Shown: piece by piece, positions 1 to 64,000 of the stretch
Numbering within the stretch: position 1 is the stretch's first letter
How the letters are laid out: each line of letters begins with the position of its first letter
Assembly (NCBI GenBank): GCA_963770895.1
Contig: CAVYRF010000002.1
Span: 5,056,001 to 5,120,000 of the forward strand
Origin: an uncultured Acidobacteriota bacterium
GTDB taxonomy: Bacteria > Acidobacteriota > Thermoanaerobaculia > Multivoradales > UBA5704
Direction of reading: 5' to 3'
DNA length: 64,000 nucleotides
Program-made: the position numbers and the translations under genes
Notes under the pieces: generated by a model
What the model was told of the DNA's origin: nothing
The model's input: the letters and a program-made list of their open reading frames with translations, nothing else
Databases searched by the model: none

Positions 1-62
1 GAAAGGCCGGCACTCAAGGCAGGTGAAAGGCCGGCACTCAAGGCAGGTGAAAGGCCGGCACT
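1..62. repeat. 24-bp tandem repeat (GAAAGGCCGGCACTCAAGGCAGGT, ~2.6 copies), cut by the window edge
   Basis: Exact copies at 1-24 and 25-48, partial copy at 49-62. Confidence 0.9.
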
Positions 63-164
63 TCAGCAGCGGCAGCCGGTCGTGGGTGGTGGGTGGGTCC
101 GCCCGCCTTCAACCAGGCAAGCCGTGGCGGCTCGTGCAGCGCAAGTCGCGGCGGACGCACTCAA

Positions 165-242
165 GTCGCGGTCGCGCGGGCATCTCGGGTCGCGGTTGCG
201 CGGCATCTCGGGTCGCGGTGGCGCGGCATCTCGAGTCGCGGC
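165..242. repeat. 23/24-bp degenerate tandem repeat (GTCGCGGT.GCGCGGCATCTCG., ~3.3 copies)
   Basis: Units at 165-188, 189-211 and 212-234, plus a partial unit. Confidence 0.85.
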
Positions 243-401
243 GACGGGCGCACCGGCGCGGCCCCCGATCCCGGCCCGCCCGGCGTGGTGCGAAGCGGCG
301 GGTGGGCGCCTGGCGGTAATGATGGGCGAGCGCCTGACCGTGATGAGTGGGCGCCTACCGTTGTGGCGAGTGGGCGCCTGACTGTGACGGCACGTGGGCG
401 G

Positions 402-3095
402 CTAACCGTGATGATGGCCGCCGCCGGCGTGGCTACCGCCGCCGGAGTGCCCGCTGCCTGCGTGGCCGCTGCCACCGGAATGGCTGCTGGAGTGGCCGCC
501 GCCGGAGTAGCTGCCGTTGGAGTGGGACGGGCTTGGGCGGCTGCTGGAAGCGCGGCTGCTGTAGCTGCCGCGATAGGAGTTAGCGCGGTAGGCGGGCTGC
601 GACGAGGGACGCGAGTACTGCGGACGGGGCGCGGCTTGGAAGCGGGATGGCGGCGTCGAGCGGGAACCATGGGCATCAGCCTGATGGGCGGAATACGCCT
701 GAGGGGCCCGGTAGGTCGTCGAGGGGGTGCGCGCAAAGGAGTCGTAGCGCGGCGCGGCGCCGCCGGCGCGGGCGGAGGATGTAAAGCCCGTCGTGCCTGA
801 CGGGTAGCGCGAGCCGAAGGGGGCATTGCCGCCGGTCCAGGGGTGCGCCTGGGCGGGTGCGGGGTGGGCCGGGTAGGAGCCGCTCCAGCGAGTGCCGCCG
901 GTGGTGCGACCGCGATCAAATGGCTCGCCTTGCGCGGCGCCGGGACGCTCGCTCTGGCCGGCGGTCCGGCCGGGCGGCCGGGCCGGCGCGGGGCGGTGGT
1001 CGGCAAGGGTTCCCGGTGCGCCGGCGGACGCGAGAGTGCCTGCGGTGCCGTGAGCGCCTGCGACGTTGCGATCGCCGGTGGCGTTGAAAGCGCCTGCGGC
1101 ATTGGACGCGCCTGCGGCGTTGCGAGCGCCCGCGGCATTGGGCGCGCCGGCGGGCCGGGGTGAGGAGCGCCAGGCTTCACTGGTCGGCCCGCTGCCGGGG
1201 TGCGCGCCGCCCTGGCCGGCAATGTGGGAGCCGAAGGCGTTGGCCCCTCCGCCGCGGGCACCGGTGCCGGGCAGGCCGGCGCTGGCCGGCCGCAGGCCCA
1301 GGGTGCGGGGGGCGAGCGGAGTGCCGGCCTGGCGGCCGACGGCAGAGGCGGCCACGGCGTGGGCGACTTCGAGCGGCAGGCTGGCCTGGCGGCCGATGAA
1401 GGCCGAGACGTCGGGCAGGCCGCGGCCGGCGCCGGCAAAGGCCGAGCGCGAGGCGAGCAGACGCATTGCGCCGGCGGGGCCCGTGTGGAGCAGGCCCGCG
1501 GTCAGGCCGCGGGTTACCGTGGTGATCAGGCCGCGTTCCAGGCCGCGCGCCAGCAGGCCGGCGCCGCCCAGGGCTCTGGCGCCGGGGCCGAAGGCGAAGC
1601 CGTGCCAGCCGCGGCCCAGGACGTGCCCCAGGGGGACGATGTGCCAGTGGGCGAAGAGGCCGAGCGAGCCGCCGGCCCAACCGTAGGCGCCGAAGCGGAA
1701 GGCGGGGAAGAGATGGCTGTAGAAGCCGGTATACAGGCCGATGGGGCACCAGCCGGCGTACGACGGGCCCCAGTACCAATAGACCCAGGCGGGCGAAAAG
1801 ACGTTGCCCGGGCACCACGCCCAGCCGTTGTTCGGCAGGTACTCCCAGCTGCCGTAGTGGTAGGGCACCCAGCCCCAGGGCTCGTTGGACACCCAGGTCA
1901 TGCCGGCCGGGGTGGCGTCCCACTGGCCTTCCCAATAGGGGGTCCAGCCGCTATCCGTGTCGTTGGGCTGCCAGTATTCGCGGTCGTCGACGTTCAGCCA
2001 GTGGCCGTAGTGGTCGAGCGATCCGGCCTCGTAGCCCAGGCTGGGGTCGACGTAGCTGGCGGCGGCGGTGCGGGTGTCGCCTGCGTCGCCTGCGACATCG
2101 CCGCCCCAGCGCTCCAGCAGGTCCAGGCCGCCGGCCTGGCGGACGCCGGCGGCTGGGCTGCGCGCGTCGATCGTCGCCAGCTGGCCGTCGCGCAGCGTCG
2201 TGTCGCCGCCGTCGCTGACCACCTGGGCGGTGCCCTGGCGCACCGTCACTTCGCTCAGATCGCCGCGGTCGGTGGTGACGCGGTAGGCGCCGGTCGCCTG
2301 GATGTAGATGCCGGCGTTCGGCGTCAGGATGGTGGGCATCTCCTGGCCGACCGAGGCGTCGGTGACGATCAGCTGCAGATTGCCTTCGCCAAGGCGCAGC
2401 TCGGTCGAGGGGGCCGGCTGGTCGGCGGAGTTGGCCAGGCGGGCCAGGGTCACCTGCGTGCCGCCGTCCAGGCGGACGATGTTGTGGTCGGCCAGCACGA
2501 TCTCGACACGGGCGCGCGGCGCCACGGTCAGGGTGTCGCCGGTGAGCACCGGCTGGTTTGCCTGCGCCGGCTGGGCGCCGCCGGCGGTCGCCGGAGTCGT
2601 CGGGGCCCCCGGTGCGGCATCGCTGCCGCCGGGAGTCCAACCGTCGCCGCCGCTGTCGGGGCTGCTGCCTGTCGCGGTATCGCCGGCGGCGCCGCCGGCA
2701 TGGCTGAGCAGTACGGTGCCCTCGACCACGCGCAAATACCCGTAGCTGCCGCCCGGGCCCGCACCATCGGCAGAGCTGCCCATTGGAGCCTGGGCCGTTG
2801 CCGGCGCCGGGACCGCCGCCGCCGGCAACGGCGCCAGGAGCGCCGATGCAGCCGCCAGGGCGGCAAGCGTTGCGAGGAAGGCCAGCGCCGTGACGGGCGA
2901 GCCGTCGCGCCGCGGTCGGGTGCCCCCTGCGACCCCTGCGCTGAGCGCGGTCAGACGATCGCCGTCAGCATGTCCGGCGCCACCGGCGTGATCGGCGCTG
3001 CGGGCAGTGCAGGAGGCCAAGCTGTGCCGGAGTTTTGGCAACGGCGGTCTGGCGTTGTCGCGAGGAGAGGAGGCGGCGACCCTGGCTGTGAGCAT
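402..3095 (-). CDS. Secreted FecR-domain / DUF6600-like protein with a low-complexity Ser/Gly/His tail (start uncertain)
   Basis: Hydrophobic leader; FecR-like segment (VVEGTV...GDTLTV...RVEIVL); W-rich block YGHW...WTPYWEGQW...WVSNEPWGWVPYHYGSW...PAWVYW. Confidence 0.75.
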   Translation of the reverse strand: MLTARVAASSPRDNARPPLPKLRHSLASCTARSADHAGGAGHADGDRLTALSAGVAGGTRPRRDGSPVTALAFLATLAALAAASALLAPLPAAAVPAPATAQAPMGSSADGAGPGGSYGYLRVVEGTVLLSHAGGAAGDTATGSSPDSGGDGWTPGGSDAAPGAPTTPATAGGAQPAQANQPVLTGDTLTVAPRARVEIVLADHNIVRLDGGTQVTLARLANSADQPAPSTELRLGEGNLQLIVTDASVGQEMPTILTPNAGIYIQATGAYRVTTDRGDLSEVTVRQGTAQVVSDGGDTTLRDGQLATIDARSPAAGVRQAGGLDLLERWGGDVAGDAGDTRTAAASYVDPSLGYEAGSLDHYGHWLNVDDREYWQPNDTDSGWTPYWEGQWDATPAGMTWVSNEPWGWVPYHYGSWEYLPNNGWAWCPGNVFSPAWVYWYWGPSYAGWCPIGLYTGFYSHLFPAFRFGAYGWAGGSLGLFAHWHIVPLGHVLGRGWHGFAFGPGARALGGAGLLARGLERGLITTVTRGLTAGLLHTGPAGAMRLLASRSAFAGAGRGLPDVSAFIGRQASLPLEVAHAVAASAVGRQAGTPLAPRTLGLRPASAGLPGTGARGGGANAFGSHIAGQGGAHPGSGPTSEAWRSSPRPAGAPNAAGARNAAGASNAAGAFNATGDRNVAGAHGTAGTLASAGAPGTLADHRPAPARPPGRTAGQSERPGAAQGEPFDRGRTTGGTRWSGSYPAHPAPAQAHPWTGGNAPFGSRYPSGTTGFTSSARAGGAAPRYDSFARTPSTTYRAPQAYSAHQADAHGSRSTPPSRFQAAPRPQYSRPSSQPAYRANSYRGSYSSRASSSRPSPSHSNGSYSGGGHSSSHSGGSGHAGSGHSGGGSHAGGGHHHG

Positions 3096-3235
3096 TTTCA
3101 GATTCTCCTGCGGCGAACCTACCGCGATGCCAGGGGCAACGCAACTTCCAAGCCACTGTCCGGCGGCGCGGCGGGCGAAGGTGCGCGGATGGCCGCAAAA
3201 CGCCGGCCGGAGAGAGTTGCCGCTGCGGGACCGAC

Positions 3236-3241
3236 TATAAT
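3236..3241 (+). promoter_or_regulatory. Putative -10 box TATAAT for the 3428-7437 gene run
   Basis: Perfect TATAAT in a GC-rich divergent intergenic region; no clear -35 box. Confidence 0.45.
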
Positions 3242-3427
3242 GCGGGGACTTGAGTCGCCGGCAGCAGTGTGCGCGGCCGATGGCGACCGTCCACGCCAGG
3301 CGTCGTCGCCGTCCGCTTCCGGGCGCACCGCCGGCGAACAGGTTTCCATCGGCAAGCGGGCTGGCGGGTGGAGGCGGCGGTGGCGCGGTTGGAGAGGGTG
3401 TCGAGGGAGGGGCAAATTGCAGTGGCA

Positions 3428-4354
3428 ATGAAGAACTGGTTTGGCGGCAAGGCCAAAGGTTCGCAGCAGGAGTACACGGTCGATGACCTGATCGTGCTCG
3501 AACGCTATCAAGAGGCGGCCGACCGGTTGCTCGCCAAGCTGAAGATCAACCCGCAGGACCTGCACTCCCACCTCAAGCTGGCGGAGGTCTACACGCACTT
3601 GCAGCAGCCCGGCAAAGCCGTGGACGAATACGCTTTCGTCGCCGACGAGTACGCCCAGGACGGTTTCTACGACAAGGGGATCGCGCTGCTGTCGCGGGCC
3701 ATGAAGCTGGCGCCCAACGACGCTTCGCTGCGCCAGCGGGTCGAGGATCAGCAGCGCGAAAAGAGCCTGGACCACGTGCGGGTCCTGGCCATCGAAGGGT
3801 TGCGCCAGGCGGGCGGCCATCTCGACGGCGCCTCGGCTCTCGATCTGCAACGGCTGTGGCACAACCTGGTCGCCAGCAGCCTGGTGAGGGACCTGCCCGG
3901 CGAGCAGCTCAAACGGCTGTTTTCGGCCATGAAGCTGTATCACCTGGATGCCAAAAGCCGCATCGTGCAGGAAGGCAGCGATGAGCCCTTCCTGCTGCTC
4001 CTGGCGCGCGGGCTGGTCGAGGCCACGATCCAGGTTGCCGCCAGCGCCGCGGCCGCGGGCGGAAGCGGGGGAGGCGGGGCTGCCGGGGCGCCCGGCATGG
4101 GCAGCGCGACGCGTCCCGTACGCTCTTTCGGCCCCGGCGACATCGTCGGCGAAGCGGCGCTCCTGGAGCGCGGGCGGTGGCCGGCAGACTACTGGGTGCG
4201 CGAGCCGGCGGCGGTGCTGCGGCTCACCCGCGAGGGCCTCGAAAAGTGCCTGGTCGGCAACGCCGATCCGCGCGGCTTTCTGGAAATTCTGCGTGGCCAG
4301 CATAACGACCGTGAGGTGGCGGCGGCCGTGCGCACTCTGCGAGGCAGCCACTGA
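3428..4354 (+). CDS. TPR-like plus cyclic-nucleotide-binding domain protein
   Basis: ATG at 3428 (MKNWFGGK); TPR-like HLKLAEVY...KAVDEY; cNMP-type IVQEG...LLARGLVE...FGPGDIVGEAALL. Confidence 0.75.
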   Translation: MKNWFGGKAKGSQQEYTVDDLIVLERYQEAADRLLAKLKINPQDLHSHLKLAEVYTHLQQPGKAVDEYAFVADEYAQDGFYDKGIALLSRAMKLAPNDASLRQRVEDQQREKSLDHVRVLAIEGLRQAGGHLDGASALDLQRLWHNLVASSLVRDLPGEQLKRLFSAMKLYHLDAKSRIVQEGSDEPFLLLLARGLVEATIQVAASAAAAGGSGGGGAAGAPGMGSATRPVRSFGPGDIVGEAALLERGRWPADYWVREPAAVLRLTREGLEKCLVGNADPRGFLEILRGQHNDREVAAAVRTLRGSH

Positions 4355-4872
4355 TGGCGATCCTTGCCATCCGCGTCTATCCAGACCCTGCCCTGCGCGT
4401 CAAGACTCCGCCGGTCACCGACTTCGGGCCGGCGCTGGCGCGCCTGGCCGCCGACATGATCGAGACCATGGTGGCGGCTCCGGGCATCGGCCTGGCGGCG
4501 CCGCAGGTCGGCTCGCAGGCGCGGCTGGCGGTGGTCGACCTGTCAGTCGGCGACGACCCGCAGCAGCTCCACGTGCTGGTCAATCCGCGGATCACCCGCC
4601 GCGAAGGCATGGAAACCGACGTCGAAGGGTGCCTGTCGTTGCCAGGCATCTCCGACAAGGTGGACCGGCCCACAGCGATCACCGTGCGCGCCCAGGACCT
4701 GGACGGCAACGCCTTCGAGCTGCAAGCCGAAGAGTGGCTGGCGCGCGCCATCTGCCACGAGGTCGATCACCTCGACGGCGTGTTGTTCACCGATCATCTG
4801 CGAGGCTTGCGACGGGAGCGGGTGCGGCGGCAGCTGCGCAAGCTCGCGGCGGAGCAGGAGGTGCATGCGTGA
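4354..4872 (+). CDS. def: Peptide deformylase
   Basis: Motifs GIGLAAPQVG, EGCLS and HEVDHLDG. Confidence 0.97.
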   Translation: MAILAIRVYPDPALRVKTPPVTDFGPALARLAADMIETMVAAPGIGLAAPQVGSQARLAVVDLSVGDDPQQLHVLVNPRITRREGMETDVEGCLSLPGISDKVDRPTAITVRAQDLDGNAFELQAEEWLARAICHEVDHLDGVLFTDHLRGLRRERVRRQLRKLAAEQEVHA

Positions 4873-5537
4873 AGGGTGCGGCAGCAGCAGCTTCACCAGG
4901 TGGGCCGGCGCCAGGGGCGCGGCGGGAAGGTGCGAACGGATTGCGGGCACGGCGCACCGCGGCAGCGCTGACCGGCGTCGCGCTCGCCAGCGCGCTGGCG
5001 CTCGCCAGCTGTGGCGGCGGCGGCCACAGCGGCGGCAGCGGCGGCGGCTCCGGCCCGACCAGCCCGCCGCCCAATCAATCGAGCATGGTGTTCACGCCAT
5101 CGGGCGGCGGCAGCTCGGGCATCGTGCTGGCGACCGGCGCCGGCAGCCAGGGCACCGCGCTGGCGCTCACCGTACAGACCACCGGGGTGCCCGACCTGTA
5201 CGCGGTCGCCTTTCACCTCACCTATCCGTACGCCGCCATGCACTTCAGCGGTTCGAACGAAGGCACCCTGCTCAACGCCGCCGGCTCGGTGCAGACGACC
5301 TACCAGGTTGTCGAGTCGCCGCCAGGCACGCTCATCGTCGGCCTCAGCCGGCTGGGCGCCGTCAACGGCACGGGCGCCGCGGGAACGCTGCTCACCCTGC
5401 AGTTCACCGGCGTCGCGACCGGCAACGGCAAGATCGCCTTCACCAACAATCAGGCGAACAACAGCGCGCAATCCGCCATCCAGGGTCTCAGCTGGGGCGG
5501 CGGCTCCGTGCAAGTCACCATCGTGCCGGGTTCCTGA
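4869..5537 (+). CDS. Cohesin-like domain lipoprotein
   Basis: GTG overlaps the def stop; lipobox LALASC; beta-sandwich pattern VAFHLTY...G.GTLLTLQF. Confidence 0.65.
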   Translation: MKGAAAAASPGGPAPGARREGANGLRARRTAAALTGVALASALALASCGGGGHSGGSGGGSGPTSPPPNQSSMVFTPSGGGSSGIVLATGAGSQGTALALTVQTTGVPDLYAVAFHLTYPYAAMHFSGSNEGTLLNAAGSVQTTYQVVESPPGTLIVGLSRLGAVNGTGAAGTLLTLQFTGVATGNGKIAFTNNQANNSAQSAIQGLSWGGGSVQVTIVPGS

Positions 5538-5546
5538 GGGACCGCC

Positions 5547-7025
5547 GTGCCCGCCGATCTCATCTTGTACAACACGCTGGGCCGGCACCAGACGCCGCTG
5601 CGCCCGCTGGTGCCTGGGCACGTCAAGATCTACGCCTGCGGTCCGACGGTCTACAACGACATCCATATCGGCAACCTGCGCACCTTCCTGGTGCAGGACC
5701 TGCTGCGGCGCAGCCTGCGCCATCTGGGCTTCGGCGTCACCCAGGTGATGAACCTGACCGACGTCGACGACAAGACCATCCGCGGCGCCCAGGCCGCGGG
5801 AGTCTCGCTCGGCGAGTACACGGAACCCTTCATCCGCTCCTTTCTCGCCGACCTGGACGCCTTCCACATCGAGCGGGTCGAGCAGTATCCACGGGCGACC
5901 GAGCACATCGCCGACATCCTCGACCTGATCGGCCGGCTCGAGGCCGCCGGATACGCCTACGTGAGCGACGGGTCGGTCTTTTTCAGCATCGCCCGCGACG
6001 CGGACTACGGCCGCCTGTCCGGCTACGACCTGGAGCAGGTGCGGCGCGGCGAGCGCGTCGCAAGCGACGAATACGGCAAGGACGACGCGCGCGACTTCGT
6101 GCTGTGGAAGGCCGCCAAGCCCGGCGAGCCCTCGTGGGACTCGCCCTGGGGGCCGGGGCGCCCAGGCTGGCACATCGAATGCTCCGCCATGAGCATGCGC
6201 TACCTGGGCGAAACCTTCGACATGCACTGCGGCGGCGTCGACCTCATCTTCCCGCACCACGAAAACGAGATCGCCCAGAGCGAGTCCGCGACCGGCAAGC
6301 CCTTCGTGCACACCTGGCTGCACGTCGAGCACCTGATCGTCGACGGCCAGAAGATGTCCAAGTCCCTGGGCAACCAGTACACCCTCAAGGACCTCCTGGC
6401 CAAGGGCCTGTCGGCGCGCGCCCTGCGCTACCTCTTCCTGTCCGTGCACTACCGGCAGAAGCTCAACTTCACCTTCGAGGCGCTGGAAGGCGCCGCCGGC
6501 GCCCTGCGCCGCCTCGACGAAATGCGCTTCCGGCTGCAGCACGCCACCGAACGCCCCGAGCTGCCCGCCCAGGTCGATCCCTCGCCCCCGCCGGCCGCCG
6601 CGGCCCTGGCGACCCTGCGCCGCGACTTCACCGCCGGCCTGGCCGACGACCTGAACGTCTCAGCCGCCCTGGCCGCGCTCTTCGCCTTCGTCAAAGAGGT
6701 CAACGTCGCCATCGAAGGCGGCCAGCTGGTCACCGGCGACAAGGACCGCATCGCCGCCGCCCTGGGCGACGTCGACGGCGTGCTCGGAGTCCTGGACGCC
6801 GCCGCCTGGCCCGCCGCCGGAGCCGCCGTTGGCGGAGCTGCCGGTGCCGACGGGGGTGCCGGCGCCGGCGACGTCGCCGAGATCGAGCGCCTGGTCGCCG
6901 AGCGCACCGCCGCCCGCCGCCAGCGCGACTTCGCCGCCGCCGACCGCCTGCGCGCCCAACTCACCGCCCGTGGCGTCACCGTGGAAGACACCCCCGAGGG
7001 CGCCCGCTGGAAGCGCAACCCCTGA
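5547..7025 (+). CDS. cysS: Cysteine--tRNA ligase
   Basis: CGPTVY, HIGN, GRPGWHIECSAM, HCGGVDLIFPHHENE and KMSKS motifs. Confidence 0.98.
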   Translation: MPADLILYNTLGRHQTPLRPLVPGHVKIYACGPTVYNDIHIGNLRTFLVQDLLRRSLRHLGFGVTQVMNLTDVDDKTIRGAQAAGVSLGEYTEPFIRSFLADLDAFHIERVEQYPRATEHIADILDLIGRLEAAGYAYVSDGSVFFSIARDADYGRLSGYDLEQVRRGERVASDEYGKDDARDFVLWKAAKPGEPSWDSPWGPGRPGWHIECSAMSMRYLGETFDMHCGGVDLIFPHHENEIAQSESATGKPFVHTWLHVEHLIVDGQKMSKSLGNQYTLKDLLAKGLSARALRYLFLSVHYRQKLNFTFEALEGAAGALRRLDEMRFRLQHATERPELPAQVDPSPPPAAAALATLRRDFTAGLADDLNVSAALAALFAFVKEVNVAIEGGQLVTGDKDRIAAALGDVDGVLGVLDAAAWPAAGAAVGGAAGADGGAGAGDVAEIERLVAERTAARRQRDFAAADRLRAQLTARGVTVEDTPEGARWKRNP

Positions 7026-7059
7026 CGGCCCCTGACGGCCCCCATGCCGCCGAGATCCC

Positions 7060-7437
7060 ATGTCCACCCCTTCCAGCCCGCACGCCCGCGGGCGTGCCGC
7101 GGAGCAGGCCGCCGTGGTCTGGTTGCAGGCGCACGGCTACCGGGTGCAGGAGCGCAACGTCGTCAACCACGCCGGCGAGATCGACCTGATCGCCCGCGAT
7201 GAGCGCGACGTCCTCTGCTTCATCGAGGTCAAGGCCCGCAAGACCGCCACCTTCGGCCCCGCCCTGGCCGCCGTAGGCCCCCTCAAGCGCCGCCGCCTGT
7301 GTCGCGCTGCCGCCCTGCACCTGGCCCGCCGCGGTCTCCACCTCACCCCCTGCCGCTTCGATGTCCTGGCCCTGGACTGGACCGGCGCCGCCTGGCGCTA
7401 CACCCTGGTCCGCGACGCCTTCCCCTTCGCCCCCTAG
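7060..7437 (+). CDS. yraN: YraN (UPF0102) family nuclease-like protein
   Basis: GRAAE...GEIDLIA...FIEVKAR...RFDV. Confidence 0.92.
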   Translation: MSTPSSPHARGRAAEQAAVVWLQAHGYRVQERNVVNHAGEIDLIARDERDVLCFIEVKARKTATFGPALAAVGPLKRRRLCRAAALHLARRGLHLTPCRFDVLALDWTGAAWRYTLVRDAFPFAP

Positions 7438-7497
7438 CCGCCGCCGCGCCGTCCCGCCAGCCCGCCGCCCGCGCGCAACCCCTGCAATCCAACGCAC

Positions 7498-7526
7498 TTG
7501 ACAGCCCCCGGACCGGCGCATATCCT
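7498..7526 (+). promoter_or_regulatory. Sigma70-type promoter of the tRNA pair
   Basis: TTGACA-17 bp-TATCCT, 11 nt before tRNA-Gly. Confidence 0.8.
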
Positions 7527-7537
7527 TTGCGGCCTGG

Positions 7538-7612
7538 GCGGGAATAGCTCAGTGGTAGAGCACAACCTTGCCAAGGTTGGGGTCGCGGGTTCAAGTCCCG
7601 TTTCCCGCTCCA
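7538..7612 (+). tRNA. tRNA-Gly(GCC)
   Basis: GCGGGAATAGCTCAGTGGTAGAGC...TTGCCAA...GGTTCAAGTCCC...CCA cloverleaf. Confidence 0.98.
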
Positions 7613-7735
7613 AATCCTTCTTTGAACCCTGACCGGTGCCGCGGCAACCAAGCCGCGGCCGGCAGCAGCACCCAAGGCGCGCCCAGGCAGCCTTGCGAGC
7701 AAAAGGGGCCGTCCCTCCCGACCCCTCGTTCCCCA

Positions 7736-7810
7736 GGCGACGTGGCCAAGTGGTAAGGCGAGGGTCTGCAAAACCCTTATTCGGCGGTTCGAATCCGCCC
7801 GTCGCCTCCA
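7736..7810 (+). tRNA. tRNA-Cys(GCA)
   Basis: GGCGACGTGGCCAAGTGGTAAGGC...CTGCAAA...GGTTCGAATCC...CCA. Confidence 0.98.
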
Positions 7811-8047
7811 ACTCTAAGCCCAATTCTACCAGCAACTTAGTCTCAGTCCTGTCGGGGTCGCGGCCGCGACAAGCGAACTGCCATGGTGCACTGGCGCCCA
7901 CTCTCCGGCGGTGGTAGGCGAACTCGATCGCTGCGAGATTTCAGCTTCTTCGATCTGCGGTAGTGCGTTTTGACGCCGATCTGGCGGCCATAGTGCGGGA
8001 GGGCGGAGTAGCGACCCACACCGGCCCCGAGTCATGCGTCGGCCGGT

Positions 8048-8176
8048 TCAGCTACCCGCGTGGCAGGGCTGGGACTTCTTCCCAGCCCTGCCGAGAGCGG
8101 GCACGGTTTGAACCTCGAAGCCCCCAAGATCGCGCTTCACCTGGCGAGGCAGGGACTCGTCGAGCAGTATGCGCAC
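8048..8176 (-). pseudogene. Truncated DUF5615-type PIN-like toxin
   Basis: Minus strand reads VRILLDESLPRQVKRDLGGFEVQTVPALGRAGKK, a typical N-terminus, then stops after 42 aa. Confidence 0.7.
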
Positions 8177-8283
8177 TCGCGAGCATGGCTCGTCGCCCGG
8201 CACGTTGACCACCGCCGTGGCGGCTGGCCAGTGGTGGGCCGCCCAGGCGATGCGGGTCGGTGCCGCTCAGGTCGCGGCGCGAT

Positions 8284-10680
8284 TCAAGGGCCTCGCTTGG
8301 CGAGCCACGTGCGGTCAGTCTGCCAGGAGCGGCGTTCGGCGGCCTCGCGCTCGAAGAGCGCCCGCGTCTTCTCCAGCACCAGCGTGAAAGGCCTGCCGGA
8401 GCGGCGTGTCTCGTGGCGAACAGGGAGCTCGTGAGCGTCGATCCGGTCATGCACGTGCCTTCGGAGCTGTTGGGCGAGCGGCCATTCGAGCCCCCTCTTC
8501 CCGGGATCCGAGAGGAAATCGCCGAGCTGCACACAGAGGTTGCAGCTGCAGTCCCGCGGCGGGTCGATGGACCAATCGTCCCGGTCGCGTGTGGGCTGGC
8601 CGAGGCGCGCTTCCAACGCCCGGACACAGTGCTGCTCGATGTCGTCGAGACCGAGGGCGCTCCAGGAGAGGGACGCCCCGGCCGCACTCTCCGAGCCGGC
8701 CATCCGCAGCACCTGCACCAGGCAGGTCAGCAGTGTCCCGTTCTCATCGGCGCAAAGGAAGGTCACGGCCGCATCGCGCAGATCGCTGTCCCCGGCGATC
8801 ACGGCGCTCACGAGGCAGTCCAGAATCTGCTTCGGCAGTGGCGCCTGCGCCTTCTCTCGCTCGCTGGGCCGCGTAAGCTCGCGCCAGCTCTCGATCTCGT
8901 CCCTGAGCTCGTCCCAGAGGCGCCCCACCAGGAGCCGGGCGGCCAGCATTCCCGTCGCCTCGTCGGCTGCGCGCAGGGCCGCGCACAGGCTAGGCAGCGC
9001 GGCACGCCAGGCGACGAGAGATCGTTCATCCATCGGTGCCCATCGGCGGCGCTCGGACTGCCACTCGTCCAGCAGAGACCGCGTCCATGCTTCGCCGTAA
9101 CGCCTGACCAGAGCCAGGAATGCCTTCGCCTGTCCGCTGGTGAGCGCCTCCACACGGAAGGGCTCCATCAGGAGCGCCGCGACCTGCGGGTCGTCGAGAC
9201 CCGCGGCGATCCGCAGCGCTTTGCCGAACAATCCGGGCTGCTCGGCGTGCGCGGCAGCGCGGGTCCAGAAGGGCCGCATCGAATGGGCCAGGCTGTGGGC
9301 CACTTCCGAATGGCCCTTTTGGAGGCGCTGCTGCAACACCTCCAGGGCCCAGGCGGGTGAGGCCTCGGCACGCACGGCGAAGGCACGCTCGTGCGGCCAG
9401 ACGACCAGTGCCGCCCGGCGGTACCAGCGGTCCATGGTATTGCCGTAGTTGCCCATGTACCCTTCATACTCGAACTCATATGGATCGAGGTCCCTGGATG
9501 GCGTGGTGAAACAGATCTCGTCCTGTGCGACCTGCGTCAGGATCGGCTCCGCTTTCCGCCCCGACGGCTCGATCCATCGCACCAGCTCGGTGCTCGAGTC
9601 CTGAAGATCGCCAAGCGAGTAGCCGTTTGGATCGCCAGCCGGACCTCCGCCAGGCTCATCCTCGTCGATCTCGTCGTGCCACCCGCGGCGTCGTCTTTCC
9701 CGCCAAGGCTCCTCCCAGCCGTCGTCCAGGCAGTCCCAGACCTCGTGCACCTTGGCGAGCGCTAGCACGATCTCGCAGCTGGCGCGCTCCGCCGCCTCCC
9801 TAAGCAACGCGGCGCGGGCGGTGTCCACTCCTTTCAGGTGTCCCCAGCTGAGGCCGCGCTCGGTGTATTGAAAATCGAGCAGGTACACCAATCGGTCGGG
9901 CGGATCGAGTGGTGCGCCGACCTCCTCGTGATACCGAGCAGGCAACCGCGGCGTCGCGAAATACCGGCGGAGGACGGCGGCCAGGGCGGCGACCTTGGCC
10001 GGCGCCGGCTTGGTGGCGGCCAGGGAAGCGGTGCTCCCGTCGCGCTCGATCATCAGGTCATAGGTCAGAATGATCCTGTAGCCCGAGCTCACCGGCTGCA
10101 CCTCGTGGTAGCAGTCGGCATAGAAGGAGATGAACGAGAGGGGCTTCCGCGAGGCGCGGTAGACGACGCGCTCGTTCTGATGCTCGACGACCAGGGCGCC
10201 GCCCTTGAAGGAGGATGGGAGCGTTACGACCAGCGTCCCGATCATTCCGTCTGCCTTCTCCGAGTCCTTGTGCCGGAGGAAGAACTGGCCAGGGGCGTAA
10301 ACGAGCATGCCCTGAAACTCGGCCCTCAGCTTGCAGCCTTCGGGCAGGCCGAGAGCGGCCCGCATCTGGTCGAGCACCGGCAGCAGCGTCTGGCGCCAGC
10401 GCCGCTGGTCGATCTTCACGCGGCTCCTGGGAATCTCCCAGGTGTTTCGGACTCGGCTGTCGCGGAAAGTCGCCTCCCCCAGCCCGTAGGAAGCGGGTCG
10501 CGCGACGCCGCAGAGCTGCTGCGCCTGCATCCGGGAGATCGGAAAGCGGAGCCGTCCGACTCCTTTGACCGCGATGTCCAGGTCGTCGGCTTCGGCTGTC
10601 CGCCGCGCGGTAAAAGCGCCGGGAGCGCCGGCCGAATCCAGGATTTCGCTGACCTGCCCGAGCTGCGAAATGGTCTCCAC
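8284..10680 (-). CDS. 2OG-Fe(II) oxygenase domain protein with a long C-terminal extension
   Basis: HKD...YHEVQPV...YRIILTY triad; GGAGG upstream of GTG 10680; GYMGNYGNTMDRWY motif. Confidence 0.85.
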   Translation of the reverse strand: METISQLGQVSEILDSAGAPGAFTARRTAEADDLDIAVKGVGRLRFPISRMQAQQLCGVARPASYGLGEATFRDSRVRNTWEIPRSRVKIDQRRWRQTLLPVLDQMRAALGLPEGCKLRAEFQGMLVYAPGQFFLRHKDSEKADGMIGTLVVTLPSSFKGGALVVEHQNERVVYRASRKPLSFISFYADCYHEVQPVSSGYRIILTYDLMIERDGSTASLAATKPAPAKVAALAAVLRRYFATPRLPARYHEEVGAPLDPPDRLVYLLDFQYTERGLSWGHLKGVDTARAALLREAAERASCEIVLALAKVHEVWDCLDDGWEEPWRERRRRGWHDEIDEDEPGGGPAGDPNGYSLGDLQDSSTELVRWIEPSGRKAEPILTQVAQDEICFTTPSRDLDPYEFEYEGYMGNYGNTMDRWYRRAALVVWPHERAFAVRAEASPAWALEVLQQRLQKGHSEVAHSLAHSMRPFWTRAAAHAEQPGLFGKALRIAAGLDDPQVAALLMEPFRVEALTSGQAKAFLALVRRYGEAWTRSLLDEWQSERRRWAPMDERSLVAWRAALPSLCAALRAADEATGMLAARLLVGRLWDELRDEIESWRELTRPSEREKAQAPLPKQILDCLVSAVIAGDSDLRDAAVTFLCADENGTLLTCLVQVLRMAGSESAAGASLSWSALGLDDIEQHCVRALEARLGQPTRDRDDWSIDPPRDCSCNLCVQLGDFLSDPGKRGLEWPLAQQLRRHVHDRIDAHELPVRHETRRSGRPFTLVLEKTRALFEREAAERRSWQTDRTWLAKRGP

Positions 10681-10875
10681 GTTCACCTCCCGAACACGAG
10701 GCTGGTCTGTAACGCCTTCCGGGCATTCGTCCGTGCGCGGAAGCCGCCCCCGAACACCGCGACGGCAAGTGCGCCGGCGCCGCATCCACGGTACGGCGTG
10801 AGCGGGAGCCCCGGCTGTGCGATCGCCTCGGCGGAGGCTCCGAGGTTCGGACGGCGGGGCGCGCTCGCTACTGGA

Positions 10876-11175
10876 TCAGATAGGACCCTCCCCTGATGCG
10901 GGCACCGTCGGATAGGGCTCGATCGGACCCTCGATGGCCTCGATGGCTGCGATGAAGAGGTGAGGAAAGGACAGAGGGACAGTCTGGCACAATCGCAGGA
11001 TGCGCCGACGGAGGCGCTTGGCATCCGCCTCGGGCGCCGAGGCGAGCCGATAGAGCTGGCGCCAAGCTCTAAGCTCGCCGCGGTCGAGGAGCTGCGCGAG
11101 GACCTCATCGCTCTCCAGGTTGAGGCCCGAGCGGTTCCAGAGCGCCCGTGATTGGGACAGATCAAGATCGTTCAC
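10876..11175 (-). CDS. Small partner / putative antitoxin of the adjacent nucleotidyltransferase
   Basis: Overlaps the upstream stop by 4 nt; ALWN...QLLDRGELRAWRQLY pattern. Confidence 0.6.
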   Translation of the reverse strand: MNDLDLSQSRALWNRSGLNLESDEVLAQLLDRGELRAWRQLYRLASAPEADAKRLRRRILRLCQTVPLSFPHLFIAAIEAIEGPIEPYPTVPASGEGPI

Positions 11176-11858
11176 GGCTCCTCCTCACTCGCGCCGAGCA
11201 GCACGTCGGCCAATACGCTGGCCCACCAACGCCCGCGAGTCACAACGTACTGCCAGTCGTTCCACGGCGGCCGGAGTCCGCGATAGCTGGCGAGATCAAT
11301 CTGAGCACCGTCGATAGGTTGGCCGGCGCCGAGGCGCTCGATCACTTCCGCAAGCACCGAGGCGCCACCCTGCTGAGGATAGAGCAAGTCGAGCTTCCCC
11401 AGGGCTGCGCGAACCCCAGCCACACCTAGTCGCTCGAAGAGCACCACGGCGTCAAGGTAGTCGCGGGTGGTCAAGCGAACGGCGAGCAGCCAAGCCTTGA
11501 TGCGCGCCATCTCGGCGAGCGTGGGCAACCGCAGTCCGGCGATCTCCTCGGTGTCGAGAGGCTGGACGCGGCGCAGCTGGCGGATGCCGGTCAATACACC
11601 GTCGAGCTGGCCAAGGATCAGGACCGGCCGGCGAATGCGCGAGGTCTGCCAACCGGCGGCGGCCTCCAGGTCCGCCAGGATCTCGTCGAATCGCTCCCGG
11701 AGATCCGACACCACGTGGTCCCCATCGAGGCTGACGCGGTGTCCGGCATGGAGAGCGGCGGCGGTCCCGCCCACCAGCACCGAACCCGGTACGAGGGCCT
11801 GAAGATGACGCTCTGCTGAAAGCAGGTGTTCCCACTCGGAAGCGTTGTCTCCGACCAT
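11172..11858 (-). CDS. AbiEii/DUF1814-like nucleotidyltransferase (type IV TA toxin-like)
   Basis: VLVGGTAAALH.GHR.S.DGD, then K....(R)...RDYLD. Confidence 0.75.
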   Translation of the reverse strand: MVGDNASEWEHLLSAERHLQALVPGSVLVGGTAAALHAGHRVSLDGDHVVSDLRERFDEILADLEAAAGWQTSRIRRPVLILGQLDGVLTGIRQLRRVQPLDTEEIAGLRLPTLAEMARIKAWLLAVRLTTRDYLDAVVLFERLGVAGVRAALGKLDLLYPQQGGASVLAEVIERLGAGQPIDGAQIDLASYRGLRPPWNDWQYVVTRGRWWASVLADVLLGASEEEP

Positions 11859-12094
11859 GCCTCAGAGCATAGCGCGGCAGGTCTCCAGGCGCTCGTCGGG
11901 CCTCGCGGCGGCCGCTGCCATGCCACGTTGCGGGTGGCGCCGGCGACAGCTTCCAGGTGAGGGTAGCCAACAACGCGCCGCGAGCCACGATGGCGAGGCG
12001 GGGTGCCGACCATCCCGTGGTGCACCGGTGGTGCACTTGACGGCAACTCAAGCCCACTGTCGCCATCAGGTCTCAACGGCTGGGCGTTGCGAGA

Positions 12095-12770
12095 CGCGGA
12101 GTACCAGATCTACGACGGCGAGATCCCAGGTCTCGCCCTTCGGGTCAACCCGAACGACCGGAAGGTGTTCAGGCTCTTCGGACCCTGTCGGGCCGAAAGC
12201 GCACTCTCACCCTGGGTGTGTTCGGCGCGATCACGCCCGACCAGGCGCGGCGCCTGGCCAAGGAGCGGCCCGCCGAGGTGACGCGCGGCGTCGATCCTGC
12301 CGGGGAGCGGCAGCGTGCCCGGCATGCGCCAAACGTGGCGGCGCTCGTCGAGCGCTACCGGGCAGAGCACCTCGCCGACAAGAAGCCCAGCACCCGCCTC
12401 CGGTCGGAGGGCCTCCTCAAGCGCGTCATCCTCCCAGCCCTGGGGCCGATGAAGGCCGAGGAGGTCACCCGGCAGGACATCCTGGCTTTCCGCCGCGGCC
12501 ACAGTGCCACACCGGTCGAGGCGAATCGCGCTGTCACCCTGCTTTCGGCGCCAGGCGGTAGCTGCGATCCTGCCGGGCCAGGTGCTACGGTTAAGGATGG
12601 GAGCACTCTGCAATAAACTCCGAGCCCGCCGGGAGCGCTACCTGTCGGCCCGAGAGCTTGCCTGCCTGGGGGCGCCCTTGGACGCAAGCGAGGCACCACC
12701 CTGCAGCGATTCTCGCCATTCGCCTTCTGCTCCTGACCAGCTGCCGCAAGAGCGAGAGCCTGGCCCTGGT
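12095..12770 (+). pseudogene. Frameshifted tyrosine integrase with arm-DNA-binding domain
   Basis: Pieces in different frames: YDGEIPGLALRV; GAITPDQARRLA...GVDPAGER; ANRAVTLLS; RERYLS; AIRLLLLTSCRKSE; C-terminal catalytic residues not found. Confidence 0.85.
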
Positions 12771-12911
12771 CGGCGCCATCGTGCAGAGGTCGTCGGCCGC
12801 GCTGCGCCGGTCGCCGCCGCGGATGATGGTTTCGAACAGGTCTCGATGCCGTGCCATGCCGAGGTGCGGAGGTCGACGCGCGGAGTGGCAGTGATGGTGG
12901 CAGCTGCGCTC

Positions 12912-14084
12912 TCACGGTGGCGAGCGAAGCGCGGCCTTCTCGGCCGCGGCGGCGGCGGCCGTCGCCTCGTCGCTCAGATCCAGCGCGGCGTACAGCTCGT
13001 GAGCCCGCCGGAACTCGCTTGCCGCTTCGCGGTAGCGGGCGCGGGCGTACTGGATGCGGCCGAGCCCGAAGGTGGCGGCCGCCCGAACCGCCGGCGCGGC
13101 ATCGACGAGCGCCTCGCGGTAGCGCGGCTCGGCGAGCGAGAGCAGGCCCATTGTGAGGTCGAGATCGGCGAGGGTGACTCGCAGCTCGGCGGAAGGTGCG
13201 GCAGCCAGGGCTTGGCGGTAGAGGTCGGCAGCGTCGCTGTAGAGATCGCCTTGTGCGTAGAGGCCGGCGATGGCGGCGGCGAGCGCCGGCCCGCTGATGC
13301 CGAGGCCGGTGAGGTGATGCAGGCGGGTTTCGAGCTCCAGGACGTCGGCGACCTTCGGGGTCCGCACCAGCACCGAGTCGGCGCTGTGCCAGGGTGCCAC
13401 CGCGTTGGCGCGCGCCGCCACGGACAGGAAGTAGGTGCGGTCCGGCACCAGGCCGGTCCGGTCGGCGGGCCAGGGCAGCGTGCAGATCGAGACCCCGTCC
13501 GGGCCTGCGGCGCAGCCAGCGCCGCCGGCGGCGAGATGGATGTCGGTGGCGAAGCCCTGGCCGCTCCATTCGATGCGGTATTCAGCGGCGGTCGGCACCG
13601 CCAGCCACGAGACCGCGGGCCGCGGTGTGCGCAGCGCGGTGTTGCGCGGAGCCAGCACCAGTGGGGCGAGCGGATCGTCCTCGTCGGCGGCCCGGATGTC
13701 GCGTTCGAGGACCAGGAGTCCGGAAAGCACCTTGAAACGCCCGGTTCGGGGCGTGACCAGCGCGACCTCTCCGGCTGTGAGCTGGCGGCCCGCGGCGCAG
13801 GCCGGCTCCGTCAGGGTCCAGCTGGCCGGACCCTGCAGGCGCACGAAGGAACGGCTTGAGCAGACGATGCCAGCCGTGGCGCCCTGGGGCAGGCGGACGG
13901 TGACACCGGCGTGAAGGACCTGCCATGGGCTGGCCAGAGGGGGCCCGCCCACGCCGGGGCCGGTGAGCTGCACGGCGCCGTCAAGCTGCGTGACGATAGC
14001 GGTAAGCTGGGTAGAGGGGACGGCTGCCGCCCTGGCTGCGGTGACGGCGAGGAGGAGCAGGTTGGTGAGGAGCGTGCGAGCCAT
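12912..14084 (-). CDS. Secreted protein with C-terminal TPRs
   Basis: Signal peptide; PLVLAPRNT...RP.VSW Ig-like segment; TPR helices. Confidence 0.75.
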   Translation of the reverse strand: MARTLLTNLLLLAVTAARAAAVPSTQLTAIVTQLDGAVQLTGPGVGGPPLASPWQVLHAGVTVRLPQGATAGIVCSSRSFVRLQGPASWTLTEPACAAGRQLTAGEVALVTPRTGRFKVLSGLLVLERDIRAADEDDPLAPLVLAPRNTALRTPRPAVSWLAVPTAAEYRIEWSGQGFATDIHLAAGGAGCAAGPDGVSICTLPWPADRTGLVPDRTYFLSVAARANAVAPWHSADSVLVRTPKVADVLELETRLHHLTGLGISGPALAAAIAGLYAQGDLYSDAADLYRQALAAAPSAELRVTLADLDLTMGLLSLAEPRYREALVDAAPAVRAAATFGLGRIQYARARYREAASEFRRAHELYAALDLSDEATAAAAAAEKAALRSPP

Positions 14085-14101
14085 GATGGACCGGAAGCCG
14101 C

Positions 14102-16057
14102 TCAGGGCTCTGTTGGGCAGCCGCGCCGTGCGGCGAGCGCTGCGGCTTGCGGTGCCGGCCGGGTGATCCCCGGCGGGTCGAGGCGGTGCAGCTCGCGCAG
14201 CTCGCGGCAGGCTAGCCCCGCGTCTCCGAGGTCGTCGTGGGCCTGGGCGAGAAGCCAGGTGGTTTCGACGGTGCCGGGGTCGCCAAGCGGATAGAGCCTG
14301 CGAGCCTCTGTCAGGTAGGAGATTGCGGCGCGTGGGTTGCCGGCCGCGAGCTCGAGGGCGCCGAGGCGGCGCTGGAGGGCCGGCCGCTCGGGATCGAGGC
14401 GCAGGGCGATGTGGAGCTGGAGGCGAGCCCTACCCACCATTCCGCGGGCGGCGGCGGCTTCGGCGAGCTCGGCATAAGCATCGGCGCGTTGCGGATCGGC
14501 GGCCACGGCGCGCAGCAGGTAACGGTACGCCTCGTCGTAGCTGCCGCGGTTGGTCAGGAAGCGGCCGAGGTTGTAAAGGTGCTCGGCCGACTCGGGCTCG
14601 AGCTGCACCGCCTCGCCGTAGTGCTCAAGGGCCGCCTGCACATCGCCGCGCGCCTCGTCGCAGGCAGCGAGGTCCGACAGGATCGCGGCCGATCGCGGGG
14701 CGAGCACTCGGGCAACACTGAGGCGGTCGGCGGCGTCGGTCCAGCGCTGCTCGCTCATCAGCGCGGCTCCCTCGGCGACCAGCCTTTCTACCCGCCACCT
14801 GCAGGCGACGACCGCGGCACCTGCGGCGACGAGCAGGACGAGCAGGGCAGCGGCCCAGCGGCGGCCCCACGTCGGCCGCTGCGAGCGGTCCCACAGGTCG
14901 TGCTGTGGGTAGAGGTCGCCGGTCGGCGTCCGCAGGAAGAGCACCGGGGTTGCCCATTCGCTGCGGGTGCGGCCCGCGGCATGGATGGCCAGCCTGCCTT
15001 CGGTGACGGCGGCGTCGACCGGCTCGCCGGCCGCGAGCTTCTGGTAGAAGGCCCGGCTGAAGCAGATCGCCGCGCCGTCCGAGATCGGCAGCTGCATGGC
15101 GACGACGGCGGGAAGGCCGCCGAGGACCAGGGCATGGGCGACGCCGGTGAAGGCGCTGGCGGTGGCGCTCGTGCCGCCGGAAGGGTCCGCGGTAGCGTTG
15201 CCGGCGGCCGATCCACAGGCGTTGAGGACGGCGAGGCGGAGCTTCGGAAAGCCGGCCAGCTGGTTGAGCAGGTCGGTTCCCCGCACCGGGTCAGCGCAAC
15301 CTTCTTCGGTGGCGAAATAGAGGACGCGATCGGCCGAGGCCGCCGGCGCGCCACCGCCATGGCCCATGAAGTGGAGCACGTGGACCTCGTGCTCGGCGAG
15401 CGCCCGGCGCAGCGCGGCGAGGGTCGGCGCCGCAGGCGTCACGACCTGCGCCGAGCTGCCGACCGCCTGGCGCAGGTTGGCAAGCTCGCGCTCGACTTCG
15501 AGGGGTGGCAGAGAGCGGGGGTTTGCGGCGACGGCCAGGATGCGGAGGCGGCGCGGCCGCGAAGCGGCCAGGATGGGGCGCGGCAGGGCGAGGAAGCGGG
15601 TGACGGGACGCTGAGGGCTCAGCGCCAGGAACTCGGGCGTGCCAGGCTGGCGCAGCAGCTCCCAGGGGAGCGCCTGCAGGGTGGCCAGGTCGGGGCTGCG
15701 GGGGTCGAACGTGAGTTCGATCCGCAGGCCGGCTCTAGCGTCGGTGCCGAGGAGATCGACACTTCGCTCGTAGAGGCCGAGGATCTCGCCCTGAAACAGC
15801 GCCCGGAAGAGCACTTCGCCGACGGTTTCCGCAGTGCGTGGCGGCGCGGTGCCCACGGAGCGGAGGTCGCGCGGCGACAGGATCTGGCCAAGGGTACGGC
15901 CAGCGACGGGCAAGGTGGGAATCTCGAGGCGCCCGCTACCCTGGCCTTTGGGGGTGAGGGCGATGACGGAGTAACCGATTGCCGAGCTGGCAGAGCCGGA
16001 TGTACCGGCGGCGGGGCGGGCGGGAGCGATCAACAGCTGGAATCGGTAGTAGTGCAC
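14102..16057 (-). CDS. CHAT protease - transmembrane helix - TPR protein
   Basis: LPWELL, HFMGHG and LNACGSA (His/Cys dyad); TM WAAALLVLLVAAGAAVV; TPRs. Confidence 0.88.
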   Translation of the reverse strand: MHYYRFQLLIAPARPAAGTSGSASSAIGYSVIALTPKGQGSGRLEIPTLPVAGRTLGQILSPRDLRSVGTAPPRTAETVGEVLFRALFQGEILGLYERSVDLLGTDARAGLRIELTFDPRSPDLATLQALPWELLRQPGTPEFLALSPQRPVTRFLALPRPILAASRPRRLRILAVAANPRSLPPLEVERELANLRQAVGSSAQVVTPAAPTLAALRRALAEHEVHVLHFMGHGGGAPAASADRVLYFATEEGCADPVRGTDLLNQLAGFPKLRLAVLNACGSAAGNATADPSGGTSATASAFTGVAHALVLGGLPAVVAMQLPISDGAAICFSRAFYQKLAAGEPVDAAVTEGRLAIHAAGRTRSEWATPVLFLRTPTGDLYPQHDLWDRSQRPTWGRRWAAALLVLLVAAGAAVVACRWRVERLVAEGAALMSEQRWTDAADRLSVARVLAPRSAAILSDLAACDEARGDVQAALEHYGEAVQLEPESAEHLYNLGRFLTNRGSYDEAYRYLLRAVAADPQRADAYAELAEAAAARGMVGRARLQLHIALRLDPERPALQRRLGALELAAGNPRAAISYLTEARRLYPLGDPGTVETTWLLAQAHDDLGDAGLACRELRELHRLDPPGITRPAPQAAALAARRGCPTEP

Positions 16058-16332
16058 GGGCGACTCGGCGGGGTCGGGTCGGCAGCGCGATCGGCTCTCT
16101 ATTGTCCGGCGAGCGCGTCGAGGCCATCGAGCTGCTGCGGAGGCGTCATTGGTGATGGCGGCGGAGCGGCTGCCGTCGCCAGGACGCCGCGGCTTGGAGG
16201 AAGGTGACTTTCCGCCTTGCGTTGGGGCGATCGGCTGCCGCAACAGGTTCGGGCACGGCCTGGTCACTCATCGCGCAGGGTGGGAGCGGGCATGTTTGAC
16301 ACCTGTCATTGCGTGCTTCATTCTTGAAGTTC

Positions 16333-19300
16333 ATGCAGCAAGCGACAGTCTACCTTGCCGCCGCGGCGGTGAGCGCCCTGGTGCTCCTCTCCGCCTTCTC
16401 GGCGCCTGCAGCCGACGACTTCGGGCGGGCGCAGGCGCTTTGGCATCGGGCCACGGCGGCGGCGGAGGAGGGCAGGGCAGGCGAGGCGATCCGCGAGTTG
16501 CGCGCGGCCGCCGAGCTCTACCGCAGGGCGGGTCGCTTCAACGACGTCGTGGGCTGCCTGCTGCAGCTGGCCGATCTCGAGCGCAGTCGCGACGACGCAA
16601 GCGCCATTGTCGACCTGCAGGCCGCGATCGAAATCGCCCGCACCCGGGGCCTCCCGGACCTGGTAGCGGCGGGGCAGGCCATCTTCGCCACAACGCTCTA
16701 TTCGCTTGGCCGGTACCAGGAGGCCGCGAGCCAAGCCGAAGCAGCTCTGCCGGGATTGCGCCGCACGGGCCCGAAGTCCAATGTGATGAGCCTGCTGGAG
16801 CTCTTGGGACAGATCGAGATCCTGCTCGGCCAGCCGGCGAAGGCGGTTGGCCACCTCGAAGAAGCCCTGCGGCTCGACCGCGAGCTGGGCGCCGAACCGG
16901 CAACCCATGCCACCTTCCTCCACAATCTTGGCATGGCCTACAAGGAAAGTGGGCGCTTGCAGAATGCCCTGCCGCTGCTTCAGGAATCGCTGCGCATCAT
17001 CGAGCATGGAGGAGCCAAGAACCAGATCGCCAGGTCGCTCACCGCCTTAGGGATGGTGTACATGAGGCTTGGCGATAGCAGCCAGGCGCTGGACACCTTC
17101 GCGCGGGCCGAAGCAATCTTGCAGTCGATCGACGATCCCCTCGACCTCTGGCTGGCGCGGCTGGGAGTAGCCCAGGTCCGTGGCCAGCAGGGCCGCTATG
17201 ATCTCGCGCTGCCGCTCTACGAGAACACCATCGCGGCGCTCCGCCGGCTCCACGCCGAGAAGGACCTGGCTCAGGCGCTCAACAGTCTCGCAGATCTCGA
17301 TCGCCACCAGGGGCGGGCTGATGACGCCATCGCACTCGAGCAGGAAGCCGTCACGCTGGCACACAAGCTCGGCAGCTGGGCAACTGAAGCCACGGCGCTG
17401 AACGGCATCGCGGTCGCGGAAAGCGATCTTGGCCACTTCGAGCGCTCCCTGTCCTACTCTGAGCGGGCGCTTGCCCTGCACCACCAGGCGGGCGACGGCC
17501 CTGGTGAGGCGGCAGCTCTGATCAACACCGCCGCCATCTACATGCAAATCGGGCAGCCCGAAGAGGCGTTGGTGCGCAGCGAGCAGGCGCTCACCCTGGC
17601 CCGGTCCATTGCCGACCCCGCCGCGGTGGCTGGCGCGCTGAACCTCCTGGCCGCGGTGGTCCTGGTCGAACGTCCCGAGACCGCCCTGGCGCAGGCCGAG
17701 GAAGCCCTGGCGGTCGCGACAGGCAGGCCCGGGTGGCGGCCGGTCGAGCTGCAAGGCAACATGCTCAAGGGTTCGGCGCTGTTGGTCCTTGGGCGGCGCG
17801 ACGAAGCGGCCGCGACATTGACCAAGAGCCGCGACCTCAGCCAAGAGTTGGGCAGCCGGTGTAAAGAGAGCGAGATCCTGTTGCTCCTCGGCTCTGTCCA
17901 CTACCTGTCGCGGCAGCTTCCAGCAGCGCGGCAGACGCTCGAAAACGCTGTGCACCTCGCCAGGGAGAACCATTGTGCAGCGCCCTCCACCTACTACCAG
18001 CTGATGCTGGGACAAGTCTACGCTGCCTTGCACCTCAACGAACCGGCGATCGCCGCGCTCAGCGCTGCCGCCGCTGCGTTCGAGACGACCCTGGGGGACA
18101 TCCGCTCCAGCCAGCTGCTGGCCGGCGTCATCGGCACCAACTCCTCGCCATATCCGACACTTGCCCGGCTGCTGGCCGACGCCGGCCGCACCGCCGACGC
18201 CTTCGACGTTGCCGAGCGCGCCCGGGCGCGCGCCCTGCTCCATCAGCTGGAGAAAGGACCGGCTGGCAACCTTCACCGCGCGGCCGCCGGCGACCTGACG
18301 AGCGAAGAGTCCGAGTTGCGCCGTCGTCTGGACCGGCTCCGCCGTGAGGCCGAGGCGGAGCAGGAGAAGCCAAGCGACCGGCAAGATCGCGGCCTGCTCA
18401 CCTACCTGGGAAACGAAATCGATCAGGGACGGCGCGGCTACGAGGCTTTGCTGCTGCGGTTGCAGGTTGCCGATCCTGAATATTCCTCCCTGGTGCACGC
18501 GGCACCACTCTCGCTCGCCGAGGTGCGCCGCCTGCTCGCTGCCGACACGACCCTGGTCGAGTATTTCGTCCTGGACAGGGAAACCCTCGCCTGGGTGATC
18601 GATCGCGATTCAGCCGAGATGGTGCGGCTGCCGGCGTCCGCCGCGCTGCTCGAGCAGCAGGTGCGGGAGCTCTGCACGCGCATTGCACGCCGCGAGCCGG
18701 TGGCCGACCTTGCGGCATCGCTGCATGCGGCCTTGCTCGCTCCGCTCCTGCGCTTCATCCATCACTCGAATCTTCAGATCGTCCCTTTCGGCGCGTTGCA
18801 CGCCGTCCCCTTTGCCGCTCTCGGAGGCGCCGGCGACCAGCCGCTGGTCGCGACCCATACCGTGAGCTACCTGCCGAGCGCCAGTGTGCTCCCCTTCCTG
18901 GCCGGCAAGCGCAAGGCCGGAACCGGCCGCGCACTGGTGCTGGGCGACCCCGATGGCTCCTTGCCGCACGCCGCAGCGGAGGCCCGCTCCGTCGCCAGGC
19001 TTTACGGCGTCGATCCGCTGCTCGGGCCGGCGGCAACGGAGACCGCGCTGCGCGCCCGTGCCGCGCAGACGGGCATCCTGCACATCGCAGCCCACGTCCA
19101 CTTCGACCAGGCGCGGCCACTGTGGAGCCACGTGGCGCTGGCTGCCGATGCCGCCAACGACGGTCACCTGGAGGTGCACGAGATCTTCAGCCTCGATCTG
19201 CGGCAAGCCAGGCTGGTGGTGCTCTCGGGTTGCGAGTCGGGGCTGGTCCGGCTTGACCAGGGCGACAACGTCATCGGTCTGAGCCGTGCCTTCCTCTATG

Positions 19301-19530
19301 CCGGCGCGCCGGCTGTCCTCACCACGCTCTGGCCGATCGACGATGAAGCCTCGGCAGTGCTGATGCTTTCCTTCCACGCTCATCTGAAGCGAGGCGAAAA
19401 CGCCGCCCAATCGCTGCGCGCCGCCCAGCTTGCCGTGAGGCAGGACGACCGTTGGAGATCGCCCTGCTACTGGGCTGCCTTCGCTCTTACCGGCGACACC
19501 GGCGGCGACCGGAGCGCCCCCTCGCCTTGA
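16333..19530 (+). CDS. Signal peptide + TPR array + CHAT protease
   Basis: Hydrophobic N-terminus; many TPRs; LHIAAH, VLSGCESG, TLWPIDD and YWAAF. Confidence 0.9.
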   Translation: MQQATVYLAAAAVSALVLLSAFSAPAADDFGRAQALWHRATAAAEEGRAGEAIRELRAAAELYRRAGRFNDVVGCLLQLADLERSRDDASAIVDLQAAIEIARTRGLPDLVAAGQAIFATTLYSLGRYQEAASQAEAALPGLRRTGPKSNVMSLLELLGQIEILLGQPAKAVGHLEEALRLDRELGAEPATHATFLHNLGMAYKESGRLQNALPLLQESLRIIEHGGAKNQIARSLTALGMVYMRLGDSSQALDTFARAEAILQSIDDPLDLWLARLGVAQVRGQQGRYDLALPLYENTIAALRRLHAEKDLAQALNSLADLDRHQGRADDAIALEQEAVTLAHKLGSWATEATALNGIAVAESDLGHFERSLSYSERALALHHQAGDGPGEAAALINTAAIYMQIGQPEEALVRSEQALTLARSIADPAAVAGALNLLAAVVLVERPETALAQAEEALAVATGRPGWRPVELQGNMLKGSALLVLGRRDEAAATLTKSRDLSQELGSRCKESEILLLLGSVHYLSRQLPAARQTLENAVHLARENHCAAPSTYYQLMLGQVYAALHLNEPAIAALSAAAAAFETTLGDIRSSQLLAGVIGTNSSPYPTLARLLADAGRTADAFDVAERARARALLHQLEKGPAGNLHRAAAGDLTSEESELRRRLDRLRREAEAEQEKPSDRQDRGLLTYLGNEIDQGRRGYEALLLRLQVADPEYSSLVHAAPLSLAEVRRLLAADTTLVEYFVLDRETLAWVIDRDSAEMVRLPASAALLEQQVRELCTRIARREPVADLAASLHAALLAPLLRFIHHSNLQIVPFGALHAVPFAALGGAGDQPLVATHTVSYLPSASVLPFLAGKRKAGTGRALVLGDPDGSLPHAAAEARSVARLYGVDPLLGPAATETALRARAAQTGILHIAAHVHFDQARPLWSHVALAADAANDGHLEVHEIFSLDLRQARLVVLSGCESGLVRLDQGDNVIGLSRAFLYAGAPAVLTTLWPIDDEASAVLMLSFHAHLKRGENAAQSLRAAQLAVRQDDRWRSPCYWAAFALTGDTGGDRSAPSP

Positions 19531-19688
19531 TTTGCGCCCGGCAGCTGCGCGGTCTCAAGCTTCTGATCCCCAGGTTGGGACCAGGTCGCCGAGATGGGAA
19601 GCTTTTGACGCGATCGACGTCGGCGGCGAAGTGGCGCGAGTGGCCGCGGCCGCGGCACAAGCCGCGCGCCGCGCCCAGTCCGCCGCGG

Positions 19689-20705
19689 TTACTGGTGCAG
19701 GGTGCCGGCCGAGCGGCCGTTGCAGGCGCCTTTGTTCCAGTTGTCGAGGGCGAAATCGTTGATGCAGTTGGCCAGAACCTTACACGGTTCCCAGTTGTCG
19801 TTGCCCCACAGGCGTGACACGTAGTTGCTCGCCCGGGTGTCCTGGCCGAGCAGGTCGCGCGATCCCGTTGCCTGGATGTTGTAAAAGACCACCCACTTCG
19901 CCGTCTCGCTGTTGAAGCCGCTGGGCGTGCCGGTGATCTGGTTTTTGTTGTCGGTGCCCGGAGCGACGAACAGCGCCGCGTCGCCCTTGCGATCGTTCAC
20001 GTATTCGTTCAGATTGCCGCCGCTGCCGGTGAGCGCGATCAGCACCTTCCCCGCGAGCCCTGCCATGGTCGGCCAGGCGCCCCCCTTGGCGGCGTCGCGC
20101 AGGGTCGAACTGCCGCCTTTGAGCGCTCCCGGCTTGTACAGGGTGGCGCCAAGGATGCCATTCACCAGGTTGTCGAGGTCGACCGGCCGGCGACCGCTGC
20201 TCACCTTGGACCAACCCTGCTTTTTGTCCAGGAAGAGGGTGATCGGATCGTGCCCCGGATGCGCGTCGCTCCACTGCTTGATGTCGGTCATGCAGGCTGA
20301 GAGGTTGTTGGTGCCGTTGCCGTTGCCGGTGCAGTTGTTGTCGTTGCCCGATTGGAACAAGGTGCCGGGATTGTGGCGCACGAACCACTGGTGCGCCTGG
20401 CCGCCGGTGACCGCGTCCCGGTGATCCCAGATGTCGATTTCGACGTTCTTCACCTGGTCGAGGACCTCCTTGAAGGTGTTGGCCCCCATCTTCTTGGCGA
20501 CGCCGATCTCGTAGCAGTTGTGACAGGTCTTCTGGAAAACCGCCGGATACTTCGACTGCGCATCCGCCGCCTGCAGGGTGCAGGTGGCGGCGAACGCCGC
20601 GGCCGAGCCCACCGTTGCGGCGAAGGCCGCCAACGCGGCCGATGCTGCAAGTGCGACCAATGGCACCGGCGTGCACATCTTCGGCAAAAGGTTGCGAACC
20701 TTCAT
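19689..20705 (-). CDS. Secreted PI-specific phospholipase C-like enzyme
   Basis: AAGGAGG RBS; signal peptide; HNCYE, VEIDIW, VRH and WSDAHPGHDPITLFLD.K motifs. Confidence 0.8.
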   Translation of the reverse strand: MKVRNLLPKMCTPVPLVALAASAALAAFAATVGSAAAFAATCTLQAADAQSKYPAVFQKTCHNCYEIGVAKKMGANTFKEVLDQVKNVEIDIWDHRDAVTGGQAHQWFVRHNPGTLFQSGNDNNCTGNGNGTNNLSACMTDIKQWSDAHPGHDPITLFLDKKQGWSKVSSGRRPVDLDNLVNGILGATLYKPGALKGGSSTLRDAAKGGAWPTMAGLAGKVLIALTGSGGNLNEYVNDRKGDAALFVAPGTDNKNQITGTPSGFNSETAKWVVFYNIQATGSRDLLGQDTRASNYVSRLWGNDNWEPCKVLANCINDFALDNWNKGACNGRSAGTLHQ

Positions 20706-20857
20706 AACCATCCCTCCTTGGTAGGATCTGGCCGCGAGCAGTCCGCCCGTCGAGCCAGGCAAGGCTCAACCGGTCTGGCGGCCGTTGAACAGATCGAGCA
20801 GCATGGCGACTTCGGCGTCGATGCCGGTGCGCAGGGTGAGGTCGCGATCGGGGGCCA

Positions 20858-21030
20858 CCTACGACAGCTCCTGTCGCAAAGCGTCGGAGACTCAGGCGCT
20901 GCGCGGCACCCTGTCCTTCACCTACATGGCGGGCGACCGCCTGAAGAGCTACGGCGTCACCGGCGGACCGACGGCGAACTGTCCCTACTATAGCAGCGGC
21001 GACGTCGACTCGATGCTCTACTGGTCACCA
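20858..21030 (+). pseudogene. YD/RHS-repeat-like fragment
   Basis: TYDSSCRKASETQ...LSFTYMAGDRLKSY; no start or context. Confidence 0.45.
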
Positions 21031-21078
21031 TTGACCGAGGCCTCCCGATCCTGCTCGGCAGGCCGCCGGGACGCGGGG

Positions 21079-22255
21079 TCAGCTGCGCAGGACCCGAACC
21101 GGGTCGAGGCGGCTGGCTCGGCGGGCTGGAAGGTAGGCTGCGAGCAGGGCGACGAGGGTGAGCAGGATGGCGCTGGCGGCGAAGGAGAGCGGGTCCAGGG
21201 TGCCGACCTCGAACAGCATGGTGCGCAGCAGGTGCGTCAGGAAGATGGCGGCGATGAGGCCGAGGACGACTCCGGCCACGATGAGCATCAGCGCTTCACC
21301 GATCACCTTTTGCAGCACCTGGGCCGTCGACGAACCGAGGGCCATGCGAATGCCGACCTCTCGTTCGCGTTGGGCCGACAGGTAGCTCATCAGGCCGTAG
21401 AGGCCCACGGCGGCAAGGAACAGGGCGAGCAGCGCGAAGGTGCTCACCAAAGCGCCGAGGGCGCGGATGGGAGCGAGAGACGCTTCGATCCATCGCTCCA
21501 TGGTGCTGAGATGGGTGGCGGCGGCGGCGGGATCCAGGTCGGCGAGAGCGGCCATGACCGGCCGGACCACGTTGCGCGGGTCCTTCGTGGTGCGCGCCAC
21601 CAGGCCCATCGACCGGGTTTCGATCTGGGCGCTCGAGAAATAGGCGCCGGGCGGCTCCTCGGCGGTGACGGTGAAGCTACGCGAGTTGTGCACCACGCCG
21701 ACCACGGTGAACCGCTTGGCGCCGTTGACCAGGACATGGCCGTCCGGGTCGGTGCCGGGGAAGTACTGCTGGGCGGCAGCCTGGTTGAGCACCACCACGA
21801 GCGGTGCGTCGCTCTGGTCGCGCCGCTCGATTCCCCGTCCCTTGAGGATCGTCAGGCCCGTCGCCCGGAAATAGCCGGGAGTGATCTTGCGGTACCACAG
21901 CTTGACGCCTTCGGCGGGTTCCGTTCCGCCTTCGATGTGCAGCCGCGAGTCCTGGCTGTCGCCGGAGAACGGCAGGGTCGACGCGGCGCCCGCGGCGCTC
22001 ACGTCGGGCAGCGCCTCGATGCGCTCGATCAGTTCGGTGTAGAACGCCCGCGCCTGCGCCGCCGTCGGGTAGCGGCCGGGCAGGGCGTCCACCTGGAAAA
22101 CCAGCAGTTGCGCGGGGTTGTAGCCGGTTTCGACCTGGCGCAGCCGGCTGAGGCTGTGGATCATCAACCCCGATCCGACGAGCATCACCAGCGCCAGCGC
22201 GATCTCGAGCACCACGAGGAGGTTGGAAGCGCGCCAACCGGTGGTGCGCCCGCCC
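21079..22255 (-). pseudogene. C-terminal half of an ADOP/MacB-FtsX ABC permease
   Basis: LVVLEIALALVML...QREREVGIRMALG...PARRASRLDP; N-terminal half absent. Confidence 0.8.
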
Positions 22256-22509
22256 GCGATGCCGGCGACGCCACGCAGTTCCCGTTCCCCGAGATCTTTC
22301 CCGAGTACATGTCCAACATGAACGTGCTGCGCTGGGTGATCGGGCTCCTGTAGGCGCCCGGCCGCCGTTCAAAGGAGGTCCTCGGGGATCGCGAACTCCA
22401 GGTCGCGAGAGCAGAATTCGCTCCATCCCGCCGGCGCCTCCAGCCAGAGGACGCTCTCGCCGTGCCACATCGACCGCGTCACGCTGACGATGTCGCCGTC
22501 CGCCAACGG

Positions 22510-24399
22510 CTCGCGCGGCGCCCCCTGCCAACCGGGGAAGCGGCGCAGCTCCCGCACCTGGCCGGCAGCGTCCGCGCGGACCTTGGCGTCCGGCGGCCCG
22601 TGACGGTGATCGCCGGCGGTGCCGCGGCGATGCCCATGACCTGGGGCTGGCGCAGGCCGGTGGTGCTGGTGCCGGCGGGCGCCGCCGATTGGCCGCGGGC
22701 GCGGCGGCGAGCGGTCCTGCTGCATGAGATGGCCCATGTGGCGCGCGGCGACAACCTGGCCGTGGTGCTTGCCGCGGTAGCCTGCTCGCTGCATTGGTTC
22801 AACCCGCTGGTCTGGCTCGCGGCGCGCCGGCTGCGCCTGGAAAGCGAGCACGCATGCGACGACCGCGCGCTCGGCGCCGGCGCGGCGCCCTGCGATTACG
22901 CTGCCGACCTGCTCGACATCGCGCGCACCCTGCGCGGTCCGCGCGCCGCGGCGGCGGTCGCCCAGGCGATGGCCGCGAGATCCCAGCTGGAAAGGCGCCT
23001 GCGCATGGTGCTCGACGGCCGGCTCGACCGGCGTGGCGTCTCGCGCCGCAAGGCCCTTCCCGCGTGGTTCGCAGCCGTCGCCGTCGTCGTGCCGCTGGCC
23101 GCGCTTGCGCCCGGCGCCGGCATGGCGGCGCCGCCTGGCGACGTGGCGCCGGCTGGCCGCGCCGCGGCTGCGCCGGCGCCAGCCGCCCTGGCCCGATCCA
23201 CGGCCCCGTTGGCACCGGTCCCTCCGGCCGCTCCCGTGACGCCACCGGCGCCACCCACGGCGTTACCGGCTTCGCCGCTGCCGCCGGTTCCGCCGGCGCC
23301 CGGCGCGGCGGCTGTTGCGGCATCCCAGGACAGCGGCCGGCGGATCAGCTTTCATGACGATGACGGACGGATGAGCTACCGAGAATCGCAGAGCGGTCAC
23401 CTGCTGACCGTGGACAGCCAGGGTTCGAGCGACCTGGCCGACGACCTCGGCGGCATCCGGCGCCTGGCGCCGGGGGCGCAGATGGAGTTCCGCCAAATCG
23501 ATGGCAGCGGCGAACGCGCGCTGCTGGTGCGGGGCGACGCCACCGGACAGCCTGTCTACACGTACCGCGCGGAGGACCGCGATCGGCCGTTCGACGCCGC
23601 CGGGCGTGCGTGGCTCGCCAGCATGCTGCTCCAGCTGGTGCGGGGCAGCGGCCTGGGCGCCGAGGTGCGAGCGGAGCGGTTGCTGCGCGACGGCGGCCCG
23701 CAGGCGGTGATGGCCGAGGTGACGCTGATCCCCGGCGACCATGTGAAGGAGCGCTACCTGAAGGCTCTGCTGTCCCATCCGGGACTGCCGGCCGCGGCCG
23801 TCGAAGACGCCGTGCGCCAAGCCGGCCGCGAGCTTGGCAGCGACCACGCGATGGGTGACGTGCTGATGGCCGCGCTCGACAGCGGACCCGCCACCGATTC
23901 CCTGGCGCTCGCGGTGGCCCAGGCGGCAAGAGGCATCGATGGGGCGCATGAGCGCTGGCGGCCGCTCGCCGCCCTGGTGCAGGGGCGACCGCTGCCACCG
24001 GACGCTCTCGACGCCGTGCTACAGGCCGGACTCGGCATCCACTCCGACTACGAGCTTGGCTCCCTGCTCGCCCTGGCCGCGGCCCGCAACGGCCTCGACG
24101 ATCCGGCGGCGGCGCGCGACTTTCTGGCAGGAGTCGCCGCCCTGGGCAGCGATTCCGAGCGTCACCGGGCGCTGAGCGCCGCAATCCGCCGCGGCGACCT
24201 GAGCCCGCCGCTGGTGCTCCAGGTCCTGCGCACCCTTCCAGCAATCGAGTCCGACTTCGAGCGCAGCCGCTTGCTGATCGAAATCGCCGACCGCTACCAG
24301 CTCGACGGCGACCGGCGAACCGCCTCCGTCGCAGCTCTCCGCTCCATCCACTCGCAACCCGAGCGCGAACGGGCCGAGGCCGCTCTGGCCCGCCGCTGA
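22510..24399 (+). pseudogene. BlaR1/M56 peptidase-family protein, N-terminally truncated
   Basis: LLHEMAH, HWFNPLVW, E.ACDD, then helical repeats; N-terminal TM region and blaI partner missing. Confidence 0.75.
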
Positions 24400-24448
24400 C
24401 GTGGATGGTGGAGCGCGGGCTTGGGGAGCTCGGGCGGCGAGTTGCGGT

Positions 24449-24735
24449 TCACTCCGAGCGCAGGGCTTCGATGGCATCCACCCTGGCGGCGCGCGCCGCG
24501 GGGAGCGCCGATGCGGCCATGGCGGCGGCCAGGATGACCGCGGCCGAGAGAAGCAGCGTCATCGCTCCCGGCGGCCGGACATCCGCAATGAAGCTGCCGA
24601 CCAGGCGTTCGCCGGCCAGTCCGAGCAACAGACCCGCGGCCACGCCCACGATGGCGATCACCAGACCTTCCAGCAGCACCTTGGCGAGGATGCCGTGCGG
24701 CTGCGCTCCGAGGGCCAGGCGGATCCCGAACTCGC
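24449..24735 (-). repeat. Diverged copy of the 3' end of the permease at 34485-34771
   Basis: Ungapped match at offset 10036 bp, about 16 mismatches in 287 bp by hand count. Confidence 0.92.
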
Positions 24736-25266
24736 AAGCGCAACCGCAACCTGAAAACCGGGCGAGGCCACTCTCCGACGGCAACGAACCCTCTCATCTT
24801 TCACCTACACGGTGCTCTCAGCCAAGAGGTGAGCATGGTGCTCACCGAGGACGACTACCTGGATTTCCTCATCTACGTTCACAACTTGCTGCCACCGACC
24901 GTTGAGAAAGCCTTCGAGGAGTCCGCTCTGCTCTTCCTCGGATACGGGCTTGCCGACATGGACTTCAAGGTGCTGTTCCGCAAGATCAACAGCTACTCTG
25001 GGGGACATGGCAGACATTTTGCGGTCCAGATAGATCCTCAACAAACCGGCCTACCCTCTCTGCAAGCCAAGCAAGAGCTCGAGTACCTCACGACGCAGTA
25101 CGAGGCGCAGCGAATCAAAGTCTTCTGGGGCTCCTGCAGGGATTTCGTGAAGGAGCTCCGGCGCCACCTCCGCTCATCTCCTCCCCAATCTTCGCCTCCA
25201 GCCTCAATTCAACCGGCGACCTCACCTCTGCCGTGCAAAACGTCTTCTTGTTCAACGCCTTCATAA
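24736..25266 (+). pseudogene. SIR2-like (SIR2_2) protein, C-terminal part only
   Basis: PLIFHLHG...VLTEDDY...LLFLGYGLADMDF...VFWG. Confidence 0.8.
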
Positions 25267-26948
25267 ACATCCAACCGAGGACTGTTACGGCCAGTGCTCT
25301 GAGCGGCATGAACCTGGCCGACTTCTTGCGCGACGGGCGCGGCCCGCAGGAACGCCACTTGGCTCCGCCGCCGTTTCGCCTCCTCCTATTCGATCAATTC
25401 GAGGAGATCTTTACCACCTATCCGGACCGCTGGTCGAACCGCGAGGATTTTTTCGAGGAGATCGGCGCGGCCCTGGAAAATGACCGTCAGCTCCGTGTGG
25501 CTTTTGCCATGCGTGAGGAATACCTCGCGAGCCTCGACCCGTACCTGGGACGATTTCCGGAGACGCCGAAACGATTTCGCCTCGAGCCCCTGCGGGAGGC
25601 GCCTGCCATAGAAGCCGTTCGTGGTCCTGTCAGCCGGTTCGGGCGCTCATTTGCTCCCGGCGCCGCCGAAGCCCTTGTCGACACCCTGCTCCACCGCTCT
25701 GCCACCAAGCTGGACGGGATGTCAGCGGCGTCCTCGGAGTTCGTCGATCCGTTGCAGCTCCAGGTCGTCTGTAGCCGCTTGTGGAGTGCCCTGGATCGAG
25801 CGGTCAAGACGATCGAGATGGAACACATCAGCGGGTATGCCAACCTCGACCAGGCCCTAGAAGAGTATTTTGACGATTCCATCCGAAAGGTGGTCCAGGA
25901 GACAGGCTTCTCAGAAGCGGCCATCAGGGCCTGGTTCCAGGACAAGCTCATCACGTCGGAGAAGACACGGGGCTTGGTGTTCCAGGGGCAAAACGACGTG
26001 GGCGGCCTCCCCATCGCCGCCGTGCGCGCGCTCGACCTCCATCACCTGGTTCATGCCGAGATGCGCACGGGACAGAGCTGGTATGAGCTGATCCACGACC
26101 GCCTGATCGAGCCCATATTGTGCTCCAACCGGAAATGGCAGCAGGAGACGCTGCTTACGGAGAGCGACGTGGTTGGACGGATCGAGTCACTGGCGTTTCA
26201 CCGCAGCAACGCCCGCAAGCTGCGCAAGGTGATCGATCGGCCCATCCGGGCGCTTTTCCGCTACGCTCAGCGGACCAGTAGCTCTCCTGAGGAGGACACC
26301 GAAGACTGGATTCACGGTGAACGCATCTTTGCGCTTGAGGTGTTGGAAGGTAACGTTCATTTGCGCAGGCTCGATCCCGGCTCCTACCATCGTCTCGAGA
26401 TGCAGTGGCTATCCGAGGTGAAGCGGACCAAGGCTTACCTCTTATGGGAACCTGATGAGGGTTCCCCGGTGCCGCGTCATACCGACGACTACTATTTCGC
26501 CGCTTGCGAAGGGTTCCGCAACGTGCTAGTCAGCCGCGAGTTGAAGGCAGCCGCGGAAAGGTTTGGCCCTTTCGAGAAGTACCTGAAGACTCACTATCTC
26601 GATGCGGCGGGCAAGCTCGACCTCGGCAGGCAAGGGTCGCAAGCCATGCTTACGAGGAAGGCCTACCGGATTTACGAGGTGACCGGAGAAGCCAACCCAG
26701 ACAGTAACTGGCAACATGCCTGCGCTTACGCCCGAATGTTTTACGACAACATCCTCAAGGCGGTCAAGGAGCACGACCCGGAGAGCACCCGCACCGTCCT
26801 GGAGGCCTTTCAGTACAGCCGCGCCGCCGAACATCGCTACCTCATCATCAACTGCTTCGAGGCTGCGATCGCCGTGTACTTCCTCGATTCCGACGTGATC
26901 AAGAGCCTATGGACCGGGCCGGAAGGGCAGCAGACCCTGGCGTTCTAG
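25233..26948 (+). CDS. STAND (nSTAND1-like) ATPase lacking Walker A, with C-terminal repeats; probably truncated
   Basis: LLFDQFEE, MREEY, LEPL, QLQVVC..LW and YELIHD motifs; no GxxGxGK upstream. Confidence 0.7.
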   Translation: MQNVFLFNAFINIQPRTVTASALSGMNLADFLRDGRGPQERHLAPPPFRLLLFDQFEEIFTTYPDRWSNREDFFEEIGAALENDRQLRVAFAMREEYLASLDPYLGRFPETPKRFRLEPLREAPAIEAVRGPVSRFGRSFAPGAAEALVDTLLHRSATKLDGMSAASSEFVDPLQLQVVCSRLWSALDRAVKTIEMEHISGYANLDQALEEYFDDSIRKVVQETGFSEAAIRAWFQDKLITSEKTRGLVFQGQNDVGGLPIAAVRALDLHHLVHAEMRTGQSWYELIHDRLIEPILCSNRKWQQETLLTESDVVGRIESLAFHRSNARKLRKVIDRPIRALFRYAQRTSSSPEEDTEDWIHGERIFALEVLEGNVHLRRLDPGSYHRLEMQWLSEVKRTKAYLLWEPDEGSPVPRHTDDYYFAACEGFRNVLVSRELKAAAERFGPFEKYLKTHYLDAAGKLDLGRQGSQAMLTRKAYRIYEVTGEANPDSNWQHACAYARMFYDNILKAVKEHDPESTRTVLEAFQYSRAAEHRYLIINCFEAAIAVYFLDSDVIKSLWTGPEGQQTLAF

Positions 26949-27722
26949 ACAATATGGAACGTTCTGTGGTTTCTGCGGTCGCAGGCATCTGGACCTCGCA
27001 CGCCGGTAAGGCCGAGGAAGGGCTGCTCGAGCCGGCGGTGCACCCTGTCGTAGGGTGGGTTGAAGAACTGCCCATAGAGTTGAAATCGCCAACACGGGCG
27101 ATCGGCCAGGACTGACCTTCGGCTAACGGCGTTGTCACAGGCGTTGACGCTGAGGTCCCGCCGGTGGTCATGGGCTCCAGTGCCGCAGTCGTCAGGTCAG
27201 TGCTCGTGGTTGCCGGCTCAGCGGTGGTCGCCGGTGTTGTCTCCTCTGTGTGCTCCTCTTACCTGGAGGACACCACCAGAATGAATACCAGTAGCGCAAC
27301 GACGAGCCCCACCAAAAAAAGCCAGGTGAAGCTGTCTTTTTGCCGCGCAGGTACTGGAGACGGTGCGCGGTCTTGCGATGCAGGATTTCCAGGAGGTGGA
27401 ATTTGAGCGTGCTGCGCCGCACGCTGGCCGGCCTCGACGACGATTTCGCTCGCCGCCGTTCCTCGATCACCGTTGCCAGCGTTTTCGACGACTCCCCCGT
27501 TGCCGTTGTGCATCGAGGATTTCACTTCGCTGGGAGGCTGAAGTGGCGGGTCTGCAGCGTGAGGCGTTGGATCTATCACTGACGGTTTCGGCGTCACGGA
27601 ATCGAGCGCCTGAGTCGCAGCCTCCTGGACCCTGCGGCTGTCATCTTCCCGTAAGGCGACCAGGGTGGTCCGAGCGGCCTCCGCCAGTCCCTTGTTGGAT
27701 GCCGTAAGAAGGCGAGCAAGCG
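26945..27722 (-). pseudogene. Remnant of a HEAT-like / TM / Thr-rich stalk protein
   Basis: LARLL...LREDDSRRVQEAA; TM helix; in-frame TAA at 27259 followed by TTPATTAEP stalk; N-terminus replaced by IS sequence. Confidence 0.5.
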
Positions 27723-28136
27723 AGCTCCTCATCGCTCAACCTCTCCCACGCCGTCCCCAGCAGGCCAGCCCTCTGCGCCCGCTCCAGGTACTCCGCAACG
27801 CTCGCCCTCCCCATCCCGCACGCCCGACTGGCCTGCCGCTGGCTCAGGCCGCACACCAGCAGCAGCCGCAACACTTCTTGAACTTTCCTCATCGTAAGTC
27901 TCCGTGCCGGCATCGCCCTCCCTTCGTCGTGAAGGTCGACAATGCCACAGCGTCGGAGCCCTTTTCGTCGCTCGTTCCGACCGGAAGCCGGCCACCCTTC
28001 CGATGCAAGCCGGCCACCCTTCCGGCGACCACCCCAAAGTGGCCGCCTTCGCGTCGGAATGGGTGGCCGCTTTCACCCCGGAATGGTGGCCGCCTTCACG
28101 TCGGCATGCCTGGCCGGCTTCGACCGGAAATACGCA
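27722..28136 (-). mobile_element. istA: IS21-family remnant 1: left end plus istA 5' fragment
   Basis: End TGCGTATTTCCGG... with several GGCCAC-containing subterminal repeats; MPARRLTMRKVQEVLRL...VAEYLERA (ATG 27913). Confidence 0.85.
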
Positions 28137-29282
28137 GGTAGGCTTCGGCGGGCCGCCGCGGCCGATGCAGCGCCACCAGGTGACGGAAATGGTCGGGACC
28201 GCCGGCGTAGCCGCGCTGCCGCACCATCTCGTAGAGCCGCGCTGCGGTCAGCGACGGGTACTCGGCGAGAGTCGTCTGAAGAAACGCCACGTAGGGTTCG
28301 ATCTTCGACGGCCAACGTCGCGGACTCGGCACCGCGACTCCGGCCTGCGCCAGGACGCGCCGCACCGTGTTGTGATGCAGTCCAAGCTGGCGCGCGATCG
28401 TATGCACGCGCCATTTCTCCGTGTGATACAGCCGCAGCACTCGCGCTTCCTGGTCGGCAGCAATCATCGTCGGCTCCTCGCCGGCACCCTGTCGTCTGCG
28501 CCAGCGCGACGCCGCCGGCGCAGGTATCCGAATCGGGCGTAGGGACGGCAGGGAGCACCGCAGAAGCCGCAGACGACGACATCTCCCTGACTCCAAAACA
28601 CCGCCAGCGCCGAACACTGCACCCGCGGTGCCGGCTCTCCCGTCGTGGTGCACAGTGTGAGGGCCGAAGCAAGCTCTGGGGTAGCCTGATGCGTCACTTT
28701 CAGTTCGGCGGCCTGCTGGGTCGCGTGACGCCGCTGCCGGTAGCGTGCCTGGCGGGCCTCGTGCCGGTGGCGCCCCTGCCGGCTCGCTTGGTAGCGCCGC
28801 CCCGCGGCGCGCGACTTCTCCCGCCGGCTACGCTGCGAGCACTCGGAGCCGCAGTACCATTGTCCGCGGTCGCACACCGAGCAGACCGCCACCAGACGCC
28901 GACAGCGCAGACACGCATATAGCCGGTAATCCGGCCGCACCGGCCCTCCCCCTGCCGAGGGGCTGGACGGCGCTCAGAATTGCGGCGATACTGGAGGCCA
29001 GGAACGCGGTGGCAACGCCGTGCTTCCGGGAGAGGCCCAGGAGGGTGACCGCCAAGTCAACTGACCTCCTGGGCCTTCGCCGTCTTCGGCAGCGCCCACC
29101 TTCTAACGAAACGACACCTCGTTTGTCACCTCTTGGCTGGTCGGGCGCCGCGGCGCCCGCGCCCGCCGGTCCAAACCGCCCACCCACCCCGGCGGGGATG
29201 ATGTTGAGGGACCTTCACCACCTCGGTTGGCTGAGAACCGCGATCTTCACCGGATAGCAGCGGGTTTTCTCAGCCGCTGACA
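28137..29282 (-). mobile_element. istA: IS21-family remnant 2: left end, Cys-rich accessory ORF (28464-28940) and interrupted istA (ATG 28467)
   Basis: End TGTCAGCGGC...; IARQLGLHHNTVRRVL...SKIEPY...LYEMVRQRGYAGG...PAEAYL then broken; ORF with C..C...C..CDRG..YC. Confidence 0.82.
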
Positions 29283-29780
29283 AGTAGGCGAGGTCCAGGG
29301 AGGAATGCCGGGTTTGGTAGGGGAGGGGGTGGCGTTACCTTCGCGGGACGGGAGAGCCGGTTGTCGGTCCCGGCCCAGCCACGACGAGCGCTCGGACGGT
29401 TCGGATGCCCGCCGGGAACACTCTCAGATACCGGGCAGGCGGGTGCGGCGAGGTCGAGGGTGGGGGAGTGAGGGGAGGGAGGGCAGAGCGGCTGGCGGCG
29501 AGGCAGCGATGATCGACTCCCTTACCTGGATCGGGTGGGCGGGGGAAGGCTTCGAGTTGCCACCTGGGCCTCGCAGCGGGTGGGTGGAGCGGCGGAACGT
29601 GGTGGGCGCGCAATGCTTGCCATTCCCGGGCCAGGTGTTGCAGGCAGGTCCGGCAGATTCCGCGAAGCAAAGAGCGGTTGGACGGGCAAGAGCAGTGGTC
29701 GGAAATGAAGAAAAGCGACCGCCGGCTCTGCCGGTGTGGGCGAGATAAAGCATCTGGCCAGAGCGAGGCGCGCCGCGTTC

Positions 29781-29809
29781 TTGACGCGGGCCGCTGGGAA
29801 GTCCATGCT
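29781..29809 (+). promoter_or_regulatory. Promoter of the vapBC pair, probably leaderless
   Basis: TTGACG-17 bp-CATGCT, 6 nt before the ATG; no SD. Confidence 0.6.
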
Positions 29810-29815
29810 TGGGCC

Positions 29816-30049
29816 ATGGGCACCCGAACCATCGAGCTCGACACTGAAGCTTACGAGGTCTTAGCGCGCGAGGCGCGGCCGGGCGAAACCTTCTCCGAAG
29901 TGATCAAGTCGCGCTTCGGCCGACGCGTCACGGCGGGTGATCTGCTGCGGGCCGCGGCTGAAGCGAAGGTCTCGGCGGAGACCTTGGATGCGGTGGATGA
30001 GCTGATCCGTACCCGCGGCGAGAGCCCGGCCACCGCCGCGGATCTGTGA
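29816..30049 (+). CDS. vapB: VapB-type antitoxin
   Basis: TRTIELDTEAYEVL...PGETFSEVI; overlaps vapC. Confidence 0.85.
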   Translation: MGTRTIELDTEAYEVLAREARPGETFSEVIKSRFGRRVTAGDLLRAAAEAKVSAETLDAVDELIRTRGESPATAADL

Positions 30050-30450
30050 TCCACTTCGATACGTCTTTCGTCGTCGATGTCCTGCGCGAGTCGTCGCAGC
30101 TGGGCGGAGGGCCGGCGACGTCTCTTCTGGCATCGCTGGCCGAGGAGGAGTTCGCGGTCAGCATCTTTGTCGTTTGCGAGCTGTTCTCCGGAGCGGCCCT
30201 GGCGCAGCGGGGCGATCAGGAGAGGCAGCGGGTGAAGGGCTTTCTCTCGAACCTTCGTATCGTCCAGCCGGACGGAGACTTTGCGGAAGCCTACGGAGCG
30301 ATCTTCGCCGCTGCCAGGCGCTCTGGCCGTAATTCGGGCGTCATGGATCTTCTCATCGCGACTGCGGCGGTCCGCGAGCGAGCGCGCCTGTTGACTCGTG
30401 ATCGGAAGGATTTCCTTGCGTTACCTGGGCTCGATCTGATGTCCTACTAG
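30046..30450 (+). CDS. vapC: VapC PIN-domain toxin
   Basis: IHFDTS...EL...DLLIATAA...LLTRDRKDF. Confidence 0.92.
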   Translation: MIHFDTSFVVDVLRESSQLGGGPATSLLASLAEEEFAVSIFVVCELFSGAALAQRGDQERQRVKGFLSNLRIVQPDGDFAEAYGAIFAAARRSGRNSGVMDLLIATAAVRERARLLTRDRKDFLALPGLDLMSY

Positions 30451-30549
30451 GAAACGCATTTGAAAGATGCCCTCTCCTGGCATGCCCAGGGGATGAACCT
30501 TCCCCGATCGGCCACTCTGGCCGGGACCGGGGCAACTCCACTCGTGTCT

Positions 30550-31405
30550 CTACTTCTGGGCAGGCTCGATGGTGAAGGTCTGGGTGAACGTCTTTCGCGG
30601 CCCGACGGGCGGTTCGCCGTAGGCGGTGTTGGCTGTCTCTGCGGTGATCTCTCCTTTGGAGGGTGGCTTTTTCCCAACGACGGTCATCGGGTTGGACGAT
30701 GAGTAGGTGATGGTCCTTCGCCACTCTTCATCACGGCTTTGTCGCCGCCGCTCCTGCCCACGAGGTCGAGCTGAAACGCCACGATCGGCGTGCGGACGGA
30801 GGTCGGGACGACAGGACCGGGCGGGCTTGACGGCGGTACGGGGAGCGTCCACCTGTGCCGCTCCTTGCCATCCTTCTGCTCGTAGGTGAATTCCGCTCCC
30901 GTGATGAGGTCGCCGTCGTACTTCATCCTGAAGGTGAACCTGGCCCCCGCCGGCAAGGTCCGCGGGTTCGGCAGGTGCTAGATCGGCTCCGGGTCGGTTT
31001 TCCTGTTGAACGAATTGGGCTTGGCGAAATATTCGATCGAGGCGCCAACCACCGACCCCAGCGACTTCTTACCTTTCTTGAAGTTGGGGTGGAAGCCCAT
31101 CACGTATTGCTGCCAGTTCGTCTGGGCATCGAGCGGCGAGTTCGCATTCAGCTGCACATGGAAGCCGATGTCGTCGCAGACCACGTCCTTGGTGATCTCG
31201 ACCGTGACCACGAGGTCCCGGATCGGCTTGCCGTCGTTGTAGAGATAGTAGTTGTGATTGCTCTTGAGCCCGGCGCTGGGGGGCTTCGCCATCTCGTCCC
31301 AAACGCCGAACCCCTGGCAATGAGGAGCGCAAGCCCGAGCAGCAGAGCGCGGTGCGTGCGGCGGCGGCGATCGGCTTCACCAACTTGGGTGCTAGCGTCG
31401 AGCAA
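30550..31405 (-). pseudogene. Secreted beta-rich hypothetical protein with three lesions
   Basis: RBS + TTG leader; frameshift near 31295; in-frame TAG at 30978; second frameshift near 30715. Confidence 0.65.
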
Positions 31406-31639
31406 GGCTCCCTCCTCCCCACGGTCATCCGGCGACAGACCGCGTTCGATCTGTCTCGTCGAAGTGTTGTGCGCCCCACCGGGGCTCCAATTGCAGATGC
31501 AACTACAACCAAGGCTACGTCAGGGCCCGATTTGGGTCAACAGCCCCGGGCGACCCGGGACGACATGCCATGGAGCAGCGCATTGCGTTAGATCCTGGCC
31601 TTCCATCGCGCCCACCGTGCCCCACGCCGGGGCAAGGCC

Positions 31640-31746
31640 TCGGCAAGCTCGACCCGCTCGAACAGCGCGCCTTTTTCATCGGCGCCGGCATCCGCCGGAA
31701 AGACGACAACCTCAAGTACCTCCTCGGCGCCGCCTCCAAGTTCTAA
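31640..31746 (+). pseudogene. C-terminal fragment resembling MlaD/MCE-family proteins
   Basis: AFFIGAGIRRKDDNLKYLLGAASKF*; family recalled from memory only. Confidence 0.4.
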
Positions 31747-32134
31747 ATCGTGCCCGAGCCGTCGGGCGGCGGCAGGGCGAGGCTGAGCTGACGCGCGGCT
31801 GAACCTCGCGTTATCTCGTAAGGGCTTGGAGAGCACCTCTACCAGTTCCCTCGAACCGTGCCGAGGGGGGCGGTGACGGGGGCTGTGCGCGGTGCGGATC
31901 GATGCTTGCGAGAGGAGTCGAAGCCGGCTGGCGATAAATCGACATATTCACATTTTGCATCGCCTGTATTGCGATTTGTAGAGGCGAGGGGCGCTCTCTC
32001 CGGTGCTGGCGCCTGTGCCGCGGTGCCGCGGCCTTCGTCGCCGGTTGGGCCGGTCGCGAGCTGCGCGTCGACTGTAGCGAGAAATAGGCCAGATGTGAAC
32101 GATTCATACCGTGCGAATACATGGAGAAAAGATC

Positions 32135-33580
32135 ATGAGTTCAGCCAAGCCGAGTCGATGCACTCTGCTCCTGGTCGTGGCGCTCCTGTCCTTGCTGATC
32201 GCGCCGACGCTCCTGTGGGGCGGTGACCAGGAAAAAGACAAAAAACCTGCGACGTCGCAGCCGGCGCCGTCAGGGGCCCCCAAGTCGGCGGCGCCGGCCG
32301 GTCACTCCACGGCGCAACCGGGCGGCTCTGCAGGCGCTCGGCCGGGCGGTCTTTCCGCGCCGACGAAGCTCCCCACCAAGGGGGGGCTTCCTGCAAACGG
32401 CAAATCGTCTGGCGCCGCGAGTACGAGGGCGCAGGCGGCGCCACCTAACAGAAAGCCGACCCAGACCGTTCAGCTGCCAGGCGGCCCGGCGTCTGTGTCA
32501 CGTCGTCCCAACGGCGCCGTCGCCACGATCCATGCGCACGGCATGACGATCAGCCATCCTCTCCGCGGTCCCAGGACGGTGGTCAAAGAAGTCAACGGCC
32601 GTCAGATCGTCGCGACCGGTGGCCGCAGAGGCTACGTCCAGCGAGCATACTTCAGCCGCGACGGCAGGACCTACGTCCAGCGCACCTACGTGGTGCACGG
32701 CGTCTCCTACGCCTCGGTCTACCACTCTTACAGCTATCGCGGAGTCGTGTACTACGGCTATGTGCCGGCGTACTACTACAGGCCCGTCTACTACGGTTGG
32801 GCCTACGAGCCGTGGGGGGCGCCGGTGGCCTACGGTCCCGCGGCATGGGGCTGGGGCGGTTCCCCCTGGTACGGCTTCTACGGAGCCTATTTCACACCGT
32901 ACCCCGCCTATGCCGGCGCCTCCCAGTGGCTTGCGGACTACCTGGTGGCGGCAAATCTCCAGGCCGCCTACGACGCCAGAAGCCAGGTGGACGCAAGCTC
33001 GGCTGCCGGTGGCGCGGCGGCGAGGAACGCGGCGCTGAGCCCCGAGGTCAAGCAGATGATCGCTGAGGAGGTGAGGAACCAGCTGGCCGCGTCGAAGGTG
33101 GCGGCGAGCTCGAAGGCAACGGCAACGAGCGCCGATCAGCAACCGGATGCGCTCAATCCGGCCGAGCGGACCTTCGTGGTGTCCAGCCACCTCGATGTCG
33201 CCACCGCGACCGGGGAGTGCGGCCTGGGCCCCGGCGACGTGCTCATGCGGATCTCGGACGCACCGGACGCCAACCAGAGCGTATCCGCCAGCGTGCAGGG
33301 CAGCAAACAAGCCGATTGCCCGGTCGGAGCCACCGTCTCGGTCGGCCTCCAAGACCTGCAAGAAATGCACAACAGCTTCCGCCAGCAGCTCGACGCGGGG
33401 CTGCAAACCCTGGCCAGCAACGCGGGCAAGGGCGGTCTGCCGCAGGCACCGGACACCACGACGATCGGCAGCGAAGTCGCCGCGCCGACGCCCGACAAGA
33501 ATGCGGCAGATCAGCTCGATAGTGCCGAACAGGAGGCCGAGTCGGTCGACAAAGCAATTCCGGCGTCGGGCGGCCATTAA
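32135..33580 (+). CDS. Secreted protein with Tyr/Gly/Trp-rich central region
   Basis: GGAG RBS; signal peptide; YYGYVPAYYYRPVYYGW block. Confidence 0.75.
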   Translation: MSSAKPSRCTLLLVVALLSLLIAPTLLWGGDQEKDKKPATSQPAPSGAPKSAAPAGHSTAQPGGSAGARPGGLSAPTKLPTKGGLPANGKSSGAASTRAQAAPPNRKPTQTVQLPGGPASVSRRPNGAVATIHAHGMTISHPLRGPRTVVKEVNGRQIVATGGRRGYVQRAYFSRDGRTYVQRTYVVHGVSYASVYHSYSYRGVVYYGYVPAYYYRPVYYGWAYEPWGAPVAYGPAAWGWGGSPWYGFYGAYFTPYPAYAGASQWLADYLVAANLQAAYDARSQVDASSAAGGAAARNAALSPEVKQMIAEEVRNQLAASKVAASSKATATSADQQPDALNPAERTFVVSSHLDVATATGECGLGPGDVLMRISDAPDANQSVSASVQGSKQADCPVGATVSVGLQDLQEMHNSFRQQLDAGLQTLASNAGKGGLPQAPDTTTIGSEVAAPTPDKNAADQLDSAEQEAESVDKAIPASGGH

Positions 33581-33610
33581 CCTAGACGTTGCTCCAATGG
33601 AGAATCGACG

Positions 33611-34402
33611 ATGAACCAGGCAACCCGCAGGGCGATCATGATCGCGTGCTGGTTCGCGGTGGCGAAGCTGGCGTGCTCAGCGGCGGCGGCCCAGAGCTCG
33701 GCGCCTCCCTCGACCGCGGAACAGCTGCAGGCCCAATACAAGCCCCTCAAGACGACGAGGGATTCCAGCGGCAATGTTGCGGTCACCGATGGAACCGTGC
33801 TCGTCGTTCGCAAAGCGGGGCTGACGGCGCTGCCCGTCAGCCACCCTCTCAACCCGTGTGCCTCGACCTATGCCGACGGCCGGCTCAAGGCGCCGCGTTT
33901 TGTCTGCCAGCTGGCGATCCAGGCCGCAAGCAGGGGAACCAACGGCCCTCCGACCGTGGACCTGCCGGTGGGACAGAAGGCTTATCCTTCGGCCATCGCG
34001 GTCGACTCCAGACATGAGACGATCAAGTTCGAGCTCGCCGCCTGCGACGTTTGCAGCGGCGCCGACGCCAACTATTTCAAGGCGGAGGTCGACTTTCAGC
34101 TCCCCAAGGGGATGCTCGCCAGCGGCGACATCTCGCAAGTGGAGGACCTGATCGGTCAGGTCCTCTCGATCGACACCAGCGGCGGCGATCAGGCCCAGGC
34201 CCCGCAGGCGGCCCCGGCGCAACCGGCAACCGCCGCGGCAGCACGCGAGCCGGTGAGCATTCAACAGGGCCAGACGATCGGGGACGTCGAGCAGGCTCTT
34301 GGCAAGCCGGTGAAAACGCTCACCGTCGCAAACAAGGTCATCTACGTCTATCCGGATCTGAAGATCACGTTCATGAACGGCAAGGTGACGGACGTGCAGT
34401 AG
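33611..34402 (+). CDS. Secreted hypothetical protein with SmpA/BamE-like C-terminus
   Basis: Signal peptide; IQQGQT...VEQALGKP...IYVYPDLKITF..GKVTDVQ. Confidence 0.7.
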   Translation: MNQATRRAIMIACWFAVAKLACSAAAAQSSAPPSTAEQLQAQYKPLKTTRDSSGNVAVTDGTVLVVRKAGLTALPVSHPLNPCASTYADGRLKAPRFVCQLAIQAASRGTNGPPTVDLPVGQKAYPSAIAVDSRHETIKFELAACDVCSGADANYFKAEVDFQLPKGMLASGDISQVEDLIGQVLSIDTSGGDQAQAPQAAPAQPATAAAAREPVSIQQGQTIGDVEQALGKPVKTLTVANKVIYVYPDLKITFMNGKVTDVQ

Positions 34403-34484
34403 CGGGACGACGGACGCAGGCGCCCGCCATCTCGGCGTGCGTCTGTGTCCACCCAGGCTTGAGAAGCTCGGGCGGGTTTGCAGC

Positions 34485-36947
34485 TCATTCCGAGCGCAGG
34501 GCTTCGATGGCGTCCACCCTGGCGGCGCGCGCCGCGGGGAGCGCCGATGCGACCATGGCGGCGGCCAGGATGACCGCGGCCGAGAGAAGCAATGTCATCG
34601 CTCCCGGCAGCCGGACATCCGCAATGAAGCTGCCGACCAGGCGTTCGGCGGCCAGTCCGATCAGGAGACCCGCGGCCACGCCCACGATGGCGATGACCAG
34701 ACCCTCCAGCAGCACCTTGGCGAGGATGCCGTGAGGCTGCGCTCCCAGCGCCAGGCGGATGCCGAACTCGCGGGTGCGGCCGCTCACGGAGAAGGCAAGC
34801 ACGCCCGCGACGCCCACCACCGAGATCAGGACAGCCAGACCGGCAAATCCTCCAAAGACGATGGCGTTGAGGCGGTCGGGCGTCAGGACCTCGGCGCGGA
34901 TGTCGTCGAGCGTGCTGGCCTGCTCCACGGGCTGGTCGGCGGCCATCTGGTGGATGATTTGGCTGATGGCGGGGACCAGCGCGTACGGGTCATGGTGGGC
35001 GCGGACGAACAGGCGGCCGTTGAACCCCTCCTGTTCGACGGGTTGATACACCTTCATGCTCGGCAGCGGAATGATGTTCTCGTCGTCAAAGTCCGGCACC
35101 ACGCCGACGATCCGCCGTGGCGTGCCGCTGATGCCGATGAACTTGATGACGCCATCGGTCCACCACAGGTGACGGCCGACGGCGTGGCGCCCCGGGAAGA
35201 GCTGCTGGGCGACGCTGCGGCTGATGATCACCACCTGCTCGGCGCCGTCGCGATCTGAATCCTGGAAATCACGGCCTTCCTGGATCGGCACACCCAGCGT
35301 TTCGAAAAAGCCCGGAGATATCGGGCGGAAGCGGGCGCGCAGGTCCTCCATCCCGTTTTCGCGCCTGGCACCTTCCGCGGCGAAGGCGAGGCTGATGGTG
35401 AGGGCGCGGCCGTCACGCCATGGCACGCCGAAACCGGTGGAGACGCGCTCGACTCCCGGCAAGGCGGCGATCCGCTGCTGCACGTCGCGATAGAACTGCC
35501 GGACCTGTTGCGGCGTCCTGCCGTAGGACATCACCGGCAGGTCCACGGCCAGGACATGCGCGGTTTCGAAGGGCGGTTGCGTCTTCTCCAACGCCATGAG
35601 GGTCCGCAATAGCGCGCCGGCGCCGGCGAGCAGTGAGAACGCGGCAATCACCTGTGCTACGGCAAACAACCGCAGCAGCCGCGTGCTGCCGCCGGTAACG
35701 CGGCCGCCGCCGCCCGCGAGCCCCAACCGGCCAGACACGTCCGCCGACGGCAAGCGCGGGACGAAGGCCAGGAAGACGCCGGCGACCAGCGCCAGCGCAC
35801 CGCCGATCCAAAGCAGATTGGAATCGAGCTTGAGATCGAGCGCGCGCGCCGAGAAGCGCGCCGCATAGCGCGCCAGCACCGAGACCATGGGAGCCGCGAT
35901 GAGCACGCCGGCCAGCGCGCCGCTTGCGGAAAGCACGATTCCCTCCGCCAGGAGAGACCGGCGGAGCGATCCCCGGGTGGCTCCCAACGCCACGCGCACC
36001 GCCAGCTCGGACTCGCGGTGAACGGCCCGCGCCAGGACGAGATTGGCGACGTTCGAGCAGGCGATCACGAACAGCAGGCCGGAGGCGGCCAAGAGCACCC
36101 ATAGGATGGTCTTGGCACGCGCATTGAGCTGGTCATGCAGCCGCGTCACATCGATCTTGTAGCGATCCTGCGGCTTGTAGACATCCGGGTGGGCGCCGAG
36201 CATCGCCGCATACACCGCGCCCAGCTCGGCGCGCGCGGTAACAAGCTCCGCGCCGGGAGCAAGCCGGGCGAAGACCTCGGTCATGCGATGCTCGCGGCCG
36301 GTGACCATGGTGGCGGAAAGGTGATGCGGGCTGGTGACGATGTTGGCGATCAGCTCGGTCTCGGTCGGGTAGGGGACCGATGGCTCCAGGACTCCGACGA
36401 TCACCGCGTTGCGTGCTCCGCCATAGCTTTCGAGCCGGATCGTCTTGCCGAGCACGGCGGGGTCGGAGTGCAACCCGGTCTTCCAGAAGCGATACGTGAG
36501 CACCGCCGCCCCCGCGGCGTTCGGGCCGTCGTCCTGGGGCCCGAGCAGCCGTCCCAGCACCGGGCGCAGGCCCATCACTTCGAAGTAGCTGCCGTCGACC
36601 ACCCCGGCGCGGATTTCGCGGGGCTGGCCCAGCCCCACCAGCCCGATGTCGAGCTCCGAAAAGGTGCCGAGCTTGGTGATGCTCTTGAGCCCCGAGCCGA
36701 TATCGTCGATCTCCGGGATGGAGAAGGCGGCATTGTCGACGCCGATCCCAGGAGCGCTCTGGCGAACGTAGAGCAGACGATCCTCGTCGCGATTGGCCAG
36801 CGGGCGCAGGAGCACACCGCGCACGACACTGAAGATCGCCGCGTTCGCGCCGATGCCCAGGGCCAGGGTGGCGGCGACGGTGATCCACAAGGTGCGGGCC
36901 CGCGCCAGGGAGCGCAGCGCTACTTTCAAATCGCGAAGGAAGGACAT
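34485..36947 (-). CDS. ADOP (duplicated MacB/FtsX) ABC permease
   Basis: GAGG RBS; TLALGIGANAAIFS, IACSNVANL, EFGIRLALGA and ARVD.IEALRSE. Confidence 0.92.
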   Translation of the reverse strand: MSFLRDLKVALRSLARARTLWITVAATLALGIGANAAIFSVVRGVLLRPLANRDEDRLLYVRQSAPGIGVDNAAFSIPEIDDIGSGLKSITKLGTFSELDIGLVGLGQPREIRAGVVDGSYFEVMGLRPVLGRLLGPQDDGPNAAGAAVLTYRFWKTGLHSDPAVLGKTIRLESYGGARNAVIVGVLEPSVPYPTETELIANIVTSPHHLSATMVTGREHRMTEVFARLAPGAELVTARAELGAVYAAMLGAHPDVYKPQDRYKIDVTRLHDQLNARAKTILWVLLAASGLLFVIACSNVANLVLARAVHRESELAVRVALGATRGSLRRSLLAEGIVLSASGALAGVLIAAPMVSVLARYAARFSARALDLKLDSNLLWIGGALALVAGVFLAFVPRLPSADVSGRLGLAGGGGRVTGGSTRLLRLFAVAQVIAAFSLLAGAGALLRTLMALEKTQPPFETAHVLAVDLPVMSYGRTPQQVRQFYRDVQQRIAALPGVERVSTGFGVPWRDGRALTISLAFAAEGARRENGMEDLRARFRPISPGFFETLGVPIQEGRDFQDSDRDGAEQVVIISRSVAQQLFPGRHAVGRHLWWTDGVIKFIGISGTPRRIVGVVPDFDDENIIPLPSMKVYQPVEQEGFNGRLFVRAHHDPYALVPAISQIIHQMAADQPVEQASTLDDIRAEVLTPDRLNAIVFGGFAGLAVLISVVGVAGVLAFSVSGRTREFGIRLALGAQPHGILAKVLLEGLVIAIVGVAAGLLIGLAAERLVGSFIADVRLPGAMTLLLSAAVILAAAMVASALPAARAARVDAIEALRSE

Positions 36948-37149
36948 CCGCGGCCTCCGTTCGTGCCAGTCGCGCCGCCGGCCGGCGAGCTCGGATGACC
37001 CAAAGATCACCGCCGCCTGCTGGTGGCGGATCGGCTCCCTGGTTCCGCTGCTTGGGGCGCCCCCCTATTCTTGACGATGATGCGGCAGGTGTCCAGAGCC
37101 AGCTCGCCGGCCGGTGTCTGTCCAGCGGACTCGCCGGAGCGCCCCGGCC

Positions 37150-37572
37150 CTACTCTTCGAGCGGCTTCGGTGTCGAGCCCCGCGGCTGGTGATAGATGCC
37201 GGCCCAGAAGGGGCCGGTCGCCTGATGAATCGTGTTGACGTCGTGATAGAGGACCGTGCCACGTGTGCATTGCACCGGGGTTCCGTCGTCGGCGATGTCG
37301 TCGAGCTCGCCGGCGAGCGTGATGACGATCTCGCCGTAGATCCCGCCCGGATTGTGGAGGTGGCGGGGCGAGCCCCAGTTCTCGACCGCGGCGACGGCCC
37401 AGATCTCCTTGGTTTCCGGGTTCACGAAGAGCGGCGCCAGGGCTCGCACGCGCCGATTGGCCGGATCGCTTTCGACCTGCCACTTGAGTCCAAGGGGCGC
37501 GAGCTTTTCCATCACCCCCTGCACACTACGGATCGAATCATCAACCTCGAACAGCGCAGCCGGAAAGTTCAT
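37150..37572 (-). CDS. Cupin-like protein
   Basis: AAGGAG RBS; HLH...GE...LAGEL...G.VLYH...IH. Confidence 0.65.
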   Translation of the reverse strand: MNFPAALFEVDDSIRSVQGVMEKLAPLGLKWQVESDPANRRVRALAPLFVNPETKEIWAVAAVENWGSPRHLHNPGGIYGEIVITLAGELDDIADDGTPVQCTRGTVLYHDVNTIHQATGPFWAGIYHQPRGSTPKPLEE

Positions 37573-37750
37573 GGTGTGCTCTCCTTTGTAGAGACCTGCA
37601 AGAAGCTCAGAAGAGGCTGGTCAGGCCTCTGCAGCAGCTCCGCGGCGCAAGTGCCCTGGATGGCGGACTTCAGTGATGATCCTTACTCGAAGGCTCTGCT
37701 TGCGCAAGGGCGGTCTGGCCAGAAGCGCGCGGCGGGGGGGCGCTGGCGCC

Positions 37751-38085
37751 TCAGGCCCGCCGGAGCGCCAGGCGCAGGCCGAGCAGGGTCAGGGCCAGCA
37801 CGAACGTGAGCGCCAGGGCGCCCAGGAGGCGGTCCAGGTTTGGGATGCCGGTCCATTGCAGATAGTGGATCCGGTAGAGCAGGTCGATGCGTTCGGTGTC
37901 CCGGCCGCGCTGGCGCAGGCTCAGCCGCAGGGTGCCGCCAGAGGGTAGGTCCTGACCGACAGCGTCTGATACGCCTTCGCATACCCCGGCTTCAGGAAGA
38001 AGACGAAGCCGGTCGCGACCCAGCCCAGGAAGGGGAGCAGCAGAACGATCCCGAGCAAGCGGTGCAGCTTTCTGGTCGTGCGTCG
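37751..38085 (-). pseudogene. PepSY-associated TM protein, internally deleted
   Basis: RKLHRLLGIVLLLPFLGWVATG in one frame and IDLLYRIHYLQWTG in another, with the middle missing. Confidence 0.6.
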
Positions 38086-38348
38086 GGGGTGCCGGCAGCG
38101 CCGCGGGCGCGGCGATCGCGCGCCGGTCCGGCTGGCTGGGTGCGTGGGGGCGCGATCGCATGGGCGGGCGGTCGTCGGAGTGGGGGGAGCGCGGGAAGGG
38201 GCGGGCTGGCGCCGCGGGGATCGCGGCCGGGATTCTAGCCCGGGTGGCGGCGTCCGTCGCGGCGGTATCGGCACTGATCTTGCAGATCAGGCTTCTGGCC
38301 GGTATTGCCAATGTCGCAGGTTGAGGAGAGACCTATGGAGACACGGAC

Positions 38349-39275
38349 ATGAAGATCGATCGCCCTCGCCCCTTGGGCGCCCTGTTGCGCGGGCTTTGCC
38401 CGTTTCTCGTCGTGGCGGCGTTCGCGTTGCCGGCGGTGGCCGTGGCGGCGGCGAGCGAGCTGCCGCCGCTGAACGATCCCGCCAGCTCCGAGCATCACGT
38501 AGGTAAGGTGATCTGGGTTGAGCTGGTGACGCCGGACCTTGCCGGTGCGAAGAAATTCTATTCCGGCCTGTTCGGCTGGACCTTCCGTGACACGCAGGTG
38601 GGCAAGTCGGACTATACCGTCGCGTTGCTCGATGGCGTGCCGGTGGGAGGCCTTTTCGTGCGGCCGCGGCCGGCCGGTGAACAGCTGCGGCCGACCTGGT
38701 TGACGTTCATCGCCGTCAAGGACGTCGAGGCGGCGAAGCGGACCGCGCTGGCGCACGGCGCCAAGGTCGTGTCAGAGCCCAAGAGTCACCCCAAACGCGG
38801 CACCCAGGCGATTCTTACCGATCCCGAAGGGGCTCACTTTGCAGTGCTCGCCTCCAGCAGCGGTGATCCATCCGACTACCTGGCGGCGCCCGGCGAGTGG
38901 ATCTGGAGCTCGCTTCACGTCGGCGACGTCGACAAGGCCGCGGCCTTCTATCAGACGCTTTTCGGCTATGACGTGTTCGACCTGGAAGCGGATGACGGTG
39001 CGGAGCACGTCATCCTGTCGAGCGACGACTACGCTCGTGCCAGCGTGAATGCCTTGCCCTCGGGTTCGAGCCTTCATCCTCACTGGCTCAACTTCGTGCG
39101 CGTCGTGGATACCGGTGCCGCGGCGGCGAAGGTGGTTGCGCTGGGCGGGCGGGTGCTGGTCGAACCGCACCTCGATCGCCATGGCGGCAAGGTGGCCGTG
39201 GTCGCCGATCCGGCGGGAGCCCCCTTCGGTTTGATGGAGTGGTCGGAAGCAGACACCAAGAAGGAGCCGAAATGA
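38349..39275 (+). CDS. Secreted two-domain VOC/glyoxalase-family protein
   Basis: WVELVTPD...FYSGLFGW...DPEGA, duplicated. Confidence 0.9.
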   Translation: MKIDRPRPLGALLRGLCPFLVVAAFALPAVAVAAASELPPLNDPASSEHHVGKVIWVELVTPDLAGAKKFYSGLFGWTFRDTQVGKSDYTVALLDGVPVGGLFVRPRPAGEQLRPTWLTFIAVKDVEAAKRTALAHGAKVVSEPKSHPKRGTQAILTDPEGAHFAVLASSSGDPSDYLAAPGEWIWSSLHVGDVDKAAAFYQTLFGYDVFDLEADDGAEHVILSSDDYARASVNALPSGSSLHPHWLNFVRVVDTGAAAAKVVALGGRVLVEPHLDRHGGKVAVVADPAGAPFGLMEWSEADTKKEPK

Positions 39276-39565
39276 GCATCTCGCTGCGACGTGTGGGTCT
39301 GGGTGTGCTCGGCTGCCTGATGCTGGCGATGGTCGCTGCCTGCGTGGCGTCGGTGGGAGTTGCCGGGGACGACTACTATGACGGCCCAGGGTACGTGGAC
39401 GGAGGGTACGTAGGGACGGGGGTCGTGTACGGCGGCTGGGACCGCTATCACGTGGGACCGCCCCGCGGTGGCGAACGCCGCCACGACGATCGCGCCCACA
39501 GCTATCGGCCGGCGGACCGGTCACACCCCACTCCGTCGATTCCCAATCGCGCGCATCACCACTAA
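39272..39565 (+). CDS. Small lipoprotein
   Basis: ATGA overlap; lipobox VAAC; G/Y-rich body. Confidence 0.7.
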   Translation: MSISLRRVGLGVLGCLMLAMVAACVASVGVAGDDYYDGPGYVDGGYVGTGVVYGGWDRYHVGPPRGGERRHDDRAHSYRPADRSHPTPSIPNRAHHH

Positions 39566-39643
39566 AGAGGCCTTCTGCCCAGCCGCTCGCGCGCCCGGCC
39601 CCTGCACCAGGGCCGGGCGCGCGTTTTGGCGAGAGTCCGCAGC

Positions 39644-40801
39644 CTACGGAGAGGACGCAGCGGCCGCGGGCGTATTGGGCGCTGCTGGGGGCGCACCTGG
39701 CGCGCCGCCGGGCGGGCCGACAAAAATGTTCTTTGGCAGGCGGACGTGGACGCCGAAGTTGGGCAAGTCGACGAGCTGCGTCACGGCGACGTTGCCGGCG
39801 ATGCTGACCAGCTGATAGGCCTGGTGCCTGGTCAGCTTGCGGGTCGCGGCGACGAAGTCGATCATCTGCTGGATGGCGGCCTTGGTCGCGACCATGAGGT
39901 CCGGGTCGGTGGCCATGGTAATGAAGTCGGTCGGGGTCTCGGCAGCGGGCCAGGTGAGCTTCATGTCCTTGCGGACGGTGAGCTGGATGCGCCCGCGCAG
40001 CGAGGTTTCGATCGCGGTCTGGTCGACCTCGCCGTCGCCTTGCGCGGCATGCCCGTCGCCCACCTCGAACAGGGCGCCGGGCGCGAACACCGGGATCCAC
40101 AGCGTCGCGCCGACGCCCAGCTCCTTGTTGTCGAGATTTCCCGCATGCCGTCCGGGCGGCGTGCTGTTGACGCGTCCCAGCGCCGGCGCCGGTGCCACCC
40201 CCATGCTGCCGAAAAATGGGTGCAGCGGGATCTCGATGCCGGGCGCGAACGTCGCAGTCATGGCGCGCGCGTCGATGGGGATGATGCGCGAGACGGCGCC
40301 GGCGTCGCAGTTGTCGGGCAGGATGCCCCTGCACCCGTTGTAGCCGTAGTCGATGGCAAAATCGAGCGCCAGGATCTTGACTTCGAGCACGTCGCCCGGC
40401 TGCGCGCCTTCGACGTACACCGGGCCGGTGAGGATGTGCCCACCCGGACCGCGGCGGTCGCCGGTGACGCCGGCGACGATCGCCTTGAGCGACGCCTGAA
40501 TCTTTGCCTCAGGCACGCCGGCGCGGGCCAGGCCGGCGGGAGTGTTGGTCAGCAGCGTGTCGACGTCGATGATGTCGCCCGACGCGATGCGCAGCGCCGG
40601 TGTCGCCTCGGACCAATAGTAGCCGTAGGCGACGGTCGCCGGCGTCGCTTCCAGGCGGTGCGTCCGCGCTGGCGGCGCCGACTTGCCGGCCGCGCCGGTA
40701 GCTCCGCCAGCGGTTGGCGCGGCTGCTGGGGCTGCCGCCGCGGACGCGGCAAGCGTGGCGATCAAAACGACGGACGCGGTGGCGACGGCGCAGGTTCGCA
40801 T
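39644..40801 (-). CDS. Acetamidase/formamidase-family protein with signal peptide
   Basis: HILTGPVYVEGA.PGD, GNLDNK and GDGHAAQGDGEV. Confidence 0.92.
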   Translation of the reverse strand: MRTCAVATASVVLIATLAASAAAAPAAAPTAGGATGAAGKSAPPARTHRLEATPATVAYGYYWSEATPALRIASGDIIDVDTLLTNTPAGLARAGVPEAKIQASLKAIVAGVTGDRRGPGGHILTGPVYVEGAQPGDVLEVKILALDFAIDYGYNGCRGILPDNCDAGAVSRIIPIDARAMTATFAPGIEIPLHPFFGSMGVAPAPALGRVNSTPPGRHAGNLDNKELGVGATLWIPVFAPGALFEVGDGHAAQGDGEVDQTAIETSLRGRIQLTVRKDMKLTWPAAETPTDFITMATDPDLMVATKAAIQQMIDFVAATRKLTRHQAYQLVSIAGNVAVTQLVDLPNFGVHVRLPKNIFVGPPGGAPGAPPAAPNTPAAAASSP

Positions 40802-40991
40802 GATGTCGCACACGCTACCATACGCCTTGGGAACCCCTGAACCGTCAGGGTACCCTCAACCGTACCTACGAGGACGGGGTGCGCTCCGCGCCGGTGCTCG
40901 GTGGCGGTAGAATGCGGCCACGGGCACGTCGACGACGCGTCGCGGAAGGTCTTGCCTGCCCCTTTGACCCCTGCCAAGGAGAGCTTGTCTG

Positions 40992-43037
40992 ATGTCTGAT
41001 GCTGCTGCTTCCAGTCCCGGACGCGACTTTATCCGCGACATGATCGACCGCGACCGGGCTGCCGGTGTGCATGGCGGCAGGGTGGTGACCCGGTTTCCGC
41101 CGGAGCCCAACGGATATCTTCATATCGGTCATGCCAAGGCGATCTGCCTCAATTTCGGCTTGGCGGTGGAGTATGGGGGCAGGTGCAATCTGCGGCTTGA
41201 CGACACCAACCCTGCAACGGAAGAACGGGAGTACGTCGAGAGCATCCAGCAGGGTGTGCACTGGCTGGGCTTCGACTGGGGCAGGAACTTTTTTCACGCT
41301 TCGGACTACTTCGAGCAGCTGTACGACTTTGGCGTGCAGCTGATCCGCCTGGGCAAGGCCTACGTGTGCAGCCTGAGCGAAGAAGAGATCCGCGCCTACC
41401 GGGGCACGGTGACGGAAGCGGGACGCAACAGCCCGGACCGCGATCGCAGCGTGGCGGAAAACCTGGACCTGTTCGCGCGCATGCGGGCCGGGGAGTTCGC
41501 CGACGGTGCCTGCGTGCTGCGCGGCAAGATCGACATGGCGGCGGCCAACATGAAGATGCGGGACCCGGTGCTGTACCGCATCAAGCACGCCTCCCACTAC
41601 CACCGCGGCGATGCGTGGTGCATCTACCCGATGTACGACTTTGCCCATCCGCTGTCGGACGCGATCGAAGGCGTCACCCACTCGCTGTGCACGCTGGAGT
41701 TCGAGAACAATCGGGACGTCTACGATTGGCTGGTCGATGCGCTGGGTTTCCCCGACCCGCCGCGGCAGACGGAGTTCGCCCGCTTGAACCTCACCTATAC
41801 GGTGATGAGCAAGCGCAAGCTGTTGGAGCTGGTGCAGCGCAAGCTGGTGAACGGCTGGGACGACCCGCGCCTGCCGACCCTGGCCGGGCTGCGCCGTCGC
41901 GGCTTCACCGCCGCGGCGCTGCGCGATTTCTGCGAGCGGATCGGCGTCGCCAAGGCCAACAGCACGGTGGACGTGACGCTGCTGGAGCACTGCCAGCGCG
42001 AGGCCCTCAATCCCCAGGCTCCCCGCGTGCTGTGCGTGCTGCGGCCGCTCAAGCTGGTGATCGATAACTATCCCGACGATCAGAGCGAGCAGATCGAAGC
42101 TCCTTTCTATCCGCACGACGTGCCCAAGGAGGGCAGCCGCTCCGTGCCGTTTTCGCGCGTCTTGTATATCGAGCAGGACGACTTTGCGGAGGTGCCGCCG
42201 AAGGGTTTCCATCGCCTTTCGCCCGGCCGCGAGGTGCGCCTGCGCTACGCCTACCTGATCCGCTGCGTCGACGTCGTCAAGGACCCGGCGAGCGGCCAGG
42301 TCGTCGAGGTCCACTGCACCTACGACCCTGCCACCCGCGGCGGCTCGGCTCCGGACGGCCGCAAGGTGCCGGGCACTTTGCATTGGGTTTCCGCCGCCCA
42401 TGGGGTGCCGGTGGAAGTGCGGATCTTCGATCGCCTTTTCCGCGTCGAGCGGCCCGACCTGGAGGAGAACTTCGAAGACTGCCTGAACCCGCGATCGCTC
42501 GAAACGCTCAGCGATTGCCGCATCGAGCCCGCGGCGGCGGACCCGGCGCTGGGAGAATGGTTGCAGTTCGAGCGCCAGGGGTATTTCTTTCGCGATCCTG
42601 TCGATGCGCGCGCCGACCACCTGGTGTTCAACCGCGTCGTGCCGCTGCGCGACTCGTGGGCGCAGGAAGCGCAGAAGCAGGCGTCTGGCGCCCCCGCCGT
42701 GCAGGGCGCGCACCGGGAGCCCGTGCCGCCGAAGGCGTCGATGGCGGCGACGGCGGCCATGGCGGCGAAGCCGGCGAAGGTGCAGGAAGCCAAGGTCGCC
42801 GAGCCGCTGGGGGCGGAGGACCTGGCGCTGCTCGCCGAGGCGCGCCCGACGCTGCTGCCGATCGTGCACGACGTGCTTGCCGCGCATCCCGCCGAAGTGG
42901 ACCGCTACCGCAAGGGCAAGACAGGGATCCTCGGGTTCCTGGTCGCCCAGGTGATGAAGCGGGCAGGGGAGAGCGGCGGCAGGGCCAACCCCAAACTGGT
43001 CAACGCGATCCTCACCGAGGAGCTGGGCGCCTCGTAA
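40992..43037 (+). CDS. glnS: Glutamine--tRNA ligase with C-terminal YqeY/GatB-like domain
   Basis: [28 protein letters not shown]; tail GFLVAQVMK...ANPKLVN. Confidence 0.96.
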
Positions 43038-43113
43038 ACCTCCGCGGCCTGCGACGCTTTCGGCCTGCCTGCCGCCGCTGCCGTTGAGACGGCGGCGCGA
43101 AGGGCCGCGGTCG

Positions 43114-43500
43114 CTATTTGTTGATGTCGATCTTCCAGCGCCTTTCTTCTTTGATCAATTGATCGGTCTCGCGCTCGCTGGTGCCGTTGCCCAGCGCCAG
43201 CACCGCTACCAGCTTGCACTTGTCGCCATTCACATTGACATCAGTGAAAGTGATCGAGGCAATCCCGCCGCTTTTCTCGATCTTCGTCTGCAGCTCGGTG
43301 AGGGCAGCCTTGAGCTTGTCTTTGCCAAGAGTCAGCACGCGCGCGGCGAGCAGGCCCTCGGCTTCCTCGAAGTTCCCTGCAGCCGCCGAGCGATAGAAGC
43401 GTTCGACGGTTGATTGGGGAGTATCGAACAAGGCGCAGCTCTGGCAGAGCAGCACGATTGCTAAGGCGGCAACGCTCTTTAGATAGTTCATGGCAGTCAT
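43114..43500 (-). CDS. DUF4878 / NTF2-like lipoprotein
   Basis: Lipobox-like QSC; P.STVERFY...LIKEERRWKI; ATGA overlap with the upstream gene. Confidence 0.78.
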   Translation of the reverse strand: MTAMNYLKSVAALAIVLLCQSCALFDTPQSTVERFYRSAAAGNFEEAEGLLAARVLTLGKDKLKAALTELQTKIEKSGGIASITFTDVNVNGDKCKLVAVLALGNGTSERETDQLIKEERRWKIDINK

Positions 43501-44267
43501 TCCTGTTCCTGAAAGAAGGCGACCAATCGGAGGTGTGGGCTCTGGCTCAGCCGGCTGGGCAGGAGGACCGGACCACTGAGGCCGGGCAGGGGCAGGCGGT
43601 CGAAATGGCCGTCGACCAGGTCGACGCCAGCGGTCTTGAATGCTCGCCAGGCCAGCTCGGTGCAGTACAGCCGAGAATCGGAAGTCAGATCGAAGGCGCT
43701 GTCAAACGGCACCTGCCGCATTGCATAGGCGAGAGCCGCGGCGCTTGCCCGCGCGGGCGCATCGCCACTGCCGCGCAGGCGATACAGACCCGCCGCGCGC
43801 GCCACCAGCGGCGCCAGGAAGGCCGAAAGGGGCTCGACACGAGCCCCACCGCCCAAGCCCGCGTCGTCGTCTTCGGGAGGTAGCGTATGGATCACATAGG
43901 GCGTGCCGTCTGACCGCCATATGATGCCAACGTGCGAATAGTTGCCGCCGTCCTCGGATGCCAGGACCAGGCTGCTCACCAGGTCCCGGCCGCGGCGAAA
44001 GACAAGATCCCCGGTCGCAAAGGCATTCGGGTCGTACTGCACTCCCTGCCGGCCTGACCGGCCAGGGCGATCCTTACGGCTGGAGCCGGACGCCAGCAGG
44101 AGCGTCGCGGCCGCCGCCAAAGTCGCCAGCACGGCCAGGATCAGGATTTCCGTGGTGGCCGGCCTGTGCAACCTGCCTGCCCAAGCAGGCACGCCAGGGT
44201 GGCTGGCGCGGCGCTGCGGATGAGGACAGGGAGCAGCAGCAGCCTGTGGCAACTCAGGCCGGGTCAT
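43497..44267 (-). CDS. YiiX/YebB-like permuted papain (NlpC/P60) amidase, membrane-anchored
   Basis: GDLVFR, YSHVGI, FDSAFD, LYCTEL; TM ILILAVLATLAAAATLLL; start uncertain. Confidence 0.85.
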   Translation of the reverse strand: MTRPELPQAAAAPCPHPQRRASHPGVPAWAGRLHRPATTEILILAVLATLAAAATLLLASGSSRKDRPGRSGRQGVQYDPNAFATGDLVFRRGRDLVSSLVLASEDGGNYSHVGIIWRSDGTPYVIHTLPPEDDDAGLGGGARVEPLSAFLAPLVARAAGLYRLRGSGDAPARASAAALAYAMRQVPFDSAFDLTSDSRLYCTELAWRAFKTAGVDLVDGHFDRLPLPGLSGPVLLPSRLSQSPHLRLVAFFQEQE

Positions 44268-45078
44268 TGGACACCAGAACGCATTGACGGGGGTCGCAGC
44301 GGTGGGCGAAGAGTCGCGGGACGCGGGCATCAGCCAGCCCAACGGCAGTGAGCTGTTGGCAGGCCAGCTCGAAGGCCGTTTGTACGCTGCGGCCGTAGCC
44401 AAGGGCGTTGTAGTAGCCGCGCGCGAAGAGGATCGCCGCAAGGTCGCCGATGGCTCCCGACATGCCAATCGAACAGTCGACGTGCTTGGCGATGGCCTCG
44501 GCCAGCCTTGCTGAGTGACAGGCGTTGAGCACAACGGAGCGGATGCCGTGGCCAGCTGACGCGAACAGGCCGGCGAGTGCGGCCATCAGCGGCGCCTCGC
44601 CTTCCGCGTTCTCATCGCTGCCGGTCTTGGCGGCGGTCGCTGCGACATCCCGGCGCCCCATGGCGGGCCTGCCCGCAGCGATCACCAGCGGATCGCTTTC
44701 CAGTGCCAGGCTGGCCGCGCCGCCGTGACCACTGACGTGTACTGCCATCGGCTCGAAGCGCAGCAGGCTCTCGGCCATGTCGGCGGCGGTCACCGCCCAG
44801 CGCTGATCCAGCTCAAACCTGCCGCTGTGGCCGCTGGTGCGGAGCGCGTCGTCCACGGCGCGTGCTTCCTGGTCGATCCTCAGCCGCGAGGTGCCCGACG
44901 GATTGGCGGCCATGAACAGAATGCGGATCGGACGCTGTCCTTGCGCGTCGAGCAGCGTCGGTGCGCGGGGAGCCGACGGGAGGGGTGACTCCATATGCGA
45001 GGCGTGCTGGCTGATGTCGCCAACACGCAACCGTTTACCGGAGATCTGGATGCTCTGGTGGTTCTCGTCCCTGTTCAT
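44254..45078 (-). CDS. Stand-alone CHAT (caspase-like) protease with a short N-terminal extension
   Basis: RILFMAANP...LRIDQE, VHVSGHG, VLNACHSA and FARGYY motifs. Confidence 0.88.
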   Translation of the reverse strand: MNRDENHQSIQISGKRLRVGDISQHASHMESPLPSAPRAPTLLDAQGQRPIRILFMAANPSGTSRLRIDQEARAVDDALRTSGHSGRFELDQRWAVTAADMAESLLRFEPMAVHVSGHGGAASLALESDPLVIAAGRPAMGRRDVAATAAKTGSDENAEGEAPLMAALAGLFASAGHGIRSVVLNACHSARLAEAIAKHVDCSIGMSGAIGDLAAILFARGYYNALGYGRSVQTAFELACQQLTAVGLADARVPRLFAHRCDPRQCVLVSNDPA

Positions 45079-45953
45079 GGGCGTGCACCACTGGAAACGA
45101 CAGCCGACTGCCCGATCGGACCGAAGACATTGCGCGAACCTTTGATATTCATGTTCTGGGTGTTGTTGTTGGTGATGCAGAAATTAAATACTTGCCGCAA
45201 CGTTTCCGAGAGCATGCCATCTTCGGCGAGCAGTTTCTCTAGCTCGGTCAGCACCAGGTTCCTGGTGGCGGTGTGGATGCCCTGCAGGTCGATGACATCA
45301 AAGTCGTTCTCCGCGTAGTGACTGATTGCGGCGCAGAGACTGTAGCGGTTGAGCATCCAGGGAATGAGCCAGGCCCATATTGTGAAAGGGCTGAGCAGGG
45401 CGAACTTAACCACGTCCCAATCGCTGAAGCGGCCGCGAATGTAAGCGACATATTGGGCGGCGACAGTGCTCCCGAAGGGCGCAAAATGCAAGAAAAAAGT
45501 CAGCCTGCTGTCGTAGGGCGAGCGGATCAGGATACGCAGGAACTCTCTGGCCTGTTGCGTTTTCTGCTCTGTGATCGAAAGCGGCGCCAGAACCTGAGCG
45601 TGGTCGTCCGGCAGCTTGACCAGTAGACGCGAGGCGAGCCGCTGCCGCAGATCGGCAGCAAAGCTCCGCGTCTGCTCGCGGCTCCAGTCTGGCTTGATCG
45701 GAATGGGAACGGAGATGTCTTCAATCGCACTGCCATAGCGATAGAAAAGACCCTCGCCCCAGAAGTGATCATCCCCCTTGGTCTCGCGCTCTTTGTCGAG
45801 CTGCACCAGGTACACCGACAAACCCATCACGCTGGCGAGAACGATGAAACCCAGCCATTTTTCCGCGGAGAGGACTGCGAGGTAACACATCGATACCAGA
45901 AGCCACTTCAGGGGTTGTCCGATCCACCGGAGTTTTAGCAGCAGGTAGTCCAT
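45075..45953 (-). CDS. Hypothetical membrane protein with N/Q/G-rich C-terminal tail
   Basis: AAAGGAGG RBS; two N-terminal hydrophobic segments plus one internal; tail NNNTQNMNIKGSRNVFGPIGQ. Confidence 0.8.
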   Translation of the reverse strand: MDYLLLKLRWIGQPLKWLLVSMCYLAVLSAEKWLGFIVLASVMGLSVYLVQLDKERETKGDDHFWGEGLFYRYGSAIEDISVPIPIKPDWSREQTRSFAADLRQRLASRLLVKLPDDHAQVLAPLSITEQKTQQAREFLRILIRSPYDSRLTFFLHFAPFGSTVAAQYVAYIRGRFSDWDVVKFALLSPFTIWAWLIPWMLNRYSLCAAISHYAENDFDVIDLQGIHTATRNLVLTELEKLLAEDGMLSETLRQVFNFCITNNNTQNMNIKGSRNVFGPIGQSAVVSSGARP

Positions 45954-46171
45954 GGTTTTCCTCCTTTGGCGAGAGATCCTCGCCGCCGCGGTAAGGTCAT
46001 CGCGAGACGACCAGCGCATCCGGCGTCTCCATGGGAAGACACCGGCTGGCGCGGTGAGGGTGAGTTGCCAGAGAAGGCGGCGGCCTGCCGCTCCTCGCGG
46101 TGAGGAGCGCGGCTGCGCGCACATGGCGGCTTGCGACTTGCATAGGACGTGCGCGGCCCCGCGGCCGGACT

Positions 46172-48892
46172 ATGCCCGAACCGATTGTCGCCACGTATCG
46201 TGTGCAGCTGCGCGCCGAGTTTGGGTTTGCGGCGGCGGCGACGGTGGTGCCGTACCTGGCGGCGCTCGGCGTGAGCCATCTGTACTGCTCGCCGTACCTG
46301 CAGGCGGCGGCCGGCAGCGCCCATGGCTACGACGTGGTCGATCCGACGCAGGTGAACCAGGAGCTGGGGGGCGAGGAGGGGCGGCAGCGCCTGGTGGCGG
46401 CGCTGGCGGCCGGCGGCCTGGGGCAGCTGCTCGACATCGTGCCCAACCACATGGCGATTGCCGATCGCGGCAACCGGTGGTGGTGGGACGTGCTGGAAAA
46501 TGGCCGGGCCAGCCGCTATGCCGGGTATTTCGACGTGGATTGGGATTCGCCGGAGGCGCGGCTGCGCGACACGGTGCTGCTGCCGATCCTGGGGGATCAC
46601 TACGGCCGGGTCCTGGAGGCCGGCGAGCTGCGCCTGGTGTGGCGCGGTGCGGCCTTCGAGGTGCACTACCACGAGCACCGCATGCCCGTCGCCCCGCGCT
46701 CCCTCGACGGGCTGCTCGCCGCGGCGGCGGCGCACTGCGGCTCGGCGGACCTGGCGTTTATCGCCGACGCCTATGGCCGCCTGCCGGAGGCCACGGCGAC
46801 CGATCGGGTGAGCGTGGCGCGCCGTCACCGCGACAAGGAGGTTCTGGGGGGGCAGCTCGGGCGGCTCGCGGCGGAGCGGGCCGAGGTGGCGGCGGCGATC
46901 GAGGCGGAGGTGGCGGCGACCAACGCCGACCCCGACCGGCTGGACGCGCTGCTGCAGAACCAGAACTACCGCCCGGCCTGCTGGCGCATGGCGGGTCGCG
47001 AGCTCGACTACCGGCGGTTTTTTGACGTGCCGACCCTGGTCGGCCTGCATGCCGAAGACGAGCGGGTGTTCGCCGATACCCACGCGCTGCCGCTGGCCTG
47101 GCTGGCGCGCGGCGAGCTGGACGGTCTGCGGGTGGACCACCCGGACGGCCTGTACGATCCGGGGCAGTACTTCGATCGGCTGCGCCGCGCCGCGCCGGCG
47201 GCCTGGATCCTTGCCGAGAAGATCCTGCAGCCGGGCGAAACCTTGCCCGAGGATTGGCCGATCGACGGCACCACCGGCTACGACTTCCTGAACCTTGCCG
47301 GCGGGCTGCTGGTCGATCCGGCGGGGGAGGAGCCGCTGCTGGCGCTCTGCGCCCAGGTGACCGGCGGTGACGAGAGCTGGCCGGCCCTGGCCGTCGCCAG
47401 CAAGCTCCAGGCCATGGACCAGCTGCTGGCCGCGGACGTCAACCGCCTGGCCGAGCTGTTCGTGGCGGTGTGCGAGCGCCACCGGCGTCACCGCGACCAC
47501 ACCCGCCACGATCTGCGCGAGACCATCCGCGAGGTGGCGGCGTGCATGGCGGTCTACCGGACCTACGTGCGGGCGGCGACGGGAGAGATCCGCGAGGCCG
47601 ACCAGCGGACGATCGCGGCGGCGGTGGAGGCCGCGCGGCGGCGGCGCCCCGACCTGCCGGCCGACCTGCTGGATTTCTTCCGCGGCGTCCTGGCGCTCGA
47701 GCCGCGCGGCAAGGCGGAGGGCGAGCTGGCGATGCGGTTCCAGCAGCTGAGCGCGCCGGTCATGGCCAAGGGGGTCGAGGACACAGCCTTCTACAACTTC
47801 CACCGTTTGAGCTCGCTGTGCGAGGTGGGCGGCGATCCGAGCCGCTTCGGCGTCTCGCCGGAGGAGTTCCACCGCGCCTGCGCCGCCACTCAGGCGCGCT
47901 GGCCGCGCACCTTGCTGGCCAGCTCGACCCACGACACCAAACGCGGCGAGGACGTGCGCGCGCGCCTGGCGCTGCTGTCCGAGATACCCGACCGCTGGCG
48001 GGCCGCCGTCAGCCGCTGGTTCGCCCTGGGCTCCCGCCACCGCCGGCCGGGGCCGGTGCCCGACGCCGGCACCGAGTACCTGTTCTACCAGACGCTGGTC
48101 GGAGCGTGGCCGCTGACGGTCGGGCGCGCTACGGCGTTCATGGAAAAGGCGATCCGCGAGGCAAAGGCCCACACTTCCTGGACGCAGCCGCAGGCGGCCT
48201 ACGAGGAGGGGGTGCGCGCCTTCGTGGCCGGCGCTCTTGCCGACGCCGAGCTGGGCGCCGAAGTCGCGGCCTTCGTCGGGCCGCTGCAGGTGCCGGGATG
48301 GGTCAACGGCCTTGCCCAGACGCTGCTCAAGCTGACGGCGCCGGGCATCCCCGACTTCTACCAGGGGAGCGAGCTGTGGAACCTCTCCCTGGTGGATCCG
48401 GACAACCGCCGGGAGATCGACTACGACGCGCGCCGGCGCCTCCTGGCCGAGCTCGAGCAGCTGGACGGCGGCGAGGGCGCGGGCGGCCCCGCCGGCCCCG
48501 CCGCTCAGCCTGGCGAGCGGGCCGGCGCCATCGACACCGCGGCGATGCTGGCGCGCCTGCCGGAGGGGCTGCCCAAGCTCTGGCTGATCCGCCAGGGTCT
48601 GGGCCTGCGCCGCAGCCGGCCCGCCGCCTTCGGCTCCCAGGGCGCCTACCGCCCGATCGTGGCGCGCGGGTCTCGCGCCCAGCACGCCGTCGCCCTGGAA
48701 CGCGGCGGCGAGGTGGTGGCCGTCGCCCCTCGCCTGGTGTTGGGGCTGGGCGACGACTGGGCGGACACCACCCTGTCGCTTGCCGCGGGCGGCTGGCACA
48801 ACGTGCTCACCGGCGAACAGCTGGCGGGCGGCGACCGTCCGCTCGCCGAGCTGCTGGCCCGCTTTCCGGTCGCCCTGCTGGCCCGCCAGTGA
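46172..48892 (+). CDS. treY: Malto-oligosyltrehalose synthase
   Basis: ATYRVQL, HGYDVVD, DIVPNHM, GLRVDHPDGL, AKGVEDTAFY and STHDTKRGED. Confidence 0.96.
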   Translation: MPEPIVATYRVQLRAEFGFAAAATVVPYLAALGVSHLYCSPYLQAAAGSAHGYDVVDPTQVNQELGGEEGRQRLVAALAAGGLGQLLDIVPNHMAIADRGNRWWWDVLENGRASRYAGYFDVDWDSPEARLRDTVLLPILGDHYGRVLEAGELRLVWRGAAFEVHYHEHRMPVAPRSLDGLLAAAAAHCGSADLAFIADAYGRLPEATATDRVSVARRHRDKEVLGGQLGRLAAERAEVAAAIEAEVAATNADPDRLDALLQNQNYRPACWRMAGRELDYRRFFDVPTLVGLHAEDERVFADTHALPLAWLARGELDGLRVDHPDGLYDPGQYFDRLRRAAPAAWILAEKILQPGETLPEDWPIDGTTGYDFLNLAGGLLVDPAGEEPLLALCAQVTGGDESWPALAVASKLQAMDQLLAADVNRLAELFVAVCERHRRHRDHTRHDLRETIREVAACMAVYRTYVRAATGEIREADQRTIAAAVEAARRRRPDLPADLLDFFRGVLALEPRGKAEGELAMRFQQLSAPVMAKGVEDTAFYNFHRLSSLCEVGGDPSRFGVSPEEFHRACAATQARWPRTLLASSTHDTKRGEDVRARLALLSEIPDRWRAAVSRWFALGSRHRRPGPVPDAGTEYLFYQTLVGAWPLTVGRATAFMEKAIREAKAHTSWTQPQAAYEEGVRAFVAGALADAELGAEVAAFVGPLQVPGWVNGLAQTLLKLTAPGIPDFYQGSELWNLSLVDPDNRREIDYDARRRLLAELEQLDGGEGAGGPAGPAAQPGERAGAIDTAAMLARLPEGLPKLWLIRQGLGLRRSRPAAFGSQGAYRPIVARGSRAQHAVALERGGEVVAVAPRLVLGLGDDWADTTLSLAAGGWHNVLTGEQLAGGDRPLAELLARFPVALLARQ

Positions 48893-48932
48893 CCTAGTGT
48901 CCTCGCGGCCAGGTGGTGGCCGGAGCCGCCGG

Positions 48933-49313
48933 TCAGGGCATGGCGGCGAAGGCGGCGACGGCGACGGCGACAAAGACCGGCCACGCCAGGTGGCGGCCGC
49001 GCGAAGCCGCGAGGATCACCAGGCCGGTGACCAGGCAGCCGGCGGCGAGGGTGCCCAGGACCAGGCGCACCGCCGGTGAGGCCGGCGCCGGCGCCAGCAC
49101 GACGAAGAGGGCGGCGAACGTCCACCACGCGATCGAGGTCAGGTGCCAGGCGAAGCGCAGGGCCTGGCGCGCGAAGGCGCTGGTGCTCAGCATGCCGCGG
49201 CGCGTGGCGGGGGCGAGCAGGGGACCCAGCAGAATGCGTTCGCCCAACCAGGAATGGGCGATGCCCAAGGCGGCGGTCAGCGCGGCGGCGGTCAGCAGGA
49301 GAGTTGAGTGCAT
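48933..49313 (-). CDS. Small four-TM membrane protein (likely TetR target)
   Basis: GGAGG RBS; HSWLGE...WHLTS...HLAW with four hydrophobic segments. Confidence 0.8.
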   Translation of the reverse strand: MHSTLLLTAAALTAALGIAHSWLGERILLGPLLAPATRRGMLSTSAFARQALRFAWHLTSIAWWTFAALFVVLAPAPASPAVRLVLGTLAAGCLVTGLVILAASRGRHLAWPVFVAVAVAAFAAMP

Positions 49314-49332
49314 GGCGTTTCCTCCGTAGCGT

Positions 49333-49487
49333 CCATACGGTTGCGTATGGAAGAGCGCACCTTGAGCCTAGTCCTGCCGCTCCGCCGTGTCAATACGCTG
49401 GCGTATGGTGTGCGCCAGGGCGGGCCTGCCCTGGCCGTTGCCGGGACCTGGCGCCAGCTTGCTCTTGCCTGTACGCTGGCGTATGGT
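49333..49487. promoter_or_regulatory. Three palindromic operators (CCATACG-N4-CGTATGG) over divergent promoters
   Basis: Perfect copy 49333-49350; variants 49391-49408 and 49469-49486; minus TTGACA-17-TAGGCT; plus TTGCTC-17-TATGGT. Confidence 0.85.
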
Positions 49488-49495
49488 TGGGTGGG

Positions 49496-50038
49496 ATGAC
49501 CGAGCGGCTGGGACACGGCGACTGGGTGGTGGAAGGCCTTCGCCTGCTGGTCGAGCGCGGCGTCGAGGCGGTGCGCGTCGAGCCGCTGGCGAAGCGGTTG
49601 GGCATCACCAAGGGCAGCTTCTACTGGCATTTCGGCGACCGCGCGGCACTGCTCGCGGCGATGCTCGCGGAGTGGGAGCGGCGCGCCACCCTGGCCATCA
49701 TCGCCGAGGTGGATGCGTCCGGCGGCGGCGCGGCCGAGCGCCTGTTGATGCTGGTTCGCCTGGCGCTGGCCGCGGACGGCCGGCTCGACCGCCGGGTGCG
49801 CGCCTGGGCGACCAACGATCCCGCCGCCGCCGATGTGCTGCGGCGGGTCGACCGGCGCCGCGTCGGCTACCTGCGGCGCCTCTTCGTCCAGCTCGGCTTC
49901 GCCAGCCCGCAGGCCGGGGTGCGCGCCCAGCTCACCTACAGCGCCCTGGTCGGCGGTTTCGAGCTGGGCTTCCGCCTTGCCGGCCGCAACCGCGACCGCG
50001 CCGCGGACCTGTACCGCCACGTCCTGACCTGCCGCTGA
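49496..50038 (+). CDS. TetR/AcrR-family regulator
   Basis: GVEAVRVEPLAKRLGITKGSFYWHF helix-turn-helix. Confidence 0.95.
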   Translation: MTERLGHGDWVVEGLRLLVERGVEAVRVEPLAKRLGITKGSFYWHFGDRAALLAAMLAEWERRATLAIIAEVDASGGGAAERLLMLVRLALAADGRLDRRVRAWATNDPAAADVLRRVDRRRVGYLRRLFVQLGFASPQAGVRAQLTYSALVGGFELGFRLAGRNRDRAADLYRHVLTCR

Positions 50039-50120
50039 GCGGCGCGGCCTGATACAGGTTGGTCCTGACGCTCGTCCTCGGCACGCTGGCGGCGATCCGT
50101 GTGATCTACTCTGCGCCGTG

Positions 50121-51533
50121 ATGCGAGCGCGGCGTTTTCTGGCGGTGGCGGGCGTTGCCTGGGTGGGCTTTTTGAGCGGCACCGGCGTCTGCGTTGCCGC
50201 CGATGGCCCGGTGCAGGCCGCCCAGCAGGCCGATCCGCCGGTGCCGGCGGCCGGCGACAAGCCTGGTTCCCAGGAGCTGCCCGACTGGGTGCCGCGCCTG
50301 CTCGGCGCGCAGTTCACCTATATCGGCCAGCGGCTGCTGGCGTTTCCCGCCGCGTACTCGGGGCCGAACAGCCTGAAGAGCACCGGCGACCAGCAGGCGA
50401 CCGACACCTATGGGTTGTACTTCGGCTCGCGGCTGACGCGGCGGCTGCAGGCCTATTTCGACGCCGAGATGGCGCGCGGCCACGCGATCAGCAAGGCCAC
50501 CGGGCTGGCCGGCCTGACCAACGGCGACGTGATCCGCCAGGGGACGGTGAACCTGGGGATGGGGCCGTACATCGCGCGCGCCTATTTGCGCTACCTGGTG
50601 CCGCTCGGCGGCGACACCGCGCCGGTCGAGCGCGGCATGGATCACTTCGCGGGCCTGGAGCCGACGACGCGCCTGGAGTGGAAGGCCGGCAAGTTCGCCC
50701 TGACCGACGACTTCGACCAGAACCGCTACGCCAACACGACCCGCAGCCAGTTCATGAACTGGAGCCTGTTCAACGACACCGCCTGGGACTACGCCGCCGA
50801 CACCCGCGGCTACACGTTCGGCGTGCTGGCAGCCTGGGTGCATCCGACCTGGACGCTGCGCGCCGCGTCGGCGCAGATGCCGACGATGGCCAACGGCAAC
50901 GTGTTCGACCCCAAAGTCGGCGAGGCGCGCGGCGACAACCTGGAGCTGCAGCTGGGCCCCTGGCGGGAGGCGACGATCGTGCGCCTGCTGGCGTACGAGA
51001 ACCACGGCCGCATGGGGATCTACCGCGACGCGATCGACCAGGCGCTGGCGGCGGGCGGCGTTCCCGACATCGTCGCCGACGACAGGGAGGGGCGCCGCAA
51101 ATATGGGTTCGGCGTCAACGTGGAGCAGCCGCTTGCCGACAAGGGCGAAACCGGCGTCTTTCTGCGCCTGGGTTGGAACGATGGCCACACCGAGGACTTC
51201 GTGTTCACCGAGGCCGACCGCATGGCGAGCGGCGGCGTGCAGGTCGCCGGCAACACCTGGGGGCGCGCCGAGGACCGCGTGGGTCTGGGCCTGACGCTGC
51301 ACGGCCTGTCGCCCGATCACCGCGACTACCTGGCCGCGGGCGGCCTGGGATTCCTGCTCGGCGACGGCGCCCTGCACTACGGCCTGGAGGAGATCCTGGA
51401 GCTGTACTACCGCTTCCAGCTGGGCAAGTACTGGCAGGTGAGCCCCGACGCGCAGTACATCCGCGATCCGGGCTACAACCAGGACCGCGGCCCCGCGACC
51501 GTCCTCAGCCTGCGGGCCAACTTCCACTGGTAG
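50121..51533 (+). CDS. OprB-like carbohydrate/metal porin
   Basis: Signal peptide; FDQNRYAN...FMNWS...WDYAADTRGY; PGYNQDRGP; terminal aromatic residue. Confidence 0.85.
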   Translation: MRARRFLAVAGVAWVGFLSGTGVCVAADGPVQAAQQADPPVPAAGDKPGSQELPDWVPRLLGAQFTYIGQRLLAFPAAYSGPNSLKSTGDQQATDTYGLYFGSRLTRRLQAYFDAEMARGHAISKATGLAGLTNGDVIRQGTVNLGMGPYIARAYLRYLVPLGGDTAPVERGMDHFAGLEPTTRLEWKAGKFALTDDFDQNRYANTTRSQFMNWSLFNDTAWDYAADTRGYTFGVLAAWVHPTWTLRAASAQMPTMANGNVFDPKVGEARGDNLELQLGPWREATIVRLLAYENHGRMGIYRDAIDQALAAGGVPDIVADDREGRRKYGFGVNVEQPLADKGETGVFLRLGWNDGHTEDFVFTEADRMASGGVQVAGNTWGRAEDRVGLGLTLHGLSPDHRDYLAAGGLGFLLGDGALHYGLEEILELYYRFQLGKYWQVSPDAQYIRDPGYNQDRGPATVLSLRANFHW

Positions 51534-51590
51534 GCCGTCGCCGCCCGGCCGCCAGGTTCAAGGATTCTTGAGACGCTTTTTCCAAGGTCA

Positions 51591-51652
51591 TTGACACAGC
51601 TTACACAAATATTTGCATTTTTATTGACAATAACTTTAGCGCAGCTTACTCT
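51591..51652 (+). promoter_or_regulatory. AT-rich promoter with two TTGACA boxes
   Basis: TTGACA at 51591 and 51624; the second is followed by 17 bp and TACTCT. Confidence 0.7.
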
Positions 51653-51756
51653 TCACGTTCGGGCGTGCCGGGGTGCGAGGGCCGGGGGATGCGGCGCATG
51701 GGGTGCCGTGACGCGGGCCTTCACGCCGCGGCGCGACCGTTCATAGGAGAGCTGCA

Positions 51757-52470
51757 ATGAAAAATCTCATGGGGGCATTTGCAATCCTGGCGATGGTGCT
51801 GGGTGGCGCGTCGGCAGCGCAGGCCACGACGTGCAACATCGATCTGCGCAACACGGGTACCCAGACGGCCTATGACCTGGCGCTGATCCTGCCGGGGACC
51901 AGGACCGTCAACCAGTGGTACAACGGCGGCTGCAACAACGACATTTTCAGCACCGCCACGTACACGCAGACCGGAGGCAACACGATTCTGCATTGGACCA
52001 ATCCGCAGACGCCGATCGTGCCCGACCCGACCGGCACGTTGCCGCAGGTCCACGTCGGCTGGACCACCACCGACAACTACTGCCCGCCGACGATCGTCGG
52101 CTACTGGACCGATCAAAATGGCAATCAGATCTCCGGCAGCTTCGTCGCCACCGTGGTCGATCACCTGACCGGCACCGCCGTCTCCATTCCGAACGGCCTG
52201 AGCGTTCCCATCACCATCTCGAACGTGCGCTACGGCGTCTTTTCGGCGCCGGTGTCGCTGCCGGAGCTGAACGCCTGCAACCAGACGGTGGTCGGCAACC
52301 TGAAGACCATCTATAGCGGCTCGATCGTGCTCAATCCGGGCGCCGCCCTGACCCTCCCCGTCCCGACCTGCTATGAGTGCCCCGTCGTGGTCAACTACAA
52401 CAGCTCGGCCAGCGCCTCCGACGCGGTAACCGGCAACTGGATCGGCGACACGACGCCCGCGGCGCCGTAG
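51757..52470 (+). CDS. Secreted beta-rich hypothetical protein
   Basis: AGGAG RBS; AQA signal-peptide site; T/N/V-rich with several Cys. Confidence 0.8.
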   Translation: MKNLMGAFAILAMVLGGASAAQATTCNIDLRNTGTQTAYDLALILPGTRTVNQWYNGGCNNDIFSTATYTQTGGNTILHWTNPQTPIVPDPTGTLPQVHVGWTTTDNYCPPTIVGYWTDQNGNQISGSFVATVVDHLTGTAVSIPNGLSVPITISNVRYGVFSAPVSLPELNACNQTVVGNLKTIYSGSIVLNPGAALTLPVPTCYECPVVVNYNSSASASDAVTGNWIGDTTPAAP

Positions 52471-52509
52471 TTGATTCCGCATCGCCACTCCTGCCTGACA
52501 CGTTGACCG

Positions 52510-52548
52510 CGAAGGGGTGACGCGCCGCATCGGCGCGTCACCCCTTCG
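52510..52548 (+). terminator. 18-bp perfect hairpin after the 51757 gene
   Basis: CGAAGGGGTGACGCGCCG-CAT-CGGCGCGTCACCCCTTCG; only a weak U-tract. Confidence 0.65.
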
Positions 52549-52694
52549 TTCGGGTCGTCCATGCCCCCCGGCTCCAGCGGTTCGGCGCGTTGCTGGACCA
52601 GCGAACGCCTTGTTGCGGTAGCATATCGGCCGCTGGTTGCAGCCTGGTTCAGGGGCCTGGTTCAGGAACGTTCGCGTCGCTCAGGAGAGTCTGC

Positions 52695-54326
52695 ATGAAA
52701 AAAGGCGCTGGTTGGTCGTCGGCTCTGTTCACCCTGGTTCTCTTCATCGGTTCGTGGGGGTGCCGCAGCGGCATCGCCGCGCAGCTCCAGCTGGGCGACT
52801 CCGGCGCTTCGGGTCCCCTGTCCGCGGTCGCCTCGGCGCAGCCGGCGGTCAGCAGCCCGGGCGTCATCACCTGCTCGCAATTCGCCTCCTCGCTCCGCCG
52901 CGGCACGTATCCGTTTCGCAGCCTGATGCAGCAGTTCTCGGCGACCTATACCGGCGCCAACTCGTTGGGCATCCGCTACCTGGCGGTGCAGCCCGGCCCG
53001 GCAGCCACGGCGTATCCGACCGTGGTGTTTTTCAACGGCACGTCGCAGATCGCCCCGGACTGGCCGGCGCAGATGCTGGTGTCGACCGGCAGCGCGCTGT
53101 GCAACCACGCGGCGCTGGTGTTTTTTGACTATCCGGGCGTCGGCGGCACCACCTATCCCGGCGACACGGCGTTCACCTTCGACAACGTCTCCGCGACCGT
53201 CTACGACCTGCTTGCCTCGCTCAAATCCAGCCACGCTCTGAACGTCACCGTCGTGGACCCGGCCGGCTGGTCGCTGGGCACGGCCGCGGCGATCAAGTTC
53301 GGCGTGCTGGCAGCCCACAACGACAGCTTCAAGGCCAGCGGCATGTCGATCGGCTCGTTTTTCCTGGTTGCGGTAAAACCCGGCGGCGATCTGCATTCGT
53401 CCAGCACCGTCGCGCCGCAGAGCTGCGGCGCGATCAAGTCGGCGGCGGCGGACGACGACGCCACCGCCACCGCCGCCGCCACGTCGCCGGCGGCGCCGGA
53501 TGCGCGGGCCGGCGCCACCACCTACTACCCGGCGACGGGTGCCCAGGCGATGTGCGCCACGTCGGTCTTGAGCCAGCTGCTGGTCAAGTCGACCTACGAC
53601 GCCGCGCTGGACATCAAGAACGAGTTCGCCAGGCTGACGTTCCCCTATGTGGACGTGGTGCCGTCGGGCAAGCCGCAGACGCCCTACGGCGCGGGCGATC
53701 CCCCCACGGTCTGCGCCACGTCGCTCTCCGGCCTGGACGTGGAGGCGCTCTGCAACCTGCAGACCGCCAAGCCTATCGAGACGCAGTGCGTCGCCAGCGC
53801 GACTTCGGTGTGCGGCAGCACGCTCGCGCTGCTCGACGCAAACCGCGCGCAGAGCCCCTATGTGGGCGGCATCTCCTACGACGACTACCTCGGCGAACGG
53901 GAGATGATCTTCACCTTCGATTACGCCTCGTGCTCGTCGGCTTCGGCGACGTCCTGGCAGTCGATCGGTTGCCAATTCAATCCCAACCAGACGGGCAACC
54001 AGCTGTACGACCCCGAGCTGATCGTCGACGGCTCTCCCTGCCAGACGGTGCTGACGACGTCCGCCAACGCCTCGCCGGCAATCCAGGGCTGCCCCGGCCT
54101 GACCGGCTCGGTCAAGGGCGCCAAGTTCTACGTCTGGAACGGCGAGGAAGACCTGCTGATCCGGCCCGATTACGGGCAGGTGCTGTGCACCTGGCTCAGC
54201 AACCACGATTTTCCCTGCACCTACCGCACGTTCCCCAATGCCGGCCACGGCGTCCTCTTCACCTGGGCGACGACCATGTACCCGCAGCTGGCCGCGGCGA
54301 TCGCGGCAAGCGTCAGCGCCAGGTAG
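52695..54326 (+). CDS. Secreted alpha/beta hydrolase with a large Cys-rich insertion
   Basis: FDYPGVG, GWSLG, EEDLL and AGHG (Ser-Asp-His); possible lipobox SWGC. Confidence 0.78.
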   Translation: MKKGAGWSSALFTLVLFIGSWGCRSGIAAQLQLGDSGASGPLSAVASAQPAVSSPGVITCSQFASSLRRGTYPFRSLMQQFSATYTGANSLGIRYLAVQPGPAATAYPTVVFFNGTSQIAPDWPAQMLVSTGSALCNHAALVFFDYPGVGGTTYPGDTAFTFDNVSATVYDLLASLKSSHALNVTVVDPAGWSLGTAAAIKFGVLAAHNDSFKASGMSIGSFFLVAVKPGGDLHSSSTVAPQSCGAIKSAAADDDATATAAATSPAAPDARAGATTYYPATGAQAMCATSVLSQLLVKSTYDAALDIKNEFARLTFPYVDVVPSGKPQTPYGAGDPPTVCATSLSGLDVEALCNLQTAKPIETQCVASATSVCGSTLALLDANRAQSPYVGGISYDDYLGEREMIFTFDYASCSSASATSWQSIGCQFNPNQTGNQLYDPELIVDGSPCQTVLTTSANASPAIQGCPGLTGSVKGAKFYVWNGEEDLLIRPDYGQVLCTWLSNHDFPCTYRTFPNAGHGVLFTWATTMYPQLAAAIAASVSAR

Positions 54327-54517
54327 CGTCGAGCGCGGGCCGCCGCCGCGCGACGTCGCGTTTGCCGCAGCCGCGGCATCGTTGCACCGCGGGCCGCCGC
54401 CGGGCCGGCCGGCGGCGGTCGCGCGCGGTGGAACCGGCGCGGGGGGCCAGCCGTGTCGCCGGTGGGCGACGGTTTGCATAGGTCATGCGTAGGAGGGCGT
54501 AAGAGGAGGTGCACCCC

Positions 54518-55156
54518 ATGCGAGAGAATGGTTTTTCCACTGCCTTGCGACGGCTTTGCCGATGCGGACGTTCGATCGCGCTCAACCTGGCGGCAGCCGC
54601 GGCATTGGCCGCCGCGATGCTGCCTTTGGCGCTTCCCGCCGCGGCTGCCGAGCCGCCGCCGCAGAAGGCCCTGCTGCGGATCCACCTCACCAGCTACGCG
54701 AACATCCAGGTCTTCAACGAGGTGGACTGGGACGTGCTCATCTCGACGACCGGTCAGGTGCAGGGATACACCACCTGTGGGTGCGAGGAATGCGAAGGTC
54801 TCTGGATCACCGTCGCCAAGACGGCCCAGCTGTCGCCCTCCCAGCTGAGCACGCTCCAGGCAGCCTTGGCAAACAACGCCATTGGCGTGCAACCCAGCTG
54901 CAGCTACCTTGACGGGCTGCTTCCTGGTGACAGCGGCACGTATCAGCTGCAATGGTACGGGCACACCACGCGCGAGAACATCATCACGATGTCCCTCGGC
55001 CTCGCCGTCACCCCTCCCGCCTGCAGCGCACAGGAGCTCGACCTGTTCAAGACCATCGACGATCTGGTGATCAACGTCCTGGGCTTCCCACCGACTCTCG
55101 CGCCCGAGACGGTGACCTCAGGGGGCAACGCCTGCGGCGCGATTCAGGGAAACTGA
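54518..55156 (+). CDS. Secreted hypothetical protein
   Basis: GAGGAGG RBS; signal peptide; CGCEEC. Confidence 0.7.
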   Translation: MRENGFSTALRRLCRCGRSIALNLAAAAALAAAMLPLALPAAAAEPPPQKALLRIHLTSYANIQVFNEVDWDVLISTTGQVQGYTTCGCEECEGLWITVAKTAQLSPSQLSTLQAALANNAIGVQPSCSYLDGLLPGDSGTYQLQWYGHTTRENIITMSLGLAVTPPACSAQELDLFKTIDDLVINVLGFPPTLAPETVTSGGNACGAIQGN

Positions 55157-55300
55157 GCCGCGCCGTGCCAGGAGCGGCGCAGGGGCATCGGCAGATTGGA
55201 GGCGTGCCCGTACACCTGCTCCGGTGGCCGCGAGGACACCGGGCGCCTCCTGGTGGCGGCGGCTTGCGCCGGGCGGTCGGCGGACACTAAGCTGCGCGGG

Positions 55301-56110
55301 ATGTTGGCGAGGGTTTTGAGGGAGCTGGCGATCGAGCGGGGGCGGTGCGGCGCGATGGCTGCTTTGGCGCTGGTGTTGCTGGCGGCGGCGGGCGCGGGTG
55401 GGTGCGCGGCGCGCTGGCAGCCGGCGCCGGTGCCGATGCGGACGCTGGCGCTGCCGACGGGGCTGGCGTCTTCGCGTTGCCTGGTGGTCCTGCTGCCGGG
55501 GCTGAGCGGCAGCCCCGAGAACTTTGCCTATGCCAACTTTGCGGCGGTGGCGGCCGCCGGCGGGTTGTCGGCGGATCTGCTGGCCGCCGATGCCAGGCTG
55601 GCCTACTACTATCACCGGCACGACATCGTGGAGCGGCTCCACGACGATGTGATCGCACCGGCGCGCGCCCGCGGTTATCAGCAGATCTGGCTGGTCGGGG
55701 TCTCGATGGGGGCCAGCAGCTCGCTGCTGTACATCGACGAGCATCCGGGAGAGATCGCCGGCCTGTTCATGATCGCTCCCTACCTGGGCGAGCGGCAGAT
55801 CCTGGACGAAGTGGCCGCGGCCGGCGGTGTGGCGCGCTATGCACCGCCGGTGCCTCTCCAGCAGGCCGACTTTCAGCATCGCCTGTGGCGGGCCCTGGAG
55901 CGGTCGCTGCCGGGCGGCGACCGCCCCATCCCGCTGTACGTCGGCTACGGCGACAGCGATCGCTTCGTGCGCTCCGATCGCATGGTGGCCGACGCGCTGC
56001 CGGCCGGCCACGTGTTCACCACGCCGGGCGGCCACGGCTGGGTCACCTGGAAGCGCATCTGGCGCAAGTTCGTCGCGAGCGGCGCCCTGCCGCGCACCGG
56101 TCGCGCCTGA
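55301..56110 (+). CDS. Alpha/beta hydrolase lipoprotein
   Basis: Lipobox-like AGGC; GVSMG, D.D.F and GGHGW. Confidence 0.85.
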   Translation: MLARVLRELAIERGRCGAMAALALVLLAAAGAGGCAARWQPAPVPMRTLALPTGLASSRCLVVLLPGLSGSPENFAYANFAAVAAAGGLSADLLAADARLAYYYHRHDIVERLHDDVIAPARARGYQQIWLVGVSMGASSSLLYIDEHPGEIAGLFMIAPYLGERQILDEVAAAGGVARYAPPVPLQQADFQHRLWRALERSLPGGDRPIPLYVGYGDSDRFVRSDRMVADALPAGHVFTTPGGHGWVTWKRIWRKFVASGALPRTGRA

Positions 56111-56125
56111 TTCATTCCCCTGCGA

Positions 56126-58940
56126 CTAATCACAGGGTAGCGCGGCGGTGTCTTGCACCGGCTTCGCCGCGGTCTGGTCGGGGTTGGTGTAGGTCTTCAC
56201 CTGGTTGGTCTGGGTGTCGGTGACGGTGACGGTGAAGCCGACGTTGGTGCCGGCGGCGTAGAAAATCCAGTAGCGGTTGTTGACCGCGCAGGCGTCGAGC
56301 ACCTTGACCAGCATCTCGGGGTTGTCGGCGGCGAAGAACCACAGCAGGCCGCCCTGCGCGACGCCCAGGCTCTGCAGGCCGATCGCCTGTCCGGACCCCT
56401 CGCTGCCGCCGCCCTGGGCGGTGTGGTAGTGGGCCTTGACGGCAAAGCGTCCGTTGATGCAGAGCGAGGTGGACGTCGCCGTGCAACCCGCCTCCTGGAC
56501 CGGCGGCGGTGCCGCCGCGCCTGCCGCCGACGCCGCCAGCGCCGCCGGCAGGCGTGCGGGTGGGGCCGGCGCGGCTGGCGGGGCGGCCGGCGCGACGTCG
56601 CCGTCGAAGCAGCCGAAGGCGGCGGTGTCCTGCACGGGCAGCGCCGCCGTGCCGTCTGGATTGGAGTAGATCTTGCTGCGGCCGGTGTGGGAATCGATGA
56701 CCTGCACGGTGAAACCGACGTTGGTGGTGGCGGAGGAGAAGACCCAGAACTGCTGGTTGACGGCGCAGCCGTTGAGCACCTTGAGCAGCATTTCCGGGTT
56801 GGTGGCGTCGAAAAACCAGAACAGGCCGCCGTGGGACACACCCACGCTGGCGAGCGAGATCGCCTGGCCGTCGCCGGCATGACCGCCGCCTTCGCTGGTG
56901 CTGAAGATGGACTTCACCTGCCAGCGCCCGTCGCCCGGCTGATCGTCCAGGCAGAGGGTGGTGGCGCCGGGCGTGCAGCGGCTGTTGAAGATGTACAGCG
57001 CTCCCTGTTGAGACCTTCCCGCGACGGTGGCGAAGATGGCACCCGCGACGACGGTCGAGCCGTCGCCGCTCAGCGCTATCTGGCCCATTTCGTCGCCCGA
57101 CTGGCCGTCCGCCGCGGTCAGCTTCGCCGCCTGGGTCTGGTCGGTCCAGGCCGGTCCGGAGCGCTCGAAGACGTAGGCGGCGCCCTGGCTGGTGTGGCCC
57201 GCGACGGTGGCGAAGCGGGTGGCGCCCACGACCGTCGCGCTGTCGTCGCTGACTCCCAGGGATTCGCCGAAGAGGTCGTCCGCGGCGCCGTCGGATTGCG
57301 TCAGCTTGGCGGTCTGGGTGCCGTTGGACCAGGCGCTGCCGGGCCGCGTGAACACATACGCCGCGCCTTGCGAGCCGTTGCTGCCGACCTGGGCGCCGGC
57401 AGCTCCCGCCACGATGGTCGTGCCGTCGCCGCTCATCGCCAGGCCGAAGCCCAGCTGATCGTCGGCGGCGCCATCGGCGGCGGTCAGCTTGGCGGTCTGC
57501 GTCGCGTTCAGCCAGGCGCCGGCAGGTCTGGCAAACACGTAGACCGCCCCCTGCGAGATGTGGCCATCGATGCTTGCATCGGCGCTGGCCGCGATGGTGG
57601 CGCCGTCGGCGCTGATGGCGTTGGCGACGCCCAGCCCGTCTTCCGCCACGCCGTCGGCGGCGGTCAGCTTGGCGGTCTGGGTGCTGTTCGTCCACAGGGT
57701 GCCGGGGCGGCTGAAGACATAGGCGGCGCCCTGCTCCTGGTGGCCGTCGACGGTGGCTGCGAAGGTGGACGCCACGACGGTGGCGCCGTCGCCGCTGACC
57801 GAGACGGCCCGCAGGTTGTCCCCGGCGGCGCCGTCCGAGGCGACCAGCTTTGCCTGTTGCGTCTGGCTCGCCCAGGCCTGGCCCGACCGCGCGAACACGT
57901 ACACGGCGCCCTGCTCGGAGTTGCTGCCGACCTTGGCATAGAGGGCGGCGGCGACGATCGTCGAGCCGTCGGCGCTGATCGCGACGCCGTGCGGGAAATA
58001 GCCCAGCATGTCGTCCGCGGCGCCGTCGGCGGCGGTCAGCTTGGCGGTCTGGGTGGCATTCGCCCAGCCCGCGGCCGGCCGCGAGAAGACGTACACCGCG
58101 CCGGCGGACCCGTGCCCCAGGACGTTGGCGCCGGGCGAGCCCGCCACGACGGTCGCGCCGTCGTCGCTGATGGCGACGGAGGAGCCGAGGCTGTCCATGG
58201 CGGCTCCGTCCGAGGCCAGTAGCTTTGCCACCTGCACGAAGGGGTCGACGGTGAGCGGATAGGTCGCGCCATCGTCCTCTACGCGCAGGACCAGCTGCCG
58301 CCCCTGCAGATCGAAGCGGGCTGCGAGCTGGCGGCCGCGCGCGTCGTACGCCGCCAGGCCGCTGTAGCGGAGGACCTGGCCGCCGGATGCCGCGGCCAGC
58401 AGGATGCCGCGCCCATCTGCTGCCAGCGAGGCGCGCAGGTCGCCGGTCGAGGCCATCGACAGCAGCAGGTCGCCCCGGCCGGCGGGGCGGCGGCGGAGGG
58501 TCCAGCCCTGTTCGAGCCCTGAGGGGCCGTTGACGAACCACGCTTCGACGTCCCGGCCGGCGAAGGTGACGCGGTTGGCCGCGGGGGTGCGGGCCGCGGA
58601 CCGCATCGCGGTGCGCCCCGCGCCGGCGCGGCGCCCGACCGCCGCCGCCGACAGCGCCCAGCGGTGTCCGCCCGCCGACACCTGGACGCCGCCGTCCAGG
58701 ATCTGCGCCGTGGCGCCGCCGGCGATGGCAGCCTGGCAACCGCCGGCGTGCGGGATCAGGGCGTAGGCGGCATCGTCGCTGCCCAAGGTGGACGACATCA
58801 GCGCGTGCAGCGCCGGCGATGCGGGGAGCGCCGGCGCCCAGGGCACCGCACAGCATCCATGCGACGGCCGCTGCGCAGATGCGGAGCGGCGCGCCTGTGG
58901 CCGGGTGCGCGGCGGCTGCGGGCGTCGGCGGGTGGGGCAT
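56126..58940 (-). CDS. FG-GAP beta-propeller protein with duplicated C-terminal domain; apparent frameshift after the signal peptide
   Basis: About 7 repeats AKLTA.DGAA.D.LG...GAVYVF; RBS + ATG 58940 and leader lie in a different frame from the body. Confidence 0.8.
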
Positions 58941-58988
58941 GGCGATGTTCCTTTCTGGTGAACCTGGGCCAGCGTGGGGACCGGGCAG

Positions 58989-59157
58989 CCCTGGTGCCCC
59001 GCACGGTTCATTCGCATGGTATTCGCTTGCCCTCCGGCCCCCTGGCTGCGTTTCGCCTCCTCGACATAGGTTCAACTATGCCTGCGTCGGCGCGCCTTGC
59101 CAGAGGACCGGATTGCGGCGCGACTACCATGCGAATGAACCGTGCGGTGCCCCAGGG
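58989..59157 (-). ncRNA. Candidate structured RNA / long inverted repeat (rod-like hairpin)
   Basis: 38-bp arms with 3 mismatches; inner stems close with G-U pairs only on the minus strand. Confidence 0.5.
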
Positions 59158-59336
59158 GCATACGCATTTCTAATCTGAACATACATATTGCCAAGTTGCT
59201 ATGGCATCGGGATGCGGTCCCCCCGTAGCGCCCATGCCTTCGCCCCCGGGCGGCAAAGCGGCCCGGCGGCGCCATGCTAAGCTGGTCCACACGACCAAAG
59301 GAACTTGACTCCGCCTGTAGGCGAGTCGGCCCCACG

Positions 59337-62300
59337 ATGCAAGGGTGCTTCGAAGGAATGGCGGTCCTCGGCCTGATGGCCTATGGACTGTGGGTGGGCA
59401 CCAGGCTGCGCGACGTGATGCGCGGCCTGGAGGAGGAGCGAGCCGCCCGGCTGGCTCTGGAGCGGCGCCTGCTGGCGATGGCGGCGCAGCTCGAGGCGGC
59501 CGGCCCCGCGCCGGCGGCAGACGCCGTGGCGGCGGCAGTGGCCGCGCCGGTGGCGGCAGCGGCAGGCGCCGTGGCAGCGCCGGCAGCGGCAGCGGCACCG
59601 GTAGCGGCTCCAGCGGCGGCAGCGCCCGCACCGACCGCCGCTCCCGCGGTCAAGGTCACGTCGGCGGCCGCGGCGGCCGCCGCTGCGGTGCGGGTGATGG
59701 CGCCGGCCGCGGTGGCGCCGGCGCGGATGGACGGTGCCGCGCAACAAACTGCCGCAGCGGTGCCGGGTGCCCCCACGCCGGTGGTGGTGCCGCCTGCCGC
59801 GACTCCCCTCCCGGCTGCGCCTGTCGTAGCAACGGCGATCCCACCCGAGGTTGCAGCTGCGTCTGCCGCTGCTGCTGCCGTCGATATCAAACCGGACCTG
59901 GCGGCCGTGAGGGCGGCGGTGGGGCAGGCCGCGGTGGGCGCTGCCGCTGGCCGCGAGGCAAGTCCGGCGACGACGGCGGAGGCGGCCAGCGCAACGGCGA
60001 CGCCGGTGCAGCCGGCATCCATCGGCGCCACGGGGGCCGGCGACTCGGCAGGGCGTGACGGGCGTCCGGGAAGGCCGACGGGAGGCGCCGGGAGCCCGCC
60101 GGCCCAGCGCGAGCGGTTCGATTGGGAGAGCTTCATCGGGGTGAAGTTGTTTTCCTGGGCCGCCGGGGTGCTGCTGGCGGTGTCGGCGGTTTTCTTTCTG
60201 CGCTACTCGATCGACCATGGATTTCTGACCACGCCGGTGCGGCTGGCGTTGGGTCTGGCGCTGGGAGCCGGGCTGCTGGTGGTCTGCGAGCTGCGGGTGG
60301 CGCGCAAGTACGCGGTGACGGCGAACGCGCTGGATGCGGCGGGGATCGTGATCCTGTTCGCGACGCTGTTCGCGGCGCATGCGCTGTGGCACCTGCTGGC
60401 AGCGCCGGCGGCGTTTGGGCTGATGATCCTGGTGACGGTGCTGGCGGTGGCGCTGGCGGTGCACCACGACTCGCTGTTCATCGCGCTGCTGGGCCTGTTC
60501 GGAGGATTCGCCACGCCGGTTTTGCTGTCGGCGGGGCAGGACCGGCCGCTGTCGCTGTTCGGCTACCTGCTGCTGCTCAACGCCGGGCTGGCGTGGGTGG
60601 CGCTGCGCCGGTCGTGGCCGTGGCTTTCGGTGCTGGCTCTGGTTTTCACCACGCTCTATCAGTGGACGTGGGTGGCGCGGTTCCTGAGCGCCGACAAGCT
60701 GCCGCTGGCGCTCGGCATCTTCCTGGTGTTCCCGCTGGTGGGGCTGACGGTGGCGGCGCGCGCGCGCCGGATCGCCGGTGGGGCCGGCGGCGGCGCCTCG
60801 ATCGTCGAGCGCTCGGCGGCGGTGGCGGCGACGATGCCGCTGGCGTTCGCCCTCTATGCGATGTCGGTGCGCGCCTACGGAGCGCATTTCGGGCTGCTGT
60901 TCGGGTTCCTGCTGCTGCTCGACGTCGCGCTCGCCGCGGTGGCGGCCTGGCGCGGCCCGCACCTGCTGCACGAGCTGGGCGCCGGCGCCACCCTGGTGGG
61001 CCTGGTGGTGTGGCTGAGCAGCTCGTACCGGTCGACGGCGTGGCCGGGGATCCTGATCTTTGTGTCGCTGTTCGTGCTGTTCTACCTGGCCGCGCCGGGC
61101 CTGGCGCGCCGGCTGGGGCGGCCGCTGGGCGATGCGGGGCGCCGGGCGGCGCTGGTGGCGCCGTGCTTTCTTTTGGCCCTGCCGGTGTTGGTGCACCTGG
61201 AGCCGGCGGCGGCGGCGCCCGGTCTGACGTTCGGCGTGCTGTTTGCCCTGATGGCCGCGGTGGCTGCCTATGCGCTCATCGAGCGGCACGGCGCGCCGCA
61301 CTTTATCGCCGCGTTCTTTGCCATCGCCGCCCAGGCGGTGTGGGCCGCCGAGCACCTGACGCCCCAGCGGCTGCTCGCGGGCATCGCCATCTTCGCGGTG
61401 TTCGGCCTGTTCTTTGCCGGCGTGCCGGTGTTGGCGCGACGGCTCGGACGCACGCTGGCGCCGCGCCAGGGCGGGGCGATCGTCCTGCTGTGCAGCCTGG
61501 CGCTGTTGTTCTTCCTGACCGCCGGCACGGTGGCGCCGGCGGCGCTGTGGGGCTTCGCGCTGCTGCTGGTGATCCTGCAGGCGGGGCTGATCGTCGAGGC
61601 GGCACAGATCCGCCAGCCCATGCTGGCGCTGGTCGGCACCGTGCTGTCGTGGATCCTGATCGGCATCTGGTGGTCGGCGGTGCCGCTCGCCGCGAGCCTG
61701 GTGCCGGCGCTGGCGTTGGTCGCCGGGTTCACGGTCTTCGGCCTGGGCGGCAGCGTCTGGCTGGCCCGCAAGGGCCGCGACCAGCACGACGCGGCGACCG
61801 CCGACCTGGCGGGCAACGGCGCCTACCTGGCGCTGGTCGGCCACGTCTTCATGCTGTTTGTCGCCAGCCAGCAGCAGCTGGCGCTGCCGCCCTGGCCGCT
61901 GCTCGGCGCGCTGGCGCTGCTCGACCTGGCGATCGGCGTGGCGGCGCTCTGGATGCGCCGCGCCGCGCTGTGGATCGCCGCCCTGGTCGTCTCCGACGCC
62001 ATCGTCGTGGTGTGGCTGCATCAGGCCGGCAGCGCGCCCTGGCCCGGGGTGGCGCTGGCCGCGAGCGCCACCGTGTCGGCCCTGGGCCTGGTGTGGATCG
62101 CGTTCGCCCGCCGCGTCGCGGGCGCCGCCGCCGGCGCACACGGTGCCCAGGGCGCCGGCAGCGTCCCCGGCGTCGCCGTGGCCTCCGATGGCGCCGTGGT
62201 CTCCGATGGCGCCGCCAACCCCCGAGCCTGGTCGAGCGGTTTTGCCGAGGGCGCGTCGGCGGTGCTGTTTCTGGGCCAGCTGGTCGCCGCGGCGACGACG

Positions 62301-63503
62301 GTCGGCGTGGCGGCGCCGTCGCTGGGCGCGGCGATCGTGGTGCAGGTCGCATCGCTCGTGGCGATCCTGGCGCTGGCAGGTGCCGCCGGTTGGCCGCCAC
62401 CGGCGCCCCTGTCGGTGGCCACGACAGCCGTCGCCGTGGGCGCCTGGCACGCCGGCGGCGCGCCGGTGGGCGCCGGGCATCCGTGGTGGACCGACCTGGT
62501 GTTCGCGGTTGCCCTCTACGTTCCCTACCTGCTCTACCCGGTGCTCCTGGGGGAGCGTGCGCGGCGGCTGCGCTCCCCCCACCTGGCGGCGGTGCTGGCG
62601 AGCGTGCCGTTCTTCCTGTTTGCCCGCGTCGCCCTGATCGAAGGCGGTTGGGGGGCCTGGATCGGCGTCCTGCCGGTGGCGCAGGCGCTCGCCCTCGGCG
62701 GTCTGCTGGCGACGGTGCGCCACATGGAGGCGGCGGTGCCGCCGGCGGAGCGCGATCGCGGCCGGCTGGCGCTGATCGCCGGCGCGATCCTGGCCATGCT
62801 GACGGTGGCGATCCCGCTGCAGCTGGACCGCGAGTGGATCACCATCGGCTGGGCCTTGCTGGCCGCGGCGCTCGCCTGGCTGTACACGCGCATCCCGCAT
62901 CGCGGTCTGCTGCTGTGGACGGCGGGCCTGCTGGCCGCGGTGTTCCTGCGCCTGGCCGTCAACCCGTCGGTGCTGGCGTACCATGCGCGCAGCGGCCTGC
63001 CGGTGTGGAACTGGTACCTGTACACCTACCTGGTCCCCGCCGTCGCCTTCTTCGTCGCCGCGCGGTTCCTGATCCGCGGCGGCGACCCCCGCCTGCCGGC
63101 ATTCGGGCGCCTGTCGGCGCTGGCCTCGGGCGCCGCGGTCGTGCTGCTGTTCCTGCTGGTCAACATCGAGATCGCCGACTACTTCTCGACCGGCGTCACC
63201 GTGACCTTTGGCTTCCTGGGCGGCAAGGTCGGCCTGGCGGAGAACCTGTCGTACACGCTGGGGTGGGGAATCTTCGCGATCTGCCTGCTGGTGGCGGGCA
63301 TCGCCCTGCGCAGCCGCCCGGCGCGCATCGCCGCGATCGCGCTGCTGCTGGCGGCGTCGCTCAAAGGATTCCTGCTCGACATGTCGCAGCTGGGCGGGCT
63401 GTACCGCGTCGGATCGTTTGCCGGCCTGGCGGTCTGCCTGGCCCTGGTCGCGGTGCTGCTGCAGAAGTTCGTGCTGGCGCAGCGCGACCAGGAGGCCCCT
63501 TGA
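59337..63503 (+). CDS. DUF2339-type large membrane protein
   Basis: WESFIGVKLFSW...GGFATPVLLS...LYRVGSF; many TM helices; Ala/Pro linker. Confidence 0.88.
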   Translation: MQGCFEGMAVLGLMAYGLWVGTRLRDVMRGLEEERAARLALERRLLAMAAQLEAAGPAPAADAVAAAVAAPVAAAAGAVAAPAAAAAPVAAPAAAAPAPTAAPAVKVTSAAAAAAAAVRVMAPAAVAPARMDGAAQQTAAAVPGAPTPVVVPPAATPLPAAPVVATAIPPEVAAASAAAAAVDIKPDLAAVRAAVGQAAVGAAAGREASPATTAEAASATATPVQPASIGATGAGDSAGRDGRPGRPTGGAGSPPAQRERFDWESFIGVKLFSWAAGVLLAVSAVFFLRYSIDHGFLTTPVRLALGLALGAGLLVVCELRVARKYAVTANALDAAGIVILFATLFAAHALWHLLAAPAAFGLMILVTVLAVALAVHHDSLFIALLGLFGGFATPVLLSAGQDRPLSLFGYLLLLNAGLAWVALRRSWPWLSVLALVFTTLYQWTWVARFLSADKLPLALGIFLVFPLVGLTVAARARRIAGGAGGGASIVERSAAVAATMPLAFALYAMSVRAYGAHFGLLFGFLLLLDVALAAVAAWRGPHLLHELGAGATLVGLVVWLSSSYRSTAWPGILIFVSLFVLFYLAAPGLARRLGRPLGDAGRRAALVAPCFLLALPVLVHLEPAAAAPGLTFGVLFALMAAVAAYALIERHGAPHFIAAFFAIAAQAVWAAEHLTPQRLLAGIAIFAVFGLFFAGVPVLARRLGRTLAPRQGGAIVLLCSLALLFFLTAGTVAPAALWGFALLLVILQAGLIVEAAQIRQPMLALVGTVLSWILIGIWWSAVPLAASLVPALALVAGFTVFGLGGSVWLARKGRDQHDAATADLAGNGAYLALVGHVFMLFVASQQQLALPPWPLLGALALLDLAIGVAALWMRRAALWIAALVVSDAIVVVWLHQAGSAPWPGVALAASATVSALGLVWIAFARRVAGAAAGAHGAQGAGSVPGVAVASDGAVVSDGAANPRAWSSGFAEGASAVLFLGQLVAAATTVGVAAPSLGAAIVVQVASLVAILALAGAAGWPPPAPLSVATTAVAVGAWHAGGAPVGAGHPWWTDLVFAVALYVPYLLYPVLLGERARRLRSPHLAAVLASVPFFLFARVALIEGGWGAWIGVLPVAQALALGGLLATVRHMEAAVPPAERDRGRLALIAGAILAMLTVAIPLQLDREWITIGWALLAAALAWLYTRIPHRGLLLWTAGLLAAVFLRLAVNPSVLAYHARSGLPVWNWYLYTYLVPAVAFFVAARFLIRGGDPRLPAFGRLSALASGAAVVLLFLLVNIEIADYFSTGVTVTFGFLGGKVGLAENLSYTLGWGIFAICLLVAGIALRSRPARIAAIALLLAASLKGFLLDMSQLGGLYRVGSFAGLAVCLALVAVLLQKFVLAQRDQEAP

Positions 63504-64000
63504 TCCGCCGCGCCGCCCTGGCGCTCGTCGGCTTGCTGGCGGCACTGCAGGCTCCGGCGGCTCCGGCGGCTCCGGCGGCGATGCAGCCCGGTGCTTCCGC
63601 GGCTGCCGGGTCATCCGCGCCGCCGGCGATGCAGACCGGTTCTTCCGCGGCTGCCGGGTCATCCGCGCCGCCGGCGACCGCGGCCTCCGGCTCAAGCCCG
63701 GAGCTGGCGCCGCTGCCGCCGCCGCAGACGGGGGCGCCGCTGGCGACCGGCATCTTCCGGTTCCGCCGCGGCATCCGCGGCGCGCCACCGGGGGTGGTGG
63801 CGCTGCCGCTGGATGCGGCAGTGTTGGCGCACGCCGCCGCCGACCTGGGCGACCTGCGCATCGTCGACGCCGCCGGGCGCCAGGTGCCCTACATCCTGGA
63901 CCTGCGCGCTGAGCCCGACTGGCTGGCGCTGGGCGCCGTGGCCCGCCAGCCGGCGCAGGACGGCGACGCGCCCGGCTCGACCCGCTACGCCATCCGGCTG
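63500..64000 (+). CDS. DUF3999-type secreted protein (partial, runs off the window)
   Basis: TTG overlaps the upstream stop; signal peptide; DLGDLRIVDAAGRQVPY; 48-bp tandem duplication near 63577-63672. Confidence 0.75.
   Translation, partial: MIRRAALALVGLLAALQAPAAPAAPAAMQPGASAAAGSSAPPAMQTGSSAAAGSSAPPATAASGSSPELAPLPPPQTGAPLATGIFRFRRGIRGAPPGVVALPLDAAVLAHAAADLGDLRIVDAAGRQVPYILDLRAEPDWLALGAVARQPAQDGDAPGSTRYAIRL

Follow-up and report, generated by a model that had tools for sequence, protein, structure and literature searches.

In the window analysed here, a 64,000-nucleotide stretch of DNA from an uncultured Acidobacteriota bacterium, a membrane protein (P0001) and a stand-alone CHAT protease (P0002) encoded by adjacent genes carry matching short motifs, one at the C-terminus of the membrane protein and the other at the N-terminus of the protease. 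This motif pair, which the first-pass annotation of this DNA had missed, is the key informative feature of the locus. We lean toward the view that these two genes, here called Module A, form a two-component unit joined by homotypic motifs, in which the membrane protein would act as a receptor that seeds an amyloid-like stack and so activates CHAT. The role of Module A would most likely be defence. The features of the locus, by position in the window, are:

45960..45965, minus strand: purine-rich RBS-like hexamer in the sequence, 6 nt ahead of the ATG at 45953
45075..45953, minus strand: P0001, Module A gene 1, 292 aa, proposed receptor (from hydropathy, an AF2 model and family searches)
45102..45170, minus strand: P0001 C-terminal motif, residues 262-284, N/Q/G/I/V-rich (local match to the CHAT head)
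44254..45078, minus strand: P0002, Module A gene 2, 274 aa, stand-alone CHAT caspase-like protease, proposed effector (from profiles)
45001..45069, minus strand: P0002 N-terminal motif, residues 4-26, matching the P0001 tail (local alignment)
43497..44267, minus strand: P0003, Module B gene 1, 256 aa, membrane-anchored permuted papain-like C92 (YiiX/YaeF) enzyme (from PF05708)
43114..43500, minus strand: P0004, Module B gene 2, 128 aa, DUF4878/NTF2-like lipoprotein (from DUF4878 and a lipobox)

The four open reading frames occupy positions 43114-45953 between glnS and treY, and their junctions lie exactly where they had first been placed: P0001 and P0002 overlap by 4 nt (45075-45078), P0002 and P0003 by 14 nt (44254-44267, a length that hinges on an inferred ATG at 44267) and P0003 and P0004 by 4 nt (43497-43500). 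Gene overlaps of such size are commonplace in operons. The P0001 gene could also open at 46124; the start at 45953 is favoured by the RBS-like hexamer and by the lengths of homologues. No clear target-site repeats, promoter or terminator were found at the cassette ends, and no defence island is evident around the locus.

P0002 was assigned to the CHAT class by its profile matches together with a His-Cys dyad. It scores 22.3 bits (E 1e-4) against Pfam CHAT, just below the curated cut-off of 24, which its close homologues clear, and it matches the PADLOC chat model at E 4.5e-10. This generic model was the only PADLOC match (library from 2023) among the four proteins, which is consistent with the earlier impression that the combination is no recognisable named system. 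The P0002 family profile has a single significant solved relative in the PDB, 8tl0 (E 2.9e-31), which we take to be the SAVED-CHAT of Haliangium ochraceum. Both peptidases of the cassette keep their catalytic His and Cys, as had been proposed: all 10 aligned homologues of P0002 have His118 and Cys187, and all 8 of P0003 have His112 and Cys202. About 50 residues precede the protease domain of P0002. Where it carries its motif, other CHATs of its subfamily bear an N-terminal EAD1, EAD7, EAD8, TIR, SAVED or receiver domain; of 35 short and 35 long CHAT homologues, 13 of the short ones begin with the motif and none of the long ones does. The source genome holds 34 CHAT matches; six other CHATs of the same subfamily, inspected by eye, showed no matched motif pair.

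P0001 consists of two N-terminal hydrophobic helices, an alpha/beta core, a Trp-rich helix (residues 178-200) and a disordered tail that contains the motif. Judging from the two N-terminal helices and their charged flanks, it is probably an inner-membrane protein whose core and tail face the cytoplasm. Searches of Pfam, PADLOC and NCBIfam gave it no family at E<=0.1; its own family, which includes Bacteroidota-type homologues (P0041), comprises 117 representatives at 50% clustering. The AF2 model has a pLDDT of 91, with the tail below 50. Foldseek matched nothing to it at E<=0.001, and the best VIA-align hit, 9o5a, has a Z of 8.6 (rmsd 5.0, 165 aligned), which is within the usual background; the COR domain 3dpu (Z 8.0, rmsd 3.2, 105 aligned) and KA1/START-like entries (Z 6-7.8) follow. 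Since the alpha/beta arrangement is a common one and these Z values lie within the usual background, no function was assigned from the core fold, and a COR or lipid-binding function was rejected. A word search, which is weak evidence, found no longer, fused forms of P0001.

The shared motif covers about 20 residues at the P0001 tail and falls within the first 25 or so residues of the CHAT protein. For the window pair, 9 of 23 residues are identical between tail 262-284 and head 4-26 (shuffle p 0.0005). With a score of 37 this pair is among the weakest matches, and a non-cognate head scores 46 against the window tail; composition-preserving shuffles score about 18-25. In all 12 family loci a CHAT gene lies directly downstream of the membrane-protein gene, and all 12 have matching terminal motifs on these adjacent, collinear genes. 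The cognate tail-head score across these loci is 58.0 versus 34.4 for non-cognate combinations, the cognate advantage is 23.6 points after row and column centring (p=1e-5, a value that overstates independence because the loci are kin), and the cognate head is the best one in 10 of 12 rows. Lineage-specific variants of the motif appear on both partners at L047, L026, L022, L027 and L006. Identical residues are often encoded by different codons (8 of 14 in L020, 9 of 13 in L027) and tail-head DNA scores mostly do not rise above background, which places the match at the protein level.

A profile built solely from 26 partner heads recognised, at >=8 bits, 56 of the 83 family tails, 1 of 83 shuffled tails and 0 of 83 mid-protein segments; 27 of the 83 family tails fell below 8 bits, 18 of them below 5. 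Relative to the bodies of the same proteins, the tails are enriched in N (3.6x), Q (2.7x), G (1.9x) and both I and V (1.4x). When 3996 adjacent ORF pairs of the genome were scanned, 7 passed the score and composition filter, and the window pair was the only N/Q-rich one, the other six being glycine-rich matches between ORFs that did not appear gene-like. The motifs are disordered in both monomer models, and complex prediction with three tails and three heads (score 0.01, mark 0.32) spoke neither for nor against the pairing. None of the 83 tails and none of the 26 heads contains the RHIM core tetrad, given as (V/I)-Q-(V/I/L/C)-G in PMC13506858; at its second position they mostly have N, S, R, K or T. 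Searches with 24 motif segments, in which HMMER filters drop weak short matches, gave no RHIM family match, and Pfam RHIM is not among the 25 families shown for 83 P0001-family members.

The same motif logic also joins other partners. At L006 and L007 the gene ahead of CHAT is not of the P0001 type but encodes a DUF6232 membrane protein, again with a matching tail. The CHAT, C92 and lipoprotein genes occur at 0 of 27 distant loci, which were selected on the tail motif by a scan and include many near-duplicates; where downstream sequence is present, the next gene encodes a helical protein of about 105-120 aa led by a matching motif in 25 of 25 cases, one of them cut by the contig end. Within 12 helical-partner loci tested there was no cognate advantage (54.2 vs 54.5, p=0.6). 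The helical partner is modelled as a generic four-helix bundle and has no named family in Pfam; its Atlas neighbours DUF4404, TCAD2 and DUF5955 score <0.9 and are leads only, and a relationship to LmuB or PbeC was rejected, the PADLOC matches to their coiled regions being judged compositional. The long homologue P0085 showed no match to the helical partner. Tentatively, and with our doubts slightly outweighing our confidence, we suggest a kit in which at least two unrelated membrane receptors (the P0001 family and DUF6232) and two effectors (CHAT and the helical protein) are joined by a diversifying cryptic-RHIM-like code whose lineage-specific variants insulate the pairs, and in which the C92 enzyme and lipoprotein, in the periplasm, may be an envelope tripwire.

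Module A resembles BASS1-10, as these are described in the accessible text of 10.1101/2020.01.06.895854, in having adjacent, often overlapping genes with a C-terminal motif on the first product and an N-terminal one on the second, in the enrichment of Q, N, G, V and I that marks the approximately 25 aa BASS motifs, and in its CHAT domain, which is among the BASS-linked domains. By eye, the BASS3 peptide (PMC8086366, Table 2, the part of that source used here) resembles the L026 pair over the first 13 residues. The polarity is reversed: in the BASS1-10 accounts, so far as accessible, effectors (CHAT included) bear the motif at the C-terminus and NLRs at the N-terminus, whereas in Module A the C-terminal motif belongs to an integral membrane protein and the N-terminal one to CHAT. 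Module A has neither an NLR (or TGP) receptor nor a Bell domain, NTPase and repeat domains are missing from both partners, and the carrier of the C-terminal motif is an alpha/beta membrane protein rather than a helical Bell domain of about 100 aa. BASS1-10 hosts are mainly Actinobacteria and Cyanobacteria in the same accounts, whereas the Module A host belongs to the Thermoanaerobaculia. Bab/Agp with BASS11 likewise has two adjacent genes, a shared amyloid motif and a non-NLR receptor; the available portion of that report (10.1101/2024.11.07.622273) shows antiphage cell death and places the BASS11 motif with CHAT as well, but its receptor, a TPR-GreA/B-PIN protein, is soluble and has the motif at the N-terminus, and its effector is Bell-like.

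P0002 belongs to the same CHAT subfamily as the H. ochraceum SAVED-CHAT, on the 8tl0 match given above, and its L020 homologue matches the PADLOC SAVED_CHAT model at E 1e-6. The aligned His and Cys of 8tl0 lie 47 residues apart by our count, as do H375 and C422 of SAVED-CHAT in 10.1101/2023.06.23.546230. In that account, assembly of a filament by cA3-bound SAVED turns the protease on, and its substrate is the neighbouring PCaspase. In contrast, no SAVED, CRISPR or cyclase gene accompanies the cassette, an adjacent PCaspase is absent too (the flanks are glnS and treY), and no conserved substrate gene flanks the cassette across the loci compared. The EAD-coupled conflict systems, in the sections of PMC10907252 that were available, use a shared adaptor on two neighbouring proteins to recruit a protease, EAD8 being homotypic. 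EAD1-, EAD7- and EAD8-CHAT fusions occur in the P0002 subfamily; the EAD is a folded adaptor domain, whereas the Module A motif has about 20 aa and is disordered as a monomer. In Drosophila, PGRP-LC is a receptor in the membrane that acts ahead of a caspase. By analogy only, the cryptic RHIMs of Drosophila PGRP-LC and Imd, with a relaxed VxxG core and a receptor-to-adaptor amyloid relay (PMC13506858, accessible text), also resemble the Module A arrangement, although this is an animal pathway with unrelated domains.

Module A is patchily distributed, being present in 12 of 92 family genomes and in 0 of 400 genomes from the rest of the phylum, and no relatives were found in the viral contigs or plasmids searched. 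All four genes are adjacent in 8 of the 92 family genomes, so the genes do occur together elsewhere; the cassette nevertheless resolves into two separable modules, which occur in either order, with B accompanying A in 8 of 12 genomes, A without B in 4 and B without A in 3. In those 4 of the 12 genomes, Module A evidently does without Module B. In four same-genus relatives three different gene sets occupy the site after glnS, none of them the cassette; in nine genus relatives no empty site can be defined, because glnS and treY lie on different contigs or treY is unmatched. The first-pass annotation's proposal of horizontal acquisition draws support from this patchiness and from the variable glnS site. 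Its observation that the outer genes are richer in AT than the flanks holds (GC of 0.567 for P0001 and 0.566 for P0004 versus 0.668 for glnS and 0.737 for treY), with the inner genes P0002 and P0003 at 0.676 and 0.680, and GC3 is 0.73-0.80 across all four genes versus 0.86 and 0.92 in the flanks. Composition alone is nonetheless weak evidence of transfer, since against a rough set of ORFs from the whole genome the four genes rank only between about the 11th and 36th percentiles.

In the reading we prefer, the membrane protein would cluster upon an envelope stimulus, and the clustered tails would stack into a cross-beta, amyloid-like seed, as the composition and length of the motif and its likeness to BASS pairs suggest. 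The seed would template the matching CHAT head, and the clustered CHAT domains would turn active, much as filament assembly activates the related SAVED-CHAT. Active CHAT would then cleave a target whose gene lies outside the cassette, or its own membrane-protein partner, with arrest or death of the attacked cell the most likely outcome. If true, amyloid signalling would also start from integral membrane receptors and would activate a caspase-like protease directly; in the fungal and bacterial literature compared, the pairs have soluble receptors first and mostly membrane-targeting helical domains last. An unannotated family of >100 clusters would gain a function and DUF6232 a first lead, and the co-evolved motif pairs would make a natural panel for an amyloid-templating specificity code, with the protease as read-out.

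Against this reading stand the missing RHIM core, the weak window pair, the reversal of the published BASS polarity, the helical-partner loci with their lack of cognate advantage, and the lack of a conserved substrate and of viral or plasmid relatives. The same pairing could run in the opposite or a circular direction, with CHAT or the helical protein acting first and the membrane protein as executioner, switched on by tail templating or through cleavage by the recruited CHAT. Such a direction would suit the published pairs, which put the C-terminal motif on a membrane-targeting effector, as well as the conserved Trp-rich helix of the membrane protein and the absence of any other conserved substrate at the locus. 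We nevertheless regard it as rather unlikely, since neither CHAT (a bare protease) nor the helical protein (a four-helix bundle) has an evident sensor domain, CHATs of the P0002 subfamily sit behind adaptors, and DUF6232 can replace the membrane gene while CHAT stays. Near-identical motifs, N/Q/G enrichment and disorder in the monomer models are what in-register stacking predicts, and inhibitor surfaces need not resemble each other; it is therefore unlikely that the motifs instead form a small non-amyloid beta-sheet contact that tethers CHAT at the membrane or holds it inactive there until a signal, even though co-variation indicates interaction and says nothing of polymer state, the RHIM core is missing and the window tail contains a proline.

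A relay of the kind we prefer might instead act in everyday signalling during envelope stress or development, in which case Module B would edit lipids or lipoproteins. The 34 CHAT matches in the genome, the company of Module B in 8 of 12 genomes, the fatty acid held in the YiiX pocket (PMC3142127, accessible text) and the lack of viral or plasmid carriers among those searched are consistent with such a role, but patchiness, insertion sites that change, motifs that diversify fast and effectors that are swapped typify conflict systems, and the one BASS pair with a tested function in the literature found is antiphage; we consider the role improbable. That the motif match has no function and simply stems from low complexity or an ancient duplication, with the operon a chance cluster, seems very remote. 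The motifs are indeed short, their composition is biased and the window pair reaches a score of only 37, yet shuffles that preserve composition score about 18-25, independent drift after one duplication predicts no cognate advantage where one of 23.6 points remains after centring, a second receptor and a second effector show the match as well, and no other N/Q-rich pair passed the genome scan.

Module B may be an optional envelope-side accessory, in which a lipid- or lipoprotein-acting enzyme and a partner lipoprotein might feed the Module A receptor. P0003, with one hydrophobic helix, passes the Pfam C92 family PF05708 (46.5 bits, cut-off 27, E 5.5e-12), matches YiiX (PDB 2if6) at E 1e-5, and has the permuted order of C92 enzymes, His112 lying ahead of the C-terminal Cys202. 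P0004 scores 20.9 bits (E 4.6e-4) against Pfam DUF4878, just below the cut-off of 24.1, and matches PDB 3k7c at E 0.0016; its lipobox Cys22 is invariant in 10 of 10 homologues.

The cassette between glnS and treY comprises four genes, grouped below as module A (genes 1 and 2) and module B (genes 3 and 4):

45075..45953, minus strand: gene 1 (P0001, 292 aa), two-helix membrane protein
44254..45078, minus strand: gene 2 (P0002, 274 aa), CHAT protease
43497..44267, minus strand: gene 3 (P0003, 256 aa), C92 enzyme
43114..43500, minus strand: gene 4 (P0004, 128 aa), lipoprotein

An ORF and sequence check bore out the first-pass annotation, which had described four minus-strand frames joined by three overlaps, with outer genes more AT-rich than the flanks (57% GC for the outer and 68% for the inner genes, versus 67% for glnS and 74% for treY). 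GC3 is below that of the flanks in all four genes, but within the ordinary spread for this genome. Profile searches identified gene 2 as CHAT, gene 3 as a permuted papain-like enzyme of the C92 type and gene 4 as a DUF4878-like lipoprotein; for gene 1 none of Pfam, PADLOC and NCBIfam gave a family match at E<=0.1. The catalytic residues of both peptidases, already read as retained, are invariant across the homologue alignments, and so is the lipobox residue of gene 4.

The gene 1 profile matched 12 of 92 family genomes (the window's genome counted), spread over six of 11 genera, and none of 400 other genomes sampled from the phylum. The CHAT gene lies directly downstream of gene 1 in all 12 family loci, being frameshifted in the L022 assembly and, together with the other three genes, in L048. 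The C92 gene was matched in 11 of the 92 genomes, eight times at the locus of gene 1 and CHAT and another three times elsewhere, with the lipoprotein gene adjoining it in all 11. Module A precedes module B in the window and in L022 and follows it in six other genomes; in four genomes module A stands without a C92 gene detected at E<=1e-10, which, as these genomes are incomplete, means not found. The earlier idea of one four-gene operon stands insofar as the genes co-occur elsewhere, but because their order varies and A or B occurs without the other, the cassette is two modules that often travel together. It is real and mobile. The site after glnS carries three different gene sets among the four same-genus relatives examined.

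Several neighbourhoods were also observed at related loci. The C92 and lipoprotein pair stands by itself, with neither membrane protein nor CHAT, in L119, L120 and L122; a TIR-domain gene occupies the post-glnS site of a same-genus genome (L077 1227-2468); an EndoU nuclease gene immediately follows CHAT in L021 (8133-9044); and genes that by eye are kinase-, FHA- and PP2C-like lie upstream of module A in L023 (997-6247).

Residues 262-284, in the C-terminal tail of gene 1, are similar to the N-terminal head of CHAT (residues 4-26). Across the 12 family loci the mean tail-head score was 58.0 for cognate (same-locus) pairs versus 34.4 for non-cognate pairs, and a permutation test on the centred scores, with row and column effects removed, gave a p of 1e-5, which is the floor of 100000 permutations and overstates independence because the 12 loci are kin. 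The cognate head was best in 10 of 12 rows after centring, and in 9 of 12 on raw scores. About seven motif types can be distinguished by eye among the family loci, and unusual variants are mirrored on both partners of one locus in L047, L026, L022, L027 and L006. Residues identical between tail and head are often encoded by differing codons, and DNA-level scores are mostly background; the motif match is therefore not from recent duplication. The window's own pair is weak (score 37, 9/23 identical, shuffle p 0.0005), and the tail of a 70%-identical homologue suits the window CHAT head better (score 60). From these sequences we propose that co-evolving tags couple a membrane protein to a caspase-like protease, a putative new form of amyloid-type signalling.

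AF2 models gene 1 with a pLDDT of 91 from 83 sequences. The protein begins with a helical stretch containing two hydrophobic segments; next come an alpha/beta core and a Trp-rich helix, and the tail is of low confidence. Since hydropathy found no hydrophobic segment in CHAT, CHAT and the gene 1 tail are taken to be cytoplasmic; the C92 enzyme and lipoprotein are taken to be periplasm-facing. The only significant solved relative of the CHAT family is 8tl0, which we take to be a SAVED-CHAT filament. SAVED-CHAT is described as monomeric and inactive before filament assembly (10.1101/2023.06.23.546230). On the simplest reading the motif would gather CHAT domains, doing in module A what SAVED or an EAD (an adaptor domain of conflict systems) does in sister proteins.

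That tail and head interact through the motif in some way is very probable. A full chain from membrane receptor through amyloid seed to CHAT activation and defence is somewhat favoured. We put the membrane protein first in the chain, since no sensor domain is seen in either of its partners, CHAT or the small helical protein described below, and both ends are swappable. The hallmark of an amyloid signalling pair is a pair of neighbouring genes whose facing ends encode disordered, N/Q/G-rich motifs that are almost identical (10.1101/2020.01.06.895854). Of the main rivals, signalling in the reverse direction is unlikely, a non-amyloid tether between tail and head is quite unlikely, and a role other than defence is improbable. 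As YiiX binds a fatty acid (PMC3142127), lipid or lipoprotein editing by module B is plausible by analogy, and, going by co-location, module B may be linked to the receptor.

A whole-library search gave 117 gene 1 representatives at 50% clustering, including one protein named from a Bacteroidota genome. A profile trained solely on 26 partner heads reached 8 bits or more with 56 of the 83 tails, with 1 of 83 shuffled tails and with 0 of 83 mid-protein segments; the 83, a few of which are cognates of training heads, are the homologues P0005-P0121 of at least 230 aa, minus P0018, P0066, P0076, P0085, P0095 and P0110. In the long homologues P0085 (639 aa) and P0095 (727 aa) a motif-like segment lies inside the protein and the extension behind it has no Pfam match; they are possible all-in-one forms.

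A metagenome scan using the tail motif itself as its pattern found a distant gene 1 subfamily at 27 loci (35-68% GC, many near-duplicates), two of which end before the next gene. At the other 25 of 25 the next gene, mostly overlapping and in one case cut by the contig end, encodes a protein of about 105-120 aa led by a matching motif and then helices; in the model, residues 1-33 are disordered and four helices follow. The profiles for CHAT, C92 and the lipoprotein matched 0 of these 27 loci, many of them short. Twelve helical-partner loci picked as distinct showed no cognate advantage (54.2 vs 54.5), and tail-head scores between the CHAT and helical groups drop to about 28. In L006 (435-2118) and L007 (829-2178) CHAT is preceded by a membrane protein of the DUF6232 family whose tail matches it; DUF6232 is not mentioned in the open full-text literature searched. 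A DUF6232 membrane protein and CHAT also occur in L093/L112 (505-1218), grouped with these motif-matched pairs. In L006, L093/L112, L027 and L091 the CHAT gene comes directly behind a pair of genes, one small heat-shock and one MerR-like, and the slot behind this pair is apparently variable in genus g10.

Among 76 further CHAT homologues, with six under 225 aa left out, the motif stands at the start of 13 of 35 short proteins, three of which had served for training, and of none of the 35 long ones. The long proteins have an EAD1, EAD8, TIR, SAVED or receiver domain ahead of CHAT, or EAD7 after it. Eighteen heads, among them that of the window, were chosen by eye and compared with 111 tails, the database proteins irrespective of gene adjacency; 14 matched a tail above 20 shuffles, two marginally. 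Other CHATs have G/N-rich heads or internal segments (L099 1336-2118, L100 1480-2265, L096 1036-2097, L097 1045-2133); no matching tail was seen upstream of these four, and their partners may be encoded elsewhere.

Module A would work like a BASS pair (published bacterial amyloid signalling motif pairs), yet without an NLR or Bell domain and with reversed motif polarity; as late as 2025 and 2026 a methods paper (PMC12261475) and a review (PMC13506858) place motifs N-terminally on NLRs and C-terminally on effectors. BASS motifs beside CHAT are already reported, C-terminal and paired with NLRs (10.1101/2020.01.06.895854), and an association of BASS11 with CHAT is reported as well (10.1101/2024.11.07.622273). 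Among the matches listed from the open full-text literature, no title or abstract opening pairs the tail of a membrane protein with a CHAT head; such pairs could be present in figures and supplements of the two BASS preprints. The RHIM (related amyloid motif) tetrad is absent from the motifs examined; given this, the lack of NLR/Bell and the polarity, module A was not assigned to RHIM or a named BASS family.

The genome has 34 CHAT matches, and further genes were noted in the window:

14105-16267, minus strand: CHAT-TPR gene, divergent from the next
16309-19527, plus strand: TPR-CHAT gene
24829-26945, plus strand: short SIR2-like ORF, then nSTAND1 ORF
27644-27913: HTH ORF
29678-30447, plus strand: VapBC-type antitoxin-PIN pair
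12218-12613, plus strand: integrase fragment

The SIR2-like and nSTAND1 frames look like a broken SIR2-STAND defence gene, and the HTH ORF may be a transposase remnant.
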